NCBI GenBank assembly: GCA_947383215.1 | Contig: CANDCP010000002.1 | Coordinates: forward strand, 7,568-71,567 | Length of the DNA: 64,000 nt | Reading direction: 5' to 3' | From: an uncultured Roseburia sp. | GTDB taxonomy: Bacteria; Bacillota; Clostridia; Lachnospirales; Lachnospiraceae | Shown here: piece after piece, positions 1 to 64,000 of the stretch | Numbering within the stretch: position 1 is the first letter of the stretch | Layout of the letters: every line of letters begins with the position of its first letter | The notes under the pieces: model-generated | Told to the model about the DNA's origin: nothing | The model's input: only the letters and a program-made list of their open reading frames with translations | Databases searched by the model: none | Made by a program: the position numbers and the translations under genes

Positions 1-48
1 AAGTGTTATTGGTGAAACACCTGTAACAGAACTGAAATCTTTATTAGT

Positions 49-70
49 AAACCAATAGTCTGCTTTCAGG
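49..70. repeat. Left arm of the inverted repeat bracketing the small Cys-rich gene
   Basis: aaaccaat-ag-tctgctttcagg. Its reverse complement matches 414-433 (12 + 8 bp paired, 2-nt bulge). Confidence 0.8.
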
Positions 71-91
71 CGAAGAGAAAGGAGAAGAATT

Positions 92-370
92 ATGAATAAA
101 TTAATGAAAAAAGGTGTAATTACAACGATGGCGGCGGCAATGTTTTTTGGTCTCTTTGGCGGAGTTGTGCGAGTGAGTGCGTGCAATTCCAATTGGCATG
201 AGGTCGCCACATTAAAAAATTATTGTTCAACACCGATTTGCAATTATGCTGCCGGAGGCCTTCCTTATAGATATAAGGATATAAAATATGAAAGAAATTG
301 TGTTACGGATATGACAGGGGAAGCTTACAAAGAATACAAAACGGAAACAATAAATAGCGGATGCTGTTAA
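92..370 (+). CDS. Small secreted or lipidated cysteine-rich protein (92 aa), family unknown
   Basis: ATG with a ggag RBS 7 nt upstream. The K-rich plus hydrophobic signal ends in RVSA|C, which fits both AXA cleavage and a V-S-A-C lipobox. The mature part is about 61 aa with 6 Cys, including a C-terminal CC. The gene is visibly more AT-rich than its neighbours. Confidence 0.6.
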   Translation: MNKLMKKGVITTMAAAMFFGLFGGVVRVSACNSNWHEVATLKNYCSTPICNYAAGGLPYRYKDIKYERNCVTDMTGEAYKEYKTETINSGCC

Positions 371-413
371 AGAAGAAATGGAATCTTAATAGGGTTTGAT
401 TTTGGTATATTAA

Positions 414-433
414 CCTGAAAGCAGAATTGGTTT
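414..433. repeat. Right arm of the inverted repeat bracketing the small Cys-rich gene
   Basis: cctgaaagcaga-attggttt, the reverse complement of 49-70, followed by a T-rich run (ttgtt). Confidence 0.8.
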
Positions 434-457
434 TTGTTAGGGAGAGGAGCATAAGCT

Positions 458-1405
458 ATGATAAGAAAAAAGTTTTTGATTGTACTTTTGTCGTTTTGTG
501 TTTTTTGCAATTGTGCGTGCGGGCAGGAGAGGCCCAAGCAGGGATGGCAGTACGAGCCTGAGGTGATTCCGGATGCTCCGGAGACGGGGTATCAGATCGA
601 GGAGTGCACGTTAGAGGATATGGAGCAGCCGGCGGGCATTTGCCGGTTTCAGGATAAAATTGTGGTCAGCGATAAAGAAAAGCACTGCCTGTTTGTATTA
701 AATCCGGACGGAGAGTTGTTGAAATGTATCGGCGCCTTAGGAGGCGGGCAAGTAGAATTTATGCAGCCGACAGGTTTGACGGTGCATGACGGCAGACTCT
801 ATGTATTGGACGCAGGAAATGACAGGATACAGATATTGGATGGAGATTTTCAGTTTGTGGAGTCCATTACGCTCGGAGCCTTGGTGCATAAGCAGGGAGA
901 CCATTTTTATATTGATATCGCGGTCGATGAGGACGGTATAATTTATGTAAGTACGGACAGCGCAGGGAGGCTGGATTCCTTCCTGTATGTTGTAGAGGAT
1001 GGAGAAGTAAGTCATTTGGAAACGCCGTTTGTAGGGTATCTGGAGGAATATAACGGCGAGGTGTATGCCGCGGATTCTATGGAATTGAATGAAGAGGACG
1101 GGGAAGAAATTGGGCAGTCGGGCAGCAACAGCTTATATAAGATAAAAAATAAGAAGATGGAGAAAATCAGTCAGCTTCCCAATAAGATGACGCCAAATGA
1201 TTTTTGTAATGTAAAAGGAGAATTTTTTATGCTTTCCGCCGCATGGGGCACGCTTGTTAGAATGGACAAAGACGGAGAAAATGCGGAGTCTGTCTTAAAA
1301 TTAGAAAACGCGAACATGGGAATGTATCTGGCATATATTGAGGAAAAAGATGTATTTTATTTATCCGATCTAAGCGACAAAAAGCTGTACAGGATTTATA
1401 AATGA
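458..1405 (+). CDS. NHL-repeat-like beta-propeller protein with an N-terminal signal/anchor
   Basis: RBS ggagaggag. The N-terminus MIRKKFLIVLLSFCVFCNCAC is hydrophobic and Cys-rich. Blade-like motifs recur: GRLYVLDAGNDRIQILD, KIVVSDKEKHCLFVLNPDGELL, IIYVSTDSAGRL, VFYLSDLSDKKLYRI. Confidence 0.7.
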   Translation: MIRKKFLIVLLSFCVFCNCACGQERPKQGWQYEPEVIPDAPETGYQIEECTLEDMEQPAGICRFQDKIVVSDKEKHCLFVLNPDGELLKCIGALGGGQVEFMQPTGLTVHDGRLYVLDAGNDRIQILDGDFQFVESITLGALVHKQGDHFYIDIAVDEDGIIYVSTDSAGRLDSFLYVVEDGEVSHLETPFVGYLEEYNGEVYAADSMELNEEDGEEIGQSGSNSLYKIKNKKMEKISQLPNKMTPNDFCNVKGEFFMLSAAWGTLVRMDKDGENAESVLKLENANMGMYLAYIEEKDVFYLSDLSDKKLYRIYK

Positions 1406-1418
1406 GGAGGATAAGTTT

Positions 1419-2528
1419 ATGTTTATCCTAAAAAACGTATGGAACAGGATCATGTATCGTAAGGGAATCAGTTTTGTCCTGATTTTCTCAATTGCAGCCG
1501 GCTTTTTATGCCCGATTTATGTTCTCGGTGAAATTCATTTATTAAATGCGTTATACAGGGACAACCTTTATCCGAACGTTTCCGGGATATTGGCCGTCGG
1601 CTGTTTTAACAGTAGTATAGACAGCGGAATGGAAAAGGATATTTTAGAAAATACAGGGGCGGATAAAATTGCGTATGAATGTGTCTGCCAGGTTACGGCG
1701 GGCTGGAAGGAGGATTTGATTTCTTCCGTGGGAGGCGTGTCGCCGGTTTTCTTTCAAGTTACTCCGTATCTTCTGACAGAGGGAAGGATGTTTGCAGATG
1801 AGGATTTTAAAACGGACAAAAATATTTGTATATTAAAGGAAAGCTCCAGGCTTGCGTTAATGGGAGCGGGAGCAGGAGATTATGTAACCCTGAAGGGACG
1901 GAAATATCTTGTGGCAGGGGTTGTACGGGCTACCAGGGTGTATGCGGATGTCATTCTTCCTTATTGTGAGATGGACGGCATTATGGGTGGAAGAAGTATG
2001 CAGCACCGCATTTTGTTTATGCCGCTTACGCGGCTTGAGACGGGAGCATTAAAGGGACAGCTGGCGAAAAGCGGCATAGAAGACGTGTATTCCGTTATGA
2101 GCGTGGAAGAGGAAGAGCGTGAAGTGATGGCGCCAAGCTATCGGGAAAATCATAAAAAGTGGCTGGCGGTCGGGAGCGCGGTATTTGTTTTCGCCGCGCT
2201 TGGCGTATGGATTATAACATTGGGGAAGGCGTCGGGGGAGCGGCAGTTATACGGCATACAAAAAGCCCTGGGGGCGACCGACGGGCGGCTTTTTATGGAA
2301 GGGATTCTGCAAAATATAGCGCTTGTGGCGTGTGCTTTCGGGCTTGACGGAGCTATTCTCGCGCTGCCGATAGAAAAGATCCTGCCCTTTAAAGTGGAAT
2401 ACGGGCTTACTGTTTTTGGGCAGATATTGGGTATGGGCGTCGCGCTTGTCCTCTTTATGAGCAGCGTTTCTTTTCTTAAAATGAAAAAGGAGATCAGAGA
2501 GCTGATAGAAGGGGAGGTAGATTGGTGA
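1419..2528 (+). CDS. ABC transporter permease, FtsX/MacB-type
   Basis: RBS gaggagg. One N-terminal TM helix, a large extracytoplasmic domain and a C-terminal FtsX-like TM bundle (LYGIQKALGATDGRLFMEGILQN). Confidence 0.8.
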   Translation: MFILKNVWNRIMYRKGISFVLIFSIAAGFLCPIYVLGEIHLLNALYRDNLYPNVSGILAVGCFNSSIDSGMEKDILENTGADKIAYECVCQVTAGWKEDLISSVGGVSPVFFQVTPYLLTEGRMFADEDFKTDKNICILKESSRLALMGAGAGDYVTLKGRKYLVAGVVRATRVYADVILPYCEMDGIMGGRSMQHRILFMPLTRLETGALKGQLAKSGIEDVYSVMSVEEEEREVMAPSYRENHKKWLAVGSAVFVFAALGVWIITLGKASGERQLYGIQKALGATDGRLFMEGILQNIALVACAFGLDGAILALPIEKILPFKVEYGLTVFGQILGMGVALVLFMSSVSFLKMKKEIRELIEGEVDW

Positions 2529-3784
2529 GATATTTGTTATATCGCGTTTGGAAACAGCTGTGGAGTAACCGGAAAATTTATTGGCTGATTATCTTTGAGA
2601 TGGCCGTAGGAATATTCGTTTTGGTAACCTGCCTGAACCTTACGTTTACAAATCGGGAAGTGCTAGCGCGTTACAGGCAGGAGATGGCGGAGGGGATGAT
2701 ACCGATCCAATGGGAAGAAGGAGAGCCTGATAGGGAAGAGGAATATGAAAATGCATCCTGTCTGGCCATAGATTACGGTGGATATCTGCAATTGGAGCGG
2801 GAATATGAAAAGGAGCTGAATCTGTATTATACGGTTGTGGCCTTGGATACCTGTTTTTTTGAAGGGGAACAGGGAGAACTGTCAACGGCGGAAGTATGGT
2901 ATCTTTTTATGAATGACAATATGTTTGAGAAATGCTTTGGGTTTGCGAGGGAAAACGATCAGGCATATGCGGGAAGAAGGGCGTACAAATCGCTGAATAA
3001 AATGGGCGCGGCCGGGGAGGGGAACGTTAAGGCAGTCGTGCGTAGTTCGAATGAATTTCTGGCGAGGCAGGGAAAAATATGGTTTTCAGAAGGCTGCGGC
3101 GTAGAATACAAAGAGATACCGGCGGGAGAAAAAACAGAGTATATAAATCGGACGTCCGGAATCACAGAGCAGATACCTGTGGAGGACTGCGTTATCTGCC
3201 CGATTAGCCTTGCCGATGATTTTCATGTCCGAAAAGGGGCGGAAGACGTTATATTTATGGTACAATACAAAGGCGCCGACGAGCGGCCGGCTCTGTTTGA
3301 GGAGCTGTGCCAAAAAATAGAGGGTATGCAAGGGGGAAAATATATCGTTTATGTTTCGGACGAATACTTAAAAATGGAAAAGAGGGCGAAAGAGCAGGAT
3401 AATTTAGTTCGGATGTTTCTTGCCGTGTCGTTTGTTACGCTTGCCATTGTCACGGTAAGCATGATAGGAATCTTATTGATCGTGCTGCAGAAAAGGAAAA
3501 AAACGGCGGCCGTATCCTTTGCTTTTGGCGCCACTAAGATTAGAAACTTTATGGAGTTATTTGCGGAGGTGTTTTTGCTCTTTTTCACAGGCGCAGGTTT
3601 TGGGGTGTTGGTTTCGGCTGCCGCGTCCTTTGGTCTTTCCGGCGTTGCGACAGAAATTGGCTTTTATCCGGTCTGCCTGTTATATGTACTTGCATTCTGT
3701 CTGGTTACGTCGTCGGCGTGCTGTCTGATCGCGTTAGCCGGGGTAAAAAACAGGGAGCCGATAAAGGTCTTAAAGGAGTTGTAG
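2525..3784 (+). CDS. ABC transporter permease, FtsX/MacB-type (second copy)
   Basis: The GTG start overlaps the upstream stop (GTGA), with a ggggagg RBS. It has the same architecture: an N-terminal TM, a roughly 250-aa loop domain and a C-terminal FtsX-like segment (AAVSFAFGATKIRNFMELFAEVF). The ORF track starts 3 nt earlier, at a TTG. Confidence 0.75.
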   Translation: MRYLLYRVWKQLWSNRKIYWLIIFEMAVGIFVLVTCLNLTFTNREVLARYRQEMAEGMIPIQWEEGEPDREEEYENASCLAIDYGGYLQLEREYEKELNLYYTVVALDTCFFEGEQGELSTAEVWYLFMNDNMFEKCFGFARENDQAYAGRRAYKSLNKMGAAGEGNVKAVVRSSNEFLARQGKIWFSEGCGVEYKEIPAGEKTEYINRTSGITEQIPVEDCVICPISLADDFHVRKGAEDVIFMVQYKGADERPALFEELCQKIEGMQGGKYIVYVSDEYLKMEKRAKEQDNLVRMFLAVSFVTLAIVTVSMIGILLIVLQKRKKTAAVSFAFGATKIRNFMELFAEVFLLFFTGAGFGVLVSAAASFGLSGVATEIGFYPVCLLYVLAFCLVTSSACCLIALAGVKNREPIKVLKEL

Positions 3785-3790
3785 AATAAT

Positions 3791-4456
3791 ATGAAGATTA
3801 TCGCAATAAAAAATTTGATGAAAACATATCAGACCGGCGGTGCAAAAAATGAAGTTTTAAAAAACGTATGCCTGGAAGCGGAAAAAGGAGAATTTGTAGC
3901 CATTATGGGGCGTTCGGGATGCGGGAAGAGCACGCTGTTAAATATTATGGGCGGGATGGACAAAGCGGATGGCGGAAGTTATCTGTTTCATGGGGAACGG
4001 GTATCCGATTTTAACAGAAGGCAGCTGGCGCATTTCCGCAATAAGAACGTAGGTTTTGTGTTTCAGGCCTTCCATCTGCTTCCGGAATTTAACGTTATGG
4101 ATAACATATCGCTGCCTCTGGGATATGCCGGAGAAAAAGCGGCGCAGCGGAAGCAAAGGGCGAAACAGCTGCTGGAAATGGTTGGACTTGCAGGAAGGGA
4201 AAGGGACAAAGTATTTCAGCTGTCAGGCGGCGAGCGGCAGCGCGTAGCCATTGCGAGGGCTATTTCAAATCGACCGGAGGTTATTTTGGCGGATGAGCCC
4301 ACCGGAAGCCTGGACGAAGAAAACGGGGCAAAGATCATGCAGTTGCTGAAAAAACTGAACGGGCAGGGGGCGACGATTGTTATGGTGACGCATGATAAAA
4401 AGGTGGCCGGGTATGCCGACCGTGTTATTTATATGGAAAACGGAAATATAAAGTGA
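3791..4456 (+). CDS. ABC transporter ATP-binding protein, MacB/LolD-like
   Basis: Walker A GRSGCGKST, Q-loop FVFQ, signature LSGGERQRVAIARA, Walker B VILADEPTGSLD, H-loop VTHD. Confidence 0.95.
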   Translation: MKIIAIKNLMKTYQTGGAKNEVLKNVCLEAEKGEFVAIMGRSGCGKSTLLNIMGGMDKADGGSYLFHGERVSDFNRRQLAHFRNKNVGFVFQAFHLLPEFNVMDNISLPLGYAGEKAAQRKQRAKQLLEMVGLAGRERDKVFQLSGGERQRVAIARAISNRPEVILADEPTGSLDEENGAKIMQLLKKLNGQGATIVMVTHDKKVAGYADRVIYMENGNIK

Positions 4457-4569
4457 GGAAATTCATGAGAAGCAGGAATGAAAGGAAATAGGCGGACAAA
4501 AGAGAGCATAAAATATCGGGTTTTTCCGGATAAAAATGTTATGATTAAGAAAAAGATGAGGGGTGCGGC

Positions 4570-5424
4570 ATGGAGTGGATAAAAACTGTTGAAAATGCGA
4601 TCTCGTATATTGAGGAACATATTACCGAAGAGTTGACAGTTGGACGGATTGCCGACAATGTAAACATTTCTGCATTTTATTTTCAGAAAGGATTTTCTAT
4701 GTTATGCGGATACAGCGTGAGCGAGTACATCCGAAGGAGACGTTTATCGCTTGCCGGTGGAGAGCTGCTGTTATCGGATATTAAGGTAATTGATTTGGCA
4801 ATGAAATACGGTTATGATTCGCCCGATAGCTTTACGAAGGCTTTTATCCGTTTTCATGGGAGCACGCCGATGGCTGTGCGGCAAAACGGCGCGACATTAA
4901 AATCGTTTGCGCCGCTGCACATAAAATTAATTTTAGATGGAGGTACGATGATGGAGTACAGGATTGAAAAAAAGGCTGCATTTAAAGTAATGGGCGTGTC
5001 CAGAATGTTTTCTTATGAGACGGCAAACATGGAAATTCCGAAATATTGGGATGAGGTGCATCAGGGTGAGACAGAGAAGCTTGAGAGGGGCATGTATGGA
5101 ATCTGTTTTGATGAAAAAATGAATGGCGATCAATTTCGATATATGATAGCGGATGATCTGACGGAAGAGAACGCTTCGGAAAACGGCTTGGAAGAGTATG
5201 AGGTTTTGGCGCATACATGGGCCGTTTTCCCTTGTAAAGGCGCGATGCCGCAGGCTTTGCAGGAAGTCAATCGAAAGATTTTTTCCGAATGGCTTCCTTC
5301 CGGTAAATATGAGATCGTGGAGGGGTATAATATCGAGTATTACAGCGATCCGGCCAAGTTTAAGGGGGGTATGCAGGACGCGCAGTACTATGCGGAGATC
5401 TGGATTCCGGTAAAAGAGAAGTAA
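4570..5424 (+). CDS. AraC-family transcriptional regulator with a GyrI-like effector-binding domain
   Basis: N-terminal AraC double HTH (VGRIADNVNISAFYFQKGF ... YGYDSPDSFTKAFIRFHGSTP). The C-terminal half resembles GyrI/Rob-like ligand domains. Confidence 0.9.
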   Translation: MEWIKTVENAISYIEEHITEELTVGRIADNVNISAFYFQKGFSMLCGYSVSEYIRRRRLSLAGGELLLSDIKVIDLAMKYGYDSPDSFTKAFIRFHGSTPMAVRQNGATLKSFAPLHIKLILDGGTMMEYRIEKKAAFKVMGVSRMFSYETANMEIPKYWDEVHQGETEKLERGMYGICFDEKMNGDQFRYMIADDLTEENASENGLEEYEVLAHTWAVFPCKGAMPQALQEVNRKIFSEWLPSGKYEIVEGYNIEYYSDPAKFKGGMQDAQYYAEIWIPVKEK

Positions 5425-5566
5425 AAAGCAGAAATTTAAATAAGAGAGGAAAGGAGCCTTCAAGCCCGCAGGGGTTTGGGGGCTTTTATAAAAGTGGGGA
5501 AAGATTAGTAGATTATACGGGAAGTTTATGGTAAAATAGGGGACGAGATTGGAACAGGAGGATATT

Positions 5567-7483
5567 ATGGGAAAAGAAGATTACAAAAAAGCGCTTAAAT
5601 TAGGGAAAAAAGATTATCAAATGAGGCTGCTGCGGGGGGAGAGACCGATTCTGCAGGTTCTGGATGATATTTTGCCGGAGAGAGGATCCTACTCTGAGGT
5701 GCCGATTGGGCGGGTGCAGATTCCCATAGAGCAGATTGAAGGGACAAAGACTGTTGCGCGAAGCAGTTCGTTTGCGGGAAATTTTATGCCGATACTGCGG
5801 GAGGATACAGAATTTGCTTCAAAATGGATAAAGCTGCTGGACTCTCATGTGGAAGAGGGGATCCGTGATCCGATCAAAGTTTATGAATATCTGTATAAGT
5901 TTTATGTGATAGAGGGGAATAAGCGCGTAAGCGTAATGAAATACACCGGGGCTGTTTCGGTTCTGGGCGATGTGATTCGGATTGTGCCAAAGCGCACCGA
6001 AGAAAAAGAAAATAAGATTTATTATGAATATCTGGATTTCTATCGTTTGGCGCCGATTAATTATATCTGGTTTACGCAGGAGGGCGGATATGCCAAACTG
6101 CAGGAAGCGGTTGGAAAAGAGCCGGATGAAAAGTGGACGGAGGAAGAGATATTAAAATTCAGTTCCATTTTTACGCGTTTTACCGCGGAGTATCAGGCGA
6201 AAGGCGGCGATAAGCTGGATATTTCGACAGGCGACGCGTTTTTGGCGTTTATAACGCTGTACGGATACGATGTGATAGACGAAAAGACGACCAGTGAGAT
6301 GCAGGAGCTGATTGCGAAAAGCTGGGAAGAGTTTGAGCTTTTGGGGGAGGATTCGGAGATTGATCTAAAGATGAAGCCGAGTCAGAAAAAGAAGTCGCCG
6401 CTTAGCATTTTGCATCTTCCGGCACAGGGGCCGCGAAAGTTAAATATAGCGTTTGTCTATGAGAAAACGCCGGGGACTTCTGCCTGGACATACGCGCATG
6501 AGCTCGGCCGGCTTCATCTTGAACAGACGTTTCCGGAAGAAGTACATACGGTTTGTTATGAGAACGGAACGCAGGAAAATATCGACTCCCTGCTTGAAGA
6601 TGCCGTAAATTCGGGCTGCGACATGATCTTTACGACGACGCCGGCGTTCGTACAGGCCAGTGTGAAAGCGGCGATTGCCAATCCGAAGGTTCGGATCTTA
6701 AATTGTTCCCTGAATACGTCGCACCGGTATATTCGGACGTATTATTCCAGGATGTATGAGGCTAAATTTCTGATGGGGGCGATTGCCGGGGCAATGGCCG
6801 AGAACAATAAGCTGACTTATATTGCGGATTACCCGATTTACGGTTCTATTGCAAATATCAACGCTTTTGCGCTTGGCGCAAAGATGATAAATCCGAGGGC
6901 GAAGGTTTATCTCGAATGGTCCGCGAAGAAAGAGACGGATATAGAAGAGAGTATCCGGGAGACGGGGTCTTCCTGTATTTCAGGGAGAGATATGGTAATT
7001 CCGGAGGAGGCTTCCCGTTTTTTCGGTATTTATCATATTGATGAAGGCGGCCTGAGGAATTTTGGTATGCCGCTTTGGCATTGGGGAAAGTTCTACGAGC
7101 AGTTAATCTGCGCGATTATGGACGGAACCTGGAGGTACGACGACGACCCCTCTACGATGAAGGCCATCAATTACTGGTGGGGGATGTCGGAGGGCGTGAT
7201 TGACGTGGTATTTTCCAAATATCTGCCGATCGGGCAGAAGCGTCTGGCGGGGCTTTTAAAAACGGCCATCAGTACAGAAGTATTTAATCCGTTTTCGGGT
7301 ATACTATATTCTCAGACGGGCGTAGTATCGGACGATCCGGGCCGGATTCTTACTTCCGAAGAAATTATGACGATGGACTGGCTTGCGGAGAATGTAATCG
7401 GGAGCATTCCGGATAAAGAAGAATTAAAAGAGCAGGCGGAGCCTGTGATCAAGCAGCAGGGAGTAAAGAAAAACGAGGGTTAA
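5567..7483 (+). CDS. Cytoplasmic ParB/Srx-like N-terminal domain fused to a BMP (PnrA/Med-like) ligand-binding domain
   Basis: ATG with an aggagg RBS; the track ORF begins 18 nt earlier at a TTG. The N-terminal part carries DPIKVYEY..KFYVIEGNKRVSVMKY, typical of ParB-like folds. The C-terminal part carries LNIAFVYEKTPGTSAWTYAHELGR ... GCDMIFTTTPAFV, typical of BMP-family binding proteins. No signal peptide is present. Confidence 0.7.
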   Translation: MGKEDYKKALKLGKKDYQMRLLRGERPILQVLDDILPERGSYSEVPIGRVQIPIEQIEGTKTVARSSSFAGNFMPILREDTEFASKWIKLLDSHVEEGIRDPIKVYEYLYKFYVIEGNKRVSVMKYTGAVSVLGDVIRIVPKRTEEKENKIYYEYLDFYRLAPINYIWFTQEGGYAKLQEAVGKEPDEKWTEEEILKFSSIFTRFTAEYQAKGGDKLDISTGDAFLAFITLYGYDVIDEKTTSEMQELIAKSWEEFELLGEDSEIDLKMKPSQKKKSPLSILHLPAQGPRKLNIAFVYEKTPGTSAWTYAHELGRLHLEQTFPEEVHTVCYENGTQENIDSLLEDAVNSGCDMIFTTTPAFVQASVKAAIANPKVRILNCSLNTSHRYIRTYYSRMYEAKFLMGAIAGAMAENNKLTYIADYPIYGSIANINAFALGAKMINPRAKVYLEWSAKKETDIEESIRETGSSCISGRDMVIPEEASRFFGIYHIDEGGLRNFGMPLWHWGKFYEQLICAIMDGTWRYDDDPSTMKAINYWWGMSEGVIDVVFSKYLPIGQKRLAGLLKTAISTEVFNPFSGILYSQTGVVSDDPGRILTSEEIMTMDWLAENVIGSIPDKEELKEQAEPVIKQQGVKKNEG

Positions 7484-7491
7484 TTTATACG

Positions 7492-8115
7492 ATGAAAATA
7501 TTGGCTATTTCGGATGAAGAATCGAAATATTTGTGGGAATATTTTGATAAGAGTAAGCTTAAAGATATTGATCTGATTATTTCCTGCGGGGATTTGGATC
7601 CTCATTACCTGTCGTTTCTGGTAACGCTTTCTTCCGCGCCGGTGTTATACGTGCATGGAAATCACGACGATAAGTATGAAAAGTTTCCGCCGGAAGGGTG
7701 CGTCTGCATTGAGGATAAAATTTACGTCCACAAGGGGGTGCGGATTCTTGGGCTTGGAGGATCCATGCGTTATAGCTCGGGGGTACACCAGTATACCGAG
7801 TGGCAGATGAAGCAGAGGGCGGCAAAATTGCAGTTTCAGTTGTTCCGAAAACGCGGATTTGACATCCTGGTGACACATGCGCCCGCCTATCAGTTGAATG
7901 ACGGGCGGGATCTGCCTCACCAGGGATTTCAGGTGTTTCGTACATTGATGGAGAAATACCGTCCGAAATTTTTTCTGCACGGACATATACATCTGACTTA
8001 CGGAAGCGGCTGTAAGCGCTATGATAAGTATCAGGACACACATGTGATCAATGTATATGAGAAGTGCATATTTGAATTTGAGGACGAAAATCCGCAGAAT
8101 TCTCTGTTGTGCTGA
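7492..8115 (+). CDS. Metallophosphoesterase (calcineurin-like)
   Basis: Motifs GDLD, GNHD and HGHIH in the canonical order. The gene starts 8 nt after the upstream stop. Confidence 0.85.
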   Translation: MKILAISDEESKYLWEYFDKSKLKDIDLIISCGDLDPHYLSFLVTLSSAPVLYVHGNHDDKYEKFPPEGCVCIEDKIYVHKGVRILGLGGSMRYSSGVHQYTEWQMKQRAAKLQFQLFRKRGFDILVTHAPAYQLNDGRDLPHQGFQVFRTLMEKYRPKFFLHGHIHLTYGSGCKRYDKYQDTHVINVYEKCIFEFEDENPQNSLLC

Positions 8116-8123
8116 GGGTTGCC

Positions 8124-9764
8124 TTACGGGATTCTGAGCACCTGTCCGATCATTATCACATCGCTTGTCAGGCCGTTCAGTCGTTTGATCGCGTCTACTG
8201 TGGTGTTGTATTTGCGGGAGATCAGCCAGAGGCTGTCGCCGGGTTGCACGACATATGTTTTGCCGGCCCCGGGAGTATTCTGACCGATTCCCTGATACGT
8301 TTCGTAGAGCGCTTTCCAGGTGAGAGGTCCGACGAAACCGTCCGGATCTAAGCCCATTGTCTGTTGGAAGGCGATAACCGCCCGTCTCGTTTCATTTCCA
8401 AATATACCGTCCTGTGCGGGCGCCGGTACGCTCGGATAGTATTCGGAGATTACATTCAAAAGATACTGTAAAGTGATAACGTCCTGCCCTCGCTGTCCCT
8501 GGCGCAGGACGACGGAAGGGGGAACGGTTCCGATGCCGAGCGTAGTTCCCTCGCTGTCTAATTCCGCAAGTCTTGTCACAGCGGCGTACAGGCTGGAAAG
8601 TTTGTACCAGGTGCTCTTTCCGACAATGCCGTCTACACCCAGGTTAAAAATACTCTGGAATTTTCTTACCGCATCCCGCGTACTGTTTTGGAACATACCC
8701 GCTTCGTCCGTAATCGCTGGAATCGCGGGATAATTTTTGCGGATTCTATTCAGATACGTCTGAATCGTCTGTACGTCAAGTCCGATGCTGCCGACTTTCA
8801 GCGGAGTTCCCGGATAGGACGAGAGAACGTTTGTGATGATATTTGTCTCTGCAATTTCAATATCTTTGGGATAATATGAGCGCAGGATTTCGAGCGGAGT
8901 GAGTCCGCGGTCGGCCAGCGTTACGGTTCCCCACTGCGACAGGCCCTGACAGGTAGATGTAGTTCCGTTGCAGAAGGAGGTGAAATATGGGGCGAGCTGT
9001 CCCTGCCTGCGGACGTACTCGTTAAAAATTTCGTCTACAATCCGGCTGATGGAATCATAGATTGGGCGTCCGTATACAAAGTACTGGTCGTAGGCGGTGC
9101 TGTTGGTAATGTCAAAATTGTAGCCGCGGCTTTTGTACCACTCGGTATAAACGCGGTTCAATGCAAAAGTAATGATCGCGTAAATATTTGCCCGTAACGC
9201 CGCGGTTGGCCAGGTCGGATAAATTTCACTGCTCGCCACGTTTTTTACATAATCCGGAAAGGATACCTGTACGTTTGAGGCGGACGAGGAAGGCGTGCCT
9301 AAGTGTACGGTGATTGGATTCGGGATCACAACCTGGCGCAGTACATATGCCGACTGGGCGGCGCCTTCCTGATTGCGCGTTTCCGACATTGCGACGGCGG
9401 GTTTTCCGACCGATATTTCCGTCAGGGAAGGCCGGCGTTGCATTTGCTGCATCGGGATAAGCGTAAGCGGCAAAACGGCTGTTTCGCCGTCAAAAATAGG
9501 GATATCTGTTACATAGAGAGAATTAAAGCCGGATGCCTGGGCGAGAACGTTGTAGCTGATATACGGCGTTTCGGTGTAATATTGATTTTGAGAAAAGCCT
9601 TTATCCAATGTTTCCAGCGGGATTTTTTCGGTTTCGCCGCTCTCGTCTGTCGTCAGCGAATAGACTGTGTTTCCGAAATCATCCAGAACCCGAAGCTGCA
9701 CGCCGCCGAGAGGGACCGCGTCATGCGCAGTTCGGGTCTGCATGATTAAATAACCAATAGACAT
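8124..9764 (-). CDS. Peptidoglycan-binding protein (two PG_binding_1-like repeats plus a C-terminal LysM)
   Basis: LysM: YVVQPGDSLWLISRKYNTTVDAIKRLNGL. PG-binding repeats: DGIFGNETRRAVIAFQQTMGLDPDGFVGPLTW and DGIVGKSTWYKL. The central domain is reminiscent of SpoIID/LytB-type proteins (weak call). Confidence 0.75.
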   Translation of the reverse strand: MSIGYLIMQTRTAHDAVPLGGVQLRVLDDFGNTVYSLTTDESGETEKIPLETLDKGFSQNQYYTETPYISYNVLAQASGFNSLYVTDIPIFDGETAVLPLTLIPMQQMQRRPSLTEISVGKPAVAMSETRNQEGAAQSAYVLRQVVIPNPITVHLGTPSSSASNVQVSFPDYVKNVASSEIYPTWPTAALRANIYAIITFALNRVYTEWYKSRGYNFDITNSTAYDQYFVYGRPIYDSISRIVDEIFNEYVRRQGQLAPYFTSFCNGTTSTCQGLSQWGTVTLADRGLTPLEILRSYYPKDIEIAETNIITNVLSSYPGTPLKVGSIGLDVQTIQTYLNRIRKNYPAIPAITDEAGMFQNSTRDAVRKFQSIFNLGVDGIVGKSTWYKLSSLYAAVTRLAELDSEGTTLGIGTVPPSVVLRQGQRGQDVITLQYLLNVISEYYPSVPAPAQDGIFGNETRRAVIAFQQTMGLDPDGFVGPLTWKALYETYQGIGQNTPGAGKTYVVQPGDSLWLISRKYNTTVDAIKRLNGLTSDVIMIGQVLRIP

Positions 9765-9841
9765 AAATTGATATTCTCCTTTTTCCTGATGTTATAAAAT
9801 ATGTAGAAAAAGGAGGATAGTGACTCGTGATTGCGTAAAAA

Positions 9842-11578
9842 TTAATTTAAAGTATAGTAGACAACCTTATTGCCCAGAGAAACCGCAACGTAGAGAGAAC
9901 CGTCTCCCTGGAGCGCCTCCTCGGCCACCTCAAAAATCAATTCGCCGTCTTTGGATTCGCCCGGTTCTAAAGAGGTACTGTTGAGGCATCTGCTGTTGCT
10001 CATGGCGTCTACGCAGTCATAAAAGTTTTCGCGGTTTGTATCGGCAATCTGTACGATTGGGTCTTCCGCAACATAGTAAACCATCGGGAGGAAGGTGTCA
10101 GTTTCCGTTCCGATATTTTTAATTGTAAATTCTCCGCGCACGAACTGGCAGCCGTCTTTGGCTGTGTAGCGGAACATACCTTCGTCAAATTCTTTTACGG
10201 TCTGACTGGAGTGATACGTGATTTCCCAGTTGCCTAAAATAACGGATTCGTCTTTTTGAAGTTCAGAATTTAAGCCGACCGTATTGTCAAGCAGACTGGT
10301 ATAAGCGTCCGGCGTGTTAATATTGTGGTATATGTAGGCCAGAATGTCCGCGGAAGTAATTTCAGGATATTCGAGCGATTCCTCAGACAGATCTCTGAAA
10401 ATACTGGATGCGGGAGTCTCTGTAATATCGCCGAGATGGCGCAGCGGCGCGCCGGTCTTTGCGTCGTATAGATCGATGGCGGTAGTTGCATTTACCTGCT
10501 GGACTTTTGTTTCGTTTCCCGCGTTGTCCTGATAAAAATCTCCGTATTCGTAGGATGGCGTTAAAATGAGATAATAATCTGCCTCTTCTGGTGATTTCGG
10601 AAATTCTTCATCTGAAAGCTGCAGCATAAAATCGCCCATAAGCTGCAGGGTAGGCGGAGAGTTTTTAAATTCCTCTGTCTGTGTGTTCCGGTAAAAAGCG
10701 GCTACTTTTTTTCCTTCCAGCTCAATTGCTTCAGATGAGGTATCCGCCTCGCCGTCTTTTAGTTCCGGTCCGTCTGTGACGGCGACGGTCAGCTTGGTAG
10801 AAAAATACTTCTCTTCGTTCAACTCTGAGGCGGTTTTGAAATCGTCTGTGCCAAACTTTACTTCCAGCTCGGGAAGAATGGATTCGCGCAGATAACTGAC
10901 GTAGGTAAACGCATCCCCTGCCGCGCCCGTTCGCACATGATAAGGCTCCAAATAGCTATAAAAATACGCCGTTTTCCAGTCGTCCAACGTCCAGTCGTCG
11001 AAAAAGCCGAGGGCTTTCAGAGCGTCGTAGATTTCCGGTATTTTTGTCGGATTCGCTTTGACCCACTTGTCAACAGTATCGGTTATTTTACTGTTGTACC
11101 CGGCGTCTGCGGGAACGTCGTTTAACAGATGTGTAAGTGTCTCGCCGTCAAGATTGTCTGCGGCCGCAAATACGGGTTCCATGCATTCGTACGGGTAGAA
11201 GGCGTCCTCGAAAGCCGCAAAAAAGTTTTCGCCCTCAGATTTCGCCTTTGCGAGATAGTTGTTTGCATATTCCGCGCTGATTGGATAATGAAACAGGAAC
11301 TGGGAATCTTCCCCCTCGTAGTTCTGGTATTCGGCTGCGGATAAAAGAGAGACGGCCTTAAACTGTTGGCTTAAGGTACTATCGGAGGAGCCGGCTTCCG
11401 CCTTCAGAGCCTCCATATCAAAATCGCCGGCGTGCTCTTTCACATAATCATTGAAATTTCCGGCCGATTTTGCATCGTCCCAGTAAGAATCGCCCGTCGT
11501 AGACTTTGCGCTTTGACATGCCGTCAGGCATACAAGCGAAAGACAGGCGGCAGCAAATAATGATTTTCTTTTCATCAT
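9842..11578 (-). CDS. Lipoprotein of unknown function
   Basis: Signal with lipobox LTAC (MMKRKSLFAAACLSLVCLTACQS). The mature part is acidic. The C-terminus looks like an Ig-like beta-sandwich (FTIKNIGTETDTF ... GESKDGELIFEV). Confidence 0.7.
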   Translation of the reverse strand: MMKRKSLFAAACLSLVCLTACQSAKSTTGDSYWDDAKSAGNFNDYVKEHAGDFDMEALKAEAGSSDSTLSQQFKAVSLLSAAEYQNYEGEDSQFLFHYPISAEYANNYLAKAKSEGENFFAAFEDAFYPYECMEPVFAAADNLDGETLTHLLNDVPADAGYNSKITDTVDKWVKANPTKIPEIYDALKALGFFDDWTLDDWKTAYFYSYLEPYHVRTGAAGDAFTYVSYLRESILPELEVKFGTDDFKTASELNEEKYFSTKLTVAVTDGPELKDGEADTSSEAIELEGKKVAAFYRNTQTEEFKNSPPTLQLMGDFMLQLSDEEFPKSPEEADYYLILTPSYEYGDFYQDNAGNETKVQQVNATTAIDLYDAKTGAPLRHLGDITETPASSIFRDLSEESLEYPEITSADILAYIYHNINTPDAYTSLLDNTVGLNSELQKDESVILGNWEITYHSSQTVKEFDEGMFRYTAKDGCQFVRGEFTIKNIGTETDTFLPMVYYVAEDPIVQIADTNRENFYDCVDAMSNSRCLNSTSLEPGESKDGELIFEVAEEALQGDGSLYVAVSLGNKVVYYTLN

Positions 11579-11752
11579 CTTGATTTCCTTTCTTTTTCAT
11601 TTCGTTTCGACAAGATATATTATACCGTTTAAATTTTCCGTGTGTCAACACAGAGGTAATAATATAATTTAAGTTCCGCGTTCGATTTTACTTGTAGGTT
11701 TGACGAAAAAAGAGTATTCTATAAGAAGAATGACATGCTGGGGGAAGAGCCT

Positions 11753-13876
11753 ATGAGAAAAATCAGAAAAAAGAGAATTTGGATTGTATTTGCAGCGACG
11801 CTGTTACTGTGTATATGCCGGGGGACGCTGTCGAGGGCGGACGCCGGAACGCAGGAGAAGGCCGTGCGCGTCGGCTATTATATATTGGACGGATTTCAGG
11901 AGCGCGACGATAACGGGAATTATACGGGTTACGCTTATGATTATTATGCGGAAATTGCACAGTATACAGGATGGGAATATGAATTTGTGGAGGGCAGCTA
12001 TGAGGACTGTCTCAATATGCTTATTAACGGTGAAATAGACATAATGAGCGGCCTGGATGTGATTGGAGATTTCAGAGAAAAGCTGGAGTTTTCCAATCAC
12101 AGCATGGGGACGACACAGCCGGAGCTCTACGCTATGGCAGACGACGAAGAGCTTACGTATGACGACTATGAGGCGTTTGACAAAAAGAGAGTCGGCGTGC
12201 CGAGAGAGAGCGACAGAGAAGATGTGCTGGACGAATACTGCGAGAGCCGTGGAATCTCGCTGGAAAAAGTGTATGCGAAGGACGATGAGAGTCTTGACGT
12301 TATGCTTCAGAAGGGCGAAATAGATATGGTTTTTTCCGGCAGAGCGCAGAATTTGTCCGGCAGAAAGGCTTTAATGTACTTTGACGCGAAACCGGCATAT
12401 TTTGTGACGGGCAAGGGCAGTCCCCTGATGATGGAAATGAATGAAACTATGGAAAGGATTATGTTAAATTCTCCGGAGTTTCAGTTGGACCTGAATGAAA
12501 AATATCTCGACGCGCTTACGCAGGAATTGCCCAATTTTACAAAGCAGGAAATGGAATATATTGCATCGGCTCCCGCTTTAAAGGTGGTATACGATCCAAG
12601 CTGGGAGCCGATCGAGTATTATAACGAAAAGAGCGGGGAGTACGACGGAATTTCCGCGGATCTGTTTGCCCTGGTTGAGAAATATTCCGGTCTGCATTTT
12701 GAATATATACGCACGGAGAACTTTTCTGAAGCGCTGGAGTGCGTCAGAGAGGGCAAAGCGGATATTCTGACCGGAATTACCAGAAGCTACAGCTGGGGCA
12801 AAGAGTGCAATGTTTATCTGACGAATTCCTATCTGGAGGCGCCGGTTGCTTTGATTGCGCAGAGTGTCGACATGCAGGACGGAATCCGCAGGCTTGCGCT
12901 GCCGCGGGATTACTATATTACCGGGCAGCTGGAGCGGCAGTATGGCAAAGAGGCGATTACTTATTATGATTCCGTGGAGGAGTGCGTGAAAGCGGTGTCG
13001 GACGGACGGGCGGATGCGACTTACGCGAACAGTTATGTAGCCAATTCCTATCTGAACCGGGGGGAATTTCGCAAGCTGCGTCTGGTCGAACTGAGCGTAT
13101 ACGCGGGCAATATCTCGGCGGCGGTCTCAAAACAGTGCGATCCGCGGCTGCTTAGCGTTATCAATAAATCGCTGAATTGCGTGCCGAACTCAAAGATGGA
13201 CGAAATTCTTTTGAACAATATGTTGAAAAAGAGAAGTATGCGTCCGTTGCAGGATTTTATTTATGAAAATCCGATGGATGCCGTTTTGATCATGTTTTTG
13301 ACTGCCTGTTTTATCATGGCGGTTCTCGCCTATATTGTCTGGTTAAAATACCGAAGTGAGAGAAAGATTAAAGAGACGTCCAGAATCGACGGTCTGACAG
13401 GACTTTATAACCGTATGGAGACAGAGCGTCTGGTGCGCGCAAGGCTTGAGGAGGCGGAGCGGCGAAATAAAAAGCTTTTGATTCTCTCGCTGGATCTCGA
13501 TAATTTTAAACAGGTAAACGATACGTATGGCCACTTGGAAGGCGATGTTTTGCTTCAGAATGTAGCCCGGACGTTTCAGGAGAATGTGGGAGCCGGTCAT
13601 ATTGTGGGACGTATGGGAGGCGACGAGTTTTTAATCTGTATTCCCAAAATACATGACGACAAAGAGGTTGTATTCTGGGCGGAGAAAATGGCGGGAGCAA
13701 TTGCGCTGCTTAGTCAGAGCAAGGCGGAGTGGAATAAGATTTCCGTCAGTATCGGGCTTGTAGTGGCAGACGGAAAAGCGGCAGAGAGCTTTGAAGCTCT
13801 TTATCAGCGCGTAGATGAAGCGCTGTATCAGGCCAAGAATGCAGGCAAGAATTGTTATCGAATCTATAAAAGATAA
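11753..13876 (+). CDS. Membrane diguanylate cyclase with two periplasmic solute-binding (SBP_bac_3-like) domains
   Basis: RBS gggggaag. Signal sequence, two tandem SBP-like domains, one TM helix, then a GGDEF domain (RIDGLTGLYNR ... GRMGGDEFLI). Confidence 0.9.
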   Translation: MRKIRKKRIWIVFAATLLLCICRGTLSRADAGTQEKAVRVGYYILDGFQERDDNGNYTGYAYDYYAEIAQYTGWEYEFVEGSYEDCLNMLINGEIDIMSGLDVIGDFREKLEFSNHSMGTTQPELYAMADDEELTYDDYEAFDKKRVGVPRESDREDVLDEYCESRGISLEKVYAKDDESLDVMLQKGEIDMVFSGRAQNLSGRKALMYFDAKPAYFVTGKGSPLMMEMNETMERIMLNSPEFQLDLNEKYLDALTQELPNFTKQEMEYIASAPALKVVYDPSWEPIEYYNEKSGEYDGISADLFALVEKYSGLHFEYIRTENFSEALECVREGKADILTGITRSYSWGKECNVYLTNSYLEAPVALIAQSVDMQDGIRRLALPRDYYITGQLERQYGKEAITYYDSVEECVKAVSDGRADATYANSYVANSYLNRGEFRKLRLVELSVYAGNISAAVSKQCDPRLLSVINKSLNCVPNSKMDEILLNNMLKKRSMRPLQDFIYENPMDAVLIMFLTACFIMAVLAYIVWLKYRSERKIKETSRIDGLTGLYNRMETERLVRARLEEAERRNKKLLILSLDLDNFKQVNDTYGHLEGDVLLQNVARTFQENVGAGHIVGRMGGDEFLICIPKIHDDKEVVFWAEKMAGAIALLSQSKAEWNKISVSIGLVVADGKAAESFEALYQRVDEALYQAKNAGKNCYRIYKR

Positions 13877-13896
13877 AGGACAGAAAGGGAAAGGAT

Positions 13897-14493
13897 ATGA
13901 GGCAGGAAGACGAAAACATACAGGAGAATGCACAGGATGGAGGAAGGGAGGGTCATACCGTCAAAAATGTTTTGAGAGAAATCGCAAGCTGGGCGCTGAC
14001 GATTGCAGCGGCAGTCATACTTGCATTCTTTTTAAACAGGGTGGTTTTGATCAATGCCAGGATTCCGTCGGGGTCTATGGAAAACACCATTATGGAGGGC
14101 GACAGATTGTTTGGACTTCGTCTGGCGTACACCTTTACGGAACCTAAGCGGGGGGATATTGTGATATTTAAGTATCCCGACGATGAGACGCAAAATTATG
14201 TGAAACGTGTAGTCGGACTGCCGGGAGAGACTGTGGATATCCGGGAAGCGAAAGTGTATATCGACGGATCGGATACGCCGCTGGAAGAGGATTATCTGAA
14301 AGAAGAATGGGTAAAAGAGACAGGGCCGTATCATTTTGAGATACCGCAGGACTGTTATCTGATGCTGGGGGATAACCGGAATAATTCGTGGGACGCGAGA
14401 TACTGGGTAAATACGTATGTTTCGAAGGAAGAAATATTGGGAAAGGCGTGGGTTCGTTATTATCCGCTGCCGACGTTTGGGTTGTTAAAATAA
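13897..14493 (+). CDS. lepB: Signal peptidase I
   Basis: Catalytic boxes PSGSMENTI, KRVVGLPGETV and GDNRNNSWDARYW, with an N-terminal TM anchor. Confidence 0.9.
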   Translation: MRQEDENIQENAQDGGREGHTVKNVLREIASWALTIAAAVILAFFLNRVVLINARIPSGSMENTIMEGDRLFGLRLAYTFTEPKRGDIVIFKYPDDETQNYVKRVVGLPGETVDIREAKVYIDGSDTPLEEDYLKEEWVKETGPYHFEIPQDCYLMLGDNRNNSWDARYWVNTYVSKEEILGKAWVRYYPLPTFGLLK

Positions 14494-14552
14494 AAAAGCA
14501 GGCGATCATGCCGTTGAGATAATTCCGGAACACTTGAGCCTGATCACAACAA

Positions 14553-14583
14553 GGGGGAATCGGCATTAGCCGATTCCCCCTTT
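14553..14583. terminator. Bidirectional intrinsic terminator between convergent genes
   Basis: Perfect 12-bp stem gggggaatcggc / gccgattccccc with loop atta, followed by ttt on the + strand. The other strand has a T-rich flank. Confidence 0.75.
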
Positions 14584-14603
14584 AACAGTGACTTTTTATT
14601 TTC

Positions 14604-16622
14604 TTATGGGTTTTCCGTCTCCGCTTTCTCGTCGTGATATGTCATCTCATTTGAGCTTCTGAAAACGGTACTGCTGGATCCTACAATGTTAGCCGTTATG
14701 ATATCTCCGTCGTTTAAATCCTCTCTGTTGACGCGCAGGATAGAACTCGAAACGAAGGTGGTAGGTATTTTGGAACCGTTTGCGTATATCTTTGTCCATG
14801 GCGTAAAATTGGAGCCGTAGATACATACTCTGTCATTAAAGGAGTTCCATATATTTGTGATTGTAACATCATCCACACCCATAACGAGTTCGCTGGCAGG
14901 ATATTTGTCTTCGCCGTCGTATGCATAGCGTTTGCCGTAAAGCAGATCATACTGAAGATTTTCAAAGTCCTTTGAATAGGCAGGAGAGTCCTTTTGCGTC
15001 TGCATAAATGTAAACATTGTTCCCTCATGAATTCCTATCTGATCCAAAGAATTTGCAAGGAGCTCATAGGAAGCAAGGTCGCGGTCGGATTTCTCTAAGC
15101 CGAAATTATTCCAGGTCACATATTTGGTTTTAAAGATATCTCCGGAAGCCATATCCGTATCTTCCAGTCCCATTGTCGGGAGGTGGTCGCCAAAGAAAAC
15201 GATCATAGTTTTTTCGTCGCGCTTGGAAACCTCTTCAATCAGGTTGGCAATAAACTTATCTACCTCATGGATCATATTCACGTAATATTCCCAGCTGTTT
15301 GTCTTGCCCTCGTCGGCCGCGCCGCTGACTTTGATCTGCGGGTTGGAAAGAATTTTCTCTTCCGGATAATTGCCGTGTCCCTGTACGGTGATGGTATAAA
15401 CAAAATCGGGGCGGTCAGGGGTGGAATCCATTGCCTTAATTGTTTCGCTAATCAGTATATCGTCGGTCGGCCAGTCTCCGAGCGGAGTGTATTCCTGAAT
15501 GTTCATACATTCTTTGCTTGTGAACGTATCAAATCCCATTCTGGAAAACGCGTTCGCGCGGCTGTAAAAATTTCCCCCGTTGTTGTGCACTACATGGGAG
15601 CCATATCCGATCGAGGATAAATCGGAGGCGACACTTTCACAGTCCGTCTGTTTTAGCGTTGTTTTATAAGGATATTCGCCGGTGCCGAAGTACTGAAGGC
15701 TCATGCCGGTTAAAATTTCAAACTCTGTATTGGCGGTTCCCGCGCCTACAACGGGAACGGTTAAGTGTCCGGAAGTGTAATTTTCATAGAGAGAATGAAA
15801 ATTCGGAACCGGGTCTTTGGAGAAATTTAAAAAGTTTACGTCGTAAGGGTCGATAAAGGATTCCAACAATACAACGATGATATTAGGGGCATCCTCCGCA
15901 GTGACGGATGTTTTCTTTTTGGAATCATTTACGGCAGTCTGAATTTCCTTTATGGTATCCTCAGAATAATCGTCCGGTTTTTTCATGCCCCGGTCGACGA
16001 CGCTGGAGGAAAATCCGTATACGAATCCGTAATTTTCATATCCCTGTGCGATGTTTGAAAAGTAAGAAGCCACGATATTTGTGCTCTGAGCAGCCTTTGT
16101 TGTCAGAGGCAGCAGGAAGCAGCTTGCCAGCACGCACAGCGGGGTCAAATATTTGTGTGTTTTTCCCTGGAACTTTGGCCCTTTTATAAACATCCAGATA
16201 CAAAAAGCGATAAAGGAACCGACGATACCTACAACGAGAACGGCTTCTTTCACCGTGAAGTAATTGGTATTCTGCATTGCGAATAAATCCGACAGGCATT
16301 TCAAATCCGTAAATCCGAACGGTGTGACGCGTTTTGCGAGAATACATCCGTTGACGATGCCGAGAAACAGCCAGAATCCGCTTACCAGCAGCCTTACCAG
16401 CGCTCTTCTGCGCACGAGGTACGCAAGCGAAAGGCTTGTGAATATAATAAAAGAATTATACAGGTAAGCCCCGGTGTGTCCGCCGACAAACGTCAGGGCG
16501 GAGAAAAAGGAACGTCTTGAAATACACTCAATGATAAAACAGAGCAGACATGCAAGAATTCCATGAAAAATAAGAGAATATTTATTCAGATATTTCACAG
16601 CATTACTTCGAAAAGAACTCAT
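14604..16622 (-). CDS. LTA synthase-family (sulfatase-type) membrane protein
   Basis: ATG with an aaggagg RBS; the track start is 18 nt further upstream. N-terminal multi-TM region, then a sulfatase/alkaline-phosphatase fold (NIIVVLLESF, GTANTEFEILTG) plus an extra C-terminal beta-rich domain. Confidence 0.85.
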   Translation of the reverse strand: MSSFRSNAVKYLNKYSLIFHGILACLLCFIIECISRRSFFSALTFVGGHTGAYLYNSFIIFTSLSLAYLVRRRALVRLLVSGFWLFLGIVNGCILAKRVTPFGFTDLKCLSDLFAMQNTNYFTVKEAVLVVGIVGSFIAFCIWMFIKGPKFQGKTHKYLTPLCVLASCFLLPLTTKAAQSTNIVASYFSNIAQGYENYGFVYGFSSSVVDRGMKKPDDYSEDTIKEIQTAVNDSKKKTSVTAEDAPNIIVVLLESFIDPYDVNFLNFSKDPVPNFHSLYENYTSGHLTVPVVGAGTANTEFEILTGMSLQYFGTGEYPYKTTLKQTDCESVASDLSSIGYGSHVVHNNGGNFYSRANAFSRMGFDTFTSKECMNIQEYTPLGDWPTDDILISETIKAMDSTPDRPDFVYTITVQGHGNYPEEKILSNPQIKVSGAADEGKTNSWEYYVNMIHEVDKFIANLIEEVSKRDEKTMIVFFGDHLPTMGLEDTDMASGDIFKTKYVTWNNFGLEKSDRDLASYELLANSLDQIGIHEGTMFTFMQTQKDSPAYSKDFENLQYDLLYGKRYAYDGEDKYPASELVMGVDDVTITNIWNSFNDRVCIYGSNFTPWTKIYANGSKIPTTFVSSSILRVNREDLNDGDIITANIVGSSSTVFRSSNEMTYHDEKAETENP

Positions 16623-16881
16623 ATAACAATCCTCCTTCATTTCTATTATCTATATCCTGCATATACCGCAGGTAAATCATATGTGAGAACCATATCAACT
16701 ATGCTTGAAACAGAATAAATCCAAATTGTAAAAAAAGCAACGGTAATCTTTGATAAAATTTTATTAAGTTTTCCTTAAAAACAATCAATTCTGCATAATA
16801 TGAAAGTTGGCAAAATGAAAAAATTATGATATGCTTTTGCTGGTAATGATTATTGAATATAGAGCAGACGAGGAAAAAAGG

Positions 16882-17610
16882 ATGTTGGAATTAAGGAATA
16901 TCAGTTTTCAGGTAAACGATGAAAACGACAAGGATAAAGAAATATTGAAGGATATTAATTTGACGATACAGGAGCGTTTCGTTGCGGTGACGGGGCCGAA
17001 TGGGGGAGGAAAATCTACGCTTGCAAAGATGATTGCGGGAATTATCCGGCCGACCGGCGGGCAGATTCTTTTAGACGGCAAGGATATTACGGATATGACT
17101 GTGACGGAGCGGGCGAGAGCGGGGGTGAGCTTCGCGTTTCAGCAGCCGGTCCGTTTTAAGGGACTGACGGTCCGGGATCTTATCACGCTTGCGGCGGGAA
17201 AAAGTATTTCGGTGTCACAGGCGTGCTCGTATTTGTCTGAGGTCGGTCTGTGCGCAAAAGATTATATTGACCGCGAAGTGAACGCAAGCCTCTCGGGCGG
17301 GGAGCTGAAGCGGATTGAGATCGCAATGGTAATTGCGAGGGGGACGAAGCTTTCTATTTTTGACGAGCCGGAGGCTGGGATTGATCTGTGGAGTTTTCAT
17401 AATCTGATACAGGTCTTTGAGGGACTTCATAAGAAAATTAACGGTTCTATTTTAATTATTTCCCATCAGGAGCGTATATTAAATATTGCGGATAAAATCA
17501 TTGTGCTTGCGAACGGCGAGGTCAGCGCGATGGGGACTAAGGACGAGGTGATGCCAAAGCTTCTTGGGACGTCGGAGGCATGCTCCACGCTGATGAATAA
17601 GATTGTTTGA
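16882..17610 (+). CDS. sufC: SufC-like Fe-S cluster assembly ATPase
   Basis: ATG with a gaggaaaaaagg RBS. Walker A GPNGGGKST, signature LSGGELKRIEIAMV, Walker B LSIFDEPEAGID. A SufB/D-like gene follows. Confidence 0.75.
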   Translation: MLELRNISFQVNDENDKDKEILKDINLTIQERFVAVTGPNGGGKSTLAKMIAGIIRPTGGQILLDGKDITDMTVTERARAGVSFAFQQPVRFKGLTVRDLITLAAGKSISVSQACSYLSEVGLCAKDYIDREVNASLSGGELKRIEIAMVIARGTKLSIFDEPEAGIDLWSFHNLIQVFEGLHKKINGSILIISHQERILNIADKIIVLANGEVSAMGTKDEVMPKLLGTSEACSTLMNKIV

Positions 17611-17654
17611 TTTTGCGCGGCGATAAAATAAGACGAAATGGATAGGTGAGAAAG

Positions 17655-18572
17655 ATGGATCAGATACAAAAAAGCTTGCTGGCCCAGGTGGCGGACTTGC
17701 ATAAGACGCCGGAGGGGGCTTATAATATAAGGTCGAACGGAAAATTAGAGGGCAGGAAAACGACGGCGAACATTGATATTGTGACAAAAGAAGATAAGCC
17801 GGGAATTGATATTTTTATTAAGCCGGGTACGAAAAACGAGAGTATGCATATACCGGTTATCTTAAGTGAAAGCGGCCTGAAAGATCTTGTATATAACGAT
17901 TTTTACGTCGGTGAAAATGCGGATGTGACAATTATTGCCGGGTGCGGCATTCACAATTGCGGGGTGGATACGTCAGAGCACGACGGTATCCATACGTTTC
18001 ATATTGGAAAAAATGCGAGGCTGCGCTATGTAGAAAAGCATTACGGGGAAGGCGAGGGGGAGGGCGAGCGTATTTTAAATCCGACGACCGTGATTCATAT
18101 AGAAGAGGGCGGTTATATGGAGATGGAATCCGTTCAGATAAAAGGCGTTGATTCGACGGAGCGCGTCACGGAGGCGGACTTAGAGGAAGGGGCGACGCTG
18201 ATTGTGAAGGAGAAGCTTATGACGCACGGAAAACAAAAAGCCGTCAGTAAGTTTACGGTCGATTTAAACGGAGAAAATTCAAGTGCGAATGTGATTTCAC
18301 GCTCCGTCGCAAAGGGAGAGTCCGAGCAGACATTTATCTCGCATCTGAATGGAAATAACAAGTGTGCCGGACACACAGAGTGCGACGGAATTATCATGGA
18401 CGCGGCTAAAGTAAATGCGATACCGTCCCTGTCGGCGGCGAATCTGGACGCGAGCCTGATTCACGAGGCTGCGATCGGTAAGATCGCGGGGGAGCAGTTA
18501 ATGAAACTGATGACGCTTGGGCTGACAGAGCAGGAGGCCGAGGAGCAGATCGTAAACGGCTTTTTGAAGTAA
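17655..18572 (+). CDS. SufB/SufD-family protein
   Basis: C-terminal LIHEAAIGKIAGEQLMKLMTLGLTEQEAEEQIVNGFL resembles the conserved SufB/D tail. The gene is adjacent to the SufC-like ATPase. Confidence 0.7.
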   Translation: MDQIQKSLLAQVADLHKTPEGAYNIRSNGKLEGRKTTANIDIVTKEDKPGIDIFIKPGTKNESMHIPVILSESGLKDLVYNDFYVGENADVTIIAGCGIHNCGVDTSEHDGIHTFHIGKNARLRYVEKHYGEGEGEGERILNPTTVIHIEEGGYMEMESVQIKGVDSTERVTEADLEEGATLIVKEKLMTHGKQKAVSKFTVDLNGENSSANVISRSVAKGESEQTFISHLNGNNKCAGHTECDGIIMDAAKVNAIPSLSAANLDASLIHEAAIGKIAGEQLMKLMTLGLTEQEAEEQIVNGFLK

Positions 18573-18611
18573 AATCATATTTTCGGCAATTTGTGCGGGA
18601 AAGGAGGAAGC

Positions 18612-19688
18612 ATGAGCCAGACAGAAAAAGGCAGAAGGCGGCAGCTGGAAATAGATATCTGGGACGGGGTTATCATCGGTTCCATGTGGCGGGTATATAT
18701 CATATGTATGATTGTGGAATTGGCGAAACTTGCCGTTTTTCAGGCGGGGGAAGAGTATTCCGTCCGGAAGTATCTGGCCATGTATTTTTTGATTCCGTCT
18801 TTGATACAGGGAGCGCTTCTGTTGTTTTTAAAATTTTTTATTTGTAATGCGAAAGAGCGTTGTAAGGATTTGACGCTTGATCTGGTTTCGGTTATTATCT
18901 GCAATTTGTTTGCCGGAGTTACCGTATTTATTCATTGCGGTGTGCAAATTGTCGGAGTTGCCCTGATTATGCCGATTTCGCTTTTGTCGGTTTACAGACG
19001 CCGGGGACTGATACGCATTCAGCTTTTGATAACAATATTTTTATATTGTATGCTTTGTGTTTGGCGTTATCTGGATTGCTGGAGCTATCCGCCGGAGACA
19101 ATTATAGATAATATGATCGTTTTTATAGCGATGGCGTGCGCGTATGCGGTGATAGAGGAGCAGGTCCGCAAGTCGTCGTTGCAGCGCGACGCACAGGTGT
19201 GGAAGGATTCTTTAACGCAGCTGTATAATCACGAAGCCTTTTATGAAGAGCTGGAGAATTATATGGAAAAGTTTAAAACGGATCGGGAGCACTTTTCCAT
19301 TCTTGTGGCGGATATCGACAATTTTAAGTCCGTAAACGACACATACGGTCATGCGTACGGGGACGAGGTGATTCGCGCGGTGGCGCGTGTGATGAGTGAA
19401 AACTGCGGGTCAAGGGATTTTGCGGCAAGGTACGGCGGCGAGGAGTTCGCGATGATCCTTCCCGGAAAGCTGATTTCGGAGGCCGTTTTGACGGCGGATA
19501 AAGTGCGTCGGGATTTTGCTTCTTGCAGTATCGTCTCAAAAGACGGGCCAAAGAGCTTTACAATCAGTATCGGCGTCGCGGAGTATACGAAGCCTTACCG
19601 CACGAGCAGCTCTTTTTTTGAGGAGGCGGACAACGCGCTGTATCGGGCAAAGGCAGACGGTAAGAACAGGGTTTGCTGTAAAAAATAA
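18612..19688 (+). CDS. Membrane-bound diguanylate cyclase (GGDEF)
   Basis: RBS aaggagg. About 5-6 N-terminal TM helices, then DSLTQLYNHEAF ... RYGGEEFAMIL. Confidence 0.85.
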   Translation: MSQTEKGRRRQLEIDIWDGVIIGSMWRVYIICMIVELAKLAVFQAGEEYSVRKYLAMYFLIPSLIQGALLLFLKFFICNAKERCKDLTLDLVSVIICNLFAGVTVFIHCGVQIVGVALIMPISLLSVYRRRGLIRIQLLITIFLYCMLCVWRYLDCWSYPPETIIDNMIVFIAMACAYAVIEEQVRKSSLQRDAQVWKDSLTQLYNHEAFYEELENYMEKFKTDREHFSILVADIDNFKSVNDTYGHAYGDEVIRAVARVMSENCGSRDFAARYGGEEFAMILPGKLISEAVLTADKVRRDFASCSIVSKDGPKSFTISIGVAEYTKPYRTSSSFFEEADNALYRAKADGKNRVCCKK

Positions 19689-19742
19689 AAAGATTCTGAT
19701 TCGCCGGTTCTCTTACCGTGGATTTTTAGTGATGTGCCATAT

Positions 19743-20750
19743 TTATCGGACGGTGAGGATCAGGCTTGCCTTTGCGCCGTCCTCTTTGGCGTAGATATAT
19801 GCTTTGCCTGGCTGTCTCGCATGGATTTTGCCGTTTTCATCTACGTCGGCGATATTGATGTTGCTGCTGGAAAAGACCGGTTTATTTCCGGAAGAAACCG
19901 TCACGGACGGCGTAAAGAACGCGCCGGGCTTTAGTGTCAGCGTATCCGGCTGAAACGTGATTTTTGGTTTTTTGACGGTCAAAAGACATGTTTTCCTGAC
20001 GTTGTCTACGGTGACGGTGATAACGGCGGTTCCGTGCTTGTGCGCCGTAACTTTTCCGTTTTCATCCACGGTAGCGACGCTTTTTTTACTGCTTTTCCAT
20101 TTTGGTCTGCTTTTTGATGTGGACGCGACGGAAAGCGTTATCGTCTGGCCGCGGTAACAGGAGGCCTTCGTGCGATTTAGTGTGACTTTTGGGGTTAAAA
20201 CCGTGATTTTACAGGTTGCGCTCGTTTTGTCGGCAGTTGCCGTAATAGTTGCGCTTCCGGGCTTTTTCGCAGTTACGACGCCTTTTTCATTTACCGAAGC
20301 AACGCTTTTTTTGTTGGATTTCCAGGTGACTTCATGACCGGTAGAGACAGACGCGCGAAGACAGAACGAATAGCCGTTCTCCATGGAATGCGTTTTTTTG
20401 TTTAACCGGATGACTGTTTTGTTAACCGTAATTCTGCAAGTTGCTTCGGCATTTTTAATTTTTACCGCAATGGAAGCGTTTCCCGCTTTTTTGGCGGTGA
20501 CTTTGCCGTTGGAACTGACGGAGGCAATCTTAGAATTGCTGGAAGAAAACGAAGGTTTTTTTCCGTTCGAGGTGAACGCCGTCAGCAAGAACTCGTCGCC
20601 GATATTCAGCGTTTTAGAGTATTTGCCTAAAATAATGAAATTATAATCGGAGGCTGCGCTGACATTTGATATAAAATTGTTAAAAACGGATAAAAATAGG
20701 AAAAGAAAGCTTAATAAAAAAATAAAAGGAAATTTGATTTTGCGTGACAT
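19743..20750 (-). CDS. Secreted protein with tandem bacterial Ig-like (Big_2) domains
   Basis: ATG with a gggagg RBS; the longer track ORF lacks one. Signal MSRKIKFPFIFLLSFLFLFLSVF. The motif SSNxKIASVxxNGKVTAKKxGxAxI recurs four times. Confidence 0.8.
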   Translation of the reverse strand: MSRKIKFPFIFLLSFLFLFLSVFNNFISNVSAASDYNFIILGKYSKTLNIGDEFLLTAFTSNGKKPSFSSSNSKIASVSSNGKVTAKKAGNASIAVKIKNAEATCRITVNKTVIRLNKKTHSMENGYSFCLRASVSTGHEVTWKSNKKSVASVNEKGVVTAKKPGSATITATADKTSATCKITVLTPKVTLNRTKASCYRGQTITLSVASTSKSRPKWKSSKKSVATVDENGKVTAHKHGTAVITVTVDNVRKTCLLTVKKPKITFQPDTLTLKPGAFFTPSVTVSSGNKPVFSSSNINIADVDENGKIHARQPGKAYIYAKEDGAKASLILTVR

Positions 20751-20971
20751 AGAAATTCCTCCCTTCGGATACCGGCAAGAGGAGTCACGGCGAATCAGAA
20801 GCGCCTGATAAGCGGCGCAAGAACAGTATAGCACGAAAGCGCCGCAAAAACTAGGCAAGAAAGTATAAAAAGTCTTAAAAGTATAGAAAAAATCGAGGGA
20901 ATCATACTTTGACAATGGAAGATTATTTTGCTACTATAAAAAGATACCGTATCAGGATTGGAGGGAACGGC

Positions 20972-21544
20972 ATGAAGGAAATTTTAAAAAGAATAAAGGC
21001 GGATGTCGTATTGTCTGCGCTGCTGTGTATAATTACAGGGGTGGTTGTTATGGTGTGGCCGGCGGCGATTACGATTTTGCTCGGAAGGATGATTGGCCTT
21101 GTGCTTCTTATTATGGGGCTGGCGCATGCGCTTTCTTATCTGGCGAACCGGGAGGAAAACCGTATCGGCCTGGCAAGCGGAGTGGTTGTTTTTGCCCTGG
21201 GCGTATTGATTTTTGTCCGCCCGGAGCTTGTCGCGCAGATGGTATCGGTTGTGGTGGGCGTGATTTTGATTATGCATGGCGTCGGGGATTTGCAGCTTGG
21301 ACTTGAGAGCCGTCGAAACGGCGATGATATCTGGTGGCTTTGTATATTACTTTCCGCGGCGACGATTCTGTTCGGCGTATTTGTAATCTGGAAATATTTT
21401 CAGGTGGCAAAGGTGGCGACCTGGCTGGTTGGCCTGGCGCTTGTGTTTGACGGCCTGGGGGATTTGTTTGTCGTCTATCGGGTGACAAAAGCGGCAAAGA
21501 GAGTGCTGGAAGAAGACGCGATCGATGTGGAGTATAAAGAGTAA
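20972..21544 (+). CDS. HdeD/DUF308-like integral membrane protein
   Basis: RBS ggaggg. About six evenly spaced TM helices with a repeated G-rich helix pattern. The family call is tentative. Confidence 0.55.
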   Translation: MKEILKRIKADVVLSALLCIITGVVVMVWPAAITILLGRMIGLVLLIMGLAHALSYLANREENRIGLASGVVVFALGVLIFVRPELVAQMVSVVVGVILIMHGVGDLQLGLESRRNGDDIWWLCILLSAATILFGVFVIWKYFQVAKVATWLVGLALVFDGLGDLFVVYRVTKAAKRVLEEDAIDVEYKE

Positions 21545-21557
21545 GGGATGTGGAAAT

Positions 21558-21794
21558 ATGCGTCAGATGAAATTTAAGATGGAGAGGCTTGGACTTTTAG
21601 AGGTAGGAGACGTGCTTCCGGTGACGGAGGGCAGGCTGCCTGCCTCTTACTATTACACTTTGGGGAAGTCGTATGCGATGTCGGCAAATTATTCTTTTCG
21701 TGAGCGTTTGAAATCTACGGAGGGGAAGGTTGCGGATATCGAGGAGACGCCGAAGGGATATTTCGTTACGGTTGAGTTTGATGAGGAAAGTTAG
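21558..21794 (+). CDS. Hypothetical small protein (78 aa)
   Basis: An ORF in an operon-like position after the DUF308-like gene. No motif recognised. Confidence 0.4.
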   Translation: MRQMKFKMERLGLLEVGDVLPVTEGRLPASYYYTLGKSYAMSANYSFRERLKSTEGKVADIEETPKGYFVTVEFDEES

Positions 21795-21843
21795 GGTGTC
21801 AAACGCACATTTGGATTAATTTTTTAGAAAGTTGGTATGTACA

Positions 21844-23235
21844 ATGGAGAAAACGAACACAGTGCCGCAGGAAAATAAAATGGGCGTTATGGATGTCAAT
21901 AAGCTGCTGCTGACAATGTCCGTGCCGATGATGGTTTCTATGCTGGTACAGGCTCTTTACAATGTAGTGGACAGTATTTTTGTATCAAAAATAGACGAAT
22001 ACGCGCTTACGGCCGTATCGCTTGCGTTTCCGATGCAATCGCTGATGATTGCGCTTGCGGTGGGAACCGGGGTCGGCGTGAACGCCCTGCTGTCGAAGCG
22101 GCTTGGGGAGAAGCGGTTTTTGGAGGCTAAAATAGTCGCGAATATATCGGTATTGATTGCGTTTGTGGAATATCTTGTTTTTTGTATTCTGGGCGCCGTC
22201 TTTTCCGGGCCTTTTTTTGCCATGCAGACTGAGATACCGGAGATTGTCTCTTACGGCACAAGCTATATGACAATCTGTACAACGTTAAGCTTCGGCATGT
22301 TCGGGCAAATGTGTATGGAGCGCCTGCTGCAGGCGACGGGTCGCACAGTATGCTCTATGTGTACCCAGTTGTTTGGGGCGGTGATAAATATTATCTTTGA
22401 CCCGATTTTGATTTTCGGATTGTTGGGATTTCCGAAGATGGGAATTGCGGGCGCGGCGGCCGCGACGGTAGCCGGTCAGATTTGCGCGATGATTTTGGCA
22501 TTCGTTTTAAATTGCAGGCTAAATGAGGAGGTCAGCTTCCGGATTTCGCTTATGAAGCCGAATTTGGCGGTGATAAAGGAAATATTTGCAGTCGGGGTTC
22601 CGTCGATTCTGATGCAGTCGATCGGTTCTCTCATGGTGTTTTTGATGAATAAAATATTGATGGGATTTACATCTACGGCGGCGGCTGTCTTCGGCGTGTA
22701 CTTTAAGCTGCAAAGCTTTGTATTTATGCCGGTGTTTGGATTAAATAACGGCCTGATTCCGATCGTTGCATATAATTATGGCGCGGGGCACAGGGATCGG
22801 ATTAAAAAGGCGATGAGGTACGGCGCGACGTACGCGGTGCTTATCATGTTTGTCGGCCTGCTTTTGGCGGAGATGATACCGGGGCCGCTGCTGAAGCTTT
22901 TTGACGCCTCAGATAATATGCTGGAGATCGGGATACCGGCAATCCGCATTATCTGTATCAGTTTTGTATTCGCCGGTTTTGCAATTGTGGCGAGCGGGGT
23001 ATTTCAGGGGCTTGGAAAAAGTATATACAGTCTCTATGTTTCTGTGGCGAGGCAGCTGGTTGTCCTGATACCGGTTGCGTATTTACTGTCGCTGACCGGC
23101 AATTTGAACTGGGTGTGGCTGTCGTTTCCGATCGCGGAGATCGCTTCCATTCTGATCACGCTCTGGGGGCTTCGGAGGGTAATGCGGCATCTGGATGAAT
23201 GTTTGAAAGAGGGGGCTTCATCATGCGAAGGATAA
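21844..23235 (+). CDS. MATE-family efflux transporter
   Basis: 12-TM protein with the typical N-terminus LLLTMSVPMMVSMLVQALYNVVDSIFV and an internally duplicated topology. Confidence 0.9.
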   Translation: MEKTNTVPQENKMGVMDVNKLLLTMSVPMMVSMLVQALYNVVDSIFVSKIDEYALTAVSLAFPMQSLMIALAVGTGVGVNALLSKRLGEKRFLEAKIVANISVLIAFVEYLVFCILGAVFSGPFFAMQTEIPEIVSYGTSYMTICTTLSFGMFGQMCMERLLQATGRTVCSMCTQLFGAVINIIFDPILIFGLLGFPKMGIAGAAAATVAGQICAMILAFVLNCRLNEEVSFRISLMKPNLAVIKEIFAVGVPSILMQSIGSLMVFLMNKILMGFTSTAAAVFGVYFKLQSFVFMPVFGLNNGLIPIVAYNYGAGHRDRIKKAMRYGATYAVLIMFVGLLLAEMIPGPLLKLFDASDNMLEIGIPAIRIICISFVFAGFAIVASGVFQGLGKSIYSLYVSVARQLVVLIPVAYLLSLTGNLNWVWLSFPIAEIASILITLWGLRRVMRHLDECLKEGASSCEG

Positions 23236-26200
23236 GAAGAATACGCGGTTTCTATCTGGGGATTTTACTTGGGGTGCTCTGCACATTGTTTTTGTGTCTG
23301 GATTGCGGCGCGGTCGGGGCGGCGCAGAATACAGCCACTGTGAAATCCTGCAAGATCAGTTCAAACGGGAAGAAAGTTACCGTTCAGGCGAAGGTTACAA
23401 AGAAGACGAAAGCGATGGGCAAAAAACTGTATCTGATTGCCTATGATTCTTACGAAGGTGTGGGAAAGACGACAAAAAAGAAGCCGGTCGCGTCTGTAAA
23501 GGCCAAGAAGGGAACGGTGAAGTTTTCGATCGCCCTAAATGACGGTGAGAGCGACAGCAGGCTTTTTTCAAAGTTTGCGGTGGCATATAAGAGCGGTAAA
23601 AAGTATAAAATTATCAGTACCGCGAAATATATTACAAACCCAGAAAAGCTTGCGTCTTACAAAAGTACATATCCGAAGACGTATTCCAAAAAAGGCCTGC
23701 AGGCTGAAGATCCCGCGGATTCTATCGCGCTTGGCACGCAGCATACGGTGCTCAACTGGACGCTCAACAGCATTTTGCAAAAGGGCGGCGCCGGTTACCG
23801 CTATAAGGGCAAGACATATTATTTTAATTATCAGCTTTTAGACTACTATGATGAGCTTGTGCATCAGTATAACGAGAGCGGTAGCAAGGTAACGGTTATC
23901 CTACTGCTTCAAAATTCTCCGCGGGAAGATTTAAACGCTATGATGTATAAAGGAAGCAGTGCAAATTACAGCGGAATCAACACGTCGACGAAAGCGGGCA
24001 GCAGAGCCTTTGAGGCGGTGATGAGCTATCTGGCGGAGCGCTACGGAAAGAAGTCTCATCTTGTCTCCGGATGGATTCTGGGAAATGAAATCGGGAATAC
24101 AAGAGAATGGAATTATGGAGGGAAAAAATCGCTCTCTGCCTATATGGATAACTATGTGAGAACGTTTCGCATCGTGAACACCGCGGTGAGGAGTGTGAAT
24201 AAGAACGCGCACGTTTATCTGAGCCTGGATTATCACTGGAATTATGACCCGGACGGAGACGGGAAAGAGTATTTTTCAAGTAAGGCAATATTGAATACGT
24301 TTTACAAGAAACTAAAAGCGCAGGGAAAGGTGGATTGGTATATTGCCTACCATGCATATTCCCAAGGGCTGATGCCGCCTGAGTTCTGGGATGACACGAT
24401 GGCGACAGATTCCGTGGATTCACAGCTTGTAAATTTCAAGAATTTAAATATTCTTACAAATTATGTCAAGAAGCATTTTGGCAGCAAGGTAAAGGTAATG
24501 CTCTCGGAGCAGTCTTTTACCGTGGACAAAGGCGAGATGACGCAGGCCGCGGCATATGCTTACGCTTACTATAAGTCGGAGGCAAACGGTATGATAGAGG
24601 CGTTTATTTACGGCAGACATGTGGATAACGCGGCGGAGCTTTCGCCGGGCGGCGCGATGATACGCTGGGGGCTAAAGTCGAATACCGGTGCAAGACGTTT
24701 TATATGGGATGTGTACCAGTATATTGACAGTCCGGACAGCTTACAGATTACCAAAAATTTGATTGGTTATGTAAACGGCCTTTCTTCGTGGAAAAAGGTA
24801 CCGGGACTTAGCACGAAAAAATTCTCAAAAATGCCGTCGAAGCGTAAGAAAATTACCGGGTTTTCCGCAGTGTCCGCATCAAATAAGAGTATCAAGCTAA
24901 GCTGGGAGCGGTGCGCTACGGCGACGGGATATCAGATTTATCGTTCGACGTCTAAAGACGGTACATACAAGTTGATTCATGGAATTCCGGCCGATACCCA
25001 GACCTCCTATACGGATACGGGGCTGACCACGGGAAAAACGTATTATTATAAGATCAGGATGTATAAGGCGGTTCCGGGCGGCGGAATGCTGGCGGGAAGT
25101 CAGGTTATGGCAAGCGCGATGGTGACAGTCGGGCAGACATCTATAAACAGTGTGACTGCCGGAGAGATTTCAGCTAAGCTTTCATGGAAGAGTGTGACTG
25201 CCGCAGACGGTTACTATGTATACCGTTCGCTTTCGAAAGATTCCGGATATGCGCGGATTGCGGCTGTGGCGGGCCAGAAAACGACAACGTATACCGATAC
25301 GGTGGAAGCGGGACGGCGCTATTACTATAAGGTGGCGGCGTATGTACAGATTTCTGGTACGGTGTACCAGGGAGAGCTCTCTCAGGCGGCAAGCGCAGTT
25401 CCGAAGCCGTTGAGGCCGTCGATTACACAGCTTACGCCGGGGGCGAAGCGCATTGGCGTGCAGTGGGAGCGTATCCCGAACGCAGAGGGGTATCAGGTAT
25501 ATTCTTCGCGGACAAAGGACGGCAAATATGTGAAACAGACGACCGTTACGGACGGAGCGGTCTGCAGCTACGTTCACGATCCGGATTATACGGGACAGGA
25601 ATATTACTATAAAGTGCGCGCTTTCGTAAAGGTGGACGATAAGATAATTTATTCGGAATTTTCTGATCTTGCCTGCGCGACCGCATACAGTAAAGAATTG
25701 ACGATCGAGACAATCCTGCGCGACGAGAACGGCAAAGCGGTGCTTAGCTGGAAGAAAAACGAGGCGGCGTTTGGTTATCAGATTGTGAAAAGCGAGGCGG
25801 AGGACGGAACGTATACGCCGGTTATAGATCAGATACCGAGTACCGGGGAAGATTCGTATACATTTACGGATGACGATTCCAGGACGGATGCGGCGGTATA
25901 CTATAAAATAAGAATCTATGAGATTAATTCCGCAGGTATAACGGTATACGGAGAATGGTCTAAAGCGTACAGGGCCGAGGCATGGGAGGAGCCTGGAACC
26001 GAAGAACCGGGAACGGAGGAGCCTGGAACAGAGGAACCGGGAACGGAAGAACCGGGAACGGAGGAGCCTGGAACCGAAGAACCGGGAACAGAAAAACCGG
26101 GAACGGAAGAACCGGGAACGGAAGATCCTGGAACAGAGGAACCGGGAACGGAAGAGCCCGGGACAAAGGAGCCGGGAACCGAAGTGTCATTAAATTATAC

Positions 26201-26237
26201 GAACAAAATGATTGTATTTGACAAAAAAATAGTTTAA
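23223..26237 (+). CDS. Large secreted protein: glycosidase-like N-terminal region, five FN3-like domains and a C-terminal EEPGT repeat tail
   Basis: Signal MRRIRRIRGFYLGILLGVLCTLFLCL. FN3-type repeats each contain SW(E/K)...GYQ(I/V)Y(R/S)S..KDG.Y and YYYK(I/V)R. No LPXTG, SLH or TM anchor is visible at the C-terminus. Confidence 0.8.
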   Translation: MRRIRRIRGFYLGILLGVLCTLFLCLDCGAVGAAQNTATVKSCKISSNGKKVTVQAKVTKKTKAMGKKLYLIAYDSYEGVGKTTKKKPVASVKAKKGTVKFSIALNDGESDSRLFSKFAVAYKSGKKYKIISTAKYITNPEKLASYKSTYPKTYSKKGLQAEDPADSIALGTQHTVLNWTLNSILQKGGAGYRYKGKTYYFNYQLLDYYDELVHQYNESGSKVTVILLLQNSPREDLNAMMYKGSSANYSGINTSTKAGSRAFEAVMSYLAERYGKKSHLVSGWILGNEIGNTREWNYGGKKSLSAYMDNYVRTFRIVNTAVRSVNKNAHVYLSLDYHWNYDPDGDGKEYFSSKAILNTFYKKLKAQGKVDWYIAYHAYSQGLMPPEFWDDTMATDSVDSQLVNFKNLNILTNYVKKHFGSKVKVMLSEQSFTVDKGEMTQAAAYAYAYYKSEANGMIEAFIYGRHVDNAAELSPGGAMIRWGLKSNTGARRFIWDVYQYIDSPDSLQITKNLIGYVNGLSSWKKVPGLSTKKFSKMPSKRKKITGFSAVSASNKSIKLSWERCATATGYQIYRSTSKDGTYKLIHGIPADTQTSYTDTGLTTGKTYYYKIRMYKAVPGGGMLAGSQVMASAMVTVGQTSINSVTAGEISAKLSWKSVTAADGYYVYRSLSKDSGYARIAAVAGQKTTTYTDTVEAGRRYYYKVAAYVQISGTVYQGELSQAASAVPKPLRPSITQLTPGAKRIGVQWERIPNAEGYQVYSSRTKDGKYVKQTTVTDGAVCSYVHDPDYTGQEYYYKVRAFVKVDDKIIYSEFSDLACATAYSKELTIETILRDENGKAVLSWKKNEAAFGYQIVKSEAEDGTYTPVIDQIPSTGEDSYTFTDDDSRTDAAVYYKIRIYEINSAGITVYGEWSKAYRAEAWEEPGTEEPGTEEPGTEEPGTEEPGTEEPGTEEPGTEKPGTEEPGTEDPGTEEPGTEEPGTKEPGTEVSLNYTNKMIVFDKKIV
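25986..26180 (+). repeat. 13 tandem 15-bp in-frame repeats encoding (E/K)(E/K/D)PGT
   Basis: gaggagcctggaacc-type units read directly: EEPGT x7, EKPGT, EEPGT, EDPGT, EEPGT x2, KEPGT. Synonymous variation occurs between units. Confidence 0.95.
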
Positions 26238-26306
26238 AATATCCATGCAGGGATTGTGTTTGAAAAGGACAGTGAGAACACTGTGGGAGTGAAAAAGGAG
26301 TAACCA

Positions 26307-27353
26307 ATGCGATATCTTCCAATACAAGAGTTAGAGGATAAAATGATACTGGGGCAGGATCTGTTTGACAGTGAGGGGCGTATGCTTTTGGCCGGAGACG
26401 AGGAGTTGAGTTCTGACCATATCAGGAGTCTTAAGGAAATGGGATTCCATGGCGTTTACATTAAAGATAATATTTCTGCCGATATAGAGTTTAAACAGCT
26501 TATGAAGCCGGAAATCAGAAGCCGTGCGCTCAGTATGGTGCATAACTTGTTTATGGGAAAAGAAGAGGGCGTCATAGAGAGGGAACAGCAGCTGATGGAG
26601 CTTGTTGTGGATGTGGTAGAGGAAATATTAGGCAACGGCGATATCATGTATAATATGATGGATCTGAAAGCGTATGACGACTATACCTTTTATCATTCGG
26701 TTAATGTTGCGGTGCTGTCTGCCGTGATTGGCGTTCGCTACGGGATGGAAGAAGAAGAGCTTCGGATTTTGACGATGGCGGCGCTGCTGCACGATATCGG
26801 GAAACGGTTTTTGGAGGACGACATATTGAACGCGAAGCGCCCGCTTCGCGAGGAAGAGCGCCACATAATGCTTCAGCATCCCAAGCTTGGGTATGAGTTT
26901 CTGACGAAACACTATAATTTTACACCGGAAGTTGCGACGGCGGTGTTGGAGCATCATGAGTGCTATAACGGAGAAGGGTATCCGATGCGAAAGTCGGGAC
27001 TTGAGATCAGTATTTTTGCGAGGATTATCAAGTTGGCGGATGTGTTTGACGCAATGACGTCAAAGCGTCCGTACCGCGATATGCTGCCGCCTTCTGACGC
27101 GATAGAATATATTATGGCGATGTGCGGAAGCGAGTTCGATCCGAAGCTGGTGGAAGTCTTCCTGAAATGGGTTGCAGTGTATCCGGTAGGGTGCGAGGTT
27201 GTTCTCTCGGATGACCGGCACGCCATTGTCACGAAGAATTTTCCGAATTTTGTTTTGCGTCCGGTTGTAAAGCTTCTGGAAACGGGTGAAATTATTAATC
27301 TGAATCAGGATAGGGACGCGAGAAATATCACGATTGTACGTCTGGTAGTGTAG
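26307..27353 (+). CDS. HD-GYP domain c-di-GMP phosphodiesterase
   Basis: Motifs HSVNV, LLHDIGK and HHECYNGEGYP (HHExxxGxGYP). Confidence 0.9.
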   Translation: MRYLPIQELEDKMILGQDLFDSEGRMLLAGDEELSSDHIRSLKEMGFHGVYIKDNISADIEFKQLMKPEIRSRALSMVHNLFMGKEEGVIEREQQLMELVVDVVEEILGNGDIMYNMMDLKAYDDYTFYHSVNVAVLSAVIGVRYGMEEEELRILTMAALLHDIGKRFLEDDILNAKRPLREEERHIMLQHPKLGYEFLTKHYNFTPEVATAVLEHHECYNGEGYPMRKSGLEISIFARIIKLADVFDAMTSKRPYRDMLPPSDAIEYIMAMCGSEFDPKLVEVFLKWVAVYPVGCEVVLSDDRHAIVTKNFPNFVLRPVVKLLETGEIINLNQDRDARNITIVRLVV

Positions 27354-27364
27354 GTGAGGGATTT

Positions 27365-27931
27365 ATGACGGGTCAGGGTAGGAGTTCGGTGGATCTATTA
27401 CTGGCAAAAAGCGTAAAGGAGTTGGCAGAGGACCGTCCGATAGAGAAGATAACCATCAAAGAGATTACCGATAAGGCAGGCGTTATACGCCCGACATTTT
27501 ATAATCACTTTCAGGATAAATACGAGCTTTTAGAGTGGATCATCATGACGGAGCTTTTAGAGCCGATTAAGCCGATGCTTTGGAACGGAATGGCGACGCA
27601 GGCGTTTATTTTACTGTTTTCAACGATAGAAAAGGATAAGCGGTTTTATACAAAGGCATGCCGCCTGGAAGGGCAGAATTCTTTTGAGAGTATCGCGAAG
27701 GAGTGTATAAAGAACGTGCTGCTTGACGTGCTTACGGATAAGGCGACCGGAAAGAGGGGGATGCATCCCTGGGTCAGCCCGGAGCTGATAGCCGAGTACC
27801 ACGCGCAGTCTTTAAGCTTTCTTGTCCTTCGGTGGATGAGAACGGGGATGAATGTATCCGTGCAGGAAATGGCGGACGCGTACGACTATATGATACGTCA
27901 TTCCATTGAGGACATTTTAAAGGATATTTGA
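27365..27931 (+). CDS. TetR-family transcriptional regulator
   Basis: N-terminal HTH ITIKEITDKAGVIRPTFYNHFQDKYELL. Confidence 0.9.
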   Translation: MTGQGRSSVDLLLAKSVKELAEDRPIEKITIKEITDKAGVIRPTFYNHFQDKYELLEWIIMTELLEPIKPMLWNGMATQAFILLFSTIEKDKRFYTKACRLEGQNSFESIAKECIKNVLLDVLTDKATGKRGMHPWVSPELIAEYHAQSLSFLVLRWMRTGMNVSVQEMADAYDYMIRHSIEDILKDI

Positions 27932-28004
27932 AAAGATACAAAAGGTCTGATTTGTATATCAGAGAATACAAAACGGAAAAAATGTATATTTTTAAGCTAC
28001 ATAG

Positions 28005-28043
28005 AAAAGAGATTGAATATTTAAAAATTCAGTCTCTTTTTTT
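28005..28043 (+). terminator. AT-rich hairpin plus T-run between the TetR and MMPL genes (terminator or attenuator/operator candidate)
   Basis: 14-bp stem aaaagagattgaat / attcagtctctttt (one G-U pair), 8-nt loop, then a run of T. Confidence 0.4.
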
Positions 28044-28083
28044 ATACTCATTTATAGCAAAACAAAAGTAAGGAGTGTGAAGA

Positions 28084-30195
28084 ATGATTAAGTTTGGAAA
28101 AAAGGTTGTGAAGTGCAGGGCGGCGATTCTGGTAATCAGTTTTCTGTTGCTGATTCCGTCGGCAGTCGGATATTTCAGCACCAGAATAAACTATGATATC
28201 CTCTCTTATCTGCCTAAGGATATTGAGACAATGAAGGGGCAGGATATTTTACTGGAAGATTTTGGAACGGGAGCGTTTTCACTCTGCGTGATCGAGGGCA
28301 TGGATGAAAAGGGCGTAGTGGCGCTGGAAGATAAGATGCGGGAGGTGGCGCATGTAAAGGAAATTATCTGGTATGATACTTTAGCTGATATTTCGGTTCC
28401 GATGGATATTCTGCCGGAGGATATCAGGGAGGCGTTCAATAACGAAGAGAAAAATTCAACGATGATGATTGTGACATTTGACACTTCTATGTCGGCGGAC
28501 GAGACATTGGACGCGATTGAGGAAATCCGGGGGCTTACCGACAAGCAGTGTTATCTGAGCGGAATGTCCGCCGTAATCACGGATATCAAGAAAATCTGTA
28601 ACAGCGAGGCGGTTATGTATGTCGTGATAGCCGCGGGACTGTCGGCTCTGGTGCTTGCGCTTACGATGGATTCCTTTCTGATCCCGGTATTTTTTCTGTT
28701 AAGTATCGGCATGGCGATTATCTATAATCTTGGAACAAATTTTGTGGCTGGGGAAATGTCATTTATCACGCAGGCGTTGGCGGCGGTGTTGCAGCTTGCG
28801 GTTACAATGGATTATTCGATTTTCCTCTGGCATAGCTATCAGGAAAACCAGGGGCGGTTTCCGGGGGACAAAAAGCGGGCGATGGCGCATGCCATCTCGA
28901 ATACAATCAGCTCCGTCGTCGGAAGCTCCATAACAACGGTAGCCGGATTTGTTGCAATGTGTTTTATGACGTTTACGCTTGGCATGGATCTTGGAATTGT
29001 GATGGCAAAAGGCGTTGTCTTAGGAGTGGTCGGCTGCGTTACGATATTGCCGTCCATGATTCTTGTGTTCGATAAGGCGATTGAGAAGACAAAGCACAGG
29101 GCGATTATTCCGGATCTCGGGAGAATCGGAAATTTTGTGACGAAGAAATATCCGTTGTTCCTTGTCCTGTTTTTTCTGATTCTCGTACCGGCGCTGTATG
29201 GATACACGCATACGGACGTGTATTATGATTTGGCGGGAACTCTGCCAAAAGATTTGGAGAGCGTTGAGGCAAACAATAAGCTGGAAGAAAATTTTGATAT
29301 GGGGGCGACGCATATCATTCTTGCGGACAGCCGGCTGGAGCCAAAAGATGCTTCCGCAATGATCGACGAGATCGAAGCGGTGGACGGGATTGCCGCGGTT
29401 CTTTCAAAGGATGCGTTTTTGGGGCCTCTGATTCCGCAGGAAATGATGCCGGAGAGGATCAGAGAGATTTTAGATAACGGAGAGAATCAGACGATTTTTA
29501 TTATGTCGGAGTATAAAACGGCGTCCGACGAGGTGAACGCCCAGTGCGAGGCGATAAAGGGGATCATCAAGAAATACGACGGAACCGCAATGCTGATTGG
29601 CGAGGCGCCGTGTACGGCAGATCTGATTACGATAACGGATAAGGATTTTAAAACGGTAAGCGCCGTATCCATTGTATTGATTTTTGTTATTATCGCGCTA
29701 GTCTTAAAATCCATCTCGCTTCCGGTGATTCTGGTCGCGGTTATTGAGTTTGCGATTTTTATCAATATGGGTATTCCGGCCTACACGAAAACCGTGCTGC
29801 CGTTTATCGCGTCGATTGTGATCGGAACCATACAGCTTGGAGCCACCGTGGATTATGCGATTCTGATGACAAATAAATATAAGAAGGCCAGACATAAGGG
29901 CGCCGAAAAACAGGAGGCGGTTTCGCAGGCGCTCAACAGTTCCCTGCAGTCAGTGTTTGTCAGCGCGCTAAGTTTCTTTGCGGCGACCTTTGGGGTCGGG
30001 GTCTATTCGAGTATCGACATGATCAGCTCGCTTTGCAGCCTGCTTGCGAGAGGAGCGCTTATCAGTCTGCTCGTGGTCGCGTTTATTCTGCCGACAATGT
30101 TTATGGTATTTGATAAGCTGATTATCCGCACAAGCAAAGGATTTCAGCCGGAGAGGGAAAACAATGCAAATTTTCAGCCGGAAACGGCAAAATAA
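28084..30195 (+). CDS. MMPL/RND-superfamily transporter
   Basis: RBS aaggag. Two repeated halves, each with a TM helix, an extracytoplasmic domain and a 5-TM bundle (e.g. LAVTMDYSIFLWHSY and GATVDYAILMTNKY). Confidence 0.9.
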   Translation: MIKFGKKVVKCRAAILVISFLLLIPSAVGYFSTRINYDILSYLPKDIETMKGQDILLEDFGTGAFSLCVIEGMDEKGVVALEDKMREVAHVKEIIWYDTLADISVPMDILPEDIREAFNNEEKNSTMMIVTFDTSMSADETLDAIEEIRGLTDKQCYLSGMSAVITDIKKICNSEAVMYVVIAAGLSALVLALTMDSFLIPVFFLLSIGMAIIYNLGTNFVAGEMSFITQALAAVLQLAVTMDYSIFLWHSYQENQGRFPGDKKRAMAHAISNTISSVVGSSITTVAGFVAMCFMTFTLGMDLGIVMAKGVVLGVVGCVTILPSMILVFDKAIEKTKHRAIIPDLGRIGNFVTKKYPLFLVLFFLILVPALYGYTHTDVYYDLAGTLPKDLESVEANNKLEENFDMGATHIILADSRLEPKDASAMIDEIEAVDGIAAVLSKDAFLGPLIPQEMMPERIREILDNGENQTIFIMSEYKTASDEVNAQCEAIKGIIKKYDGTAMLIGEAPCTADLITITDKDFKTVSAVSIVLIFVIIALVLKSISLPVILVAVIEFAIFINMGIPAYTKTVLPFIASIVIGTIQLGATVDYAILMTNKYKKARHKGAEKQEAVSQALNSSLQSVFVSALSFFAATFGVGVYSSIDMISSLCSLLARGALISLLVVAFILPTMFMVFDKLIIRTSKGFQPERENNANFQPETAK

Positions 30196-30213
30196 GAGAG
30201 AGAGGAAAACAGT

Positions 30214-32736
30214 ATGAAATATTCAGAATTAAAAAGAAAATTTAGTCATAAATATATGATCCGTGTGATTGCCGGCGTATTGACAATCGCACTGCTGGGA
30301 ACCGGCGGCGGGATTTATTCCGTAAACGCGGCGAAGAGCGAGGCGGCAATTGATACGCAGGAGGATACGCAAAAAGAGATTGAAAGCGCGGTTAAAGATA
30401 TTTTAGGGAGCGCGCCGGAGGGAAAGAACGTCGGAAAAGAAGAGACGGTGTATCTGATTGCGAACGAAAAGGGAAGCGTCAGGGAGACGATTGTCAGCGA
30501 CTGGCTGAAGAATCCCGAAAAGAGCGAGACCCTGTCCGATCTTTCCGATTTGGAGGGCATCGAAAATGTAAAAGGGGACGAGGCGTTTGAAAAAAACGGA
30601 AACACAATGACATGGCAGGCGGGAGGAAAGGATATTTACTATCAGGGCAAGACCACGAAGGAAGCGCCTGTATCCGAGAAAATCACTTATTATCTGGACG
30701 GGGAAGAGATTGAACCGAAGAACCTGGCCGGAAAGAGCGGAAAGGTAGTTATCCGATTTGATTATACAAATAACGAGAAGACGACGAAGACCGTAGACGG
30801 AGAGGATTATGAGGTGTATGTGCCGTTTACCGTGGTGACGGGGATGATACTTGGCGATAATTTTACGAATTTGAGCGTGACAAACGGGAAGGTAATTTCG
30901 GACGGGAGGAATCAGGTGGTGGTCGGCATGGCGATGCCTGGTTTGAAGGAAAGTCTCGACCTGAATGAAGAAGATCGTGAGGAGGAAAATCTATTGGATT
31001 ATGTCGAGGTAACCGCCGACGTGGAAGATTTTTCCCTTGATATGACAGTTACGCTGGCGACGAGCGAGATGCTTGGCGCGGTAAATACAAACGGGGAAGT
31101 CGATCTGTCGGCGCTTGACGAGCTGCTTGGCGAGATGACGGAGGCTTCCGGAAAGCTGAAAGACGGGGGAGAGGAGCTGGCGGAAGGGCTTGATACGTTA
31201 AAAGAGAGCATGGGAACATTTTCGGCGGGCGTCTCGGACTTGAAAGGGGGCGTTCAAAGTTATACCGACGGAGCGAAAATGCTGGGAGATGGAGTGAAGG
31301 AGTTAAGCGACAAAAGCACGTCTCTTGTAGACGGGGCGAATACCTTAGATTCCAGCGCGAAATCGATCAGCGGCGGAATCGAAAAGCTGGATAAGTCTCT
31401 GAAAAAGAAGTTTAGCGAAAAAGAAAAAAACGCGCTGTTAAAGCAGGTCGGCGCGACGATCGACGCACAGAAGAGTACCGTCCAAAAGAGCGCGTACAGT
31501 TCTGTGGACGCGCAGGCGCAGGGAATAAAAAGCCAGGCGCAGGCCGCGGTAGACGCGCAGGCGGAGGCGATAAAGGGTCAGGCGCAGGCCGCGGTAGACG
31601 CGCAGGCGCAGGGAATAAAAAGCCAGGCGCAGGCCGCCGTTCACAACATGTTTGGCGACCCGAATGACGAAAGCAGTTATTACAACAAGATTAAAAATCA
31701 GGCGCAGCTTCAGTTGGGGCAGAAGTTAGAAGGAATGACGGGGACCGTCGAAAACGGCGTGACGGAGTATACGAGACAGGTTGCGCAGGGAATCTATACG
31801 CAGGTTGTCACAGCGCAGGTGACGGAACAGATTAAACAGGCGCTTATGGCGGCCGGAGCCGATGAGGCCGCGGCGGCTGCGCAGGCAGGCCAGGCGGTAC
31901 AGGCGGAACCGTATGTTTCGCAGATTCAATCGGCGGTAAACGGCTATGTAAGTCAGACGATGTCAGATTCCAAAATCACAGGCGGAATCCATACGATGAC
32001 CGGAAATCTTATGGGAGGAATGTCACAGATTTCCGGGGAAGTAGCGACCGCAGTCGCCGACGCGGCGCAAAACGGAGCAGAGAGCGCGGCGGGGGAAGCC
32101 GCTTTGACGGGGGCGAAGGCTGCAGCCGGTTCTGCCGCTGTTTCAGGAGCAAAGGCGGCAGCCGGTGAGGCGGCGGTCACTGCGGCGAGAAGCGCGGCAG
32201 GCCAGGCGGCCTATGAGGGGGCAAAGGCTGCGGCAGGCCAGGCGGCGGTCACTGCGGCCGAGGAGACGAAACAGACGGTTGTAAAGGCGATTGAGGCAAA
32301 GGATAAGGAATCCGGTTACAGCCTGGTAACGGGCTCGGCGGCGCTGGCAAAGGGAACGGGCGATCTTGTGGGCGCGGTTCCCGCGTTGAGAGGAGGAATT
32401 TCAGAGCTTTTGGCAGGCGCAAATACACTGGTATCGAATAACGGCACGCTTAACAACGGAGCCAGACAGCTTTCGGACGGAGCTGCTCAGATCGCGGAGG
32501 GAGTAGATCAGTTAGAGAGCGGATCAGATGAATTGGCGGACGGAATGAAAGAATTTCACGAAAAAGCCATACAAAAGCTTGCGGATACCTATCGCGGTGA
32601 TGTAAAATCATTCTTAGACAGAATGGAAGCATATGCTATGGCGGGGGAAGATTATACAACGTTTTCACAGGTGGCAGACGGTGTGGAAGGCAGTGTGAAA
32701 TTTATTCTGAAGACAGACGCCGTAAAGGCGGAATAA
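30214..32736 (+). CDS. YhgE/Pip-like membrane-anchored protein with heptad and Ala-rich repeats
   Basis: Single N-terminal TM helix. xxxLxxG heptad-type repeats (LKDGGEELAEGLDTLKESMGTFSAGVSDLKGGVQSYTDGAKMLGDGVKEL) occur at both ends, with repetitive Q/A-rich and A/G-rich blocks in the centre. No C-terminal TM bundle. Confidence 0.6.
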   Translation: MKYSELKRKFSHKYMIRVIAGVLTIALLGTGGGIYSVNAAKSEAAIDTQEDTQKEIESAVKDILGSAPEGKNVGKEETVYLIANEKGSVRETIVSDWLKNPEKSETLSDLSDLEGIENVKGDEAFEKNGNTMTWQAGGKDIYYQGKTTKEAPVSEKITYYLDGEEIEPKNLAGKSGKVVIRFDYTNNEKTTKTVDGEDYEVYVPFTVVTGMILGDNFTNLSVTNGKVISDGRNQVVVGMAMPGLKESLDLNEEDREEENLLDYVEVTADVEDFSLDMTVTLATSEMLGAVNTNGEVDLSALDELLGEMTEASGKLKDGGEELAEGLDTLKESMGTFSAGVSDLKGGVQSYTDGAKMLGDGVKELSDKSTSLVDGANTLDSSAKSISGGIEKLDKSLKKKFSEKEKNALLKQVGATIDAQKSTVQKSAYSSVDAQAQGIKSQAQAAVDAQAEAIKGQAQAAVDAQAQGIKSQAQAAVHNMFGDPNDESSYYNKIKNQAQLQLGQKLEGMTGTVENGVTEYTRQVAQGIYTQVVTAQVTEQIKQALMAAGADEAAAAAQAGQAVQAEPYVSQIQSAVNGYVSQTMSDSKITGGIHTMTGNLMGGMSQISGEVATAVADAAQNGAESAAGEAALTGAKAAAGSAAVSGAKAAAGEAAVTAARSAAGQAAYEGAKAAAGQAAVTAAEETKQTVVKAIEAKDKESGYSLVTGSAALAKGTGDLVGAVPALRGGISELLAGANTLVSNNGTLNNGARQLSDGAAQIAEGVDQLESGSDELADGMKEFHEKAIQKLADTYRGDVKSFLDRMEAYAMAGEDYTTFSQVADGVEGSVKFILKTDAVKAE
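31504..31638 (+). repeat. Three tandem 45-bp in-frame repeats (VDAQAQGIKSQAQAA)
   Basis: Units 1 and 3 differ at only 2 nt. Unit 2 encodes VDAQAEAIKGQAQAA. Confidence 0.9.
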
Positions 32737-32755
32737 AAGAGCGAGGAGGCCCGGT

Positions 32756-33328
32756 ATGAACTGGATAGAGATGCTTGTGGTAACGGCTGGCCTGTCACTG
32801 GACATTTTTGCGGCGGTGGAGTGTCAGGGGGCGCTGGTAGCCCGTGTCAGAAAAAGACATCTTGTTCTTATATGTGCGGTATTGTCTGCGTGGCAGACGG
32901 CGGCTTTGTATTTCGGCAGTTTTCTGGCGGGCCTCCTCTGCCGTTATGATTTAAAGGATGCGAAACTGCTTACGGGACGGATTATTGCGGCGCTTATTTT
33001 TATCGGGCTTGGACTGCGTATGGTTTTCAAGGCGTGGAAGAATGACAGTGTGTTCGAGCGCAGGGCGGAAAAGATTGGCATAGGGGTCTTTTTAAAAATG
33101 GCCGCGATCGCAAGCGTGTATACGCTGCTTACGGGAATTGCGTTTGGATTTTTGGGTGCGGACGTCTTTTGGATGCTTGCTATGATCGTGCTTTTTACCA
33201 TTCTGGTTGTGGTTCTCGGAATGTATACCGGGTATCGTTTCGGTTTTGAACAGAAGACGAAAGCGTATCTGGCTGGCGGCGTTTTGCTGGTGCTGGGCGG
33301 AATAGACGTGATCGTCTGGCATATGTAA
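32756..33328 (+). CDS. MntP/YtaF-like (DUF204) membrane protein, putative Mn efflux
   Basis: Six TM helices and an N-terminal GLSLDIFAAVE motif resembling the SxDAFAV box of MntP-type proteins. Confidence 0.5.
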   Translation: MNWIEMLVVTAGLSLDIFAAVECQGALVARVRKRHLVLICAVLSAWQTAALYFGSFLAGLLCRYDLKDAKLLTGRIIAALIFIGLGLRMVFKAWKNDSVFERRAEKIGIGVFLKMAAIASVYTLLTGIAFGFLGADVFWMLAMIVLFTILVVVLGMYTGYRFGFEQKTKAYLAGGVLLVLGGIDVIVWHM

Positions 33329-33341
33329 AAGGAGATGGGGC

Positions 33342-34922
33342 ATGCCGAAAATCAGAATCTATCATTCGCGGACGGATAAGAAATACACGGAAGTTTTTCA
33401 GCGTCCGGGAGAGACTTTATTAAACGCGCTGAGGAGAAGCGGTTATATGACGTCGTATCCCTGCGGCGGAAACGGCGTCTGCGGCAAGTGCCGCTTTGAG
33501 ATTATGCAGGGGGAGACGGTTTTGACATCGGAGGAAAAAAATATTCTGACTAAGCAGGAGCTGGACCGCGGCGTGCGTCTTTTGTGCCGCGCCAGCTTTT
33601 TTTCCGACGGCGGGATTGTGTTATCCGGATCATGGGAGGATAAAATCTTTACTCCCGGTTTAAGCGAAGCGGCGGTATCGTTGAAGGAGGGGGACTGTAA
33701 AAAAGCGGACTTTGACGTGGCGGCCGATATCGGAACGACGACAATTGCGCTGGCGTTTGTCGACAGAGAGAGCAAAAAGAGCGCGGCGGTTATTACAAAA
33801 AATAACAGCCAGCGTGTGTTTGGCGCGGATGTACTGAGCAGGATTCAGGCGGCGAACGGGGGGGATGCCGAAAAGTTAAAGGCGCTTATATGGCGGGATC
33901 TTGTAGAGGGGATGGACGAGTTGTCAGAAAAATGCGCGGGTGCGCCGGCGATCAGCAGACTTGTGATTTCTGCAAATACGACAATGCAGCATTTGCTGGC
34001 GGGGGATTCCTGCGAGCTTCTTGGCGTCTCTCCATTTCGCCCCGTTTCCCTGGAGCTTCGGACGAAGCCTGCGGAAGAATGGTGGGAGGAGATTCCGGAA
34101 AAATATGCAAAGACAGAGGTGACCCTGCTGCCGGGGATGTCGGCGTTTGTCGGCGCCGATATTGTCGCGGGTATTTACGGCTGTAATTTGTATCATCGAG
34201 GGAAAAAGCCGGTTCTGTTCGTGGATCTTGGCACGAACGGGGAGATGGCGCTTATTACGGACGAGGGGACGCTCGCCTCTTCCGTAGCAGCCGGACCTGC
34301 GCTTGAGGGCGGAAATATCAGCTGCGGCGTGCCGTCTGTCGAGGGAGCCGTCAACAGCGTCTCTTGCATGGGAAAGCGAATTGTTTTACACACAATCGGG
34401 AATAAGCGTCCGATTGGCCTTTGCGGAACCGGGGTACTGGAGACGGCCTATGAGATTGTTAAGACGGGGGCGGCGGATGAGGGCGGAACATTTTGCGGTG
34501 CGTATCAGGAAAGCGGTTTTTTGCTGGCGGAGACGTCCGCGCGCGGGACGCCGATTCGTTTTACACAGGAGGATATGCGCCAGCTGCAGATGGCAAAGGC
34601 GGCGGTTCGGGCGGGGATCGAGCTTTTAAAGCGGGAGGGGGGGCTTGTGTCGTCGGATATCGATAAAGTCTATCTTGCGGGGGGATTCGGCTGTAAATTG
34701 AATGTTTACAAGGCCGCGGGAATCGGTTTGATACCGCATGAGCTGCGGGAGCGGGCGCAGCCGGTCGGGAATACGTCGCTTCTTGGGGCGACGCGGTATC
34801 TTGCGGATAAGGAGGGCGCAGATATTATGAAAAAGATAGCGGAGGGGGCAAAGATCGTAAATCTCGCCGCGCATTCGGATTTTGAGGAGGAATATTATTC
34901 CTATATGAATTTTAACAGGTAG
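33342..34922 (+). CDS. 2Fe-2S ferredoxin domain fused to an ASKHA ATPase domain (RACo-like corrinoid activation protein family)
   Basis: N-terminal Cys cluster PCGGNGVCGKCRF. ASKHA phosphate motifs AADIGTTTIA and VDLGTNGEMAL. Confidence 0.75.
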   Translation: MPKIRIYHSRTDKKYTEVFQRPGETLLNALRRSGYMTSYPCGGNGVCGKCRFEIMQGETVLTSEEKNILTKQELDRGVRLLCRASFFSDGGIVLSGSWEDKIFTPGLSEAAVSLKEGDCKKADFDVAADIGTTTIALAFVDRESKKSAAVITKNNSQRVFGADVLSRIQAANGGDAEKLKALIWRDLVEGMDELSEKCAGAPAISRLVISANTTMQHLLAGDSCELLGVSPFRPVSLELRTKPAEEWWEEIPEKYAKTEVTLLPGMSAFVGADIVAGIYGCNLYHRGKKPVLFVDLGTNGEMALITDEGTLASSVAAGPALEGGNISCGVPSVEGAVNSVSCMGKRIVLHTIGNKRPIGLCGTGVLETAYEIVKTGAADEGGTFCGAYQESGFLLAETSARGTPIRFTQEDMRQLQMAKAAVRAGIELLKREGGLVSSDIDKVYLAGGFGCKLNVYKAAGIGLIPHELRERAQPVGNTSLLGATRYLADKEGADIMKKIAEGAKIVNLAAHSDFEEEYYSYMNFNR

Positions 34923-35205
34923 AGGATTCGCGGATGTGGTCAAGTCCCTGTTCGATAATTGTGACGACATGGGAATCCAATAAATAATAGTAAATCGTTT
35001 TTCCGTCCCGGCGGTTGCCTACAAGACGGTTTTGTTTTAGAATGCTTAACTGATGGGAAATTGCGCTCTGTGACATTTCGAGTTTGTCCGCAATGTCATA
35101 GACGCATTTTTCACCGTCGTAGAGCGTGTACATAATCTGAAGCCTTGTGGGCGTGCCGAATATTTTAAAGAGCTGCGCAAGCTCTTTGTATTCATCTGGA
35201 TTCAT
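34912..35205 (-). CDS. ArsR/SmtB-family transcriptional regulator
   Basis: Winged HTH TPTRLQIMYTLYDGEKCVYDIADKLEMSQSAISHQLSILKQNRLV. Its 3' end overlaps the convergent upstream gene by 11 nt. Confidence 0.9.
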   Translation of the reverse strand: MNPDEYKELAQLFKIFGTPTRLQIMYTLYDGEKCVYDIADKLEMSQSAISHQLSILKQNRLVGNRRDGKTIYYYLLDSHVVTIIEQGLDHIRESSTC

Positions 35206-35324
35206 AAAAATCCCCCTTTATGTCAGCTCAAGGATTCCAAATTGGCGTCGTTGAGCTATGCGTGTGTATAAAAATAACATACCACAAAGAGCGCATTTTA
35301 GTCAATGAAAGAGAAACAGGAGAA

Positions 35325-37001
35325 ATGAAAAGAAAAATGAAGATACTGCTCACGGCGATTAACGCAAAATATATACATTCCAATCTGGCGATTTATGATT
35401 TAAGGGCATATGCGGGCGCGTATAAAGAAGAAATAGAGTTGGCGGAATTTACGATAAACCAGAGAGCCGAATACATTTTGAGTGAAATATATAAAAGGAA
35501 ACCGGATATTCTCTGTTTTTCCTGTTATATTTGGAATATTTCGTATGTGAGAAGGGTGGCGGAGGAGTTTCACAAAATCTGTAAAGAAGTTCCGATTTGG
35601 CTAGGCGGTCCTGAGGTTTCTTATGAGAGCGAGAGGTTTTTGCAGGATAATCCGTTTATTACGGGGATTATGAGAGGGGAAGGCGAGAAGATATTTTTGA
35701 ATTTGTGCCGCTATTACCATGAGGAGGCAAAAGCCTTAGAGCAGATTCCGGGGCTTGTGTTTCAAAAAGGGGATGAAATATGCGTGAATTTGCCAGAGAC
35801 GCCCGTGGATCTTAGCGACGTTCCGTTCCCCTATGAAAACGAGGATTTTCAAAATAAGATTGTCTATTACGAATCAAGCCGGGGATGTCCGTTTTGCTGC
35901 AGCTATTGCCTCTCTTCCGTCGACAGAAAGCTGCGGTTTCGGGATATGGAGCTTTTGAAGCGCGAGCTGCGGTTTTTTATCGACCGGGGGGCGCCGCAGG
36001 TAAAATTTGTGGACAGAACCTTTAACTGCCGCCGGGACCGCGCGATGGAAATCTGGCGTTTTATAAAAAAGCATGACAGGGGCGTCACAAATTTTCATTT
36101 TGAGGTGGCGGCGGATCTTTTGACTGATGATGAGGTTGCGTTTCTTGCAGGGCTTCGTCCGGGATTAATCCAGCTTGAGATTGGCGTGCAGAGTACGAAT
36201 GCCGAGACAATAGAGGAAATTCGCCGGACAATGGATCTTTCGCGCGTAAAGTCAGTCGTTCGGAAAATAAAAGAGGGGCGTAATATCCATCAGCATCTGG
36301 ATTTGATTGCGGGTCTTCCGATGGAAGATTTTAAAAGCTTTGCGCGTTCCTTTGACGAAATTTATGAGATAAAGCCCGAGCAGCTTCAGCTTGGATTTTT
36401 GAAGATTCTGAAGGGCTCTTATATGTATTCCCACGCTTCGGAATACGGAATGATCTATACGTCTCATCCGCCTTACGAGGTGCTTTCTACCAGGTGGCTT
36501 TGCTATGAGGAGATTCAGAGGATAAAGCTTGTCGAAGAAATGCTGGAGGTCTATTATAATAGCGGGCAGTTTCGCCGTTCTATTTCCGTTTTGGAGGAAA
36601 TGTTTGACAGCGCGTTTTCTATGTTTGAAAGTCTTGGAAATTATTACGAGAGCAGAGGGTATCTTGCGCAAAAACATACGCGCAATCAGCGCATGGAGAT
36701 TCTTTTGGATTTTGCCGGGGAGACGGCGGCGGGGCAGCGGGAGCGGCTGAGAGAGGCGGCGGTCTATGACATTTATGCGAGAGAGAACGCAAAAAGCCGT
36801 CCGGCGTTTGCGCCAAAGATGGACGGGTGGAAGGATATGTCGCGGAACTATTGTAAAAAGGGAAAACTGTCGCATCTGGAGCGTTTTTTCTATGAGGAGG
36901 ACGGGCAAAAAAGGGACAAGCCGTATTATATTCTGTTTGATTATGAGAATCGGGATTTGTTTTTACACAGCGCAAAGGAACGGCGGATAGAGGAATTGTG
37001 A
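35325..37001 (+). CDS. B12-binding-domain radical SAM protein
   Basis: ATG with a caggag RBS; the track ORF starts 105 nt earlier without one. N-terminal Rossmann-like B12-type region, CxxxCxxC cluster in SRGCPFCCSYC, long C-terminal helical extension. Confidence 0.85.
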   Translation: MKRKMKILLTAINAKYIHSNLAIYDLRAYAGAYKEEIELAEFTINQRAEYILSEIYKRKPDILCFSCYIWNISYVRRVAEEFHKICKEVPIWLGGPEVSYESERFLQDNPFITGIMRGEGEKIFLNLCRYYHEEAKALEQIPGLVFQKGDEICVNLPETPVDLSDVPFPYENEDFQNKIVYYESSRGCPFCCSYCLSSVDRKLRFRDMELLKRELRFFIDRGAPQVKFVDRTFNCRRDRAMEIWRFIKKHDRGVTNFHFEVAADLLTDDEVAFLAGLRPGLIQLEIGVQSTNAETIEEIRRTMDLSRVKSVVRKIKEGRNIHQHLDLIAGLPMEDFKSFARSFDEIYEIKPEQLQLGFLKILKGSYMYSHASEYGMIYTSHPPYEVLSTRWLCYEEIQRIKLVEEMLEVYYNSGQFRRSISVLEEMFDSAFSMFESLGNYYESRGYLAQKHTRNQRMEILLDFAGETAAGQRERLREAAVYDIYARENAKSRPAFAPKMDGWKDMSRNYCKKGKLSHLERFFYEEDGQKRDKPYYILFDYENRDLFLHSAKERRIEEL

Positions 37002-37708
37002 TGCAGGATTATATTGTAATTGATTTGGAAATGACCGGATTAAATCCTAAGAGAGATGCCGTTTTAGAGGTGGGGGCGGTCAGGGTTCGAGATAAGCGTG
37101 TGAGCGCCGTTTTGGAGTTTTTTGTGAATCCGATGCGGCCGCTGTCCGAAGAGGTTGTGAAGCTGACAGGGATCACGCAGGAGATGGCGGACGGCGGAAT
37201 TATGCCGGCGCAGGCCATTCGCCGTGTGGCGGATTTTGTCGGCGAGGATATTTGGGTGGGCCACAATGTGATTTTTGATTACAGTTTTTTGAAGCAGCTT
37301 GCCGTAAATGAACGAATTTCTTTTGAGAAAAAGGCGGTCGATACTTTAAAGGCGGCAAGAGGCCTGCCGATTTGCGCGGATAAGAAGTCGTTGGACGAGC
37401 TGTGCGGGTATTACGGGATTCGCAGACGCAAAGCGCACCGGGCGCTGGAGGATGCGCTTGCGACCATGCGGCTCTATGAGATTTTAGAACGGCAGTACGG
37501 CGAGGCGTACGGAAGCGCTTTCCTGCCAAGGCCGCTTTTGTATAAGCCGAAGAGAGAGACGCCGGCGACGCCGGCGCAAAAAAAGCGCTTGAAGGAATTG
37601 CTGAATTATCATAAAATAGACGATGATATTTCGTTTGAGACGCTGACAAGAAGCGAGGCGTCGAGAAAGACGGATCAGATTATTTCACGGTTCGGCAAGC
37701 TTCTTTAG
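36998..37708 (+). CDS. DEDDh 3'-5' exonuclease (DnaQ/PolC-epsilon-like)
   Basis: Exo motifs IVIDLEMTG, GHNVIFDYSFL and HRALEDA. ATGA overlap with the upstream gene. Confidence 0.85.
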   Translation: MMQDYIVIDLEMTGLNPKRDAVLEVGAVRVRDKRVSAVLEFFVNPMRPLSEEVVKLTGITQEMADGGIMPAQAIRRVADFVGEDIWVGHNVIFDYSFLKQLAVNERISFEKKAVDTLKAARGLPICADKKSLDELCGYYGIRRRKAHRALEDALATMRLYEILERQYGEAYGSAFLPRPLLYKPKRETPATPAQKKRLKELLNYHKIDDDISFETLTRSEASRKTDQIISRFGKLL

Positions 37709-38275
37709 AATGGCGTCTTTGCGGCTGGAATCAAGCGTGTTCGCAGAGGCGATCAGGGAATCGAGCTTGTCATCTTTTCCAAGCGCACGGTAAATATCGG
37801 CTAAAAGAGTATAGTTTGAGACGATATCACTGTGGCATGCGACGCCGAATGCAAGGACGGTCTCGGCTTCCTGCGCATGTCCGAGCGCAAAGAGCCGGTT
37901 CCCGTATCTGACAAGCGTCCTTGCGAGAACGGCGAAATTTTCATCGCATTCGGACAGAAACTGAAAATTAGGGACGCCGTAGGTTAGCTTTAAATCGGTG
38001 TTGCTCGCGCCGTTTAGATTTAAGATTTGCCTGTCCGCCAGCCCTCTTAAATCCGTCTCGCAGTCGGACAGCTCTTCATCCTCGTATTTTCCGATTGGGA
38101 AGGTGTCGAGCGGGATTGTGATATAGGAGAGAGAACTGATGTCTTTTTTACGGACGGTGTTCGAGCGAAGCTCTCTGTCCCAGAATTCGTCCTGTATTTT
38201 CTGGTCTCGGCTTGAGAGCCTGCGCAGCATAATCGTGAATACGACGACAAAAATTATAAAAATAATCAGAAACAT
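37685..38275 (-). CDS. Hypothetical membrane-anchored protein with a helical-repeat C-terminus
   Basis: N-terminal TM MFLIIFIIFVVVFTIML. The remainder is helical and TPR-like (weak call). Confidence 0.5.
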   Translation of the reverse strand: MFLIIFIIFVVVFTIMLRRLSSRDQKIQDEFWDRELRSNTVRKKDISSLSYITIPLDTFPIGKYEDEELSDCETDLRGLADRQILNLNGASNTDLKLTYGVPNFQFLSECDENFAVLARTLVRYGNRLFALGHAQEAETVLAFGVACHSDIVSNYTLLADIYRALGKDDKLDSLIASANTLDSSRKDAILKKLAEP

Positions 38276-38333
38276 AATAACAGCCTTTCTGCAAGAGCAA
38301 TCCTAATGAACCTTATTGAAGGAGGTGAAAAAG

Positions 38334-38441
38334 ATGATAAATTTTAACAACTCAAAAAGGAAGAGAGTCGTTGTGGGTGTGATAGCCGTGCTCCTTGTTG
38401 TCGTGATGTTGATACCATTGTTGGTTTCAGCATTCGCATAA
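38334..38441 (+). CDS. Small membrane protein (35 aa), not in the ORF track
   Basis: ggaggtg RBS 6 nt before the ATG. Translation: MINFNNSKRKRVVVGVIAVLLVVVMLIPLLVSAFA, a basic N-terminus followed by one TM helix. Confidence 0.4.
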   Translation: MINFNNSKRKRVVVGVIAVLLVVVMLIPLLVSAFA

Positions 38442-38519
38442 CGAAAGAAAATTACCTCCTGCACGTCATAATATACAGAAAAGTTGATTTTCTGTCAAAT
38501 ATATTAGTGGATATGCACC

Positions 38520-38547
38520 TTGAAAATCGGGATTTTTATGTTAAAAT
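38520..38547 (+). promoter_or_regulatory. Sigma-A-type promoter candidate upstream of the VanW gene
   Basis: ttgaaa - 16 nt - taaaat with an upstream tg (extended -10), about 55 nt before ATG 38602. Confidence 0.4.
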
Positions 38548-38601
38548 ATCAAATAAAAAGAAATTGGGCATTGCCCGCTAAAGGCAGGTAGGAGAAAATA
38601 T

Positions 38602-40260
38602 ATGAAGATATTTAAGAGGATTCTTCCGGTTGCGGCGGTTGCATTTGCGGTGATAGGAATTGCCGCGGTCACTCAGGCCGTAAGGGCGGAGGAGAATGAG
38701 GATGCAGTGATCCCTTCCAGAGTTTATGTCGGAGATATCGCAGTGGGGGGAATGACGCCGGAGGAGGCGCAGGCCGCAGTACAGACGGCGGTCGATGAGA
38801 AAATGGATGCGGAGTTTACGCTGAATGCCGGGGAAAATCACGTTACGGTCAGCGCAAGGGACCTGGGCGTTGACTGGGCGAACCGGAATGTGGTGGAGGA
38901 AGCGGTCAGTATCGGCAAAACCGGAAACCTGATCCAGCGCTATAAGGATATAAAAGATCTTGAGAAAGCGGATAAGATTTATGATATTTCTTATACCATC
39001 GATCACGATAAGACGTTAGCCTGGCTAAAGGAACATACCGGGGAGCTAAACCGTGAATCCGAGAATAACAGCTTAAAGCGTGAAGAAGGACAGTTTGTTT
39101 TTATAGAAGGCCATGAGGGCATTGAGATTGACGTAGACGCCTCGGCGGATAACATTGCGGCTTATTTTGAAGAGGATTGGAGCGGAGAAGACGGGACGAT
39201 ATCGTTGACGGCAAACGTGGTAGAGCCGGAAGGTTCCAGAGAACAGCTGGAGAAGATACAGGATGTTCTGGGCGCGTATTCTACGGATTTCAGCGATTCT
39301 TCGGCAGGGCGCGTGGCAAACGTATTGAATGCGGCGAGCCTTATAGACGGCACGGTGCTTTTCCCGGGAGAGGAGTTTTCCGTGTACGATGCGATCGGAC
39401 CGCTGGAGGCTTCCAACGGCTATGAGCTGGCAGGCGCATACGAGAACGGAACGACGGTGGAGTCTTACGGCGGCGGCGTATGTCAGGTGTCGACCACGCT
39501 GTACAATGCGGTGATTCGCGCGGAGCTTGAGATAACGGAGCGTTTTGCGCATTCTATGCTTGTTTCCTATGTGAAACCGTCGATGGATGCCGCGATCGCA
39601 GGAACCTATAAGAATTTGAAATTTAAGAATACGCTGGATACGCCGATTTATATTGAGGGCTATGCGGAGGGAAGAATCCTTCATTTTAATATATTCGGAG
39701 AAGAGACAAGGCCGGCCAACCGGACCGTAGAGTTTGAGAGCGAGACAGTCAGCGAGGAGGATCCGATTGTGAAGTTTGTCGCGACGGCGGATCCGATCGG
39801 AACAATCAACCAGACACAGTCGCCGCATATTGGTAAGTCGGCGAAATTGTGGAAGATTGTCCGCGTTGACGGCGAGGAGCAGAGCAGACAGGAATTTAAT
39901 TCCAGCAAGTATAATTCGTCGCCGCGTATTTTTTCCGTGGGAACGGCTTCGGCCAATCCGGATGCGGTTAACGCGATCAATGCCGCGATTGCAACGCAGG
40001 ACGAAGCGACAATCCGGGCGGCTGCCGCAGAGTGGAACGACGCAGCGATTGCAGCGAGAGAACAGCAGGCACAGCAGGCGGAGGGCGAGAAGCCTGAAGA
40101 TGAGGGGTCTGAAAAAAAGGATAAAAAAGATAAGTCGGATAAAAAGAACGATTCCGATAAGAAAGACGATTCCGACAAAAAGGATAATTCGGATAAAGAA
40201 GGCGGAGACGACGATTCGGGCGAGGATGACAGGCCGAAGGAGGACTCTCCGGAAGAATAA
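38602..40260 (+). CDS. VanW-family protein with a G5-like domain and a K/D/S-rich tail
   Basis: Signal/anchor, VanW core YGGGVCQVSTTLYNAV, a G5-like segment (KIVRVDGEEQSRQEFNSSKYNSSPRIFSVG) and the C-terminal tail SDKKNDSDKKDDSDKKDNSDKE. Confidence 0.85.
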   Translation: MKIFKRILPVAAVAFAVIGIAAVTQAVRAEENEDAVIPSRVYVGDIAVGGMTPEEAQAAVQTAVDEKMDAEFTLNAGENHVTVSARDLGVDWANRNVVEEAVSIGKTGNLIQRYKDIKDLEKADKIYDISYTIDHDKTLAWLKEHTGELNRESENNSLKREEGQFVFIEGHEGIEIDVDASADNIAAYFEEDWSGEDGTISLTANVVEPEGSREQLEKIQDVLGAYSTDFSDSSAGRVANVLNAASLIDGTVLFPGEEFSVYDAIGPLEASNGYELAGAYENGTTVESYGGGVCQVSTTLYNAVIRAELEITERFAHSMLVSYVKPSMDAAIAGTYKNLKFKNTLDTPIYIEGYAEGRILHFNIFGEETRPANRTVEFESETVSEEDPIVKFVATADPIGTINQTQSPHIGKSAKLWKIVRVDGEEQSRQEFNSSKYNSSPRIFSVGTASANPDAVNAINAAIATQDEATIRAAAAEWNDAAIAAREQQAQQAEGEKPEDEGSEKKDKKDKSDKKNDSDKKDDSDKKDNSDKEGGDDDSGEDDRPKEDSPEE

Positions 40261-40324
40261 GCATGTAGAAGGCTGTTTCAGGATTGAGACAGCCTTAAAC
40301 TGTAAGTATGGCAGGGATGGAAGA

Positions 40325-41308
40325 ATGAAAGTAGGAAAAGTACCGGAGAACGTTTTGAAGCGTTCCGTAATCAGGCAGTTACATACAAAAAGAAAAGAGG
40401 TTCTTGTGGGGGCTTCAGTTGGCGAGGATTGCGCAGCGATTGCGCTGGCGGAGGATGAAATGTTTGTAGTGTCGACAGATCCGATTACCGGAGCCGCGCA
40501 GGATATCGGAAAGCTGGCGATCATAATTACGACAAATGATTTGGCAAGCGCAGGAGCGGAGCCTGTCGGCGTTATGCTGACTCTGCTTTTGCCAAATGGG
40601 TTTGAGGAAGAAGAGTTAAAGGCGTTGATGCAGCAGATAGAGGCCGAGTGCGAGGCGGTTCATGTGCAGATTATAGGCGGCCATACGGAGGTCACGCGGG
40701 TTGTAAATCAGCCGGTTGTGAGCGTCTGCGGCGTCGGAAAGGTGAAAAAAGGAAAGCTCGTGACCACAGGCGGGGTAAAGCCCGATATGGATATTATCGT
40801 TACAAAATGGATTGCACTGGAGGGGACTTCTATTCTTGCAAAGGAAAAGGAGGCGCTGCTTCGCGAACGTTTTTCGGAGAAATTTCTGGAAAGCGCCAAA
40901 AGGTTTGACGCGTATTTGTCTGTGATGGACGAGGCCGCGGCCGCCGCGCGGTCCGGCGTTGGAGCGATGCACGATGTGACGGAGGGCGGTATATTTGGAG
41001 CGCTTTGGGAGATTGCGGAGGCTTCCGGCGTTGGACTGGAGATTGATATCAAGAAAATTCCCATCCGGCAGGAGACCGTGGAAATCTGTGAATTTTTCGA
41101 CGTAAATCCGTATGAATTGATATCCAGCGGCGCGATGCTGATGGCGGCGCAGAACGGCAATGCGCTGGTGCGCGAGATTGAAAAGCTGGGCATAAAGGCG
41201 ACGGTGATCGGAAAAGCGACGGCGGGCAATGACCGAGTGTTGTATCACGGAGATGAGAAGCGTTTTTTGGAGCCGCCGAAGACGGATGAATTGTATAAGG
41301 TTTTGTAG
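40325..41308 (+). CDS. AIR synthase-related (PurM/HypE/ThiL superfamily) protein
   Basis: The internal ATG (MKVGKVPENVL) lies after the VanW stop. Motifs VGEDCAAI, TTNDLASAGAEP and GGHTEV. Confidence 0.8.
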   Translation: MKVGKVPENVLKRSVIRQLHTKRKEVLVGASVGEDCAAIALAEDEMFVVSTDPITGAAQDIGKLAIIITTNDLASAGAEPVGVMLTLLLPNGFEEEELKALMQQIEAECEAVHVQIIGGHTEVTRVVNQPVVSVCGVGKVKKGKLVTTGGVKPDMDIIVTKWIALEGTSILAKEKEALLRERFSEKFLESAKRFDAYLSVMDEAAAAARSGVGAMHDVTEGGIFGALWEIAEASGVGLEIDIKKIPIRQETVEICEFFDVNPYELISSGAMLMAAQNGNALVREIEKLGIKATVIGKATAGNDRVLYHGDEKRFLEPPKTDELYKVL

Positions 41309-41354
41309 AGAATCTGTTGGAGCAGGAGTTTGTGATAAGAGAAGGAGAGCGAAT

Positions 41355-41837
41355 ATGCGTGAAAAAATTTTGACATTCATTGAAAAGAACAGCAGAATTG
41401 ATATAAAAGAGCTGGCGATTGTCCTCGGAGTGGACGAAGCCGCGGTGAAAAAAGAGTTGGCGGCGATGGAACAAGAGAATATTATCTGCGGATATCACAC
41501 GTTGATCAACTGGGATAAGGTTGAGGTAGAAAAAGTAACGGCGTTGATTGAAGTTCGCGTGACGCCTCAGCGGGGAATGGGATTTGACAAGGTCGCTGAG
41601 CGGATCTATAACTATCCGGAAGTAAATTCTGTCTATCTGATTTCCGGCAGTTACGATTTGATGGTAACGCTGGAGGGAAGAACGCTGCGCGAGGTTTCGC
41701 AGTTTGTCTCGGATAAGCTTTCCGCGCTTGAGTATGTTTTGAGCACGAAGACAAATTTTATTTTGAAGAAGTATAAGGATCACGGCACAATAATGGCTGA
41801 ACCGGCAAAGGATGAAAGGATGTTGATGACACCATGA
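41355..41837 (+). CDS. Lrp/AsnC-family transcriptional regulator
   Basis: RBS aaggagag. HTH EKNSRIDIKELAIVLGVDEAAVKKEL plus a C-terminal RAM-like domain. ATGA overlap with the downstream aminotransferase. Confidence 0.85.
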   Translation: MREKILTFIEKNSRIDIKELAIVLGVDEAAVKKELAAMEQENIICGYHTLINWDKVEVEKVTALIEVRVTPQRGMGFDKVAERIYNYPEVNSVYLISGSYDLMVTLEGRTLREVSQFVSDKLSALEYVLSTKTNFILKKYKDHGTIMAEPAKDERMLMTP

Positions 41838-43003
41838 GAAACCCACTATCAAAAACAATTGTAACCATTGAACCTTCCGGTATCCGCAAGTTTTTTGATA
41901 TTGTCAGTGAAATGAAGGATGCGATTTCTCTTGGCGTGGGCGAGCCGGATTTTGATACGCCCTGGCATATTCGGGATGAGGGTATTTATTCGCTGGAGAA
42001 GGGACGGACGTTCTATACCTCTAACGCCGGCTTGAAGGAGTTGAAGGTAGAGATTGCCGCCTATTTGAAGCGCCATTATGATTTGACGTATGATTTTAAT
42101 CATGAGATTCTTGTGACGGTGGGCGGCAGCGAGGCGATCGACATTGCGATGCGCGCCATGTTAGATCCGGGGGACGAGGTGTTGATCCCGCAGCCAAGCT
42201 ATGTTTCTTATCTGCCCTGCGCCGTGCTTGCAAACGGAACGCCCGTGGTGATTGAATTAAAGGAAGAGAATGAGTTTCGTCTTACAAAAGAGGAGCTGGA
42301 GGCCGCGATTACGCCGAGGACAAAGCTTTTGGTACTGCCGTTTCCGAACAATCCGACCGGGGCGATTATGGAGCGGAAGGATTTGGAAGCGATTGCGGAA
42401 GTGATTAAGGCGCATGATTTGTATGTACTCAGCGATGAAATTTATTCGGCGCTTACTTATCAGGAGGATCACGTATCGATTGCGTCGCTTCCGGGCATGT
42501 GGGAGAGAACGATTGTGATTAACGGGTTTTCAAAGTCGCATGCCATGACGGGCTGGCGTCTTGGGTATGCCTGTGGGCCGCGGATTGTTTTGGAGCAGAT
42601 GTTGAAAATCCATCAGTTTGCTATAATGTGCGCGCCGACTACTTCGCAGTATGCGGCTGTGGATGCGCTGCGGTGCGGGGATGAAGATGTAAAGCAGATG
42701 CGTGAGGAGTATAACGGCAGGAGAAGATATCTGCTGCATCGCTTTCGCGAGATGGGTCTGCAATGTTTTGAACCTTACGGCGCGTTTTATGTATTTCCCT
42801 GTATCAAGGAGTTTGGCATGACGTCGGAAGACTTTGCGACGGAATTGCTGAACGCAGAGCGGGTGGCGGTTGTGCCGGGCACGGCGTTCGGCGGCTGCGG
42901 GGAAGGGTTCTTGAGAATTTCTTACGCATATTCGCTTGAGAATTTAAAAGAAGCGCTGGATCGTATGGAGCGCTTTATTACAAAGCTGCGGGAAAATAAG
43001 TAA
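41834..43003 (+). CDS. Class I/II PLP-dependent aminotransferase
   Basis: PLP-lysine box NGFSKSHAMTGWRLGY. The Lrp + aminotransferase pairing resembles B. subtilis alaR-alaT (analogy only). Confidence 0.9.
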   Translation: MRNPLSKTIVTIEPSGIRKFFDIVSEMKDAISLGVGEPDFDTPWHIRDEGIYSLEKGRTFYTSNAGLKELKVEIAAYLKRHYDLTYDFNHEILVTVGGSEAIDIAMRAMLDPGDEVLIPQPSYVSYLPCAVLANGTPVVIELKEENEFRLTKEELEAAITPRTKLLVLPFPNNPTGAIMERKDLEAIAEVIKAHDLYVLSDEIYSALTYQEDHVSIASLPGMWERTIVINGFSKSHAMTGWRLGYACGPRIVLEQMLKIHQFAIMCAPTTSQYAAVDALRCGDEDVKQMREEYNGRRRYLLHRFREMGLQCFEPYGAFYVFPCIKEFGMTSEDFATELLNAERVAVVPGTAFGGCGEGFLRISYAYSLENLKEALDRMERFITKLRENK

Positions 43004-43028
43004 TCGCGACGGCGTCGGAGGTACGGAT

Positions 43029-43535
43029 ATGGCGAAGCTGAATATTGTATTGTTTGAGCCGGAAATTCCGGCGAACACCGGAAATATCGGAAGGACCTGC
43101 GTGGCCACGGGAACCAGGCTGCATTTGATAGAACCTTTGGGATTTCAGTTAAATGAAAAAGCGATCCGGCGGGCAGGTATGGATTATTGGAAAGAGCTTG
43201 ACGTAACAACTTATATCGATTACGAGGATTTTCTTGCAAGAAATCCGCACGCAAAAATTTATATGGCTACGACGAAAGGGCGCCAGGTATATTCCGATGT
43301 CTCCTACGAGCCGGACTGTTACCTTATGTTTGGGAAGGAGAGCGCCGGGATTCCCGAAGAAATTCTGGCGAAACACGAACAAAGCTGTGTGAGGATTCCG
43401 ATGATGGGGGAGACCCGCTCTCTTAATTTGTCCAATTCCGTGGCAATTGTGTTATATGAAGCGCTGCGCCAGAATCGTTTCGACCACATGAAGCTTGAGG
43501 GAGAGCTGCACCGTTTACAATGGCACGCGGAGTGA
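43029..43535 (+). CDS. trmL: tRNA (cytidine/uridine-2'-O-)-methyltransferase TrmL (SpoU family)
   Basis: NIVLFEPEIPANTGNIGRTC, MFGKESAGIPEE and RSLNLSNSVAIVLYEALRQ. Confidence 0.85.
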   Translation: MAKLNIVLFEPEIPANTGNIGRTCVATGTRLHLIEPLGFQLNEKAIRRAGMDYWKELDVTTYIDYEDFLARNPHAKIYMATTKGRQVYSDVSYEPDCYLMFGKESAGIPEEILAKHEQSCVRIPMMGETRSLNLSNSVAIVLYEALRQNRFDHMKLEGELHRLQWHAE

Positions 43536-43545
43536 AAGGAACGGT

Positions 43546-44406
43546 ATGGGAATAATCAAGGCAAGAAAGTTAGTGCATGAGTATATCAGAAGAGATGAAG
43601 AAGGCAATGTGGAAGCAATTCAGACGGCGCTCGATCAGGTAGATCTTGATGTAGAGCAGGGAGAATTTATCGCTATTTTAGGCCATAACGGTTCCGGAAA
43701 ATCGACGCTGGCAAAGCATATAAACGCAATTTTAGAGCTGGAGGAGGGAAGCCTTTGGGTCGACGGATATGATGTCTCCGATGATACAAATATTTGGAAC
43801 GTGCGTCAGAGCGCCGGGATGGTATTCCAGAATCCGGACAATCAGATAATTGCGAGCGTAGTGGAGGAGGATGTCGGGTTTGGACCGGAGAATATCGGCG
43901 TGCCGACGGATGAGATCTGGCAGCGGGTTGAAAATAGCCTGAGATCTGTCGGGATGCTAAAGTATCGCGCGCATTCCCCGAATAAGCTTTCCGGCGGACA
44001 GAAACAGAGAGTCGCGATTGCCGGCGTTTTGGCAATGCAGCCGAAGTGCATCGTATTGGACGAGCCGACGGCGATGCTGGATCCGAACGGGAGAAAAGAG
44101 GTTTTAAAAGCTGTCCATGAGCTAAACAGAGAAAAAGGCGTTACGATTCTGTTGATCACGCATTACATGGAGGAGGTAACGGGGGCCGACCGCGTCTATG
44201 TAATGGACCGGGGGCGTGTGGTTATGCAGGGGACGCCGCGCGAAGTTTTTTCAAAAGTTGAAGAGTTGAAAAAGCTTCGCCTTGACGTGCCGCAGATTAC
44301 TCTGCTGGCTCATGAGCTTAGACAGGAGGGGCTTGCGATTCCCCAGGGCGTGCTGACGCAGGAGGAATTGACGGAGGCGATTGAACAGATATGTCGATCA
44401 TTTTAG
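43546..44406 (+). CDS. ecfA1: Energy-coupling factor transporter ATPase EcfA1
   Basis: Walker A GHNGSGKST, signature LSGGQKQRVAIAGVLA, Walker B LDEPTAMLD. Conserved position upstream of ecfA2-ecfT. Confidence 0.9.
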   Translation: MGIIKARKLVHEYIRRDEEGNVEAIQTALDQVDLDVEQGEFIAILGHNGSGKSTLAKHINAILELEEGSLWVDGYDVSDDTNIWNVRQSAGMVFQNPDNQIIASVVEEDVGFGPENIGVPTDEIWQRVENSLRSVGMLKYRAHSPNKLSGGQKQRVAIAGVLAMQPKCIVLDEPTAMLDPNGRKEVLKAVHELNREKGVTILLITHYMEEVTGADRVYVMDRGRVVMQGTPREVFSKVEELKKLRLDVPQITLLAHELRQEGLAIPQGVLTQEELTEAIEQICRSF

Positions 44407-45251
44407 ATAAGGTAAATTATGTATACGGCGCGGGGACGGCATACGAGGCGCAGGCGCTAAAGAACGTCAGCCTGAAGATTGAGGACGGAGAGTTTATCGG
44501 GCTGATCGGTCACACGGGCTCCGGAAAATCCACTCTGATTCAGCATCTGAACGGTTTGATAAGGGCCGCGTCGGGGGGGATCTACTATAACGGTGAAGAT
44601 ATTTACGACAGAGACTATGATATGCGCGGACTGCGGAGTAAAGTGGGACTTGTTTTTCAGTATCCGGAGCACCAGCTGTTTGAGACGACGATTTTTGAGG
44701 ATGTCTGCTTTGGTCCGCTTAATCAGGGGCTTTCCAAAAAGGAAGCCGGAGTTCGGGCGTTTGAAGCGCTAAATTGCGTGGGGATTCCGGAAGAATTGTA
44801 TTACCAGTCGCCGTTTGATCTCTCCGGGGGACAGAAACGCCGCGTGGCGATTGCCGGTGTGCTGGCAATGAAGCCGGAGGTGCTTATCCTGGACGAGCCG
44901 ACGGCAGGGCTTGACCCGGGGGGGCGGGATGAAATTCTTGATCAGATTGCAAAAATGCACAGGGAGCAGGGAATTACCGTTTTGCTTGTATCTCACTGTA
45001 TGGAGGATATTGCGAAGTATGTGGGCCGCATTATTGTGATGAATCAGGGGGAAGTGCTGTTTGACGGCGCGCCCGAAAAAGTGTTTGAGCATTACAGGGA
45101 ATTGGAAGCCATTGGGCTTGGGGCGCCTTCGGTTACGAATTTTCTGCATGGTCTTTTGGAGCGGGGACTGCCGGTAAACGCCAGGGCGATAACGGTGGAG
45201 GCGGCGAAACACGAAATTCTTGAGATGATTGCAGAGAGAAAAAGACGTTAG
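44391..45251 (+). CDS. ecfA2: Energy-coupling factor transporter ATPase EcfA2
   Basis: Walker A GHTGSGKST, signature LSGGQKRRVAIAGVLA, Walker B LDEPTAGLD. Confidence 0.9.
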   Translation: MSIILDKVNYVYGAGTAYEAQALKNVSLKIEDGEFIGLIGHTGSGKSTLIQHLNGLIRAASGGIYYNGEDIYDRDYDMRGLRSKVGLVFQYPEHQLFETTIFEDVCFGPLNQGLSKKEAGVRAFEALNCVGIPEELYYQSPFDLSGGQKRRVAIAGVLAMKPEVLILDEPTAGLDPGGRDEILDQIAKMHREQGITVLLVSHCMEDIAKYVGRIIVMNQGEVLFDGAPEKVFEHYRELEAIGLGAPSVTNFLHGLLERGLPVNARAITVEAAKHEILEMIAERKRR

Positions 45252-45311
45252 TTCCGGATGACGCTATGCCTTTCGGGCGGAGTGGGCAAGGGAAAGAGAA
45301 CAGGTAAAAGC

Positions 45312-46139
45312 ATGATTAGAGATATTACGATAGGGCAGTATTATCCAGGGGATTCGCCGATTCACAGACTGGATCCGAGGGTTAAGCTGTTTGGGACGCT
45401 GATTTATATTATATCGCTGTTTATATTTAAAGGGGTTGCGGCATTTGTTCTTGCCGCAATCTTTCTTGTGGCGGCTATAAAACTTTCGGGAGTTCCGTTT
45501 TTCTACATGGTGAAGGGATTAAAAGCAATTGTTGTTTTGATGGTGATTACGGGATTGTTTCATCTGTTTTTTACGCAGGGAACGCCTCTGGTATCTTTTG
45601 GGGCGCTTACCGTTACCCGCGAAGGGCTTAAAAATGCGGCGTTGATGCTGGTCCGCCTTGCGCTTTTGATTATCGGAACGTCGCTTATGACATTGACGAC
45701 AACTCCGAACCAGCTCACAGACGGTTTGGAAAAGTCGCTTGCGCCTCTTTCAAAGATAGGTATTCCTGTGCATGAAATTGCAATGATGATGTCGATTGCG
45801 CTGCGTTTTATTCCTATACTGATAGAGGAGACGGATAAAATTATGAAAGCGCAGGCGGCGAGAGGCGCGGATTTTGAGAGCGGGAATATTTTCAGGAAGG
45901 TGAAGGCAATGATACCGCTTCTGATACCGCTTTTCGTCTCTGCGTTCCGCCGTGCAAACGATCTCGCGCTGGCGATGGAGGCGCGCTGTTACAGAGGCGG
46001 GGCGGGGCGGACAAAGATGAAGCCGCTGTGTTATCGAAAATGCGACTATGCCGCTTACGCAGTTCTTTTTTTGTACCTTGCGTCTATGATTGCGCTGCGC
46101 TTTGTGTGGATACGCATGTCCGTGTTTTTGGAATGGTGA
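45312..46139 (+). CDS. ecfT: Energy-coupling factor transporter transmembrane protein EcfT
   Basis: Internal ATG (MIRDITIGQY). Multi-TM protein with the coupling-helix Ala-Arg-Gly motif (KAQAARGADF). Confidence 0.9.
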   Translation: MIRDITIGQYYPGDSPIHRLDPRVKLFGTLIYIISLFIFKGVAAFVLAAIFLVAAIKLSGVPFFYMVKGLKAIVVLMVITGLFHLFFTQGTPLVSFGALTVTREGLKNAALMLVRLALLIIGTSLMTLTTTPNQLTDGLEKSLAPLSKIGIPVHEIAMMMSIALRFIPILIEETDKIMKAQAARGADFESGNIFRKVKAMIPLLIPLFVSAFRRANDLALAMEARCYRGGAGRTKMKPLCYRKCDYAAYAVLFLYLASMIALRFVWIRMSVFLEW

Positions 46140-46145
46140 TTTGAG

Positions 46146-46889
46146 ATGACGAGAAGAATTATGCTGACCGTTGCCTATGAGGGGACGAATTACTGCGGCT
46201 GGCAGGTTCAGCCGAACGGAAGAACAATTGAAGCTGTATTGAATGAAGCTCTGACGGGGCTTTTGGGGGAACCGATTACGGTGATCGGAGCCAGCAGGAC
46301 AGATTCCGGCGTTCATTCGCTGGGCAACGTAGCGGTGTTTGATACAGAGGCAAGAATCGAGGCAGAAAAGATTTCGTACGCGCTGAATCAGCGTCTGCCG
46401 GAGGATATTGTAATTCAGGATTCAAAGGAAGTCGAGAGGGATTTTCATCCGCGGCGTTGCAGCAGCGTAAAAACTTATGAATACCGGATTTTAAACCGCA
46501 GGTTTCCGCTGCCGATGCGCCGGCGCGATACGTATTTTTATTACCGCCCTCTTGACGTGGAGAAAATGCGGCAGGCGGCCGGATATCTGATCGGCGAACA
46601 TGATTTCAGGAGCTTTTGCGCTCCGGCTACCGCGGCCGTAACTACGGTGCGGACGGTCTATGCGCTTACCGTGGAGAAAGAGGGGGAGCTAATCACGATT
46701 CGTGTGAGCGGAAGCGGCTTTTTGTATAATATGGTGCGCATTATCGCGGGCACCTTGATTCAGGTGGGTTCAGGGGCCAAAGAGCCGAAGGAAGTGGAAG
46801 AGATGCTAACGGCCCGCGACAGAAGCGCGGCGGGACCGACGGCGCCGGCGCATGGACTGACGATGATCGGGATAAAGTTTGATTTTTAG
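46146..46889 (+). CDS. truA: tRNA pseudouridine(38-40) synthase TruA
   Basis: Catalytic box GASRTDSGVHSLGNV. Canonical position between ecfT and rplM. Confidence 0.9.
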   Translation: MTRRIMLTVAYEGTNYCGWQVQPNGRTIEAVLNEALTGLLGEPITVIGASRTDSGVHSLGNVAVFDTEARIEAEKISYALNQRLPEDIVIQDSKEVERDFHPRRCSSVKTYEYRILNRRFPLPMRRRDTYFYYRPLDVEKMRQAAGYLIGEHDFRSFCAPATAAVTTVRTVYALTVEKEGELITIRVSGSGFLYNMVRIIAGTLIQVGSGAKEPKEVEEMLTARDRSAAGPTAPAHGLTMIGIKFDF

Positions 46890-46910
46890 GCTGCAATTAA
46901 AAGAAAGTGA

Positions 46911-46939
46911 TTGACACGCGCGGGGACGTGTACTATAAT
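46911..46939 (+). promoter_or_regulatory. Consensus sigma-A promoter for rplM-rpsI
   Basis: TTGACA (46911-46916), a 17-nt spacer, then TATAAT (46934-46939). This leaves a leader of about 140 nt before ATG 47085. Confidence 0.65.
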
Positions 46940-47084
46940 ATCTAAGTCTGACATAGTATAGAAATATCAAGCCAAAGCCCCGGATTGATATTTTGACTAT
47001 AAACAAATGGTAAGGCATAAGCTGATGCGGCCGGTACATCCGCATGGAAGGAGAGCCTTGGCAGAATATCAAGGAGGAAGACTG

Positions 47085-47513
47085 ATGAAAACTTTTATGG
47101 CTAGTCCTGCTACGATTGAAAGAAAATGGTACGTAGTGGACGCTGACGGTATGACATTAGGACGTTTGGCATCTGAGATTGCTAAAGTATTGAGAGGAAA
47201 GAATAAACCGATATTTACACCGCATATGGATACAGGCGATTATGTAATTGTTGTAAATGCCGAGAAGATTCAGGTAAGCGGTAAGAAGTTAGATCAAAAA
47301 ATGTATTATCGTCATTCTGAATACGTTGGTGGGTTAAAAGAGACCACACTGAGACAAATGTTAGCAAAACATCCTGAGAGAGTAATTGAGTATGCAGTTA
47401 AGGGAATGCTTCCAAAGGGACCGCTGGGAAGACAGATGTATAAGAAGTTGTTCGTTTATGCAGGACCGGAACATAAGCATGCGGCACAGAAGCCGGAAGT
47501 TTTGGCATTTTAA
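47085..47513 (+). CDS. rplM: 50S ribosomal protein L13
   Basis: ATG with an aggagg [23 protein letters not shown]... is typical of L13. Confidence 0.95.
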
Positions 47514-47527
47514 GGAGGGAAATAACA

Positions 47528-47920
47528 TTGGCTAATACAAAGTATTACGGAACGGGAAGAAGAAAGTCATCTGTTGCCAGAGTATATTTAGCGCCGGGTA
47601 CAGGTAAGATTACGATAAATAAGAGAGATATTGACGATTATTTTGGTTTGGAGACATTGAAGGTGATTGTTCGCCAGCCATTGGCAGCGACGGAGACAGC
47701 CGACAAGTTTGACATTTTGGTAAATGTAAAGGGCGGCGGCTATACAGGACAGGCAGGCGCAATCAGACACGGAATTGCAAGAGCGCTGCTCACGGTTGAC
47801 GCTGATTACAGACCAACGCTCAAGTCCAAAGGTTTCCTGACAAGGGATCCGCGTATGAAAGAGAGAAAGAAATACGGCCTCAAGGCAGCCCGCCGTGCGC
47901 CGCAGTTCTCCAAGAGATAA
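47528..47920 (+). CDS. rpsI: 30S ribosomal protein S9
   Basis: TTG start as given in the ORF track. [19 protein letters not shown] and the C-terminal ...RAPQFSKR are typical of S9. Confidence 0.95.
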
Positions 47921-47984
47921 GCAGTTATTCCCGAACAGAAAAGAGACAGAGAACCCACAGACATATTTTGTTTGTGGGTTTTTC
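47909..47984 (+). repeat. Direct repeat copy 1 (rpsI 3' end plus terminator)
   Basis: tccaagagataagcagttattcccgaacagaaaagagacagagaacccacagacatattttgtttgtgggttttt recurs at 48799-48876, with 8 mismatches by hand alignment. Confidence 0.85.
47952..47984 (+). terminator. Intrinsic terminator of rplM-rpsI
   Basis: Stem cccacagaca / tgtttgtggg (one G-U pair), 5-nt loop, T-run. Confidence 0.8.
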
Positions 47985-48003
47985 ACATGATGAAAAAATG
48001 TGT

Positions 48004-48032
48004 TTGACAAATGTTATCATATATGATAACAT
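48004..48032 (+). promoter_or_regulatory. Promoter with an overlapping 22-bp perfect palindrome (probable TA autoregulatory operator)
   Basis: TTGACA at 48004-48009. atgttatcatatatgataacat (48011-48032) is a perfect palindrome covering the spacer and the -10 region (taacat at 17-nt spacing). Confidence 0.55.
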
Positions 48033-48049
48033 AATGACAAGCAAAGGAA

Positions 48050-48418
48050 GTGACTAAAATTATTGAATTAGATTTCTATATGAAAGAAAATGGGAAAATA
48101 CCTGTGCAGGATTTTTTATATTCACTTAATCCGAAACTAAGAGCCAAAACTTTTAGTGATATTGAGTTATTAAAACAGTTAGGGACTGAATTGAGAGAGC
48201 CGTATGTAAAACCTGTAAAAGGAAAAGATAATAAAGGCCTGTATGAATTGCGGATAAAGTTTTCAAGCGATATAGCGAGAATATTTTACTTTACATATTA
48301 TAACAATAAGTTTGTGTTGTTGTATGGATTTATCAAAAAGACCATGAAAACACCTGAAAATGAAATAAAGAAAGCAAGGAAATATATGGAAGATTATAAA
48401 AGGAGGTCTGAATCATGA
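48050..48418 (+). CDS. Type II toxin, RelE/ParE superfamily (HigB / phage Gp49-like)
   Basis: N-terminal ...LDFYMKENGKIPVQDFLYSL, then LYELRIKFSSDIARIFYFTYYNNKFVLLYGFIKKTMKTPENEI, typical of the Gp49-like toxin family. The exact start (GTG at 48050) is uncertain. Confidence 0.75.
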   Translation: MTKIIELDFYMKENGKIPVQDFLYSLNPKLRAKTFSDIELLKQLGTELREPYVKPVKGKDNKGLYELRIKFSSDIARIFYFTYYNNKFVLLYGFIKKTMKTPENEIKKARKYMEDYKRRSES

Positions 48419-48699
48419 GTAAAGCTGGGATATCTTTTGAAGAAATGAAAGCCGATATGCTTAAGGATGAAGAATTTAGAATAGAATATGAAAAATTAAG
48501 GCCCAGATATGAAGCAATTGAGCAGATTATAAATGCAAGAAAAGAACAAAATATAACACAGGCAGAACTTGCGAAGAGAGTAGGTACACAGAAAAGTAAT
48601 ATTTCCAGGTTAGAGAGCGGAAATTATAATCCCAGTTTGGATTTCCTGACAAAAATTGCGGAATCTCTTGGGAAAAAAATATCTGTGACGTTAAATTAG
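48415..48699 (+). CDS. XRE-family HTH antitoxin (HigA-like)
   Basis: ATGA overlap with the toxin gene. HTH ITQAELAKRVGTQKSNISRLESGNYNPSLDFLTKIA. Confidence 0.8.
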   Translation: MSKAGISFEEMKADMLKDEEFRIEYEKLRPRYEAIEQIINARKEQNITQAELAKRVGTQKSNISRLESGNYNPSLDFLTKIAESLGKKISVTLN

Positions 48700-48798
48700 A
48701 ATAAGGGCTCATTCAGCAGGACAGTATGCGTCAATATGAATATTTATGGGTAAGTGACAAATGTATTGAAAGTGCCGGAAAATCGGGATCTGAAACTA

Positions 48799-48876
48799 TC
48801 CAAGAGGTAAGCGGTTATTCACAAACAGACAAGAGACAGAAAACCCACAGACAGATTTTGTTTGTGGTTTTTTTAA
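48799..48876 (+). repeat. Direct repeat copy 2 (diverged duplicate of the rpsI 3' end plus terminator)
   Basis: tccaagaggtaagcggttattcacaaacagacaagagacagaaaacccacagacagattttgtttgtggttttttt. Confidence 0.85.
48844..48876 (+). terminator. Duplicated terminator hairpin
   Basis: Stem ccacagaca / tgtttgtgg followed by a 7-T run. It is one bp shorter than copy 1. Confidence 0.6.
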
Positions 48877-49148
48877 CGGGTAGATTGTGATATACTTAAA
48901 TTGAATTTGAATAGAATGGAAATAAGGCAATTATTAGAATTGATGCAGAATTGGGAATTTGGAAAGATTGTACGTTGTGATATGTCACACATGATTGAGA
49001 AAGAGGCTATTGCATAACTCATGGAGAATTTAACAGAATATTCTGCCACAACGACATATCGGCATTATTGAGAAGGTGCAGATACAAATATTTTACGCTA
49101 CCGGGCAAGCGACTGATAACAGGTAGCAATTGAAAGGAGAGGATAAAG

Positions 49149-49628
49149 ATGTATATCAAAAAATACTGGTATAACTATATCGGCGGCACGGATGATAGCC
49201 TGACCTTAGCGGACTATCTCTATGAAAAAGGCAAAACGGAACTTCCACTAAGTGAGATATTTAGAGATACTGGTCTTGATAAGCTGAACTGGAATTTCCG
49301 CACTTCACCTGATTTAAAATATACTGACTCCGGAAACGGATGCCATGAATTTTACTATGCCATTGATTTGATAACCGATTTGGCGGCGCTTATTTTGGAA
49401 AGTAAAAAAAGCGGCGGGTTCAATCTAAAGGATCTGTTTGATGATGAGGATCGGGATTTGTTTTTAAAAATCACCACCACACCAGAAGAAGATCGGGCAA
49501 TGAATCGTGCTTTGGCAGATTTTTTCGCAGCCCCTCTTGAATATGATCTCCATGAAATGATGGATGATGACGATATACGGGAAATGGCACAAGACTGCGA
49601 AAATATCCGTGAGGAGTTGGATGTATAA
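49149..49628 (+). CDS. Hypothetical acidic protein (159 aa)
   Basis: Strong RBS aaaggagagg. The C-terminal half is very D/E-rich (DDEDRD, MMDDDDIREMAQD). No family recognised. Confidence 0.55.
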   Translation: MYIKKYWYNYIGGTDDSLTLADYLYEKGKTELPLSEIFRDTGLDKLNWNFRTSPDLKYTDSGNGCHEFYYAIDLITDLAALILESKKSGGFNLKDLFDDEDRDLFLKITTTPEEDRAMNRALADFFAAPLEYDLHEMMDDDDIREMAQDCENIREELDV

Positions 49629-49712
49629 CTTTCAGTTTATCGGGGAGACGGCAAAGCCGGCCGGGCCGACCGGCGATTGGGACTAACGGACGCATTCGCA
49701 AAATAGCAGTTT

Positions 49713-50228
49713 TCATAGTCTCCTCTTTCTGTATTCCATTTCAATACAATTCCATGTTTCGCCCATACAAGTATAGCGTTCGATATGTTCTGATTTCACT
49801 CTTTGAAAACCGCAGGCTTCATAACATTTTATAGCGGCTGTATTGTTTTCAAAAACTCCCAGTGATATTTTCTTTACTTTGACAAAGTCGAAGGCGTACC
49901 GGGCGGCCAGAAGAATCATTTCTTTTCCGTATCCCTTTCCGCGCTTTTCATTATCGACAATCACGAAGCCCAGCCGGATTTCATCATTGCGGTTGTCGTC
50001 CGGAAAGCGCATAGTAAAATGTCCGATGATACCGGCGTCGTCAAAAGCCGTCATTCCCCAGATTCGTTCATTATTTTTATCGTTGCGATAATACAAATTC
50101 ATATCATTCGGTGTAATCGGGAATTTATCGTAGCGGTCTGCGCTCCACTGGCGAAAAGAATACTCGTCTTTTATCCATGCCGTTATTTTCTGCGCATCAC
50201 AGTCTTTATATGGTCTGAGTCTTATCAT
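49713..50228 (-). CDS. GNAT-family N-acetyltransferase
   Basis: Acetyl-CoA binding box VDNEKRGKGYGKEMILLAARYAF, with the typical beta4-alpha3 region. Confidence 0.85.
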   Translation of the reverse strand: MIRLRPYKDCDAQKITAWIKDEYSFRQWSADRYDKFPITPNDMNLYYRNDKNNERIWGMTAFDDAGIIGHFTMRFPDDNRNDEIRLGFVIVDNEKRGKGYGKEMILLAARYAFDFVKVKKISLGVFENNTAAIKCYEACGFQRVKSEHIERYTCMGETWNCIEMEYRKRRL

Positions 50229-50313
50229 AAAGTCGCTCCTTGAATACGGTGTCGTGTTAAATAAAATATAACATAAAGCTTATCTTTTGTCTGTAATACG
50301 ATTAAAAATCTTC

Positions 50314-50342
50314 CTTAAGTTTTTTTGGCTTTTATCCGACAT
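50314..50342 (+). promoter_or_regulatory. Sigma-28 (SigD/FliA)-type promoter candidate
   Basis: cTTAAGT - 14 nt - TCCGACAT, which aligns as TAAG-N15-tCCGAcAT against the consensus TAAA-N15-GCCGATAT. It lies 80 nt upstream of ATG 50422. Confidence 0.5.
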
Positions 50343-50421
50343 AAAAAGTAGAGAAAATGGTTACGGCATACGTAAAAGAGGCAGAGTGCAGGCGTGTGCG
50401 AAGATTAATTGGAGGAAAGAC

Positions 50422-53400
50422 ATGAAAATAGATGCAGCAGCATTACTTGACGGTACGGTAAATATTGCGGGCGCGGCAAAAAAGGAAGACATAGCGGTTC
50501 GGGCGGAAGAGAGGGAGACGTTTGCCGTGTATAAACCGGAGGGAACATCCGGCTTATTTGGGGACGCTACATATGGAAAACCAAGCCGGGACGGAGAGGA
50601 GATTCTTGAGGATATCGCCAGTCAGGCAGAGGTTTCCGATGCGACACAGATGAAAAATGAAAGGTTGTTCGCCGTAAACACGACATCAGAAGAGGATGGC
50701 AGGAAGCTGGAGGAGGACGGTTTTTCTTTAAATTCCACAGAGATAAAGACTGTTGTGACGGAGACGGATAAGATAAAGGCCGAGCTTGCAAAAGCAGGCG
50801 TGGATATCAGTATGTTCGGAGACGGGCTGACAAGAGAGCAGTTGGAGGAGATTACCGGAAACGCGGCGCTCGCACAGCAGATGGAGGCATTATTTGCGCA
50901 GGCGGATCTGCCGTTGAGCGAGCAGAATCTGACAGAGGCGAACGAGAGCCTTCAGATGGCAAAGGAGCTGACAGGGCTTAGCGATAACGCCGTAAAATAT
51001 TTGCTGGATAACGGGTTAGAACCGACAATAGAGAATCTCTATAAAGCCGAATACAGCGGCAATTACCGTTCGCCGGAAGAGACGGCGGATTATAGTTCGT
51101 TTATGAATCAGATAGAGAAGGTAATTAAACAGGCCGGTTTTGAAGTGACCGAGGAGACGATTGAAGATAGCAAGTGGATGATAGCGAACCAGGTTTCGTT
51201 CACGCCTGAGAATTTTGCATATATGCAGAAATTAGAGCAGCTTTTGCTTCCGCCGGACGAGGCGAAGGTAATGAAAGCGATAGTACAGGCGATTGCAGAG
51301 GGCGGACGTCCAAAGGACGCAATGTTGATCGAGGGCTTTACGCTCGCGGACAAAGCAAAAGAAGCTTCAGATGTTGTAAAAGGGGCGCAGGAAACGGATT
51401 TGGCATGGCTTGTCGAAAACGACAGGGAGCTAACCGTCGAAAATTTGAAGGAGGCTGCGGGGCACAGAGGCGACGGCGCGGACGAACGCAGCCTGACGGC
51501 GCAGAAGGAGCTTTTGCTATTGACGGCCCGCCGGCAGCTGGAAGAAGCCAGGCTTGCGATGACGGCGCAGGCGAATTATTCACTGTTAAAGCAGGGGATA
51601 TCGGTAGATACAAAACCGTTGGCCGAGTTGGTCGATACGTTAAAGGCGCAGGAGAACGCTTATTACGAGAAACTGCTCACACAGGCCGGTATCGCGGCGG
51701 ATGAAACCAGTGTCGCCATATTTAGGGAGACGGTAGAGACCGTAGAGGCGTTAAAGGACGTGCCGTCTTATACGCTTGGAATACCGCAGGCGGATGAGGA
51801 AACATTGAAAGGCCTGTATAGAGCGGGAAAAGAGCTTCAAAATACATTAGATAAAGCGGGAGAGAGATATGATACAATGATGACAAAGCCGCGCGCCGAT
51901 ATGGGCGACACCATCCAGAAAGCGTTTGCGAATGTAGATGATATCCTTCGCGATCTGGGATTTGAGCAGAGCGAGGAGAACCAAAGGGCGGTGCGGATTT
52001 TGGCATATAACAATCTTGAAATAACAGAGCAGTCCGTCATGCAGATAAAAGCGGCGGATGAGGCGGTTTCAAGAGCCTTTAAAAATATGACGCCGTCAGT
52101 CGTCCGGGAAATGATAAGAGACGGCGTAAACCCTCTGGATATGAATATTACAGAATTGAACAGAGAGGCCGTTAGGATAAAGCAAGAGCTTGGCATTGAA
52201 GAGGAGGAGCGTTTTTCGAAGTATCTGTGGAAGCTGGATCAAAGCAAAGCGATATCGGAGGAGGAGCGGAATGCTTTTTTGGGAATTTACCGTCTGATTA
52301 CACAGGTGGAAAAGACAGACGGAGCGGCAATCGGGGCTCTGCTTGCGCAGGGCGGAGAGGTTACCATGCGCAATTTACTGACACAGATTCGTTCTGCAAA
52401 GCACGGGGGGAAGGAATATACGGTAGACGATGCGTTTTCCGGTGTGGACGGGGTTAAAGGCGGTTTGTCGATTACCGAGCAGATTGAGATGGGGTATCAG
52501 GCCGACTGCATCCGTGATGCGCTTGATGAGATTACGCCGGATAAGATGGCCGGGCTTGTGAGAGATCAAAACTGGCAGGATATGACGCCGGAGCAGTTCG
52601 CAAAGGCGCTTGCGTCTCTGGGGGAGGAGACAGAGCTTGACGCGGCATATACAAGAGCGCAGCTGGAGGAGTTTGAGGAGGCGGCAATGGCTCCGAGGGA
52701 GGTGTATCGGATGCTTTCGGAGTACGATCTGCCAAATACAACCGAGTATGTGACGGCGGCGTACGAAATGATAAAGAACCGCAACAAGGTATTTGCAGGT
52801 TTCTTCGGAGAGAAAATTCCGGGGGAGGATGCGGACAATGCGGTGGATTTTGAGGAGATTAAGCGGGGGCTTCTGGAAAAATTCGCGGAGTCGTTAAAAA
52901 CGCCTGAGGAGATGGCGAAAGCGCAGAAGGCGCTTGCGGATACGGCGGAAAACGTTATGAAAACAATGATAACTGAGGACGAGAATGTTACAAGTATTGA
53001 TCTGCGGCAGATGAAGCTGCTCAATACGCAGATTGCAATCGGTACAAAACAGGCGAAAGAAGAGACATATGCAATACCTGTGCTTGTCGGGGATGAAATT
53101 ACAAACATATCGTTGAAAATTGTCAGAGGAAAAGAGAAAAAAGGTCTGGTAGACATCACATTTTCCACAGATAAGCTTGGAAAGGTAGCGGCGCAGCTGA
53201 AAGCGGGAAAGAGCGGCGTCAGCGGATATGTGGCCTGCGAGAAGAGAGAAACAGCCGATTTGCTTGCGCAAAGAAACGGAATGCTCTCAGAGGCGTTAGA
53301 GCAGACAGAGGGAGGGGCGGACATTCGCTATGTGACATCGGAAAACCTGAATCTCGTTTCGTTTGGCAGTGAGGATATTTCGGAACAGGGAGAAGGCGAC

Positions 53401-53472
53401 GCCGTCTTGACTAAAACGCTTTATGGTATGGCGGAAAGCTTTATTAAGACGGTAAAAAGTCTGCAGGCATAA
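50422..53472 (+). CDS. Large acidic helical protein (1016 aa), unknown function, putative flagellar-regulon member
   Basis: ATG with a ggagg RBS; the upstream part of the track ORF has no RBS. No signal peptide or TM helix. E/A/K-rich, with recurring short motifs such as LEPTIENLYKA, RELTVENLKEA, NLEITEQSVMQ and GEVTMRNLLTQ. Confidence 0.6.
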   Translation: MKIDAAALLDGTVNIAGAAKKEDIAVRAEERETFAVYKPEGTSGLFGDATYGKPSRDGEEILEDIASQAEVSDATQMKNERLFAVNTTSEEDGRKLEEDGFSLNSTEIKTVVTETDKIKAELAKAGVDISMFGDGLTREQLEEITGNAALAQQMEALFAQADLPLSEQNLTEANESLQMAKELTGLSDNAVKYLLDNGLEPTIENLYKAEYSGNYRSPEETADYSSFMNQIEKVIKQAGFEVTEETIEDSKWMIANQVSFTPENFAYMQKLEQLLLPPDEAKVMKAIVQAIAEGGRPKDAMLIEGFTLADKAKEASDVVKGAQETDLAWLVENDRELTVENLKEAAGHRGDGADERSLTAQKELLLLTARRQLEEARLAMTAQANYSLLKQGISVDTKPLAELVDTLKAQENAYYEKLLTQAGIAADETSVAIFRETVETVEALKDVPSYTLGIPQADEETLKGLYRAGKELQNTLDKAGERYDTMMTKPRADMGDTIQKAFANVDDILRDLGFEQSEENQRAVRILAYNNLEITEQSVMQIKAADEAVSRAFKNMTPSVVREMIRDGVNPLDMNITELNREAVRIKQELGIEEEERFSKYLWKLDQSKAISEEERNAFLGIYRLITQVEKTDGAAIGALLAQGGEVTMRNLLTQIRSAKHGGKEYTVDDAFSGVDGVKGGLSITEQIEMGYQADCIRDALDEITPDKMAGLVRDQNWQDMTPEQFAKALASLGEETELDAAYTRAQLEEFEEAAMAPREVYRMLSEYDLPNTTEYVTAAYEMIKNRNKVFAGFFGEKIPGEDADNAVDFEEIKRGLLEKFAESLKTPEEMAKAQKALADTAENVMKTMITEDENVTSIDLRQMKLLNTQIAIGTKQAKEETYAIPVLVGDEITNISLKIVRGKEKKGLVDITFSTDKLGKVAAQLKAGKSGVSGYVACEKRETADLLAQRNGMLSEALEQTEGGADIRYVTSENLNLVSFGSEDISEQGEGDAVLTKTLYGMAESFIKTVKSLQA

Positions 53473-53480
53473 AATTAACG

Positions 53481-53509
53481 CTTAAGTAAAGGCAGAAAGC
53501 TGTCGATAT
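53481..53509 (+). promoter_or_regulatory. Sigma-28 (SigD/FliA)-type promoter candidate for flagellin
   Basis: cTTAAGT - 14 nt - GTCGATAT, with the same -35 heptamer and spacing as 50314-50342. It lies 89 nt upstream of ATG 53598. Confidence 0.6.
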
Positions 53510-53597
53510 AGAATACAGTATAAAATAATGTATGAGAATCAAGGGCAGGGAAGTCCAAAGATCCGCATGGAGGCGGAGAAAGAAAGAGGTTATTTCC

Positions 53598-54992
53598 ATG
53601 AAAGTAAATTATAATATGTCAGCGGTAATTACAAACAGCCAGTTATTAAGGACAGAGGGTAATCTGACAACTGCAATGGAAAAGCTGTCTTCCGGTATTC
53701 GTATCAACCATGCGAGGGACGATGCGGCGGGAATGGCGATTTCAAATAAAATGAGACTGCAGATCGACGGACTGGATCAGGCGTCGCAGAACGCGTCGAA
53801 CGGGACGTCCGTGCTTCAGACGGCGGACGGAGCGTTAAATGAAGTAACCAGTATTATACAGCGTATGCGCGAGCTTGCGGTACAGGCCGCGAACGATACG
53901 AATGTGGACAGCGATAAAAAAGCGATACAGGCAGAGATTGCTTCCCTTCGGGAAGAGGTAGACCGCGTGTCAAAGGATACGGAATTCAACACGAAGCCTT
54001 TGCTGGACGGAACGCTGGATAACCGTGTGTATGCGAAGAATATCAGCCGGATTGACGCGTCCATTTATGTCGATGCAGGCAAATACGAGGTCGATGTCAC
54101 GACGGCGGCGACAAAAGGAAATCTGGCGGCAGACTCGGCACAGTTTGCGGATATGACGGGCTACGTTAACGCTTCAGGGAGACTTAAGATTAACGGATAT
54201 GTTATAGAAATAGAAGAGACCGATACAATGGAGCAGGTTTATGAAAAGATTCGTGAGGGAGCGGAATTTGGCGAGGCGGAGGCCGATATATTAGACGACG
54301 GCACATTGAGCCTGACGTCATCATTTTATGGTGAGAAAGGCGTCGTAAAGGTGGAGGCAGAAAATACAGAGCTGGCCGCGGCGCTGGGATTTTCCAGCAC
54401 GAGACCGGACGTTGTGTACGGCGAGGACGTTCAGATTGCGCTGGGCGACGGTTTTTCGGATACCGCGACGGTAAGCGTGGATGGAAATAAGGTTGTCATT
54501 ACAGATAAATCGGGATTTGAAATTGCGTTTATGGTAGATGAGAATTATCCGGTAGCGGGAGCGGTAGATACGACCGTAGAGATTGAGGTGACGGAGATTG
54601 GTTCCATGACATTGCAGATTGGAGCAAATGAGGATCAGACAATGGATGTGCGCATTCCGAAAATCAGCGCGCAGACGCTTTATCTGGATGAAGTAGACGT
54701 TACCACTGTAAACGGGGCCAGCCGTGCGATTGACAGAATGGATAAAGCGCTTGACAAGTTGATGAGCGTGCGCTCTTCGCTCGGTGCGTTTGAGAACCGG
54801 CTTGACTACGCGGTTCAGGCGCTGGATGAGACGAATGAAAATATGACGGCCGCGCTCTCCCGGATTGAGGATGTGGATATGGCGGCGGAAATGTCGAATT
54901 ATACGCAGCAGAATGTATTGGAACAGGCGGCGATTTCTGTATTGTCCCAGGCAAACGATTTGCCGCAGCAGACATTGCAGTTGTTACAGTAA
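53598..54992 (+). CDS. fliC: Flagellin
   Basis: ATG after an agaaagagg RBS. N-terminal MKVNYNMSAVITNSQLLRTEGNL...LSSGIRINHARDDAAGMAISNKM, C-terminal ...LSQANDLPQQTLQLLQ, and a variable central region. Confidence 0.95.
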   Translation: MKVNYNMSAVITNSQLLRTEGNLTTAMEKLSSGIRINHARDDAAGMAISNKMRLQIDGLDQASQNASNGTSVLQTADGALNEVTSIIQRMRELAVQAANDTNVDSDKKAIQAEIASLREEVDRVSKDTEFNTKPLLDGTLDNRVYAKNISRIDASIYVDAGKYEVDVTTAATKGNLAADSAQFADMTGYVNASGRLKINGYVIEIEETDTMEQVYEKIREGAEFGEAEADILDDGTLSLTSSFYGEKGVVKVEAENTELAAALGFSSTRPDVVYGEDVQIALGDGFSDTATVSVDGNKVVITDKSGFEIAFMVDENYPVAGAVDTTVEIEVTEIGSMTLQIGANEDQTMDVRIPKISAQTLYLDEVDVTTVNGASRAIDRMDKALDKLMSVRSSLGAFENRLDYAVQALDETNENMTAALSRIEDVDMAAEMSNYTQQNVLEQAAISVLSQANDLPQQTLQLLQ

Positions 54993-55004
54993 AGGGTGAT
55001 GACG

Positions 55005-55481
55005 ATGGATGCCGAAAAAAAGCAGGAGTTTACAAGGCGGATCAGTGCGAGCAACCGCAGCGGTCTTGTCGTCATTATGTACGAAATTTTGAAAGAGTAC
55101 ATGGGCGAAGCAGAGAGCGCGCATAAAAAGGACGATTATGAAGCGTTTAAGACGGCAATCCGCAATGGCGACAAAGTTCTGGCGGAGCTGTCAGACGCGT
55201 TGGATTTTAAATACGAACTTTCCGCGCAGCTCTATCCGTTATATACGTTTGCCCGCAGATCTCTGATGATGTGCATCGTGAAAAACGACACGAAGGGTAT
55301 AGAGGATGCCAGAAAGGCCCTGGATCCGCTTCATGCAGCCTTTGAAAAGATTGCACAGGCGGATACCTCAGAGCCTCTGATGCGCAATACGCAGCAGGTT
55401 TACGCCGGTATTACATATGGAAAAGAAAATTTAAAAGAGAGCTTTCAGGAGCCGGAAACTTCCAGAGGATTCTTTGCATAA
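55005..55481 (+). CDS. fliS: Flagellar export chaperone FliS
   Basis: Lies directly downstream of flagellin. Four-helix pattern: SGLVVIMYEILKEYMGEA, IRNGDKVLAELSDALDF, LYPLYTFARRSLMMC, LDPLHAAFEKI. Confidence 0.75.
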   Translation: MDAEKKQEFTRRISASNRSGLVVIMYEILKEYMGEAESAHKKDDYEAFKTAIRNGDKVLAELSDALDFKYELSAQLYPLYTFARRSLMMCIVKNDTKGIEDARKALDPLHAAFEKIAQADTSEPLMRNTQQVYAGITYGKENLKESFQEPETSRGFFA

Positions 55482-55702
55482 GAATCCTCTATTTGTTTGA
55501 GCCTGCCGAGCAGGAACTTATAACGAAGCTGCTTGGCGTTTACTTCATAGATATAAGAGTCGATTAAATCAGGATCAACTACATTCTGGAAGTTTGCATA
55601 AGCAAAATCCAGATCATCCTTTGTCTTTGCCAAATCATCTAATAAAAGCGAGTAGTGTTCATCATAAGTTTTTGTGTTTTTCACAATACCAAACAAAAAC
55701 AT
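55445..55702 (-). CDS. YaaL-like (DUF2508) small protein
   Basis: VVDPDLIDSYIYEVNAKQLRYKFLLGRLKQ resembles the conserved YaaL core. The start is uncertain (ATG at 55702 or GTG at 55750). Its 3' end overlaps fliS by 37 nt. Confidence 0.55.
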   Translation of the reverse strand: MFLFGIVKNTKTYDEHYSLLLDDLAKTKDDLDFAYANFQNVVDPDLIDSYIYEVNAKQLRYKFLLGRLKQIEDSYAKNPLEVSGS

Positions 55703-55825
55703 CCCTACTTTCTTCTGGGGAAAAATCCTCTTTTTACTAAGTATAATCACAGCAAAATGATTCTATACAAAAAATGGCATATTTTTTTTATTTCAGTATA
55801 TATTTAAAACGAAAACAGCCGGGAA

Positions 55826-56110
55826 ATGGGTAAAACTATGAATAAGGAGATGGGGATTGCGGCAATACTTGCCATCTGTATTGTCGTGCTGTGTATCGGG
55901 ATGATGAAACAGAAGGCAGAAGTTCTGCTTAATTTTGCAGTGCGCGTTGTGGTCGGGGCCGCGGCGGTATATTTTACGAATGATGTTTTGGCGGCGCAGG
56001 GAAGCGGGATAGCGCTTGGAATCAATCCTGCGAGTTTGTTGACGATCGGTGTGCTGGGTGCGGGCGGATACGGGCTCCTATATGGCATTATGATTTATCA
56101 GTCCTTCTAA
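55826..56110 (+). CDS. bofA: Pro-sigma-K processing inhibitor BofA-family protein
   Basis: Two-TM protein with GIALGINPASLLTIGVLGAGGYGLLYGI, typical of BofA. Confidence 0.7.
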   Translation: MGKTMNKEMGIAAILAICIVVLCIGMMKQKAEVLLNFAVRVVVGAAAVYFTNDVLAAQGSGIALGINPASLLTIGVLGAGGYGLLYGIMIYQSF

Positions 56111-56138
56111 AAGTTTATAAAACTTTCCCCAAACGACA

Positions 56139-56167
56139 TGGTCAAGGGGCGAAAAATGGGATATAAT
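56139..56167 (+). promoter_or_regulatory. Possible sigma-A promoter ahead of the Tad-like locus
   Basis: tggtca - 17 nt - tataat. The -35 element is weak. Confidence 0.3.
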
Positions 56168-56215
56168 GCAATTACAAAAGAGAGGTGATGAATTGGGGGA
56201 ATCATTCGGTTTATA

Positions 56216-56707
56216 TTGTTGTCCGTGTTGTTGGCGGCGGCGGTAAGCGATATCAGAACGGGCAGGATCAGTAATCAGCTGATTTTTGCGGGCCTGAGTT
56301 TCGGCATAATTTTCCGTGTATGGAATATGGGGGCGTTCGGTATCGCGGTATTTATAATTCATATTACAATTCCGGTTATTCTATTTTCAGTATTATTTCT
56401 TATGCGTGTCCTTGGGGCAGGCGATATCAAATTATTTTCCGTAATCAGCAGTGTCTGTACTTATCAACAATTATTTTACTGTATTGTGGCGTCGTTCCTG
56501 GCAGGAGCGGTTCTGGCGCTTTTAAAAACCGGCGGTTTCAAAAAACTGCGGGTCCGTATCTTATATTTCACTCTTTATGTGACAGATGTGATAAGGGAAA
56601 GAAAGATTATTCCGTATCCGTATATCTTTGGGCACAGAGAGGAGACAATTCCGTTTTCCGCAGCAATTTTGCTGGGGTATCTAATCAGTCTGGGGGGCTG
56701 TCGTTGA
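56216..56707 (+). CDS. A24-family prepilin peptidase (CpaA/TadV-like), copy 1
   Basis: TTG start as given in the ORF track. Two catalytic-Asp contexts: AAAVSDIRTGRISN and LGAGDIKLF. Polytopic membrane protein. Confidence 0.75.
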   Translation: MLSVLLAAAVSDIRTGRISNQLIFAGLSFGIIFRVWNMGAFGIAVFIIHITIPVILFSVLFLMRVLGAGDIKLFSVISSVCTYQQLFYCIVASFLAGAVLALLKTGGFKKLRVRILYFTLYVTDVIRERKIIPYPYIFGHREETIPFSAAILLGYLISLGGCR

Positions 56708-57708
56708 GAAAAATCAATCTTATTATTTTAGAAGAGGAAGAAGAATATGCCAGAAAGCTGGCGCTTGGAATCAGGCGGAGGGAAGGAGGAAAACTGGAGG
56801 CTGTTTGGTATGGCGACAGAGAAAGTTTTCTGGCGGCTGAAAAAGAGGCAGATTTAATTTTGCTTGGGGAAGAGTTTCAGGAAAAGGAGTTCATAGAAAA
56901 TCTTGTGATGGCGGGAGGCAGTAAAAGAGTCGCTTTGCTTGCGCAGGAGTACATAAAAAGAGAGTTGACAGGATATCCGGTCATCTTGAAGTTTCAATCT
57001 CTGGAACAGATTATAAGCGGAATTTACCGTGTGGCTGCGCAAAATGAAAAAGACGATATCGTGCGTCCGGGAATGAAAAAAGAGATTATTGGCGTTTATG
57101 CGCCATGGAGCTACGAGATTTCCGTGTTGTTTTCCAGCCTGATGTCGAGAATTTTAGCGGAGGAAAAGCGATTATTGTATGTCAGTCTGGCGGAAGGCTG
57201 CTTCGGCGCGCGGCAGGAGGAAGATCTGGCGGATCTGATCAGTTTTTTGCGCGCGGGAAGAGGAAACGCCCAGACGCGTCTGCGGAGTATTTTAAGGAAA
57301 AACGGAAAGGTTCATTATCTTCCGGCGATGGGCAATCCGCAGAATATATGGGATATGTCGGGAGAAGATTACGAAAGGCTGTGGACGGCGCTGTATGAGG
57401 ATCCGGATCATGACGCCGTGTTGTTTGAATTCGGGGCGGCGTATGAAGGAGTTTACGAGGATATGGACCGCTGCGTTAAAATTTATTGTCCGTATCAGGA
57501 GGTTTTCCGGGACGGACCGCAGCGGCAGATTGGGCAGATTGTCCGCCTTTATGACAAAAAGGAGCTGGAAGATAAGGTGGAGTATGTGAGGATGCCGTAT
57601 ATCAAAAGGGAGGGAGGCATGGCGGATGAGTGGAATGAAAGCCTTGTATCGGAACTTTTATACAGTGAGTTAGGGGATAAGCTTCGGGGGAATTGGCATG
57701 GAAGATGA
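56704..57708 (+). CDS. TadZ/CpaE-like pilus assembly protein with a degenerate P-loop
   Basis: The proposed TTG start overlaps the upstream stop (TTGA). N-terminal receiver-like segment (INLIILEEEEEYARKL...ADLILLG), then a MinD/ParA-like region. In that region the Walker A position reads GVYAPWSYE, with no GKT/S. Confidence 0.5.
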   Translation: MRKINLIILEEEEEYARKLALGIRRREGGKLEAVWYGDRESFLAAEKEADLILLGEEFQEKEFIENLVMAGGSKRVALLAQEYIKRELTGYPVILKFQSLEQIISGIYRVAAQNEKDDIVRPGMKKEIIGVYAPWSYEISVLFSSLMSRILAEEKRLLYVSLAEGCFGARQEEDLADLISFLRAGRGNAQTRLRSILRKNGKVHYLPAMGNPQNIWDMSGEDYERLWTALYEDPDHDAVLFEFGAAYEGVYEDMDRCVKIYCPYQEVFRDGPQRQIGQIVRLYDKKELEDKVEYVRMPYIKREGGMADEWNESLVSELLYSELGDKLRGNWHGR

Positions 57709-58930
57709 ATTGGAATTAATGCGGGAGAGGATCTTAAAACGGCTGGACGCGTCGCGTCAGACGACGGACGGCGAGCTTGAGAAGATGATAGAGGAAGAGC
57801 TTGTGATAAAAAGCCATGAGTCCGCAATGTCTTTGGCCAGACGCGAATATTGTGAAAAGGAGCTGTTCAATTCCATGCGAAAGCTGGACGTAGTACAGGA
57901 GCTGATAGAAGACGAGACGGTGACGGAAATTCTGATCAACGGAAGCCGCAATATTTTTTATGAGAGAGAAGGAGAGCTGTATCGTTTTGACAGGGCGTTT
58001 GCTTCCGAGCGAAAGCTGGCGGACCTGATACAGCAGATTGTGGGCAAAAGCAACCGTATGGTGAACGAGGCCTCGCCGATTGTGGACGCGCGGCTTGAGG
58101 ACGGATCAAGAGTGAACGTTGTGCTTGCCCCGGTTTCCATAGACGGTTCTGCGGTGTCAATCCGCAAATTTCCTTCAAAGCCGCTTACAATGAAGAGCCT
58201 CATAGAACGGAAAACACTCTCAGAGGAGGTGGCAGGTTATCTGGGGCTGCTTACAAAGTCGGGCTATAATATTTTTATTTCAGGGAGCACCGGGAGCGGA
58301 AAGACGACGTTTTTAAATGCGCTCTCGGAATTTATACCGGAAGATGAGCGCGTAATCACGATCGAGGATTCCGCCGAGCTTCAGATAAAGGGAGTAAAAA
58401 ATCTGGTGCGCCTGGAAACAAGGGACGGGAGGACAGGGGAGGCGGCAGCGATTGCCGTCCGTGATCTGATACGCACTGCGCTGCGCATGAGGCCGGACAG
58501 AATTGTGGTTGGGGAGTGCCGGGGGGAGGAGGCGCTCGACATGCTTCAGGCCATGAATACCGGCCACGACGGGAGTTTAAGCACCGGCCATGCAAATAGC
58601 GGCAGAGACATGATAAATCGCCTGGAAACGATGGTGCTGATGGGCATAGAGCTTCCGATCGGCGCTATTCGGGGGCAGATTGCGTCGGGAATTGACATTC
58701 TGGTACACCTTGGCAGACTGCGCGACGGAAGCAGAAAGGTTATGGAAGTGCTGGAGCTTGAGGGGGTAGAGACGGGGGAAATTGTAACCCGCAGCCTGTT
58801 TCAATTTGTCGAGGAGTGTGAAAGGGGCAGAGCGGTATTGGGGCGTTGGATAAAATGCGAAACGCTTTTACATCGGGACAAGCTGATTGCTGCGGGATTT
58901 TTAAAGGAGCTGGAAAAGTATGAATTATGA
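57698..58930 (+). CDS. CpaF/TadA-family secretion ATPase
   Basis: Walker A GSTGSGKTT, ITIEDSAELQ, Walker B/His box RPDRIVVGECRGEEA and GHDGSLSTGHAN. Confidence 0.9.
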   Translation: MEDELELMRERILKRLDASRQTTDGELEKMIEEELVIKSHESAMSLARREYCEKELFNSMRKLDVVQELIEDETVTEILINGSRNIFYEREGELYRFDRAFASERKLADLIQQIVGKSNRMVNEASPIVDARLEDGSRVNVVLAPVSIDGSAVSIRKFPSKPLTMKSLIERKTLSEEVAGYLGLLTKSGYNIFISGSTGSGKTTFLNALSEFIPEDERVITIEDSAELQIKGVKNLVRLETRDGRTGEAAAIAVRDLIRTALRMRPDRIVVGECRGEEALDMLQAMNTGHDGSLSTGHANSGRDMINRLETMVLMGIELPIGAIRGQIASGIDILVHLGRLRDGSRKVMEVLELEGVETGEIVTRSLFQFVEECERGRAVLGRWIKCETLLHRDKLIAAGFLKELEKYEL

Positions 58931-59657
58931 AACGTACCGTTTTAGCGCGTGGGAATTTGTGGGATATATGTTTTTTTATATTAGCCTGTCCGCGTGTCTG
59001 GCATGGATATTTTATCAGGATATCCGGGGAACGCTGTTGGCGTTTTTGCTCGTTCCGGCAGGAATGAAGCGAAAGCGAAGACAGCTTCAGATACAAAGGC
59101 AGAGGCGGCTTTCACTGCAGTTTAAGGACTGTATCCGCCTTGTGGCAAATGCCCTTGCGGCCGGCTATTCAATAGAAAACGCATGGAGGGAGGCGGAAGC
59201 GGATTTATGCAGAATGTATGGCAAAAACGCGGATATGTGTCTTGAATTGGCATATATCAATTCAAGAGTCAGACTGAATGAGACAATAGAAAGTTCTCTG
59301 GAGGATTTTGCCGGGCGGAGCGGATTAGAGGATGTAAATAATTTTTATCAGGTATTTGCGTTTGCAAAACGCGGCGGCGGAAATTTTGTGAGAATTATTG
59401 AAAGCTGTGCAAAACAGATCGGGGATAAGCGGGAAATCATGCGGGAAATAGAGACTGTGACGGCGTCAAAACGCTTAGAGCAAAAACTTATGAATGTAAT
59501 TCCGATTTTGCTGCTTGCCTATGTGGAAATTTCGTCTCCGGATTTTATGGAACCGTTATTTTGGAATCTGTTTGGCGTGTGTGTGATGAGCATATGTCTT
59601 TTGGTTTACGGGGCCGCATTTTTCATTTCGGAAAAAATAACAGAGATTGAGGTGTGA
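58920..59657 (+). CDS. TadB-like type II secretion system F-family membrane protein
   Basis: Overlaps the ATPase stop. N-terminal TM, cytoplasmic helical T2SSF-like domain, two C-terminal TM helices. Confidence 0.75.
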   Translation: MNYETYRFSAWEFVGYMFFYISLSACLAWIFYQDIRGTLLAFLLVPAGMKRKRRQLQIQRQRRLSLQFKDCIRLVANALAAGYSIENAWREAEADLCRMYGKNADMCLELAYINSRVRLNETIESSLEDFAGRSGLEDVNNFYQVFAFAKRGGGNFVRIIESCAKQIGDKREIMREIETVTASKRLEQKLMNVIPILLLAYVEISSPDFMEPLFWNLFGVCVMSICLLVYGAAFFISEKITEIEV

Positions 59658-59658
59658 T

Positions 59659-60867
59659 ATGAAACAGAAGCGGTACTATTTTTGTGTGGTTCTTATAACG
59701 CTGATTTTAGCCGCAGTGTCATTTTGGACGCAGGATGAATCGGTTTTGATTGAGGGAGGAAAGGTGGTCAGGGGGAGTCCCGGTGAGGGAGAGAAGGAAA
59801 TTTCACTGCGTTTAATCGCGCCGCAGCTCGGCGGGGACGAGACGTATCGGCTTACGGTGGGAGAGCGGGCGTGTACGAAGGAGGAGAGGGAGGCGCTGTT
59901 TCTTCGCGCGGTTGAGGAAATCGAAAGAGGATTTGCGGCTAAAGGCGAGAGCACAGAGCATATTACCAGGCGTGTGAATCTTATGGAGACATTGCAGGGC
60001 GGACGGATTGACGTGGAGTGGAGCGTGGGCGAACCCGCGGTGATTGCGCCGGACGGAAGTATTGAGAAGGAGTATGTAAAAGAGGAGGGGACATTGTCAA
60101 CGCTTCGCGCAAAATTAAGTTACAGAGGGTATGAATATCTTTATGAGTTTCCCGTCTGTGTTTATCCCGAAAAAATCGAGGGGATGGATGGAATAAAACA
60201 GGAGCTGCAACAGTATTTCGACGAAAAAGAACTTCTTGGAGAGGCGGAGCTTCAGCTGCCGCAAAGTCTGGCCGGATATGTGCTGAAATGGGCAAAAAAG
60301 AGGGAGCGGACGCCGTTGCTGATCTTAGGGCTGGGCGTAATCGCGTTATTTGCGGTTCGCTACGGCGCATACGAAGCGGAGATGAAAAAGAGGGTGAAAA
60401 GGCGCCGTGAGCTGGAGCGGGAATATCCCGTCATGGTATCGCAGTTTGCATTGATGGTCGGGGCGGGAATGACGATAAAATCGGCGTTTGAGAGGATTAC
60501 GGACCGGTATGTCAGACAGCCCGGGCTAAAAGGAAGCGCGCTGTATGAAGAAATGTTAGTGGTTCTGCATCAGATTTCAGACGGCGTGGGTGAGCGCAAA
60601 GCGTATGAGGAGTTTGCAGATCGCCTGGAACTGTCGTCTTATCGGAGATTTTCAATGATGTTGATTCAAAACCTGCAGAAAGGGGGCGACGGATTTGTGG
60701 AGATGCTTGAGAAGGAGGCGGATCATGCGTTTGAGCTGCGGAAAAATTATGCGAAGAAGAGAGGGGAGGAGGCGGGGACAAAGTTACTTTTGCCGATGAT
60801 GATGATGCTGTTTGTGATTATCGCAATTATGCTGATACCGGCATGTATGACAATGGAAATGTATTAA
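59659..60867 (+). CDS. TadC-like T2SSF-family membrane protein with an extra N-terminal extracytoplasmic domain
   Basis: ATG with a gaggtg RBS. TM helix, a roughly 200-aa domain, then a T2SSF-like region (YPVMVSQFALMVGAGMTIKSAFERI...) and a C-terminal TM helix. Confidence 0.7.
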   Translation: MKQKRYYFCVVLITLILAAVSFWTQDESVLIEGGKVVRGSPGEGEKEISLRLIAPQLGGDETYRLTVGERACTKEEREALFLRAVEEIERGFAAKGESTEHITRRVNLMETLQGGRIDVEWSVGEPAVIAPDGSIEKEYVKEEGTLSTLRAKLSYRGYEYLYEFPVCVYPEKIEGMDGIKQELQQYFDEKELLGEAELQLPQSLAGYVLKWAKKRERTPLLILGLGVIALFAVRYGAYEAEMKKRVKRRRELEREYPVMVSQFALMVGAGMTIKSAFERITDRYVRQPGLKGSALYEEMLVVLHQISDGVGERKAYEEFADRLELSSYRRFSMMLIQNLQKGGDGFVEMLEKEADHAFELRKNYAKKRGEEAGTKLLLPMMMMLFVIIAIMLIPACMTMEMY

Positions 60868-60880
60868 AAGGAGGAAGTTT

Positions 60881-61048
60881 ATGAGAGAAATAAAGCGTTT
60901 TGTATCAGAGGAAGACGGAATGGCCGTTGTAGAGGTCGTGCTTATCGTTGTGGTTTTGATTGCGTTGGTAATCCTTTTTAAGACCAAAATTACAAAGCTT
61001 GTAAATGATATTTTTGCGACGATCAGCTCAAGAGCGGCGGGTATTTAG
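60881..61048 (+). CDS. Flp-family type IVb pilin (55 aa), not in the ORF track
   Basis: aaaggagg RBS 7-8 nt upstream. Translation: MREIKRFVSEEDG|MAVVEVVLIVVVLIALVILFKTKITKLVNDIFATISSRAAGI. It has Gly at -1, Glu at +5 and a hydrophobic helix. Confidence 0.75.
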   Translation: MREIKRFVSEEDGMAVVEVVLIVVVLIALVILFKTKITKLVNDIFATISSRAAGI

Positions 61049-61052
61049 CGTT

Positions 61053-62573
61053 ATGCGCCGTTTAAAGGGCAGCAGCAGTGTGTTTTTTGCACTGCTACTG
61101 CTGCTGGTATCCTCTTTTGTCTTTGTATTGCTGGAGGGGGCGAGGTCAGAGGGATTAAAAAGCTGCGCGAGACAAAACGCGGAACTAGTGAACGAGTCGC
61201 TTTTGGCGGGTTATGTGAGGCCGCTGTGGGAGCGGTATCATCTGTTTCTTATGGATTGCGCCGGTGAAGATGGGAATCTGGATGCGTCGCGGATAGAGGG
61301 GGCGGCACTGGCTTTATCGGAACAGAACCTGAAAAAAGACGATGAAGGCGGCAAAGATTACAGGATGTTTTATCTGGAAGCCGAGAATGCTCTGATGGAG
61401 GGGTATTCGCTTGTGACGGATCATGGGGGGATGGACTTTTTTTCCCTGGCGTCAGATTACATGAAAGAGGCGATTGCCTGGGAGGCGGCAAAAACCTTAT
61501 ATGGGAAGCTGGAAGAGGCGGGGAAGGTAAAAGAGACGGCGGGCGATGTGGAGAAAATAGCAAAGGATGCAAAGCGAGAAATAGAGGCGGCGAAACAAAG
61601 GGAAGAGGAGGAAGGGAAAAAGAGTGTAAAGCGCGTAAATAGGGCGAAAGCGCAGGAGGCCGCGTCAGGCGAAACGGGGGAAAATCCGCTGGATTATATC
61701 GGAAAATGGAGAAGTGTGGGGATGCTTGTCCTGATAGGGGCGGACGCGGATAAAATTTCGGATAAGGCAATTGACAGGGATACCGTTCTGGAAAAACGCG
61801 AGAAAAATAAGGGGAATATGGAGATTGAGCAAAAAAGAGGGTGGTACGAGGACGTTTTATTTCAGGAATACGTTATGAAATATTTTGCATCATATCAAAA
61901 TCCTTTCGAACAGCAAAGCGGGCATGTTCTGGATTACGAGGCGGAGTATATAATCGCCGGGAAGGCGTCGGATCGGGAAAATCTTGTATCTGTGTGCGAA
62001 AGGATCCTGCTTATACGCGAGGCCGCAAACTATATTTATTTGCAGACGGACGCGGCGAAGTGCGCCGAGGCGCTTTCGGCTGCTACGCTGCTCGCCGGTT
62101 TTAGCGGAAATCCGCTTTTAGTAAAAGGGGTGCAGCAGGCAATTCTTGCAGTGTGGGCTTTTGCGGAAAGCGTATCGGATGTTAAGAGCCTTTTGGCGGG
62201 GGAAAGCATACCGCTTATAAAGACGGCGGCCGACTGGTCGACCGATGTGGGAGCGCTGAGTGAAAAGCAGCAGTTTGTGAAGGCGAAGAAATGTGAAACA
62301 GGGCTTTCTTACCGGGATTATCTTCGGATACTTTTGTTTATGACGGAGAAGAAAAAAGTATGTCTTCGGTCGATGAGTCTGATTGAACAGAATATAAGAA
62401 AAGAAGAGGGATATGATGAACTGCGTATGGACTGTATGCTGCACAGTTTTTCTATGGAATATACTTACCGAAGCAGGCCGCTGTTCTTATCGTTTGCGGT
62501 TGTCGGGGGGAGGAAAGATATGGATTACGAATGGAGTTACGGCAGGAAAGCGTCGTATCTTACGGGGGATTGA
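61053..62573 (+). CDS. Membrane-anchored Tad-locus protein (pseudopilin/TadG-like?), unknown function
   Basis: Internal ATG (MRRLKGSSSVFFALLLLLVSSFVFVLL) lies 4 nt after the pilin stop. One N-terminal TM helix and a large extracytoplasmic domain. Confidence 0.6.
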   Translation: MRRLKGSSSVFFALLLLLVSSFVFVLLEGARSEGLKSCARQNAELVNESLLAGYVRPLWERYHLFLMDCAGEDGNLDASRIEGAALALSEQNLKKDDEGGKDYRMFYLEAENALMEGYSLVTDHGGMDFFSLASDYMKEAIAWEAAKTLYGKLEEAGKVKETAGDVEKIAKDAKREIEAAKQREEEEGKKSVKRVNRAKAQEAASGETGENPLDYIGKWRSVGMLVLIGADADKISDKAIDRDTVLEKREKNKGNMEIEQKRGWYEDVLFQEYVMKYFASYQNPFEQQSGHVLDYEAEYIIAGKASDRENLVSVCERILLIREAANYIYLQTDAAKCAEALSAATLLAGFSGNPLLVKGVQQAILAVWAFAESVSDVKSLLAGESIPLIKTAADWSTDVGALSEKQQFVKAKKCETGLSYRDYLRILLFMTEKKKVCLRSMSLIEQNIRKEEGYDELRMDCMLHSFSMEYTYRSRPLFLSFAVVGGRKDMDYEWSYGRKASYLTGD

Positions 62574-62678
62574 GGATGCGGGCGGGAAAGGTGGTGCAAA
62601 ACGGTGTCTCCGAAGAATGATATACATAAGAATAAAAATAAAATAAAAAACTCTCTCACACTTATCAAAGGGCTGAAT

Positions 62679-63473
62679 ATGCCGTTATTCTCCAGAAATA
62701 AGGAGGCATCGTTTTGCGCTTCTTCTTCCGCCTCGTTTACAGTAGAAGCGGCGATAAGCGTTCCCGTGTTTTTGTGTTATTTCGCGGCGGTTTTATTTTT
62801 CTTTCAGGTTATGAAAATACAGATGAAGGTGCAGGATGCGCTAAATTATACCGGCAGAGTCTTGTCGGAATACGCTTGTACAGAAAGTGAGGATATGGCG
62901 GGGACGGCGGTGGGCAAGACGTCGGCAGGAATCTTGCTGAGCGGAAAATTAAACAGAGAAAAAGCGAACCTTGCATATATAGAGGGCGGTATTTCCGGTA
63001 TTCGTCTTTGGAAAACCAAGTTCAAAGGGGAATTTATTGAGCTGCACGCAGTGTACCGGATAAAGGTTCCGACAGGTATGTTTGGAAATATAGCTTTGCC
63101 GGTAAGACAGCATGTAAAAGCGCGGAAGTGGACCGGGAGGAATGTCTCGGACGGGGAGGAGAGCGAAATATGGGTTTATATTACGAAAAATGGCAGGGTA
63201 TACCACAGAACAAAAAAGTGTTCGTACCTGGATTTGACGATTCGCGGGGTTTCTCCGGATGAGGTCGCCGGTTTGAGAAATAAGTCGGGGGCAAAATATA
63301 AACCGTGTAAAAAATGCGCAAAGTCCGCGTATACATACGTTTATATCACGGATTACGGGGATTCGTATCACGGGGATTTGGGCTGCGGCGGTCTAAAGCG
63401 CAGTATTTACAGGATAAAGATATCGGAAGTGGGCGATAAAAAAGCTTGCGTGAAATGCGGAGGAGAAAAATGA
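62679..63473 (+). CDS. TadE-like pseudopilin fused to two tandem His/Cys3 modules
   Basis: N-terminal SASFTVEAAISVPVFLCYF (TadE-type). The C-terminus carries two copies of VYITxxGxxYHxxxxCxxL...CxKC. Confidence 0.65.
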   Translation: MPLFSRNKEASFCASSSASFTVEAAISVPVFLCYFAAVLFFFQVMKIQMKVQDALNYTGRVLSEYACTESEDMAGTAVGKTSAGILLSGKLNREKANLAYIEGGISGIRLWKTKFKGEFIELHAVYRIKVPTGMFGNIALPVRQHVKARKWTGRNVSDGEESEIWVYITKNGRVYHRTKKCSYLDLTIRGVSPDEVAGLRNKSGAKYKPCKKCAKSAYTYVYITDYGDSYHGDLGCGGLKRSIYRIKISEVGDKKACVKCGGEK

Positions 63474-63883
63474 TTCAATCATATACATTGTTGGGAATGC
63501 TCGGATGGTGTTCGCTTGAGGATATAAAGAAAAAACAGGTAAAAGTTTATCCGATTCTGATGTTTGGAATCGCAGGGGTATTTTTACACCTGTATTACAG
63601 GAATCTGTCTATATACAGCTTGTTTGCAGGCGTATTTTTAGGCGTGGCGCTTTTGCTGCTTGCCGCGGTTACCGGGCAGATTGGAACGGGAGACGGTCTG
63701 GTGCTGTTGGTGTGCGGAATTTATCTCGGATTTAGGGAAAACGCAAGGCTGTTATTCCATGGACTTTTGTTCTGCGGAGTATGGTCGGGGTTTCTGCTCT
63801 TACTGAAAAAGAAAAAGCGAAAGGATGAGATTGCGTTTGTCCCGTTTTTGTTTTTGGCTTACATGGAGATGATGTTTTTATGA
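63470..63883 (+). CDS. A24-family prepilin peptidase-like protein, copy 2
   Basis: ATGA overlap with the upstream gene. Asp contexts CSLEDIKKKQV and GTGDGLVLLV. Four to five TM helices. Confidence 0.65.
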   Translation: MIQSYTLLGMLGWCSLEDIKKKQVKVYPILMFGIAGVFLHLYYRNLSIYSLFAGVFLGVALLLLAAVTGQIGTGDGLVLLVCGIYLGFRENARLLFHGLLFCGVWSGFLLLLKKKKRKDEIAFVPFLFLAYMEMMFL

Positions 63884-64000
63884 GGAAATCTGTAAGGGCC
63901 AGTTATACGATAGAGGCGTCGCTTATAATGCCGGTCTTGGTCTTTCTTACGGCGTTTGTGATGGAGCGGGCGATTGAGATGTATCGGGAGACGTCGGAGG
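63880..64000 (+). CDS. TadE-like protein, 5' partial (runs off the window)
   Basis: ATGA overlap with the upstream gene. MRKSVRASYTIEASLIMPVLVFLTAFV matches the TadE-type N-terminal pattern. Confidence 0.55.
   Translation, partial: MRKSVRASYTIEASLIMPVLVFLTAFVMERAIEMYRETSE

Follow-up and report, generated by a model that had tools for sequence, protein, structure and literature searches.

The locus of lactococcin 972, a class IId bacteriocin, consists of a gene for a Sec-dependent bacteriocin followed by those for a membrane permease and a MacB-type ATPase, in keeping with the descriptions of the families TIGR03608 and TIGR01654. The heat-stable enterotoxin STII of E. coli is exported by Sec, oxidized by DsbA and expelled by MacAB-TolC. 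Self-immunity against lantibiotics is provided by LanI and LanFEG, and in Bacillus subtilis YknWXYZ protects against the SdpC toxin. We know of no client peptide of NHLRC2. In proteins of the NHLRC2/SOQ1 type, a six-bladed NHL propeller is joined in one chain to a thioredoxin-like domain (PDB 6gc1, PMC6107167). Lactococcin 972 is devoid of cysteines (PMC8538875), and the bacteroidetocins (class IIf) of gut Bacteroidales require a locus-encoded thiol oxidoreductase for activity, their hosts being gut anaerobes without general disulfide machinery (PMC6671954).

The locus analyzed here lies at the left end of a stretch of 64,000 nucleotides (the window) from a mouse-gut Roseburia-like bacterium. 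A preliminary description, based on the window sequence, had recognized five genes (Table 1), all of which were found at the coordinates assigned to them, and had proposed a self-contained module responsible for producing a disulfide-rich secreted peptide and, thereafter, for processing it, exporting it or protecting against it. This proposal is supported to the limit of what comparative genomics can provide. The genes listed for the module stand; the list was nevertheless incomplete, as it lacked a thioredoxin protein with two CxxC motifs (here named Trx2) and the LytTR two-component system which accompanies the module in this lineage. The corresponding genes, i.e. the double-thioredoxin gene and a divergent LytTR regulator gene with that of its histidine kinase, are located to the left of the window and had thus not been seen. 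The whole locus is best explained as an eight-gene accessory cassette of ~7 kb, extending from G000:C2:4978 to window position 4456. Because all six Cys are kept by the homologues and the same set is found again at 12 independent loci, the gene set is not due to chance. It is, on balance, probable that the cassette specifies a Sec-exported, disulfide-rich, bacteriocin-like peptide together with a dedicated foldase and ABC-mediated self-protection, the peptide most likely being a narrow-spectrum antagonistic (bacteriocin-like) agent and a bacterial competition peptide of a new type.

Table 1 Features of the cassette in the window
Feature	Position	Strand	Details
Trx2 gene end, last 58 nt	1..58	+	whole gene G000:C2:6750-7625, mostly left of the window
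Inverted repeat, 5' arm	49..70	+	12 nt perfect, 20 nt with a 2-nt bulge; RNAduplex z-score -3.6
Six-Cys secreted peptide precursor gene	92..370	+	92 aa; ORF and RBS, family, model, RNA contig
Signal peptide segment	92-181	+	predicted SPase I cleavage at VSA/C
Mature peptide segment	182-367	+	62 aa; predicted cleavage site
Inverted repeat, 3' arm	414..433	+	44 nt past the peptide stop, ahead of the NHL RBS
Six-bladed NHL/DUF5128 beta-propeller lipoprotein	458..1405	+	315 aa; Pfam, lipobox, AlphaFold, Foldseek, adjacency
FtsX-type permease a (FtsXa)	1419..2528	+	369 aa; PF12704 4.5e-11 and PF02687
FtsX-type permease b (FtsXb)	2525..3784	+	419 aa; PF02687 1.3e-8
MacB/LolD-type ABC ATPase	3791..4456	+	221 aa; PF00005 7e-35

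A family of six-cysteine secreted peptides

The small ORF represents a genuine gene, which founds an undescribed family. It is preceded by a good RBS (aaggagaag, 6-8 nt before the start) and is located in an AT-rich region, the first 500 nt having a GC content of 35.8% versus ~45-50% downstream, and all six Cys of its product, including the terminal CC, follow the signal peptide, in line with the good RBS, the AT-rich ORF and the Cys content previously described. A profile search (E<=1e-3) retrieved about 60 clusters, so the ORF is conserved; the 60 representatives have a length of 79-131 aa. Behind the signal peptide, the family shares the frame C-x11-15-C-x4-5-C-x16-23-C-x17-21-CC, exactly six Cys in this fixed frame being present in 55 of the 62 family members, and the invariant or near-invariant positions are C31, W35, C45, C50, C70, G90, C91 and C92. 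The non-Cys surface is hypervariable, as judged from the family alignment and dN. In the confident AlphaFold model (pLDDT of about 88-94), the mature part forms a sheet of three beta strands. No match to the family was obtained in Pfam, NCBIfam, PDB sequences or Foldseek (PDB and viral libraries), in agreement with the initial impression that the peptide falls outside known bacteriocin and RiPP families. Since net charge varies between -5 and +12 within the family, with a value of 0 for the window peptide, the latter is unlike typical cationic membrane-active bacteriocins. This net charge was weighed against the bacteriocin reading.

Proteins encoded alongside the peptide

Trx2 is a 291-aa protein with an N-terminal membrane anchor and two thioredoxin-fold domains, which carry the CxxC motifs CHGC and CKDC. 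It matches Thioredoxin_2 (1.5e-6), Thioredoxin and Thioredoxin_8 of Pfam, and its two CxxC motifs and two cis-Pro positions show no variation among 10 homologues. Searches of its own genome for VKOR, DsbD_TM and DsbB returned none, the positive controls being found in the same searches; a dedicated disulfide enzyme would therefore be needed. The same genome searches (VKOR, DsbD, DsbB) identified no oxidant which would recycle Trx2 in a strict anaerobe, a point weighed against the bacteriocin reading.

The NHL-type protein, the gene for which begins 88 nt downstream of the peptide gene as first noted, matches PF01436 (NHL, 6e-13) and PF17170 (DUF5128, 2e-10). Its lipobox Cys is retained without exception among 8 orthologues, the relatives showing AGC, GGC, ISC, TGC and VGC at this site, and its AlphaFold model has a pLDDT of 78 and a pTM of 0.79. 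The best Foldseek matches of the propeller are the NHL domains of TRIM2, TRIM71 and Thin, the Vgb lyase and NHLRC2 (E 1.8e-9). No invariant His, Arg, Glu or non-lipobox Cys is present in the propeller among the orthologues, and the earlier hint at a PAL-like processing enzyme is not borne out, as conserved enzyme-like residues are lacking. We propose that the NHL lipoprotein is a putative peptide-binding partner, serving as a folding scaffold and/or immunity protein.

FtsXa combines a MacB-like extracytoplasmic core domain (MacB_PCD) with the FtsX C-terminal bundle, and its orthologues occur in 10 of the 12 loci. The reported GTGA coupling was recovered, the GTG start of FtsXb at 2525 overlapping the FtsXa stop. 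The MacB/LolD-type assignment of the ATPase likewise holds, with NCBIfam scores of 240 bits for LolD, 235 for DarD and 231 for MacB, all under the respective cut-offs; the score against the ABC protein of the lactococcin-972 group (L_ocin_972_ABC, TIGR03608) is 229 bits, with a cut-off of 254.85.

Synteny, distribution and evolution

Co-occurrence of the peptide, NHL and ABC genes, which had been suggested as a check, was found across 12 independent loci (designated L below): an orthologous NHL gene is adjacent in 12/12, the FtsX-FtsX-ATPase set in 10/12, and a Trx2 homologue adjoins the peptide gene in 11/12. NHL genes without an adjacent small Cys-rich ORF had been named as a refuting observation; it did not refute the proposal, as no member of the orthologous NHL subfamily was met apart from the peptide, and generic NHL proteins elsewhere are accompanied by these partners in 0/32 cases. 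Gene order and peptide copy number differ among loci, the peptide gene being located 5' of NHL in the window, L003, L011, L058 and L060, and 3' of the ATPase gene in L019, while L009/L010 carry two peptide genes 3' of NHL. L009 combines its two peptide genes with three transporter sets, a single NHL and a single Trx2, copy numbers which fit transporters acting as peptide-specific immunity and Trx2/NHL acting as shared maturation factors. In L057 and L062/L063 only the trio of peptide, Trx2 and NHL genes is present and the FtsX/ABC set is not adjacent; the pump would thus be dispensable there and any immunity must come from elsewhere. These trio-only loci were weighed against the reading as a bacteriocin with ABC immunity.

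A 7.0-kb block, which ends at window position 4452, is common to the present locus and L003, and encompasses the LytTR regulator and GHKL kinase genes; this two-component system is confined to the two closest loci and missing from the other 10. The cassette is a rare one, carried by about 1% of genera, the family occurring in 4/401 genera of its taxonomic family, in 2/400 other genomes of the class and in 1/400 of the phylum. It is also accessory and movable: the block is missing from the same-genus genome G162, in which the neighbouring genes are kept, the neighbours in L060 include relaxase, NikA and reverse-transcriptase genes, an IS91 transposase gene lies next to L058, and an IS element is inserted within the cassette of L020. 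In one pairwise comparison, evolution of the mature peptide outpaces that of its partner proteins severalfold, with a dN of 0.265 and a dN/dS of 0.46 as compared with 0.024-0.098 and 0.09-0.19, respectively, for Trx2, NHL, FtsX and ABC.

Transcription and a putative long-range RNA stem

An exact metatranscriptome contig of 266 nt, corresponding to window positions 149-414, covers the peptide gene and represents in vivo RNA; its depth of 4.7 is the highest among 8 exact contigs over 28 kb, all from a single run at very low depth. A second exact contig (3536-3691) lies within FtsXb. The inverted repeat flanking the peptide gene is read here, from its sequence, as a putative long-range RNA stem closing around the peptide cistron. 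The stem closes both the MFE and the centroid folds of window positions 40-445 (z = -3.0), and the bracket topology recurs with other sequences in L003, L011, L021, L019 and L057. Since an A>G change in the L003 arm leaves pairing solely as G-U, the arms in that locus can pair there in RNA and not in DNA. The 3' end of the RNA contig falls exactly at 414, possibly by coincidence at that depth.

Proposed mechanism and alternative explanations

In the mechanism which we propose, the 92-aa precursor would be exported through Sec, with signal peptidase I cleaving it behind VSA, as judged from its sequence and from comparison within the family. Trx2, anchored outside the membrane, may then form or shuffle three disulfides, for which the bacteroidetocin thiol oxidoreductase offers a precedent, and the NHL lipoprotein might bind the peptide on the outer membrane face, either as a substrate-holding partner of Trx2 (a split pair resembling NHLRC2/SOQ1) or as a sequestering immunity protein. 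Heterodimeric FtsX and the ATPase would constitute a mechanotransmission machine of the MacB/LolCDE type on the outer face, which could keep the mature peptide off the producer membrane and so provide self-immunity and/or release; because the peptide has a Sec signal, the FtsX/ABC pump would not be needed for membrane crossing. The LytTR response regulator and the short-sensor GHKL kinase may control the operon in this lineage, and the RNA stem probably separates the peptide mRNA from the accessory genes.

Two alternatives concern the nature of the small ORF. That it is a chance ORF next to an unrelated NHL/ABC transporter operon, a reading already refuted by homologues, the family profile search and synteny, is scarcely conceivable: small size and AT-richness, and nothing more, speak for it, against 60 clusters of homologues in which the Cys frame does not vary, synteny kept in 12 loci, an excess of synonymous over non-synonymous change (dN/dS 0.46), a confident predicted fold and the RNA contig over the gene. 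The signal end RVSA/C, taken alone, is compatible with an SPase I site and a strict lipobox alike, as had been pointed out, and a lipoprotein anchored on the producer, for instance as a surface or adhesion factor, would follow from the match of the window V-S-A-C to the pattern [LVI][ASTVI][GAS]C. However, the window peptide is the sole fit to this pattern among 62 family members. Because the signal reads VSA/SC in an 89%-identical relative and VDA/KC in a 70% relative, an AxA cleavage site lies 0-3 residues ahead of the first Cys family-wide; the peptide, by its sequence, appears not to be a lipoprotein, a role which is very improbable.

The remaining two alternatives concern the function of the peptide. 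A signal (pheromone or autoinducer), folded by Trx2/NHL, released and sensed by the LytTR system, perhaps through FtsX/ABC as in Bce-type flux sensing, would account for the presence, inside the conserved block, of the LytTR regulator and of a GHKL kinase whose sensor region is very short; a separate induction-peptide gene was not seen at the locus, the peptide is not cationic, and its rapid evolution would also be compatible with pherotype divergence. Yet peptide, Trx2 and NHL persist in the other 10 loci, which are without the two-component system, and a 60-aa three-disulfide product with its own ABC, duplicated transporters and mobile links is more typical of toxin/immunity loci, so a signalling role appears unlikely. 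A similarly low probability is given to the trio being an envelope thiol-redox or metal-handling unit, in which the peptide serves as client, redox carrier or metal ligand rather than as an exported weapon, the ABC being an add-on. The trio-only loci L057 and L062, the fused Trx and NHL proteins (NHLRC2, PDB 6gc1) among the structural neighbours of the propeller and the genome without a recycling oxidase are in its favour, whereas a housekeeping envelope role is at odds with the ~1% occurrence, with the same-genus genome that lacks the cassette and with the mobile elements linked to it. The hypervariable non-Cys surface and, in L009, the peptide paralogues with multiplied transporters also speak against this alternative.

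Comparison with known systems

The antagonistic peptide system favoured here resembles that of lactococcin 972 in the length of its Sec-signal-bearing precursor (about 91-92 aa), in a beta-rich mature part of about 60-66 aa, and in the downstream same-strand genes for a MacB/FtsX-type permease and an ATPase. Unlike lactococcin 972, the cassette peptide has six Cys, and no family member matched Pfam Lactococcin_972 even at E<=10; the cassette permease consists of two 4-TM FtsX halves, the ATPase remains below the TIGR03608 cut-off of 254.85, and the lactococcin 972 locus is without a thioredoxin protein or an NHL lipoprotein. With the bacteroidetocins, the cassette shares a disulfide peptide of a strict gut anaerobe and a locus-borne thiol oxidoreductase; these differ in their double-glycine leader, C39-peptidase ABC exporter, four Cys and 42-aa mature peptide (PMC6671954), are without an NHL propeller and an FtsX-type pump, and show no sequence relation to the cassette peptide.

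As in the STII route, a Sec-exported small disulfide peptide would be met on the outer face by an ABC machine of the FtsX/MacB type, which here, like LolCDE of the type VII ABC superfamily, comprises two different FtsX-type permeases and a single LolD-like ATPase. In contrast to STII and MacAB-TolC, the host is a monoderm Firmicute without adaptor, TolC or outer membrane, and because there is no outer membrane to cross, the pump more likely serves immunity or release than secretion; the cassette also has a dedicated two-domain oxidoreductase and an NHL lipoprotein. The pairing of a thioredoxin-fold redox domain with an NHL propeller recalls NHLRC2/SOQ1, a likeness of folds; in the cassette, however, the genes are separate, two catalytic Trx domains are present, and the thioredoxin and NHL parts are each tethered to the membrane outside the cytoplasm. 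The LanFEG pump belongs to the ABC-2 type and LanI lacks a propeller, and no sequence relation to them is expected. The proposed two-layer protection, in which a peptide-binding surface lipoprotein is joined by a membrane-clearing ABC, is nevertheless like that of LanI with LanFEG and, YknYZ being of the FtsX/MacB type, like that of YknWXYZ.

Extent and borders of the cassette

Taken together, the results define a cassette that is dedicated and horizontally mobile, in which a Sec-exported, Cys-framed peptide is encoded together with a private thioredoxin enzyme, a propeller lipoprotein and, usually, a MacB-type pump. All gene elements named in the preliminary description were recovered at their reported positions in both the ORF list and the raw sequence, and three further cassette genes lie in the 7.5 kb to the left of the window. 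The window corresponds to G000:C2:7568-71567 and therefore cuts the cassette. The first of the three left-hand genes, adjoining the peptide gene, specifies a double-thioredoxin, membrane-anchored protein (here Trx2), while the other two encode a two-component system. The peptide precursor consists of the signal MNKLMKKGVITTMAAAMFFGLFGGVVRVSA followed by CNSNW...SGCC, all six Cys being located after the signal.

Features of the cassette and of the inverted repeats around the peptide gene (window positions unless a genome or locus is named; G000:C2, contig of the source genome; L-numbers, loci of relatives; z, RNAduplex score relative to shuffles)
Feature	Position	Characteristics
GHKL (HATPase_c_5) histidine kinase and Response_reg+LytTR regulator	left of the window, divergent from Trx2	assigned by domain content
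Kinase ORF as listed	G000:C2:5760-6761	333 aa
Trx2 gene	directly upstream of the peptide gene; last 58 nt at 1-58	291 aa; two thioredoxin-fold domains, CHGC and CKDC
Six-Cys peptide ORF	92-370	92 codons; good RBS
NHL/DUF5128 protein	458-1405	downstream of the peptide gene
FtsX-type permeases (FtsXa, FtsXb)	1419-2528 and 2525-3784	GTGA overlap between the two genes
MacB/LolD-type ATPase	3791-4456	Pfam/NCBIfam matches
AraC/GyrI-like regulator	4570-5424	outside the cassette
Stem, window	49-70/414-433	z -3.6
Stem, L003	9969-9983/10319-10333	z -6.2
Stem, L011	1009-1023/1326-1340	z -4.7
Stem, L021	peptide-gene flanks	z -4.7
Stem, L057		z -2.9
Stem, L019	peptide-gene flanks	z -2.1
Stem, L058		z not significant; perfect 12-mer

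Alignment by blastn with the closest relative, an uncultured Roseburia sp. MAG (loci L003 and L022), yielded one 7.0-kb block of 84.8% identity, spanning window positions -2536 to 4452, the borders of which correspond exactly to the regulator and the ATPase stop; beyond the ATPase the sequence is unrelated to L003. The AraC/GyrI-like regulator is replaced in this relative and is therefore not considered part of the cassette. In G162, a genome of the same genus, the downstream ParB-BMP/phosphoesterase genes are kept and the block is absent. The G162 homologue (G162:C34:25579-27507) of the ParB-like/BMP fusion (window 5549-7483) is 86% identical, with one in-frame TAG reported.

The left end of the contig (G000:C2:147-2996), 2-7 kb upstream of the cassette, contains fragments of a RhuM-like protein, a tyrosine-recombinase-like ORF of 359 aa and a truncated serine recombinase, a gene content that suggests the remnants of an integrated element.

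A family of secreted six-cysteine peptides

Word-seeded homologue searches recovered only three clusters with the single peptide (100, 89 and 70% identity, six Cys in all) and only ten with a 62-sequence alignment, so that an exhaustive profile search was required. Using a six-sequence query, this search retrieved 60 representatives at E<=1e-3, including 11 at E<=1e-10, all of 79-131 aa, and additional small ORFs with a matching Cys frame were found in the neighbourhoods of more distant NHL homologues. Sequence evidence establishes the small ORF as a genuine gene and as the founder of a family.

Within the 62-sequence alignment C50, C70 and C91 are invariant, and C31, W35, C45, G90 and C92 nearly so. 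Exactly six Cys are present in 55 of the 62 members, arranged as C-x11-15-C-x4-5-C-x16-23-C-x17-21-CC and followed by a tail of 0-4 residues. Across the 62 members the net charge lies between -5 and +12; that of the window's peptide is 0. In an AlphaFold2 model based on the six-sequence alignment, the mature part (pLDDT ~88-94) adopts three long antiparallel strands (36-51, 57-71 and 78-91) and the signal peptide is disordered. Two members deviate from the common C-terminus: that of L057 (L057:9858-10130, genome G637) ends in GCV and has jointly lost Cys3 and Cys6, a loss that hints at a Cys3-Cys6 disulfide and is the sole clue to the connectivity, and that of L068 (L068:1903-2172, genome G1106) ends in GCSCT, with one residue between the two terminal Cys.

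The absence of a recognisable bacteriocin or RiPP family, previously judged by eye, was borne out by database searches, since the peptide matched nothing in Pfam, NCBIfam or PADLOC, even at E<=10. A sequence profile search of the PDB returned noise only (best E 0.063), Foldseek comparison of the model with the PDB and a viral library gave nothing below E 0.38, and nothing retrieved in literature searches described the peptide family or an NHL, thioredoxin and FtsX locus of bacteriocin type.

The signal end of the window's peptide, RVSA ahead of the first Cys, had been described as compatible with both signal peptidase I cleavage and a lipobox. This holds for the sequence itself; for the family the lipobox does not stand, as the strict motif [LVI][ASTVI][GAS]C fits 1/62 members only, namely the V-S-A-C of the window. 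Residues 1-24 of the signal peptide are identical in three close homologues, the corresponding ends being VSA-S-C in the 89% relative and VDA-K-C in the 70% relative, and most family members carry an AxA site 0-3 residues ahead of the first Cys. The family is therefore taken to be cut by signal peptidase I, and the peptide is predicted to be secreted without a lipid anchor.

Association of the peptide with its partner genes

Loci were annotated with phmmer and hmmsearch (using the window's proteins and the family HMM) together with gene tables or ORFs, resulting in 12 non-redundant loci. The orthologous NHL gene adjoins the peptide gene in 12/12 loci and Trx2 in 11/12, the twelfth, L068, being a 4.9-kb contig that ends inside a permease. 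The FtsXa-FtsXb-ATPase set is adjacent in ten of the twelve, with peptide, Trx2 and NHL genes occurring without such a set in L057 and L062/L063.

Gene order varies among these loci. The peptide gene precedes that of the NHL protein in the window, L003, L011, L021, L058 and L060; two paralogous peptide genes are located 3' of it in L009/L010 (Candidatus Scybalocola faecavium); in L019 the peptide gene is 3' of the ATPase gene, and in L020 an IS (DDE) transposase (L020:10364-11692) lies between peptide and NHL genes. In L009 (9385-16813) the two peptide paralogues are followed by three consecutive FtsXa-FtsXb-ATPase sets, one of which is decayed (its FtsXa reduced to a fragment of 58 aa), with a single NHL and a single Trx2 gene.

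For comparison, 32 control loci whose NHL proteins are generic and come from other taxa (mostly unrelated phyla, obtained with a narrower NHL alignment) were inspected, and neither a Trx2-like neighbour (0/32) nor a family peptide (0/32) was present. The association is therefore specific to the NHL subfamily of the cassette, and NHL genes lacking an adjacent small Cys-rich ORF, which the preliminary description had named as evidence against its module, are confined here to the generic controls.

Thioredoxin, propeller and pump

Domain 2 of Trx2 matches PF13098 (29.0 bits, cut-off 27), domain 1 scoring below the cut-offs. Ten homologues, down to 23% identity, retain the two CxxC motifs and the two cis-Pro positions without exception, and the protein has an N-terminal TM helix; on these features Trx2 is predicted to be a thioredoxin-fold thiol-disulfide oxidoreductase. 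A PedC-like match is weak and concerns a truncated relative. The source genome, which is 99% complete, yielded no VKOR, DsbB, DsbD_TM or CcdA-type protein in searches that included positive controls, so that any disulfide chemistry on the peptide has to be supplied by the cassette itself.

The NHL protein matches PF01436 (48.6 bits, cut-off 20) and PF17170 (40.7 bits, cut-off 22.9), and its AlphaFold model is a six-bladed propeller (pTM 0.79, 24 strands). Its nearest structures in Foldseek are the ligand-binding NHL domains of TRIM2, Thin and TRIM71 (E ~1e-11), with virginiamycin B lyase and NHLRC2 also among the nearest. Because the signal peptide ends at an invariant Cys (Cys21) in a lipobox context across orthologues (LAGC, GGC, ISC, TGC and VGC in relatives), the protein is assigned as a lipoprotein. 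Over eight orthologues the invariant columns are K4, C21, P58, G92, G95, P104, D118, Y163, G193, S221, G222 and S260, and the propeller contains no invariant His, Arg, Glu or Cys other than that of the lipobox, which argues for a binding protein rather than a PAL-like enzyme.

PAL has conserved metal-binding His residues and a catalytic Tyr/Arg, and its substrate is extended by a C-terminal Gly. The suggestion that the propeller might process the peptide as PAL lyase does could not be sustained, given the lack of invariant His and Arg in the eight orthologues and the absence of PAL from the top 50 structural matches in Foldseek; a PAL-type propeller enzyme was also rejected on the substrate side, as the C-terminus of the peptides is GCC, in some cases extended by a few residues, and not Gly.

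FtsXa matches PF12704 and PF02687, FtsXb PF02687 and the ATPase PF00005, and the permeases have the topology and domains of MacB, in which an N-terminal TM helix and a large extracytoplasmic domain (MacB_PCD) precede a C-terminal FtsX bundle. The best NCBIfam models for the ATPase are LolD, DarD and MacB, and the permeases match ADOP/MacB weakly only. Since no equivalog cut-off was reached, the pump is assigned to the MacB, or type VII ABC, transporters at superfamily level only. It does not qualify as LolCDE: the LolD score falls short of its cut-off (240 bits, 307.75 required), the permeases gave no LolC or LolE match, and the host is a Lachnospiraceae-type Firmicute, whereas a diderm host with LolA/LolB is expected for LolCDE. 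With its Sec signal, the peptide does not need the pump to cross the membrane. MacB and LolCDE work by mechanotransmission, and by analogy the pump should act on the outer face of the membrane.

Regulation, expression and a stem around the peptide gene

The Response_reg+LytTR regulator and the GHKL kinase are present only in the window's genome and in L003/L022. An internal Met near C2:6602 is the probable start of the kinase, as judged by an RBS (GGAGGAG) and a 277-aa call in L003; from this start its membrane sensor region is very short. Such a short sensor recalls intramembrane-sensing kinases that depend on an ABC transporter. Peptide-regulated LytTR/HPK10-type systems of class II bacteriocin loci comprise a polytopic sensor kinase and a cognate induction peptide; no gene for an induction peptide was found. 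The divergent promoter region (147 nt) shares 90% identity with that of L003, a conservation exceeding that of nearby synonymous sites.

The locus was found in mouse and rat gut metagenomes. In X24, an Illumina metatranscriptome, exact-match contigs were obtained for window 149-414, on the peptide gene at depth 4.7, and for 3536-3691, on FtsXb at depth 2.5, and only six more were present across window 1-28000, five of them on an LtaS-like gene (depth 2.6-3.8). Transcription of the peptide gene thus takes place in vivo, at a level no lower than that of the few other genes detectable at this very low coverage. Contigs from X4, a run labelled 'metatranscriptomic WXS', were not trusted as RNA, nor as evidence of co-transcription, because they span divergent genes.

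An inverted repeat brackets the peptide gene, and the only RNA contig on that gene stops exactly at 414, the start of the 3' arm. When window 40-445 is folded, the MFE and the centroid structure are each closed by this stem (z = -3.0). The same bracket topology, built from unrelated sequences, recurs in several other distant loci (see table); RNAduplex detected no bracketing stem in L020, L060, L062, L064 or L009. Such a long-range RNA stem may separate the peptide cistron from the remaining genes through processing or stability, and could represent an RNase III-type processing or stabilising element. An invertible DNA segment (inverton) is a less likely explanation of the repeat and was not adopted, because contigs of four runs contain no strand-switch joints, the conserved block has no recombinase gene, and one arm change in L003 keeps pairing solely as G-U.

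Distribution and evolution

Genuine family matches were obtained in 4/401 genera of the same family, 2/400 other genomes of the class and 1/400 other genomes of the phylum; the peptide family is rare. In L060 (5677-11186) the cassette adjoins genes for a relaxase, NikA, a helicase and a group-II-intron-type reverse transcriptase, and in L058 (140-1324 and 8581-9714) those for an IS91 transposase and a DsbD_2 membrane protein.

In a single pairwise comparison of the window with L003, which is indicative only, the mature peptide (dN 0.265, dN/dS 0.46) evolves faster than its partners, the corresponding values being 0.024 and 0.14 for Trx2, 0.065 and 0.15 for the NHL protein, 0.091 and 0.19 for FtsXa, 0.098 and 0.18 for FtsXb, and 0.096 and 0.09 for the ATPase.

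Interpretation and significance

The best-supported reading, which we place just on the probable side, is that of an antagonistic (bacteriocin-like) peptide with pump-based self-protection. It draws on the patchy distribution, the links to mobile elements, the hypervariable payload on a fixed frame, the multiplication of peptides and transporters, the lineage LytTR system, and the precedent of the bacteroidetocin oxidoreductase (PMC6671954). That the peptide is a signalling molecule appears unlikely, and we also find it improbable that the peptide, Trx2 and NHL genes constitute a unit for envelope redox or metal handling.

If antagonism is indeed the function, the peptides would form a new family of unmodified, disulfide-rich antagonistic peptides in gut Lachnospiraceae and their relatives, from which, to our knowledge, few bacteriocins have been characterised. 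The accessory logic would likewise be new, in that a peptide with a Sec signal is accompanied by a double-thioredoxin oxidoreductase of its own, a lipoprotein with a propeller fold and a pump of the MacB type. Current mining tools, which rely on double-glycine leaders, C39 exporters and known Pfam families, miss such loci. The cassette also offers a testable role for bacterial NHL/DUF5128 propeller lipoproteins and for the orphan FtsX pairs of monoderms, and raises the question of how three disulfides are made outside a strict anaerobe with no known recycling oxidase. With its rigid Cys frame and hypervariable surface, the peptide is an attractive scaffold for peptide engineering.

More tentatively, Trx2 and the NHL protein may work jointly outside the cytoplasm as a foldase dedicated to Sec-dependent, disulfide-knotted peptides, corresponding to NHLRC2/SOQ1 split into two proteins. 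Were this so, the clients would be a previously unrecognised class of ribosomal peptides of strict anaerobes without DsbB, VKOR or DsbD, the Clostridia cassette would be a branch of a much wider 'Cys-rich peptide + propeller + thioredoxin' system, and its MacB-type pump would be the first type VII ABC machine of a monoderm dedicated to a self-made folded peptide.

Comparison with known systems

In NHLRC2/SOQ1 a thioredoxin-like domain and an NHL propeller reside in one polypeptide, whereas Trx2 and the NHL protein are encoded by separate genes in 12/12 loci; the likeness is in parts only, and the cassette does not belong to that family. Compared with pediocin-like and double-glycine class II bacteriocins, a Sec signal carrying an AxA site takes the place of the double-glycine leader, exporters of the C39 or ABC-membrane kind are missing from the block, whose genes are FtsX-type, and YGNGV does not occur in the alignment. 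With regard to lactococcin 972, none of six family members matched the Lactococcin_972 profile or any other in Pfam (E<=10), the peptide had no NCBIfam match, the ATPase scored 229.4 bits against TIGR03608, the ABC partner of lactococcin 972 (cut-off 254.85), and TIGR01654, the model for the bacteriocin-associated 7-TM immunity protein, gave no permease match. Bacteroidetocins provide a precedent for an oxidoreductase encoded within the locus (PMC6671954). Relative to lactococcin 972 and similar Sec-dependent class II loci, both the peptide family and its accessory set are new.

Follow-up and report, generated by a model that had tools for sequence, protein, structure and literature searches.

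The 0.89-kb stretch at positions 47921-48810 of the 64-kb window (the whole stretch of DNA analyzed here) is probably an integrase-less, att-flanked cassette of the CIME type, located in the rpsI 3′-end attachment site and carrying a HigBA-like toxin-antitoxin (TA) operon. As a mobile element, hitch-hiking or decayed, it is tidy but rather ordinary, and its occurrence in gut Lachnospiraceae is new. In the model that we favor, the left boundary would be the rpsI stop-codon core CAAGAGATAA, followed by a terminator that would insulate the rplM-rpsI operon, then by higB-higA under an autoregulated promoter that belongs to the cassette, and the right boundary would be an attR-type site, i.e., a P arm with GTAAsTrAC repeats plus a second core. 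An IME or prophage, either resident in the same cell or newly arriving, would provide in trans the integrase that integrates the unit, and the same enzyme could excise it or carry it along, the route of CIME accretion and cis-mobilization. A TA cassette devoid of a recombinase would be found flanked by a duplicated gene end because other elements, with the same attachment site, encode the recombinase. This supports the preliminary description of the region as an att-like-flanked, horizontally moved TA cassette without a recombinase of its own, and comes close to the alternative offered there, the remnant of a larger integrated element.

The target gene belongs to an L13-S9 operon located 3′ of ecfA/ecfA/ecfT/truA. 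The features discussed in this work are as follows.

47528..47920, + strand: rpsI (ribosomal protein S9), the target gene (PF00380, 3.6e-51)
47909..47920, + strand: core copy 1, TCCAAGAGATAA, the left junction, comprising the last three rpsI codons plus stop (cross-species cassette homology begins at CAAGAGATAA)
47921..47984, + strand: T(a), spacer and rho-independent terminator hairpin (fold -21.2 kcal/mol, z -5.0)
48004..48032, + strand: HigBA promoter and likely HigA operator (-35 TTGACA at 48004, 17-nt spacer, TG-extended -10, sigma-70-like)
48050..48418, + strand: higB-like toxin gene, Gp49/RelE superfamily (PF05973, 5.9e-23)
48415..48699, + strand: higA-like XRE-HTH antitoxin gene (PF01381, 3.2e-15; ATGA overlap with the toxin stop)
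48748..48798, + strand: P arm of the attR-type site, GGGTAAGTGACA...GAAAGTGCCGGAAAAT..GGATCTGAAACTA (nhmmer profile, colinear alignment)
48799..48810, + strand: core copy 2, TCCAAGAGGTAA, the right junction (repeat alignment, cross-species comparison)
48811..48876, + strand: T(b), spacer and terminator of the T(a) family (fold -14.4 kcal/mol, z -2.0; terminator scan)
48937..49094, + strand: decayed neighboring cassette (blastn to L044 and L066)
49149..49628, + strand: orphan Imm68 immunity-protein gene (PF15583, 5.8e-56; GC ≈0.40)

The end of rpsI is present at two places, as originally described: positions 47909-47983 are repeated at 48799-48873, and 67 of the 75 aligned nucleotides are identical (89%). 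Copy 2 retains TCC AAG AGG TAA, the last three rpsI codons plus stop, and both copies finish in a hairpin and T-run. A 36-nt degenerate pattern derived from the repeat finds these two copies only in the whole 64-kb window and returns no matches in 100 shuffles. The interval between the copies is AT-rich (GC 0.29-0.37 vs 0.44-0.59 upstream), and its content is as first reported: a promoter, a palindrome, a Gp49/HigB-like ORF, and an XRE ORF joined by an ATGA overlap. A domain search of the ORFs in the interval reveals neither recombinase nor transposase, and no terminal inverted repeats were found around it, in agreement with the initial reading. Furthermore, the 64-kb window contains no tyrosine-recombinase motif or rpsI-family integrase, and no integrase gene adjoins rpsI in the window. 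Between the cores there are no genes other than higB and higA, consistent with a CIME, which lacks integrase, excisionase, and transfer genes; the integrase plus relaxase or conjugation module that defines an IME or ICE is absent there.

Compact, recombinase-less cargo between long direct repeats is what would be expected of an autonomous, transposon-like minimal unit that inserted in the rpsI terminator and duplicated ≈76 nt of its target by an unknown mechanism, as the preliminary description proposed. This reading is now largely refuted, and we consider it highly improbable. The same cassette in contigs L097 and L101 is flanked by a repeat of merely ≈10-12 nt, as opposed to 75 nt here, and the sequence 3′ of copy 2 is a different block, common to L044. 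The left edge of the repeat falls in the stop-codon region of rpsI rather than in the terminator and corresponds to the core of integrase-bearing prophages and IMEs, and the right end shows homology to the att sites of integrases. An insertion sequence or transposon with target-site duplication does not fit, given the lack of terminal inverted repeats and transposase and the variable repeat length. The 75-nt repeat is instead a core plus two terminators of one family, and not a duplication made by insertion; it is long in the window because a terminator of the same family is, by chance, also present in the block that follows copy 2. Since the repeat is not a target-site duplication, its eight mismatches, previously taken to indicate an old event, are no clock and give no date. 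The mechanism, first considered unassignable, can be placed in a known class, tyrosine-integrase-mediated integration and accretion at rpsI with CIME-type derivatives (PMC5357655, PMC5704250, PMC7563491, PMC2858755).

Core copy 1 is the core used by integrase-bearing elements, and a different Ser codon is found just 5′ of the core in L101. The T(a) element that follows terminates rplM-rpsI and moves along with the HigBA cassette, with its spacer and hairpin also found 5′ of HigBA in L097 and L101 and missing from HigBA copies located away from rpsI. At the attL of integrase-bearing elements, the core is followed by a P′ arm consisting of three arm-type repeats and the integrase gene. In the window, the core is present, but the P′ arm repeats of L058, L117, and L120 are absent, replaced by a terminator that resembles a native rpsI terminator. 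Without a P′ arm, the unit is not a simple deletion derivative, and a circle formed from it would carry an attR-type rather than an attP junction. This left-end terminator in place of the integrase-side arm is one point that the model leaves unexplained.

At the right end, the repeat itself stands, but the extent first assigned to it was too short, as homology runs ≈50 nt further 5′ of copy 2, through the P arm at 48748-48798. The conserved P arm spans ≈50-72 nt, harbors arm-type repeats of the form GTAAsTrAC and leads into CTAT-CnAAGAGrTAA, which mimics the stop-codon region of rpsI. An nhmmer profile made from three cassette ends matches 3′ of every cassette after rpsI in L044, L066, L067, L097, and L101, as well as beside the core in the integrase-bearing contigs L139-L149 (E 8e-12 to 1e-9), and the cassette P arm aligns colinearly with the right ends of integrase elements over 72 nt. 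A composite pattern of two arm repeats plus CTAT-core, designed after the data had been seen, gives 16 matches, all of them cassette ends or IME attR sites, and none in shuffles; scans of viral contigs with hairpin, arm-core junction, and arm-repeat patterns return 0 matches. These alignments show homology, in both P arm and core, between this right end and those of integrase-bearing elements, as in an attR. The window P arm lacks the second GTAACTAAC repeat owing to a 10-11-nt deletion and, with one of two arm repeats missing, this copy may be immobile. A 54-aa ORF at 48726-48890, a gene call in public annotations, is spurious.

The arm-core motif always closes a transcription unit at its 3′ end, with a terminator after it, which would also fit a conserved 3′ UTR or small-RNA module, or an integron-like attC, comprising arm, core, and hairpin, in place of a tyrosine-integrase att site. 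We regard this as very doubtful: there is no Rfam match in the region or in the whole window, the hairpins that follow vary freely between copies, the motif adjoins a P′ arm and an integrase gene in tandem elements, and the core mimics the rpsI end, with arrays beginning at rpsI. The small-RNA and attC ideas were dropped because the P arm has no RNA structure, folding no better than shuffles (z -0.04). As regards an integron cassette specifically, the arm is unfolded, no integrase is located beside rpsI, and the cassette has a promoter.

The elements that could provide an integrase for such an att-flanked cassette are Lachnospiraceae prophages and mobilizable elements with a 351-aa tyrosine integrase, which integrate at the 3′ end of rpsI. 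Their integrase genes adjoin rpsI in convergent orientation (L027, L058, L086, L111, L119, L131, and L133-L135) and encode proteins that match PF00589, with 2533 homologues and some clusters that have thousands of members. L117 harbors a complete ≈10-kb IME in which attL and attR both contain TCAAAGAGATA, and L140 carries a prophage and an IME in tandem with a P arm-core-P′ arm junction. Integrase and AAA_25 genes, with or without Mob_Pre, are found together in L086, L111, L117, and L131, where the far end of the L131 IME lies beyond the contig.

At least two further species (L097 and L101) have the 0.89-kb unit 3′ of rpsI, with the cassettes ≈0.91 identical to that of the window vs ≈0.77 for rpsI. 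Homology to the window begins at the core and stops at the P arm-core in each case. HigBA sequences located away from rpsI are homologous over 48004-48677 only and have neither terminator nor P arm. The preliminary description proposed a search for empty sites and alternative cargo in relatives, and the outcome is in its favor. The closest relative, L120 (S9 96%), has no cassette, and its site contains an attL remnant and the final codons of an integrase gene; other genomes are shown to carry different cargo between the same kind of sites, including ToxIN, zeta toxin, a NUDIX protein, and a MATE transporter, sometimes in arrays. These arrays comprise up to three units (L101, L044, and L093), and their modules are shuffled, such that one cargo is found with different terminators and one terminator-promoter with different cargo, which suggests that homologous recombination also shapes the arrays.

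Module shuffling is also in keeping with a rather unlikely account in which a prophage or IME with HigBA as an accessory gene close to its right end decayed in place to an inert scar, became fixed and immobile, and was inherited vertically or passed on only by homologous recombination via rpsI and shared modules. Prophages and IMEs of the integrase family do occupy the rpsI site, a HigBA homologue (86%) is found within a phage-like region, and the window P arm has suffered a deletion. In addition, exact-match searches with the window S9 and toxin proteins find contigs of a single ENA accession series, and all 23 contigs read that encode an identical S9 have one arrangement (10 arrangements shown), a lack of polymorphism that gives no empty site at the strain level and no sign of ongoing excision. 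However, the same two boundaries recur in three species with different neighbors, and the cassette is far more similar than the adjacent rpsI, so a precisely bounded unit must have been transferred. Furthermore, rpsI, at ≈77% DNA identity, anchors homologous recombination poorly, and simple decay does not account for the native-like rpsI terminator at the left end. With respect to the CIME-type cassette, the interspecies comparison shows a unit that moved between species as a discrete block.

A scan of genome contigs anchored on TruA finds the window cargo after rpsI in 0 of 80 loci, with the nearest GTDB species at 74% TruA identity; the 80 loci were useful for second copies of the rpsI end. 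One metagenome scan recovers only the L044 species again, as L096, and a plasmid search yields nothing but a distant TA pair (66.5%) on Clostridium tyrobutyricum plasmids. Three other candidate explanations were rejected. There is no intron or reverse transcriptase in the unit, as would be required of a class C group II intron inserting at terminators; the subterminal hairpin pair of an IS200/IS605-like element mobilized in trans is absent; and homology-facilitated illegitimate recombination leaves the conserved arm and core unexplained.

T(b) is part of the next block and not of the HigBA unit, as the corresponding sequence 3′ of core 2 in L097 and L101 is unrelated and the T(b) hairpin is common to L044 copy 2. 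The decayed cassette at 48937-49094 matches L044 (11080-11146, 89.6%; 12230-12312, 83%; 11225-11281, 82%) and L066 (9953-10009, 86%) by blastn and consists of the 3′ end of a short ORF (48937-49026), which we take to be DUF2442-like, followed by a leader-like stretch (49039-49094). No search assigned the DUF2442 label, since the intact 40-aa ORF of L044 has no Pfam match. The Imm68 gene that follows is a further accessory gene of the AT-rich island. The decayed cassette after core 2, the arrays in L101, L044, and L093, and the L140 tandem are all as expected of tandem accretion.

The cargo itself conforms to type II HigBA, with a toxin of the RelE/HigB (Gp49) fold encoded 5′ of an XRE-HTH gene in one operon. 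Between the -35 and -10 elements, at 48011-48032, lies a perfect 22-bp palindrome, the likely, putative HigA operator; promoter and palindrome are conserved in L097, L101, L150, and L106. Translation of the toxin may begin at GTG 48050 or at ATG 48080, with the Dorea homologue annotated from the internal Met. There are 570 toxin homologues at E ≤ 1e-10, and NCBIfam provides no name for the toxin or the Imm68 product. The toxin and antitoxin match the two chains of the likewise toxin-first Streptococcus pneumoniae HigBA (PDB 6AF3/6AF4), HigB (6AF3_A) with E 2.5e-12 and HigA (6AF3_B) with E 3e-8, although that pair is only distantly related to the predicted window pair. The operon would encode a ribosome-dependent mRNA endonuclease and its antitoxin, repressed via the palindromic operator. 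HigBA would stabilize the island or provide abortive phage defense, a role proposed because other cargo at the site includes ToxIN, zeta toxin, SIR2, restriction-modification, and GmrSD.

Integration at the 3′ end of rpsI, tandem accretion, CIMEs, and microCIMEs have been described in streptococci (PMC5357655, PMC5704250, PMC7563491). CIMEs resemble the Lachnospiraceae units in that they are integrase-less, with cargo or empty, lie between att sites of ICE or IME tyrosine integrases and occur at the rpsI 3′ end, often in tandem arrays; the ≈290-bp unit of L067 resembles a microCIME. The window unit differs in its Lachnospiraceae host and integrase family, in its size (0.89 kb vs 1.2-13 kb for classical CIMEs), and in a left end made of a native-like rpsI terminator rather than an integrase-side arm, and the Lachnospiraceae units differ in that each combines terminator, promoter, and operon in one self-contained module. 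Features in common with IMESag-rpsI of Streptococcus agalactiae (PMC5090054) and with Tyr_4, Tyr_5, and Tyr_7, the rpsI-specific integrase families of IMEs and ICEs (PMC5357655), are TA cargo and a site-specific mode of integration at the 3′ end of rpsI, with direct repeats that may be short or long. These include MobV relaxase IMEs, as are L086, L111, and L140; the window unit lacks integrase, relaxase, and replication genes. The esp pathogenicity island of Enterococcus faecium (ICEEfm1) is flanked by an imperfect 54-bp repeat, the left copy of which is the rpsI 3′ end, and rpsI is considered a Gram-positive hot spot (PMC2858755). Both this island and the window unit have a long imperfect rpsI-end repeat around horizontally acquired DNA of lower GC, but the island is ≈60 kb, self-transferable, and harbors its own integrase, as opposed to two genes in 0.89 kb.

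Integron cassettes, CALINs, and Xer-dependent pdif modules resemble the rpsI units in that they form arrays of small, recombinase-less cargo units in which each unit ends in a recombination site and the recombinase is encoded elsewhere. Unlike integron cassettes, the window unit has no folded attC-like site and no adjacent IntI, and carries its own promoter and terminator; unlike pdif modules, its site at rpsI mimics the 3′ end of a gene and not dif. It is conceivable, if improbable, that the units represent a dedicated cassette system and not decay, in which self-contained modules, each made of a terminator, a promoter, a defense or TA operon, and a 72-nt arm with an attR-type site only, would enter and leave the rpsI stop-codon core singly, through non-canonical attR × attB or attR × attR reactions catalyzed by integrases borrowed from prophages and IMEs. 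If true, this would constitute an integron-like, recombinase-in-trans array of defense genes anchored at a ribosomal protein gene.

As a probable CIME-type cassette, the unit adds gut Lachnospiraceae to Streptococcus and Enterococcus as hosts of the rpsI integration hot spot, and its analysis brings to light an integrase family of very high abundance, along with the core and arm sequences of that family. In practice, integrase-less islands missed by signature-gene methods can be located with the 72-nt arm profile. Finally, HigBA, zeta toxin, ToxIN, SIR2, restriction-modification, and GmrSD systems accumulate at the rpsI site and pass between species there.

The end of rpsI and the sequence that follows it (47909-47983) recur, by alignment, at 48799-48873 with 89% identity over 75 nt, giving two copies in the window versus none expected by chance. 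The second copy retains the last three rpsI codons and the stop codon (TCC AAG AGG TAA), and each copy closes with a predicted terminator hairpin; we denote the two rpsI ends core 1 and core 2, and the spacer and terminator following each T(a) and T(b), respectively. The DNA that separates the copies is AT-rich (GC 0.29-0.37) and encodes a toxin-antitoxin pair, of which the toxin matches one chain and the antitoxin the other of structure 6AF3 (HigBA from Streptococcus pneumoniae). We found no recombinase between the copies and, by sequence scan, no terminal inverted repeats at the cassette. The preliminary description, which had reported the repeated rpsI end, the AT-rich interval with its promoter, palindrome and HigB-like/XRE pair, and the lack of an integrase, transposase or terminal inverted repeats, holds on each of these points.

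Features in and around the HigBA cassette
Between the copies: sigma-70-like promoter ahead of the higB-like ORF (promoter scan)
48011-48032: perfect 22-bp palindrome at the HigBA promoter
Between the copies: Gp49/HigB-like toxin ORF and XRE-HTH antitoxin ORF with an ATGA overlap
48738-48814: match to the profile of the arm preceding core 2
49149-49628: orphan Imm68 polymorphic-toxin immunity gene (5.8e-56)
49713-55481: minus-strand GNAT gene, then a 1061-aa DUF6240/FliK-like protein, flagellin and FliS; further on, a Tad/type II secretion-like ATPase and membrane genes

The right end of the HigBA unit is homologous to the att sites of integrase-bearing elements, as the earlier suggestion of att-like flanks had anticipated. 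In every multi-copy locus from other genomes (L044, L066, L035 and L093), the distal rpsI-end copy is preceded by a conserved stretch on the attR side (the P arm), which in arms of the window's type consists of GGGTAAGTGACAGGTAACTAACAAATGCCTTGAAAATGCCGnAAAATAAGGnTTTGAAACTAT and then the core CnAAGAGATAA; the distance between the first GTAAG and the stop codon is constant at 72 nt. A profile built from three cassette ends finds an arm behind every cassette, including those of the window (where one arm repeat is missing), L044, L066, L067 and the loci recovered via toxin homologues. The arm yielded no RNA fold above shuffles and no match in Rfam.

The same core is occupied by elements that carry their own integrase. 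A tyrosine-recombinase motif search located integrase genes (PF00589) immediately after, and convergent with, rpsI in L027, L058 and L086, in elements resembling integrative mobilizable elements (IMEs) with XRE, AAA_25, MobV relaxase and methylase genes. For this 351-aa integrase we counted 2533 homologues (E<=1e-30), with thousands of members in some clusters, and it adjoins rpsI in every case with a visible flank; it is found in IMEs with defence cargo (SIR2 and a DUF87 ATPase in L117; restriction-modification, GmrSD and HEPN in L131) and in prophages (L133-L135). The L117 IME is complete, with both ends present.

attL of the L117 IME: CAGTTCTCAAAGAGATAG, followed by the integrase-side P' arm, in which there are three repeats of the GTAACTAACA type, then a terminator and the integrase gene
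attR of the L117 IME: GGTAACAAACACGTAACTAACA, about 49 nt, CTATCAAAGAGATAA, a terminator

The cassette-end profile matches integrase-bearing IMG/VR contigs beside the core (E 8e-12 to 1e-9), and the arms of these contigs align colinearly with the cassette ends. In L140 an IME adjoins a prophage: the lysis and tail end of the prophage leads into its arm and the core, after which come the IME's P' arm and integrase, an order that amounts to direct tandem accretion. A GTT(T)GTGGAAT motif recurs in the P' arms of L058, L117 and L086 and resembles the 3' stem (GTTTGTGGG) of the cassette terminator (window hairpins 47954-47978 and 48844-48868); the likeness may be a coincidence or a protein-binding element kept at the cassette's left end. 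Reverse transcriptases are also present in these loci, one of group II intron type (RVT_1 and GIIM) between ecfA and rplQ (L111, 9533-10951) and one within the prophage tail region of L140 (10625-12010), which may be part of a diversity-generating retroelement.

Several of 80 Lachnospiraceae loci, collected via TruA and checked for extra rpsI-end copies, carry such copies downstream of rpsI, and the alternative cargo that had been proposed as a check is found between copies of the same type, singly and in arrays: ToxN (L044), ToxIN (L066), a MATE transporter (L035) and, in the two units of L093, adenosine deaminase with a zeta-like kinase and DUF1848 with an acyltransferase and an XRE-AbrB protein. 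The ToxIN cassette of L044 (also L096) is flanked not by rpsI cores but by two 3' ends of a short ORF (11080-11146 and 12230-12312), which we take to be DUF2442-like; the cassette contains two 36-nt repeats resembling ToxI (~11313-11400) as well as part of a P arm (12097-12152), and represents a nested insertion or inter-cassette recombination.

The HigBA unit is itself a discrete block common to several species, in keeping with the earlier view of a mobile unit or remnant. Among 570 close homologues of the toxin, one of 95% identity (L097-L100) directly follows rpsI in a species whose upstream synteny differs, with a NUDIX unit next, and one of 92% identity (Dorea, 334 collection blocks) heads an array of HigBA, epsilon/zeta and ToxIN. 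Between the window and L097 or L101, rpsI is ~0.77 identical and the cassette, from promoter to higA, ~0.91. Homology among the three begins at CAAGAGATAA, takes in T(a) and ends at the arm and core; the earlier placement of the insertion within the terminator does not stand, as the junction is the rpsI stop-codon core. Beyond core 2 the three species are unrelated in sequence, and the flanking repeat is therefore just ~10-12 nt in L097 and L101; in the window it reaches 75 nt because the block after copy 2 bears a T(a)-type terminator. The eight mismatches between the copies, from which an event that is not recent had been deduced, are therefore uninformative on insertion age. Away from rpsI, homologues of 86% identity occur in a phage-like region and beside a TetR gene, with homology limited to 48004-48677 and lacking T(a) and the arm. 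L098 (ERZ12802736), from the species with the 95%-identical toxin, and the organism of the window (ERZ128027xx-129xx) were assembled from a single ENA accession series, consistent with cassette exchange within one ecosystem.

The closest relative of the window (L120), which shares its upstream synteny and has an S9 of 96% identity, has no HigBA cassette; at the site it carries an attL remnant with the final integrase-gene codons. The 23 contigs read for the window's population (10 arrangements shown) have one single arrangement throughout. In Roseburia intestinalis, contigs whose S9 proteins are identical (L121-L130) differ after rpsI, so that the site is polymorphic among strains. The states include a reference arrangement, an IME encoding a large serine recombinase, Mob_Pre and a primase (L126), and large elements that encode ParAB, Bro-N and a serine recombinase (L121 and L128); unrelated recombinase classes therefore use the same gene end. 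A second rpsI-end mimic (CCAAGAGATAA / CCGAAGAGATAG) lies 9-10 nt past the true stop in L024, right after rpsI, and in L133 (reverse complement, about 6791); these look like past integration/excision scars or separate pseudo-attB sites. In L060, an inverted rpsI 3' end (TTATCGCGTTGAACTGCGG) at about 10881-10950, past the rpsI terminator, forms a long inverted repeat around that terminator.

Sequence comparison shows that the block after copy 2, comprising T(b), a short-ORF remnant and a leader fragment, is also found behind copy 2 in L044, of a different genus. The remnant is presumably DUF2442-like; its intact L044 counterpart has no Pfam match. A 54-aa ORF annotated in public assemblies of the species (48726-48890) is almost certainly spurious, since it spans the P arm, core 2 and terminator hairpin and lacks a Pfam match. 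Upstream of the Imm68 gene, near which no toxin gene was found, fragments at 48937-49094 are homologous to the short-ORF 3' end and the ToxIN-cassette leader of L044 and L066, and from these matches the cargo behind a common leader appears to have been swapped. The accessory island probably extends no further than about 50290.

In streptococci, IMEs and related conjugative elements (ICEs) with tyrosine integrases of three families are known to integrate at the rpsI 3' end, where they leave short or long repeats and frequently accrete in tandem with decayed elements (PMC5357655); IMESag-rpsI carries a toxin-antitoxin module (PMC5090054). In Enterococcus faecium, an imperfect 54-bp repeat of the rpsI end borders the esp island on both sides, and rpsI has been named a Gram-positive hot spot (PMC2858755). 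Integrase-less, att-flanked derivatives are termed CIMEs (cis-mobilizable elements); in Streptococcus salivarius, classical CIMEs measure 1.2-13 kb and microCIMEs, which contain no genes, 130-220 bp, and there are 16 composite islands at rpsI (PMC7563491, PMC5704250). The ~290 nt between the rpsI stop and a complete P arm and core in L067 (14359-14650), with a terminator and promoter and no evident gene, is a microCIME-like empty unit. Our literature search found no published description of the Lachnospiraceae rpsI site, integrase family or cassettes.

The window's unit, which the preliminary description could assign to no known element class, fits best as an element of CIME type that occupies the rpsI att site and has no integrase, a kind already known. 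Its left end lacks a P' arm and has, after the core, a spacer and terminator resembling the native rpsI downstream region, a structure that an IME or prophage would not yield by simple deletion; a circularised unit would bear an attR-type junction. The missing arm repeat in the window and the uniform arrangement in the 23 contigs of its population also agree poorly with this assignment. Modules are shuffled between arrays, which suggests homologous recombination as well. The far end of the L097 array has a hairpin like T(a), with stem changes that are compensatory, as would fit a native terminator that was displaced. The left-end oddity leaves some room, at low probability, for reading the rpsI-downstream units as a cassette system. 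For the CIME-type element, an integrase supplied in trans would mediate integration and accretion and possibly cis-mobilization, and the leading terminator of each unit would insulate rplM-rpsI or the preceding unit. HigBA would serve as an addiction or abortive-defence module, repressed via the palindrome.
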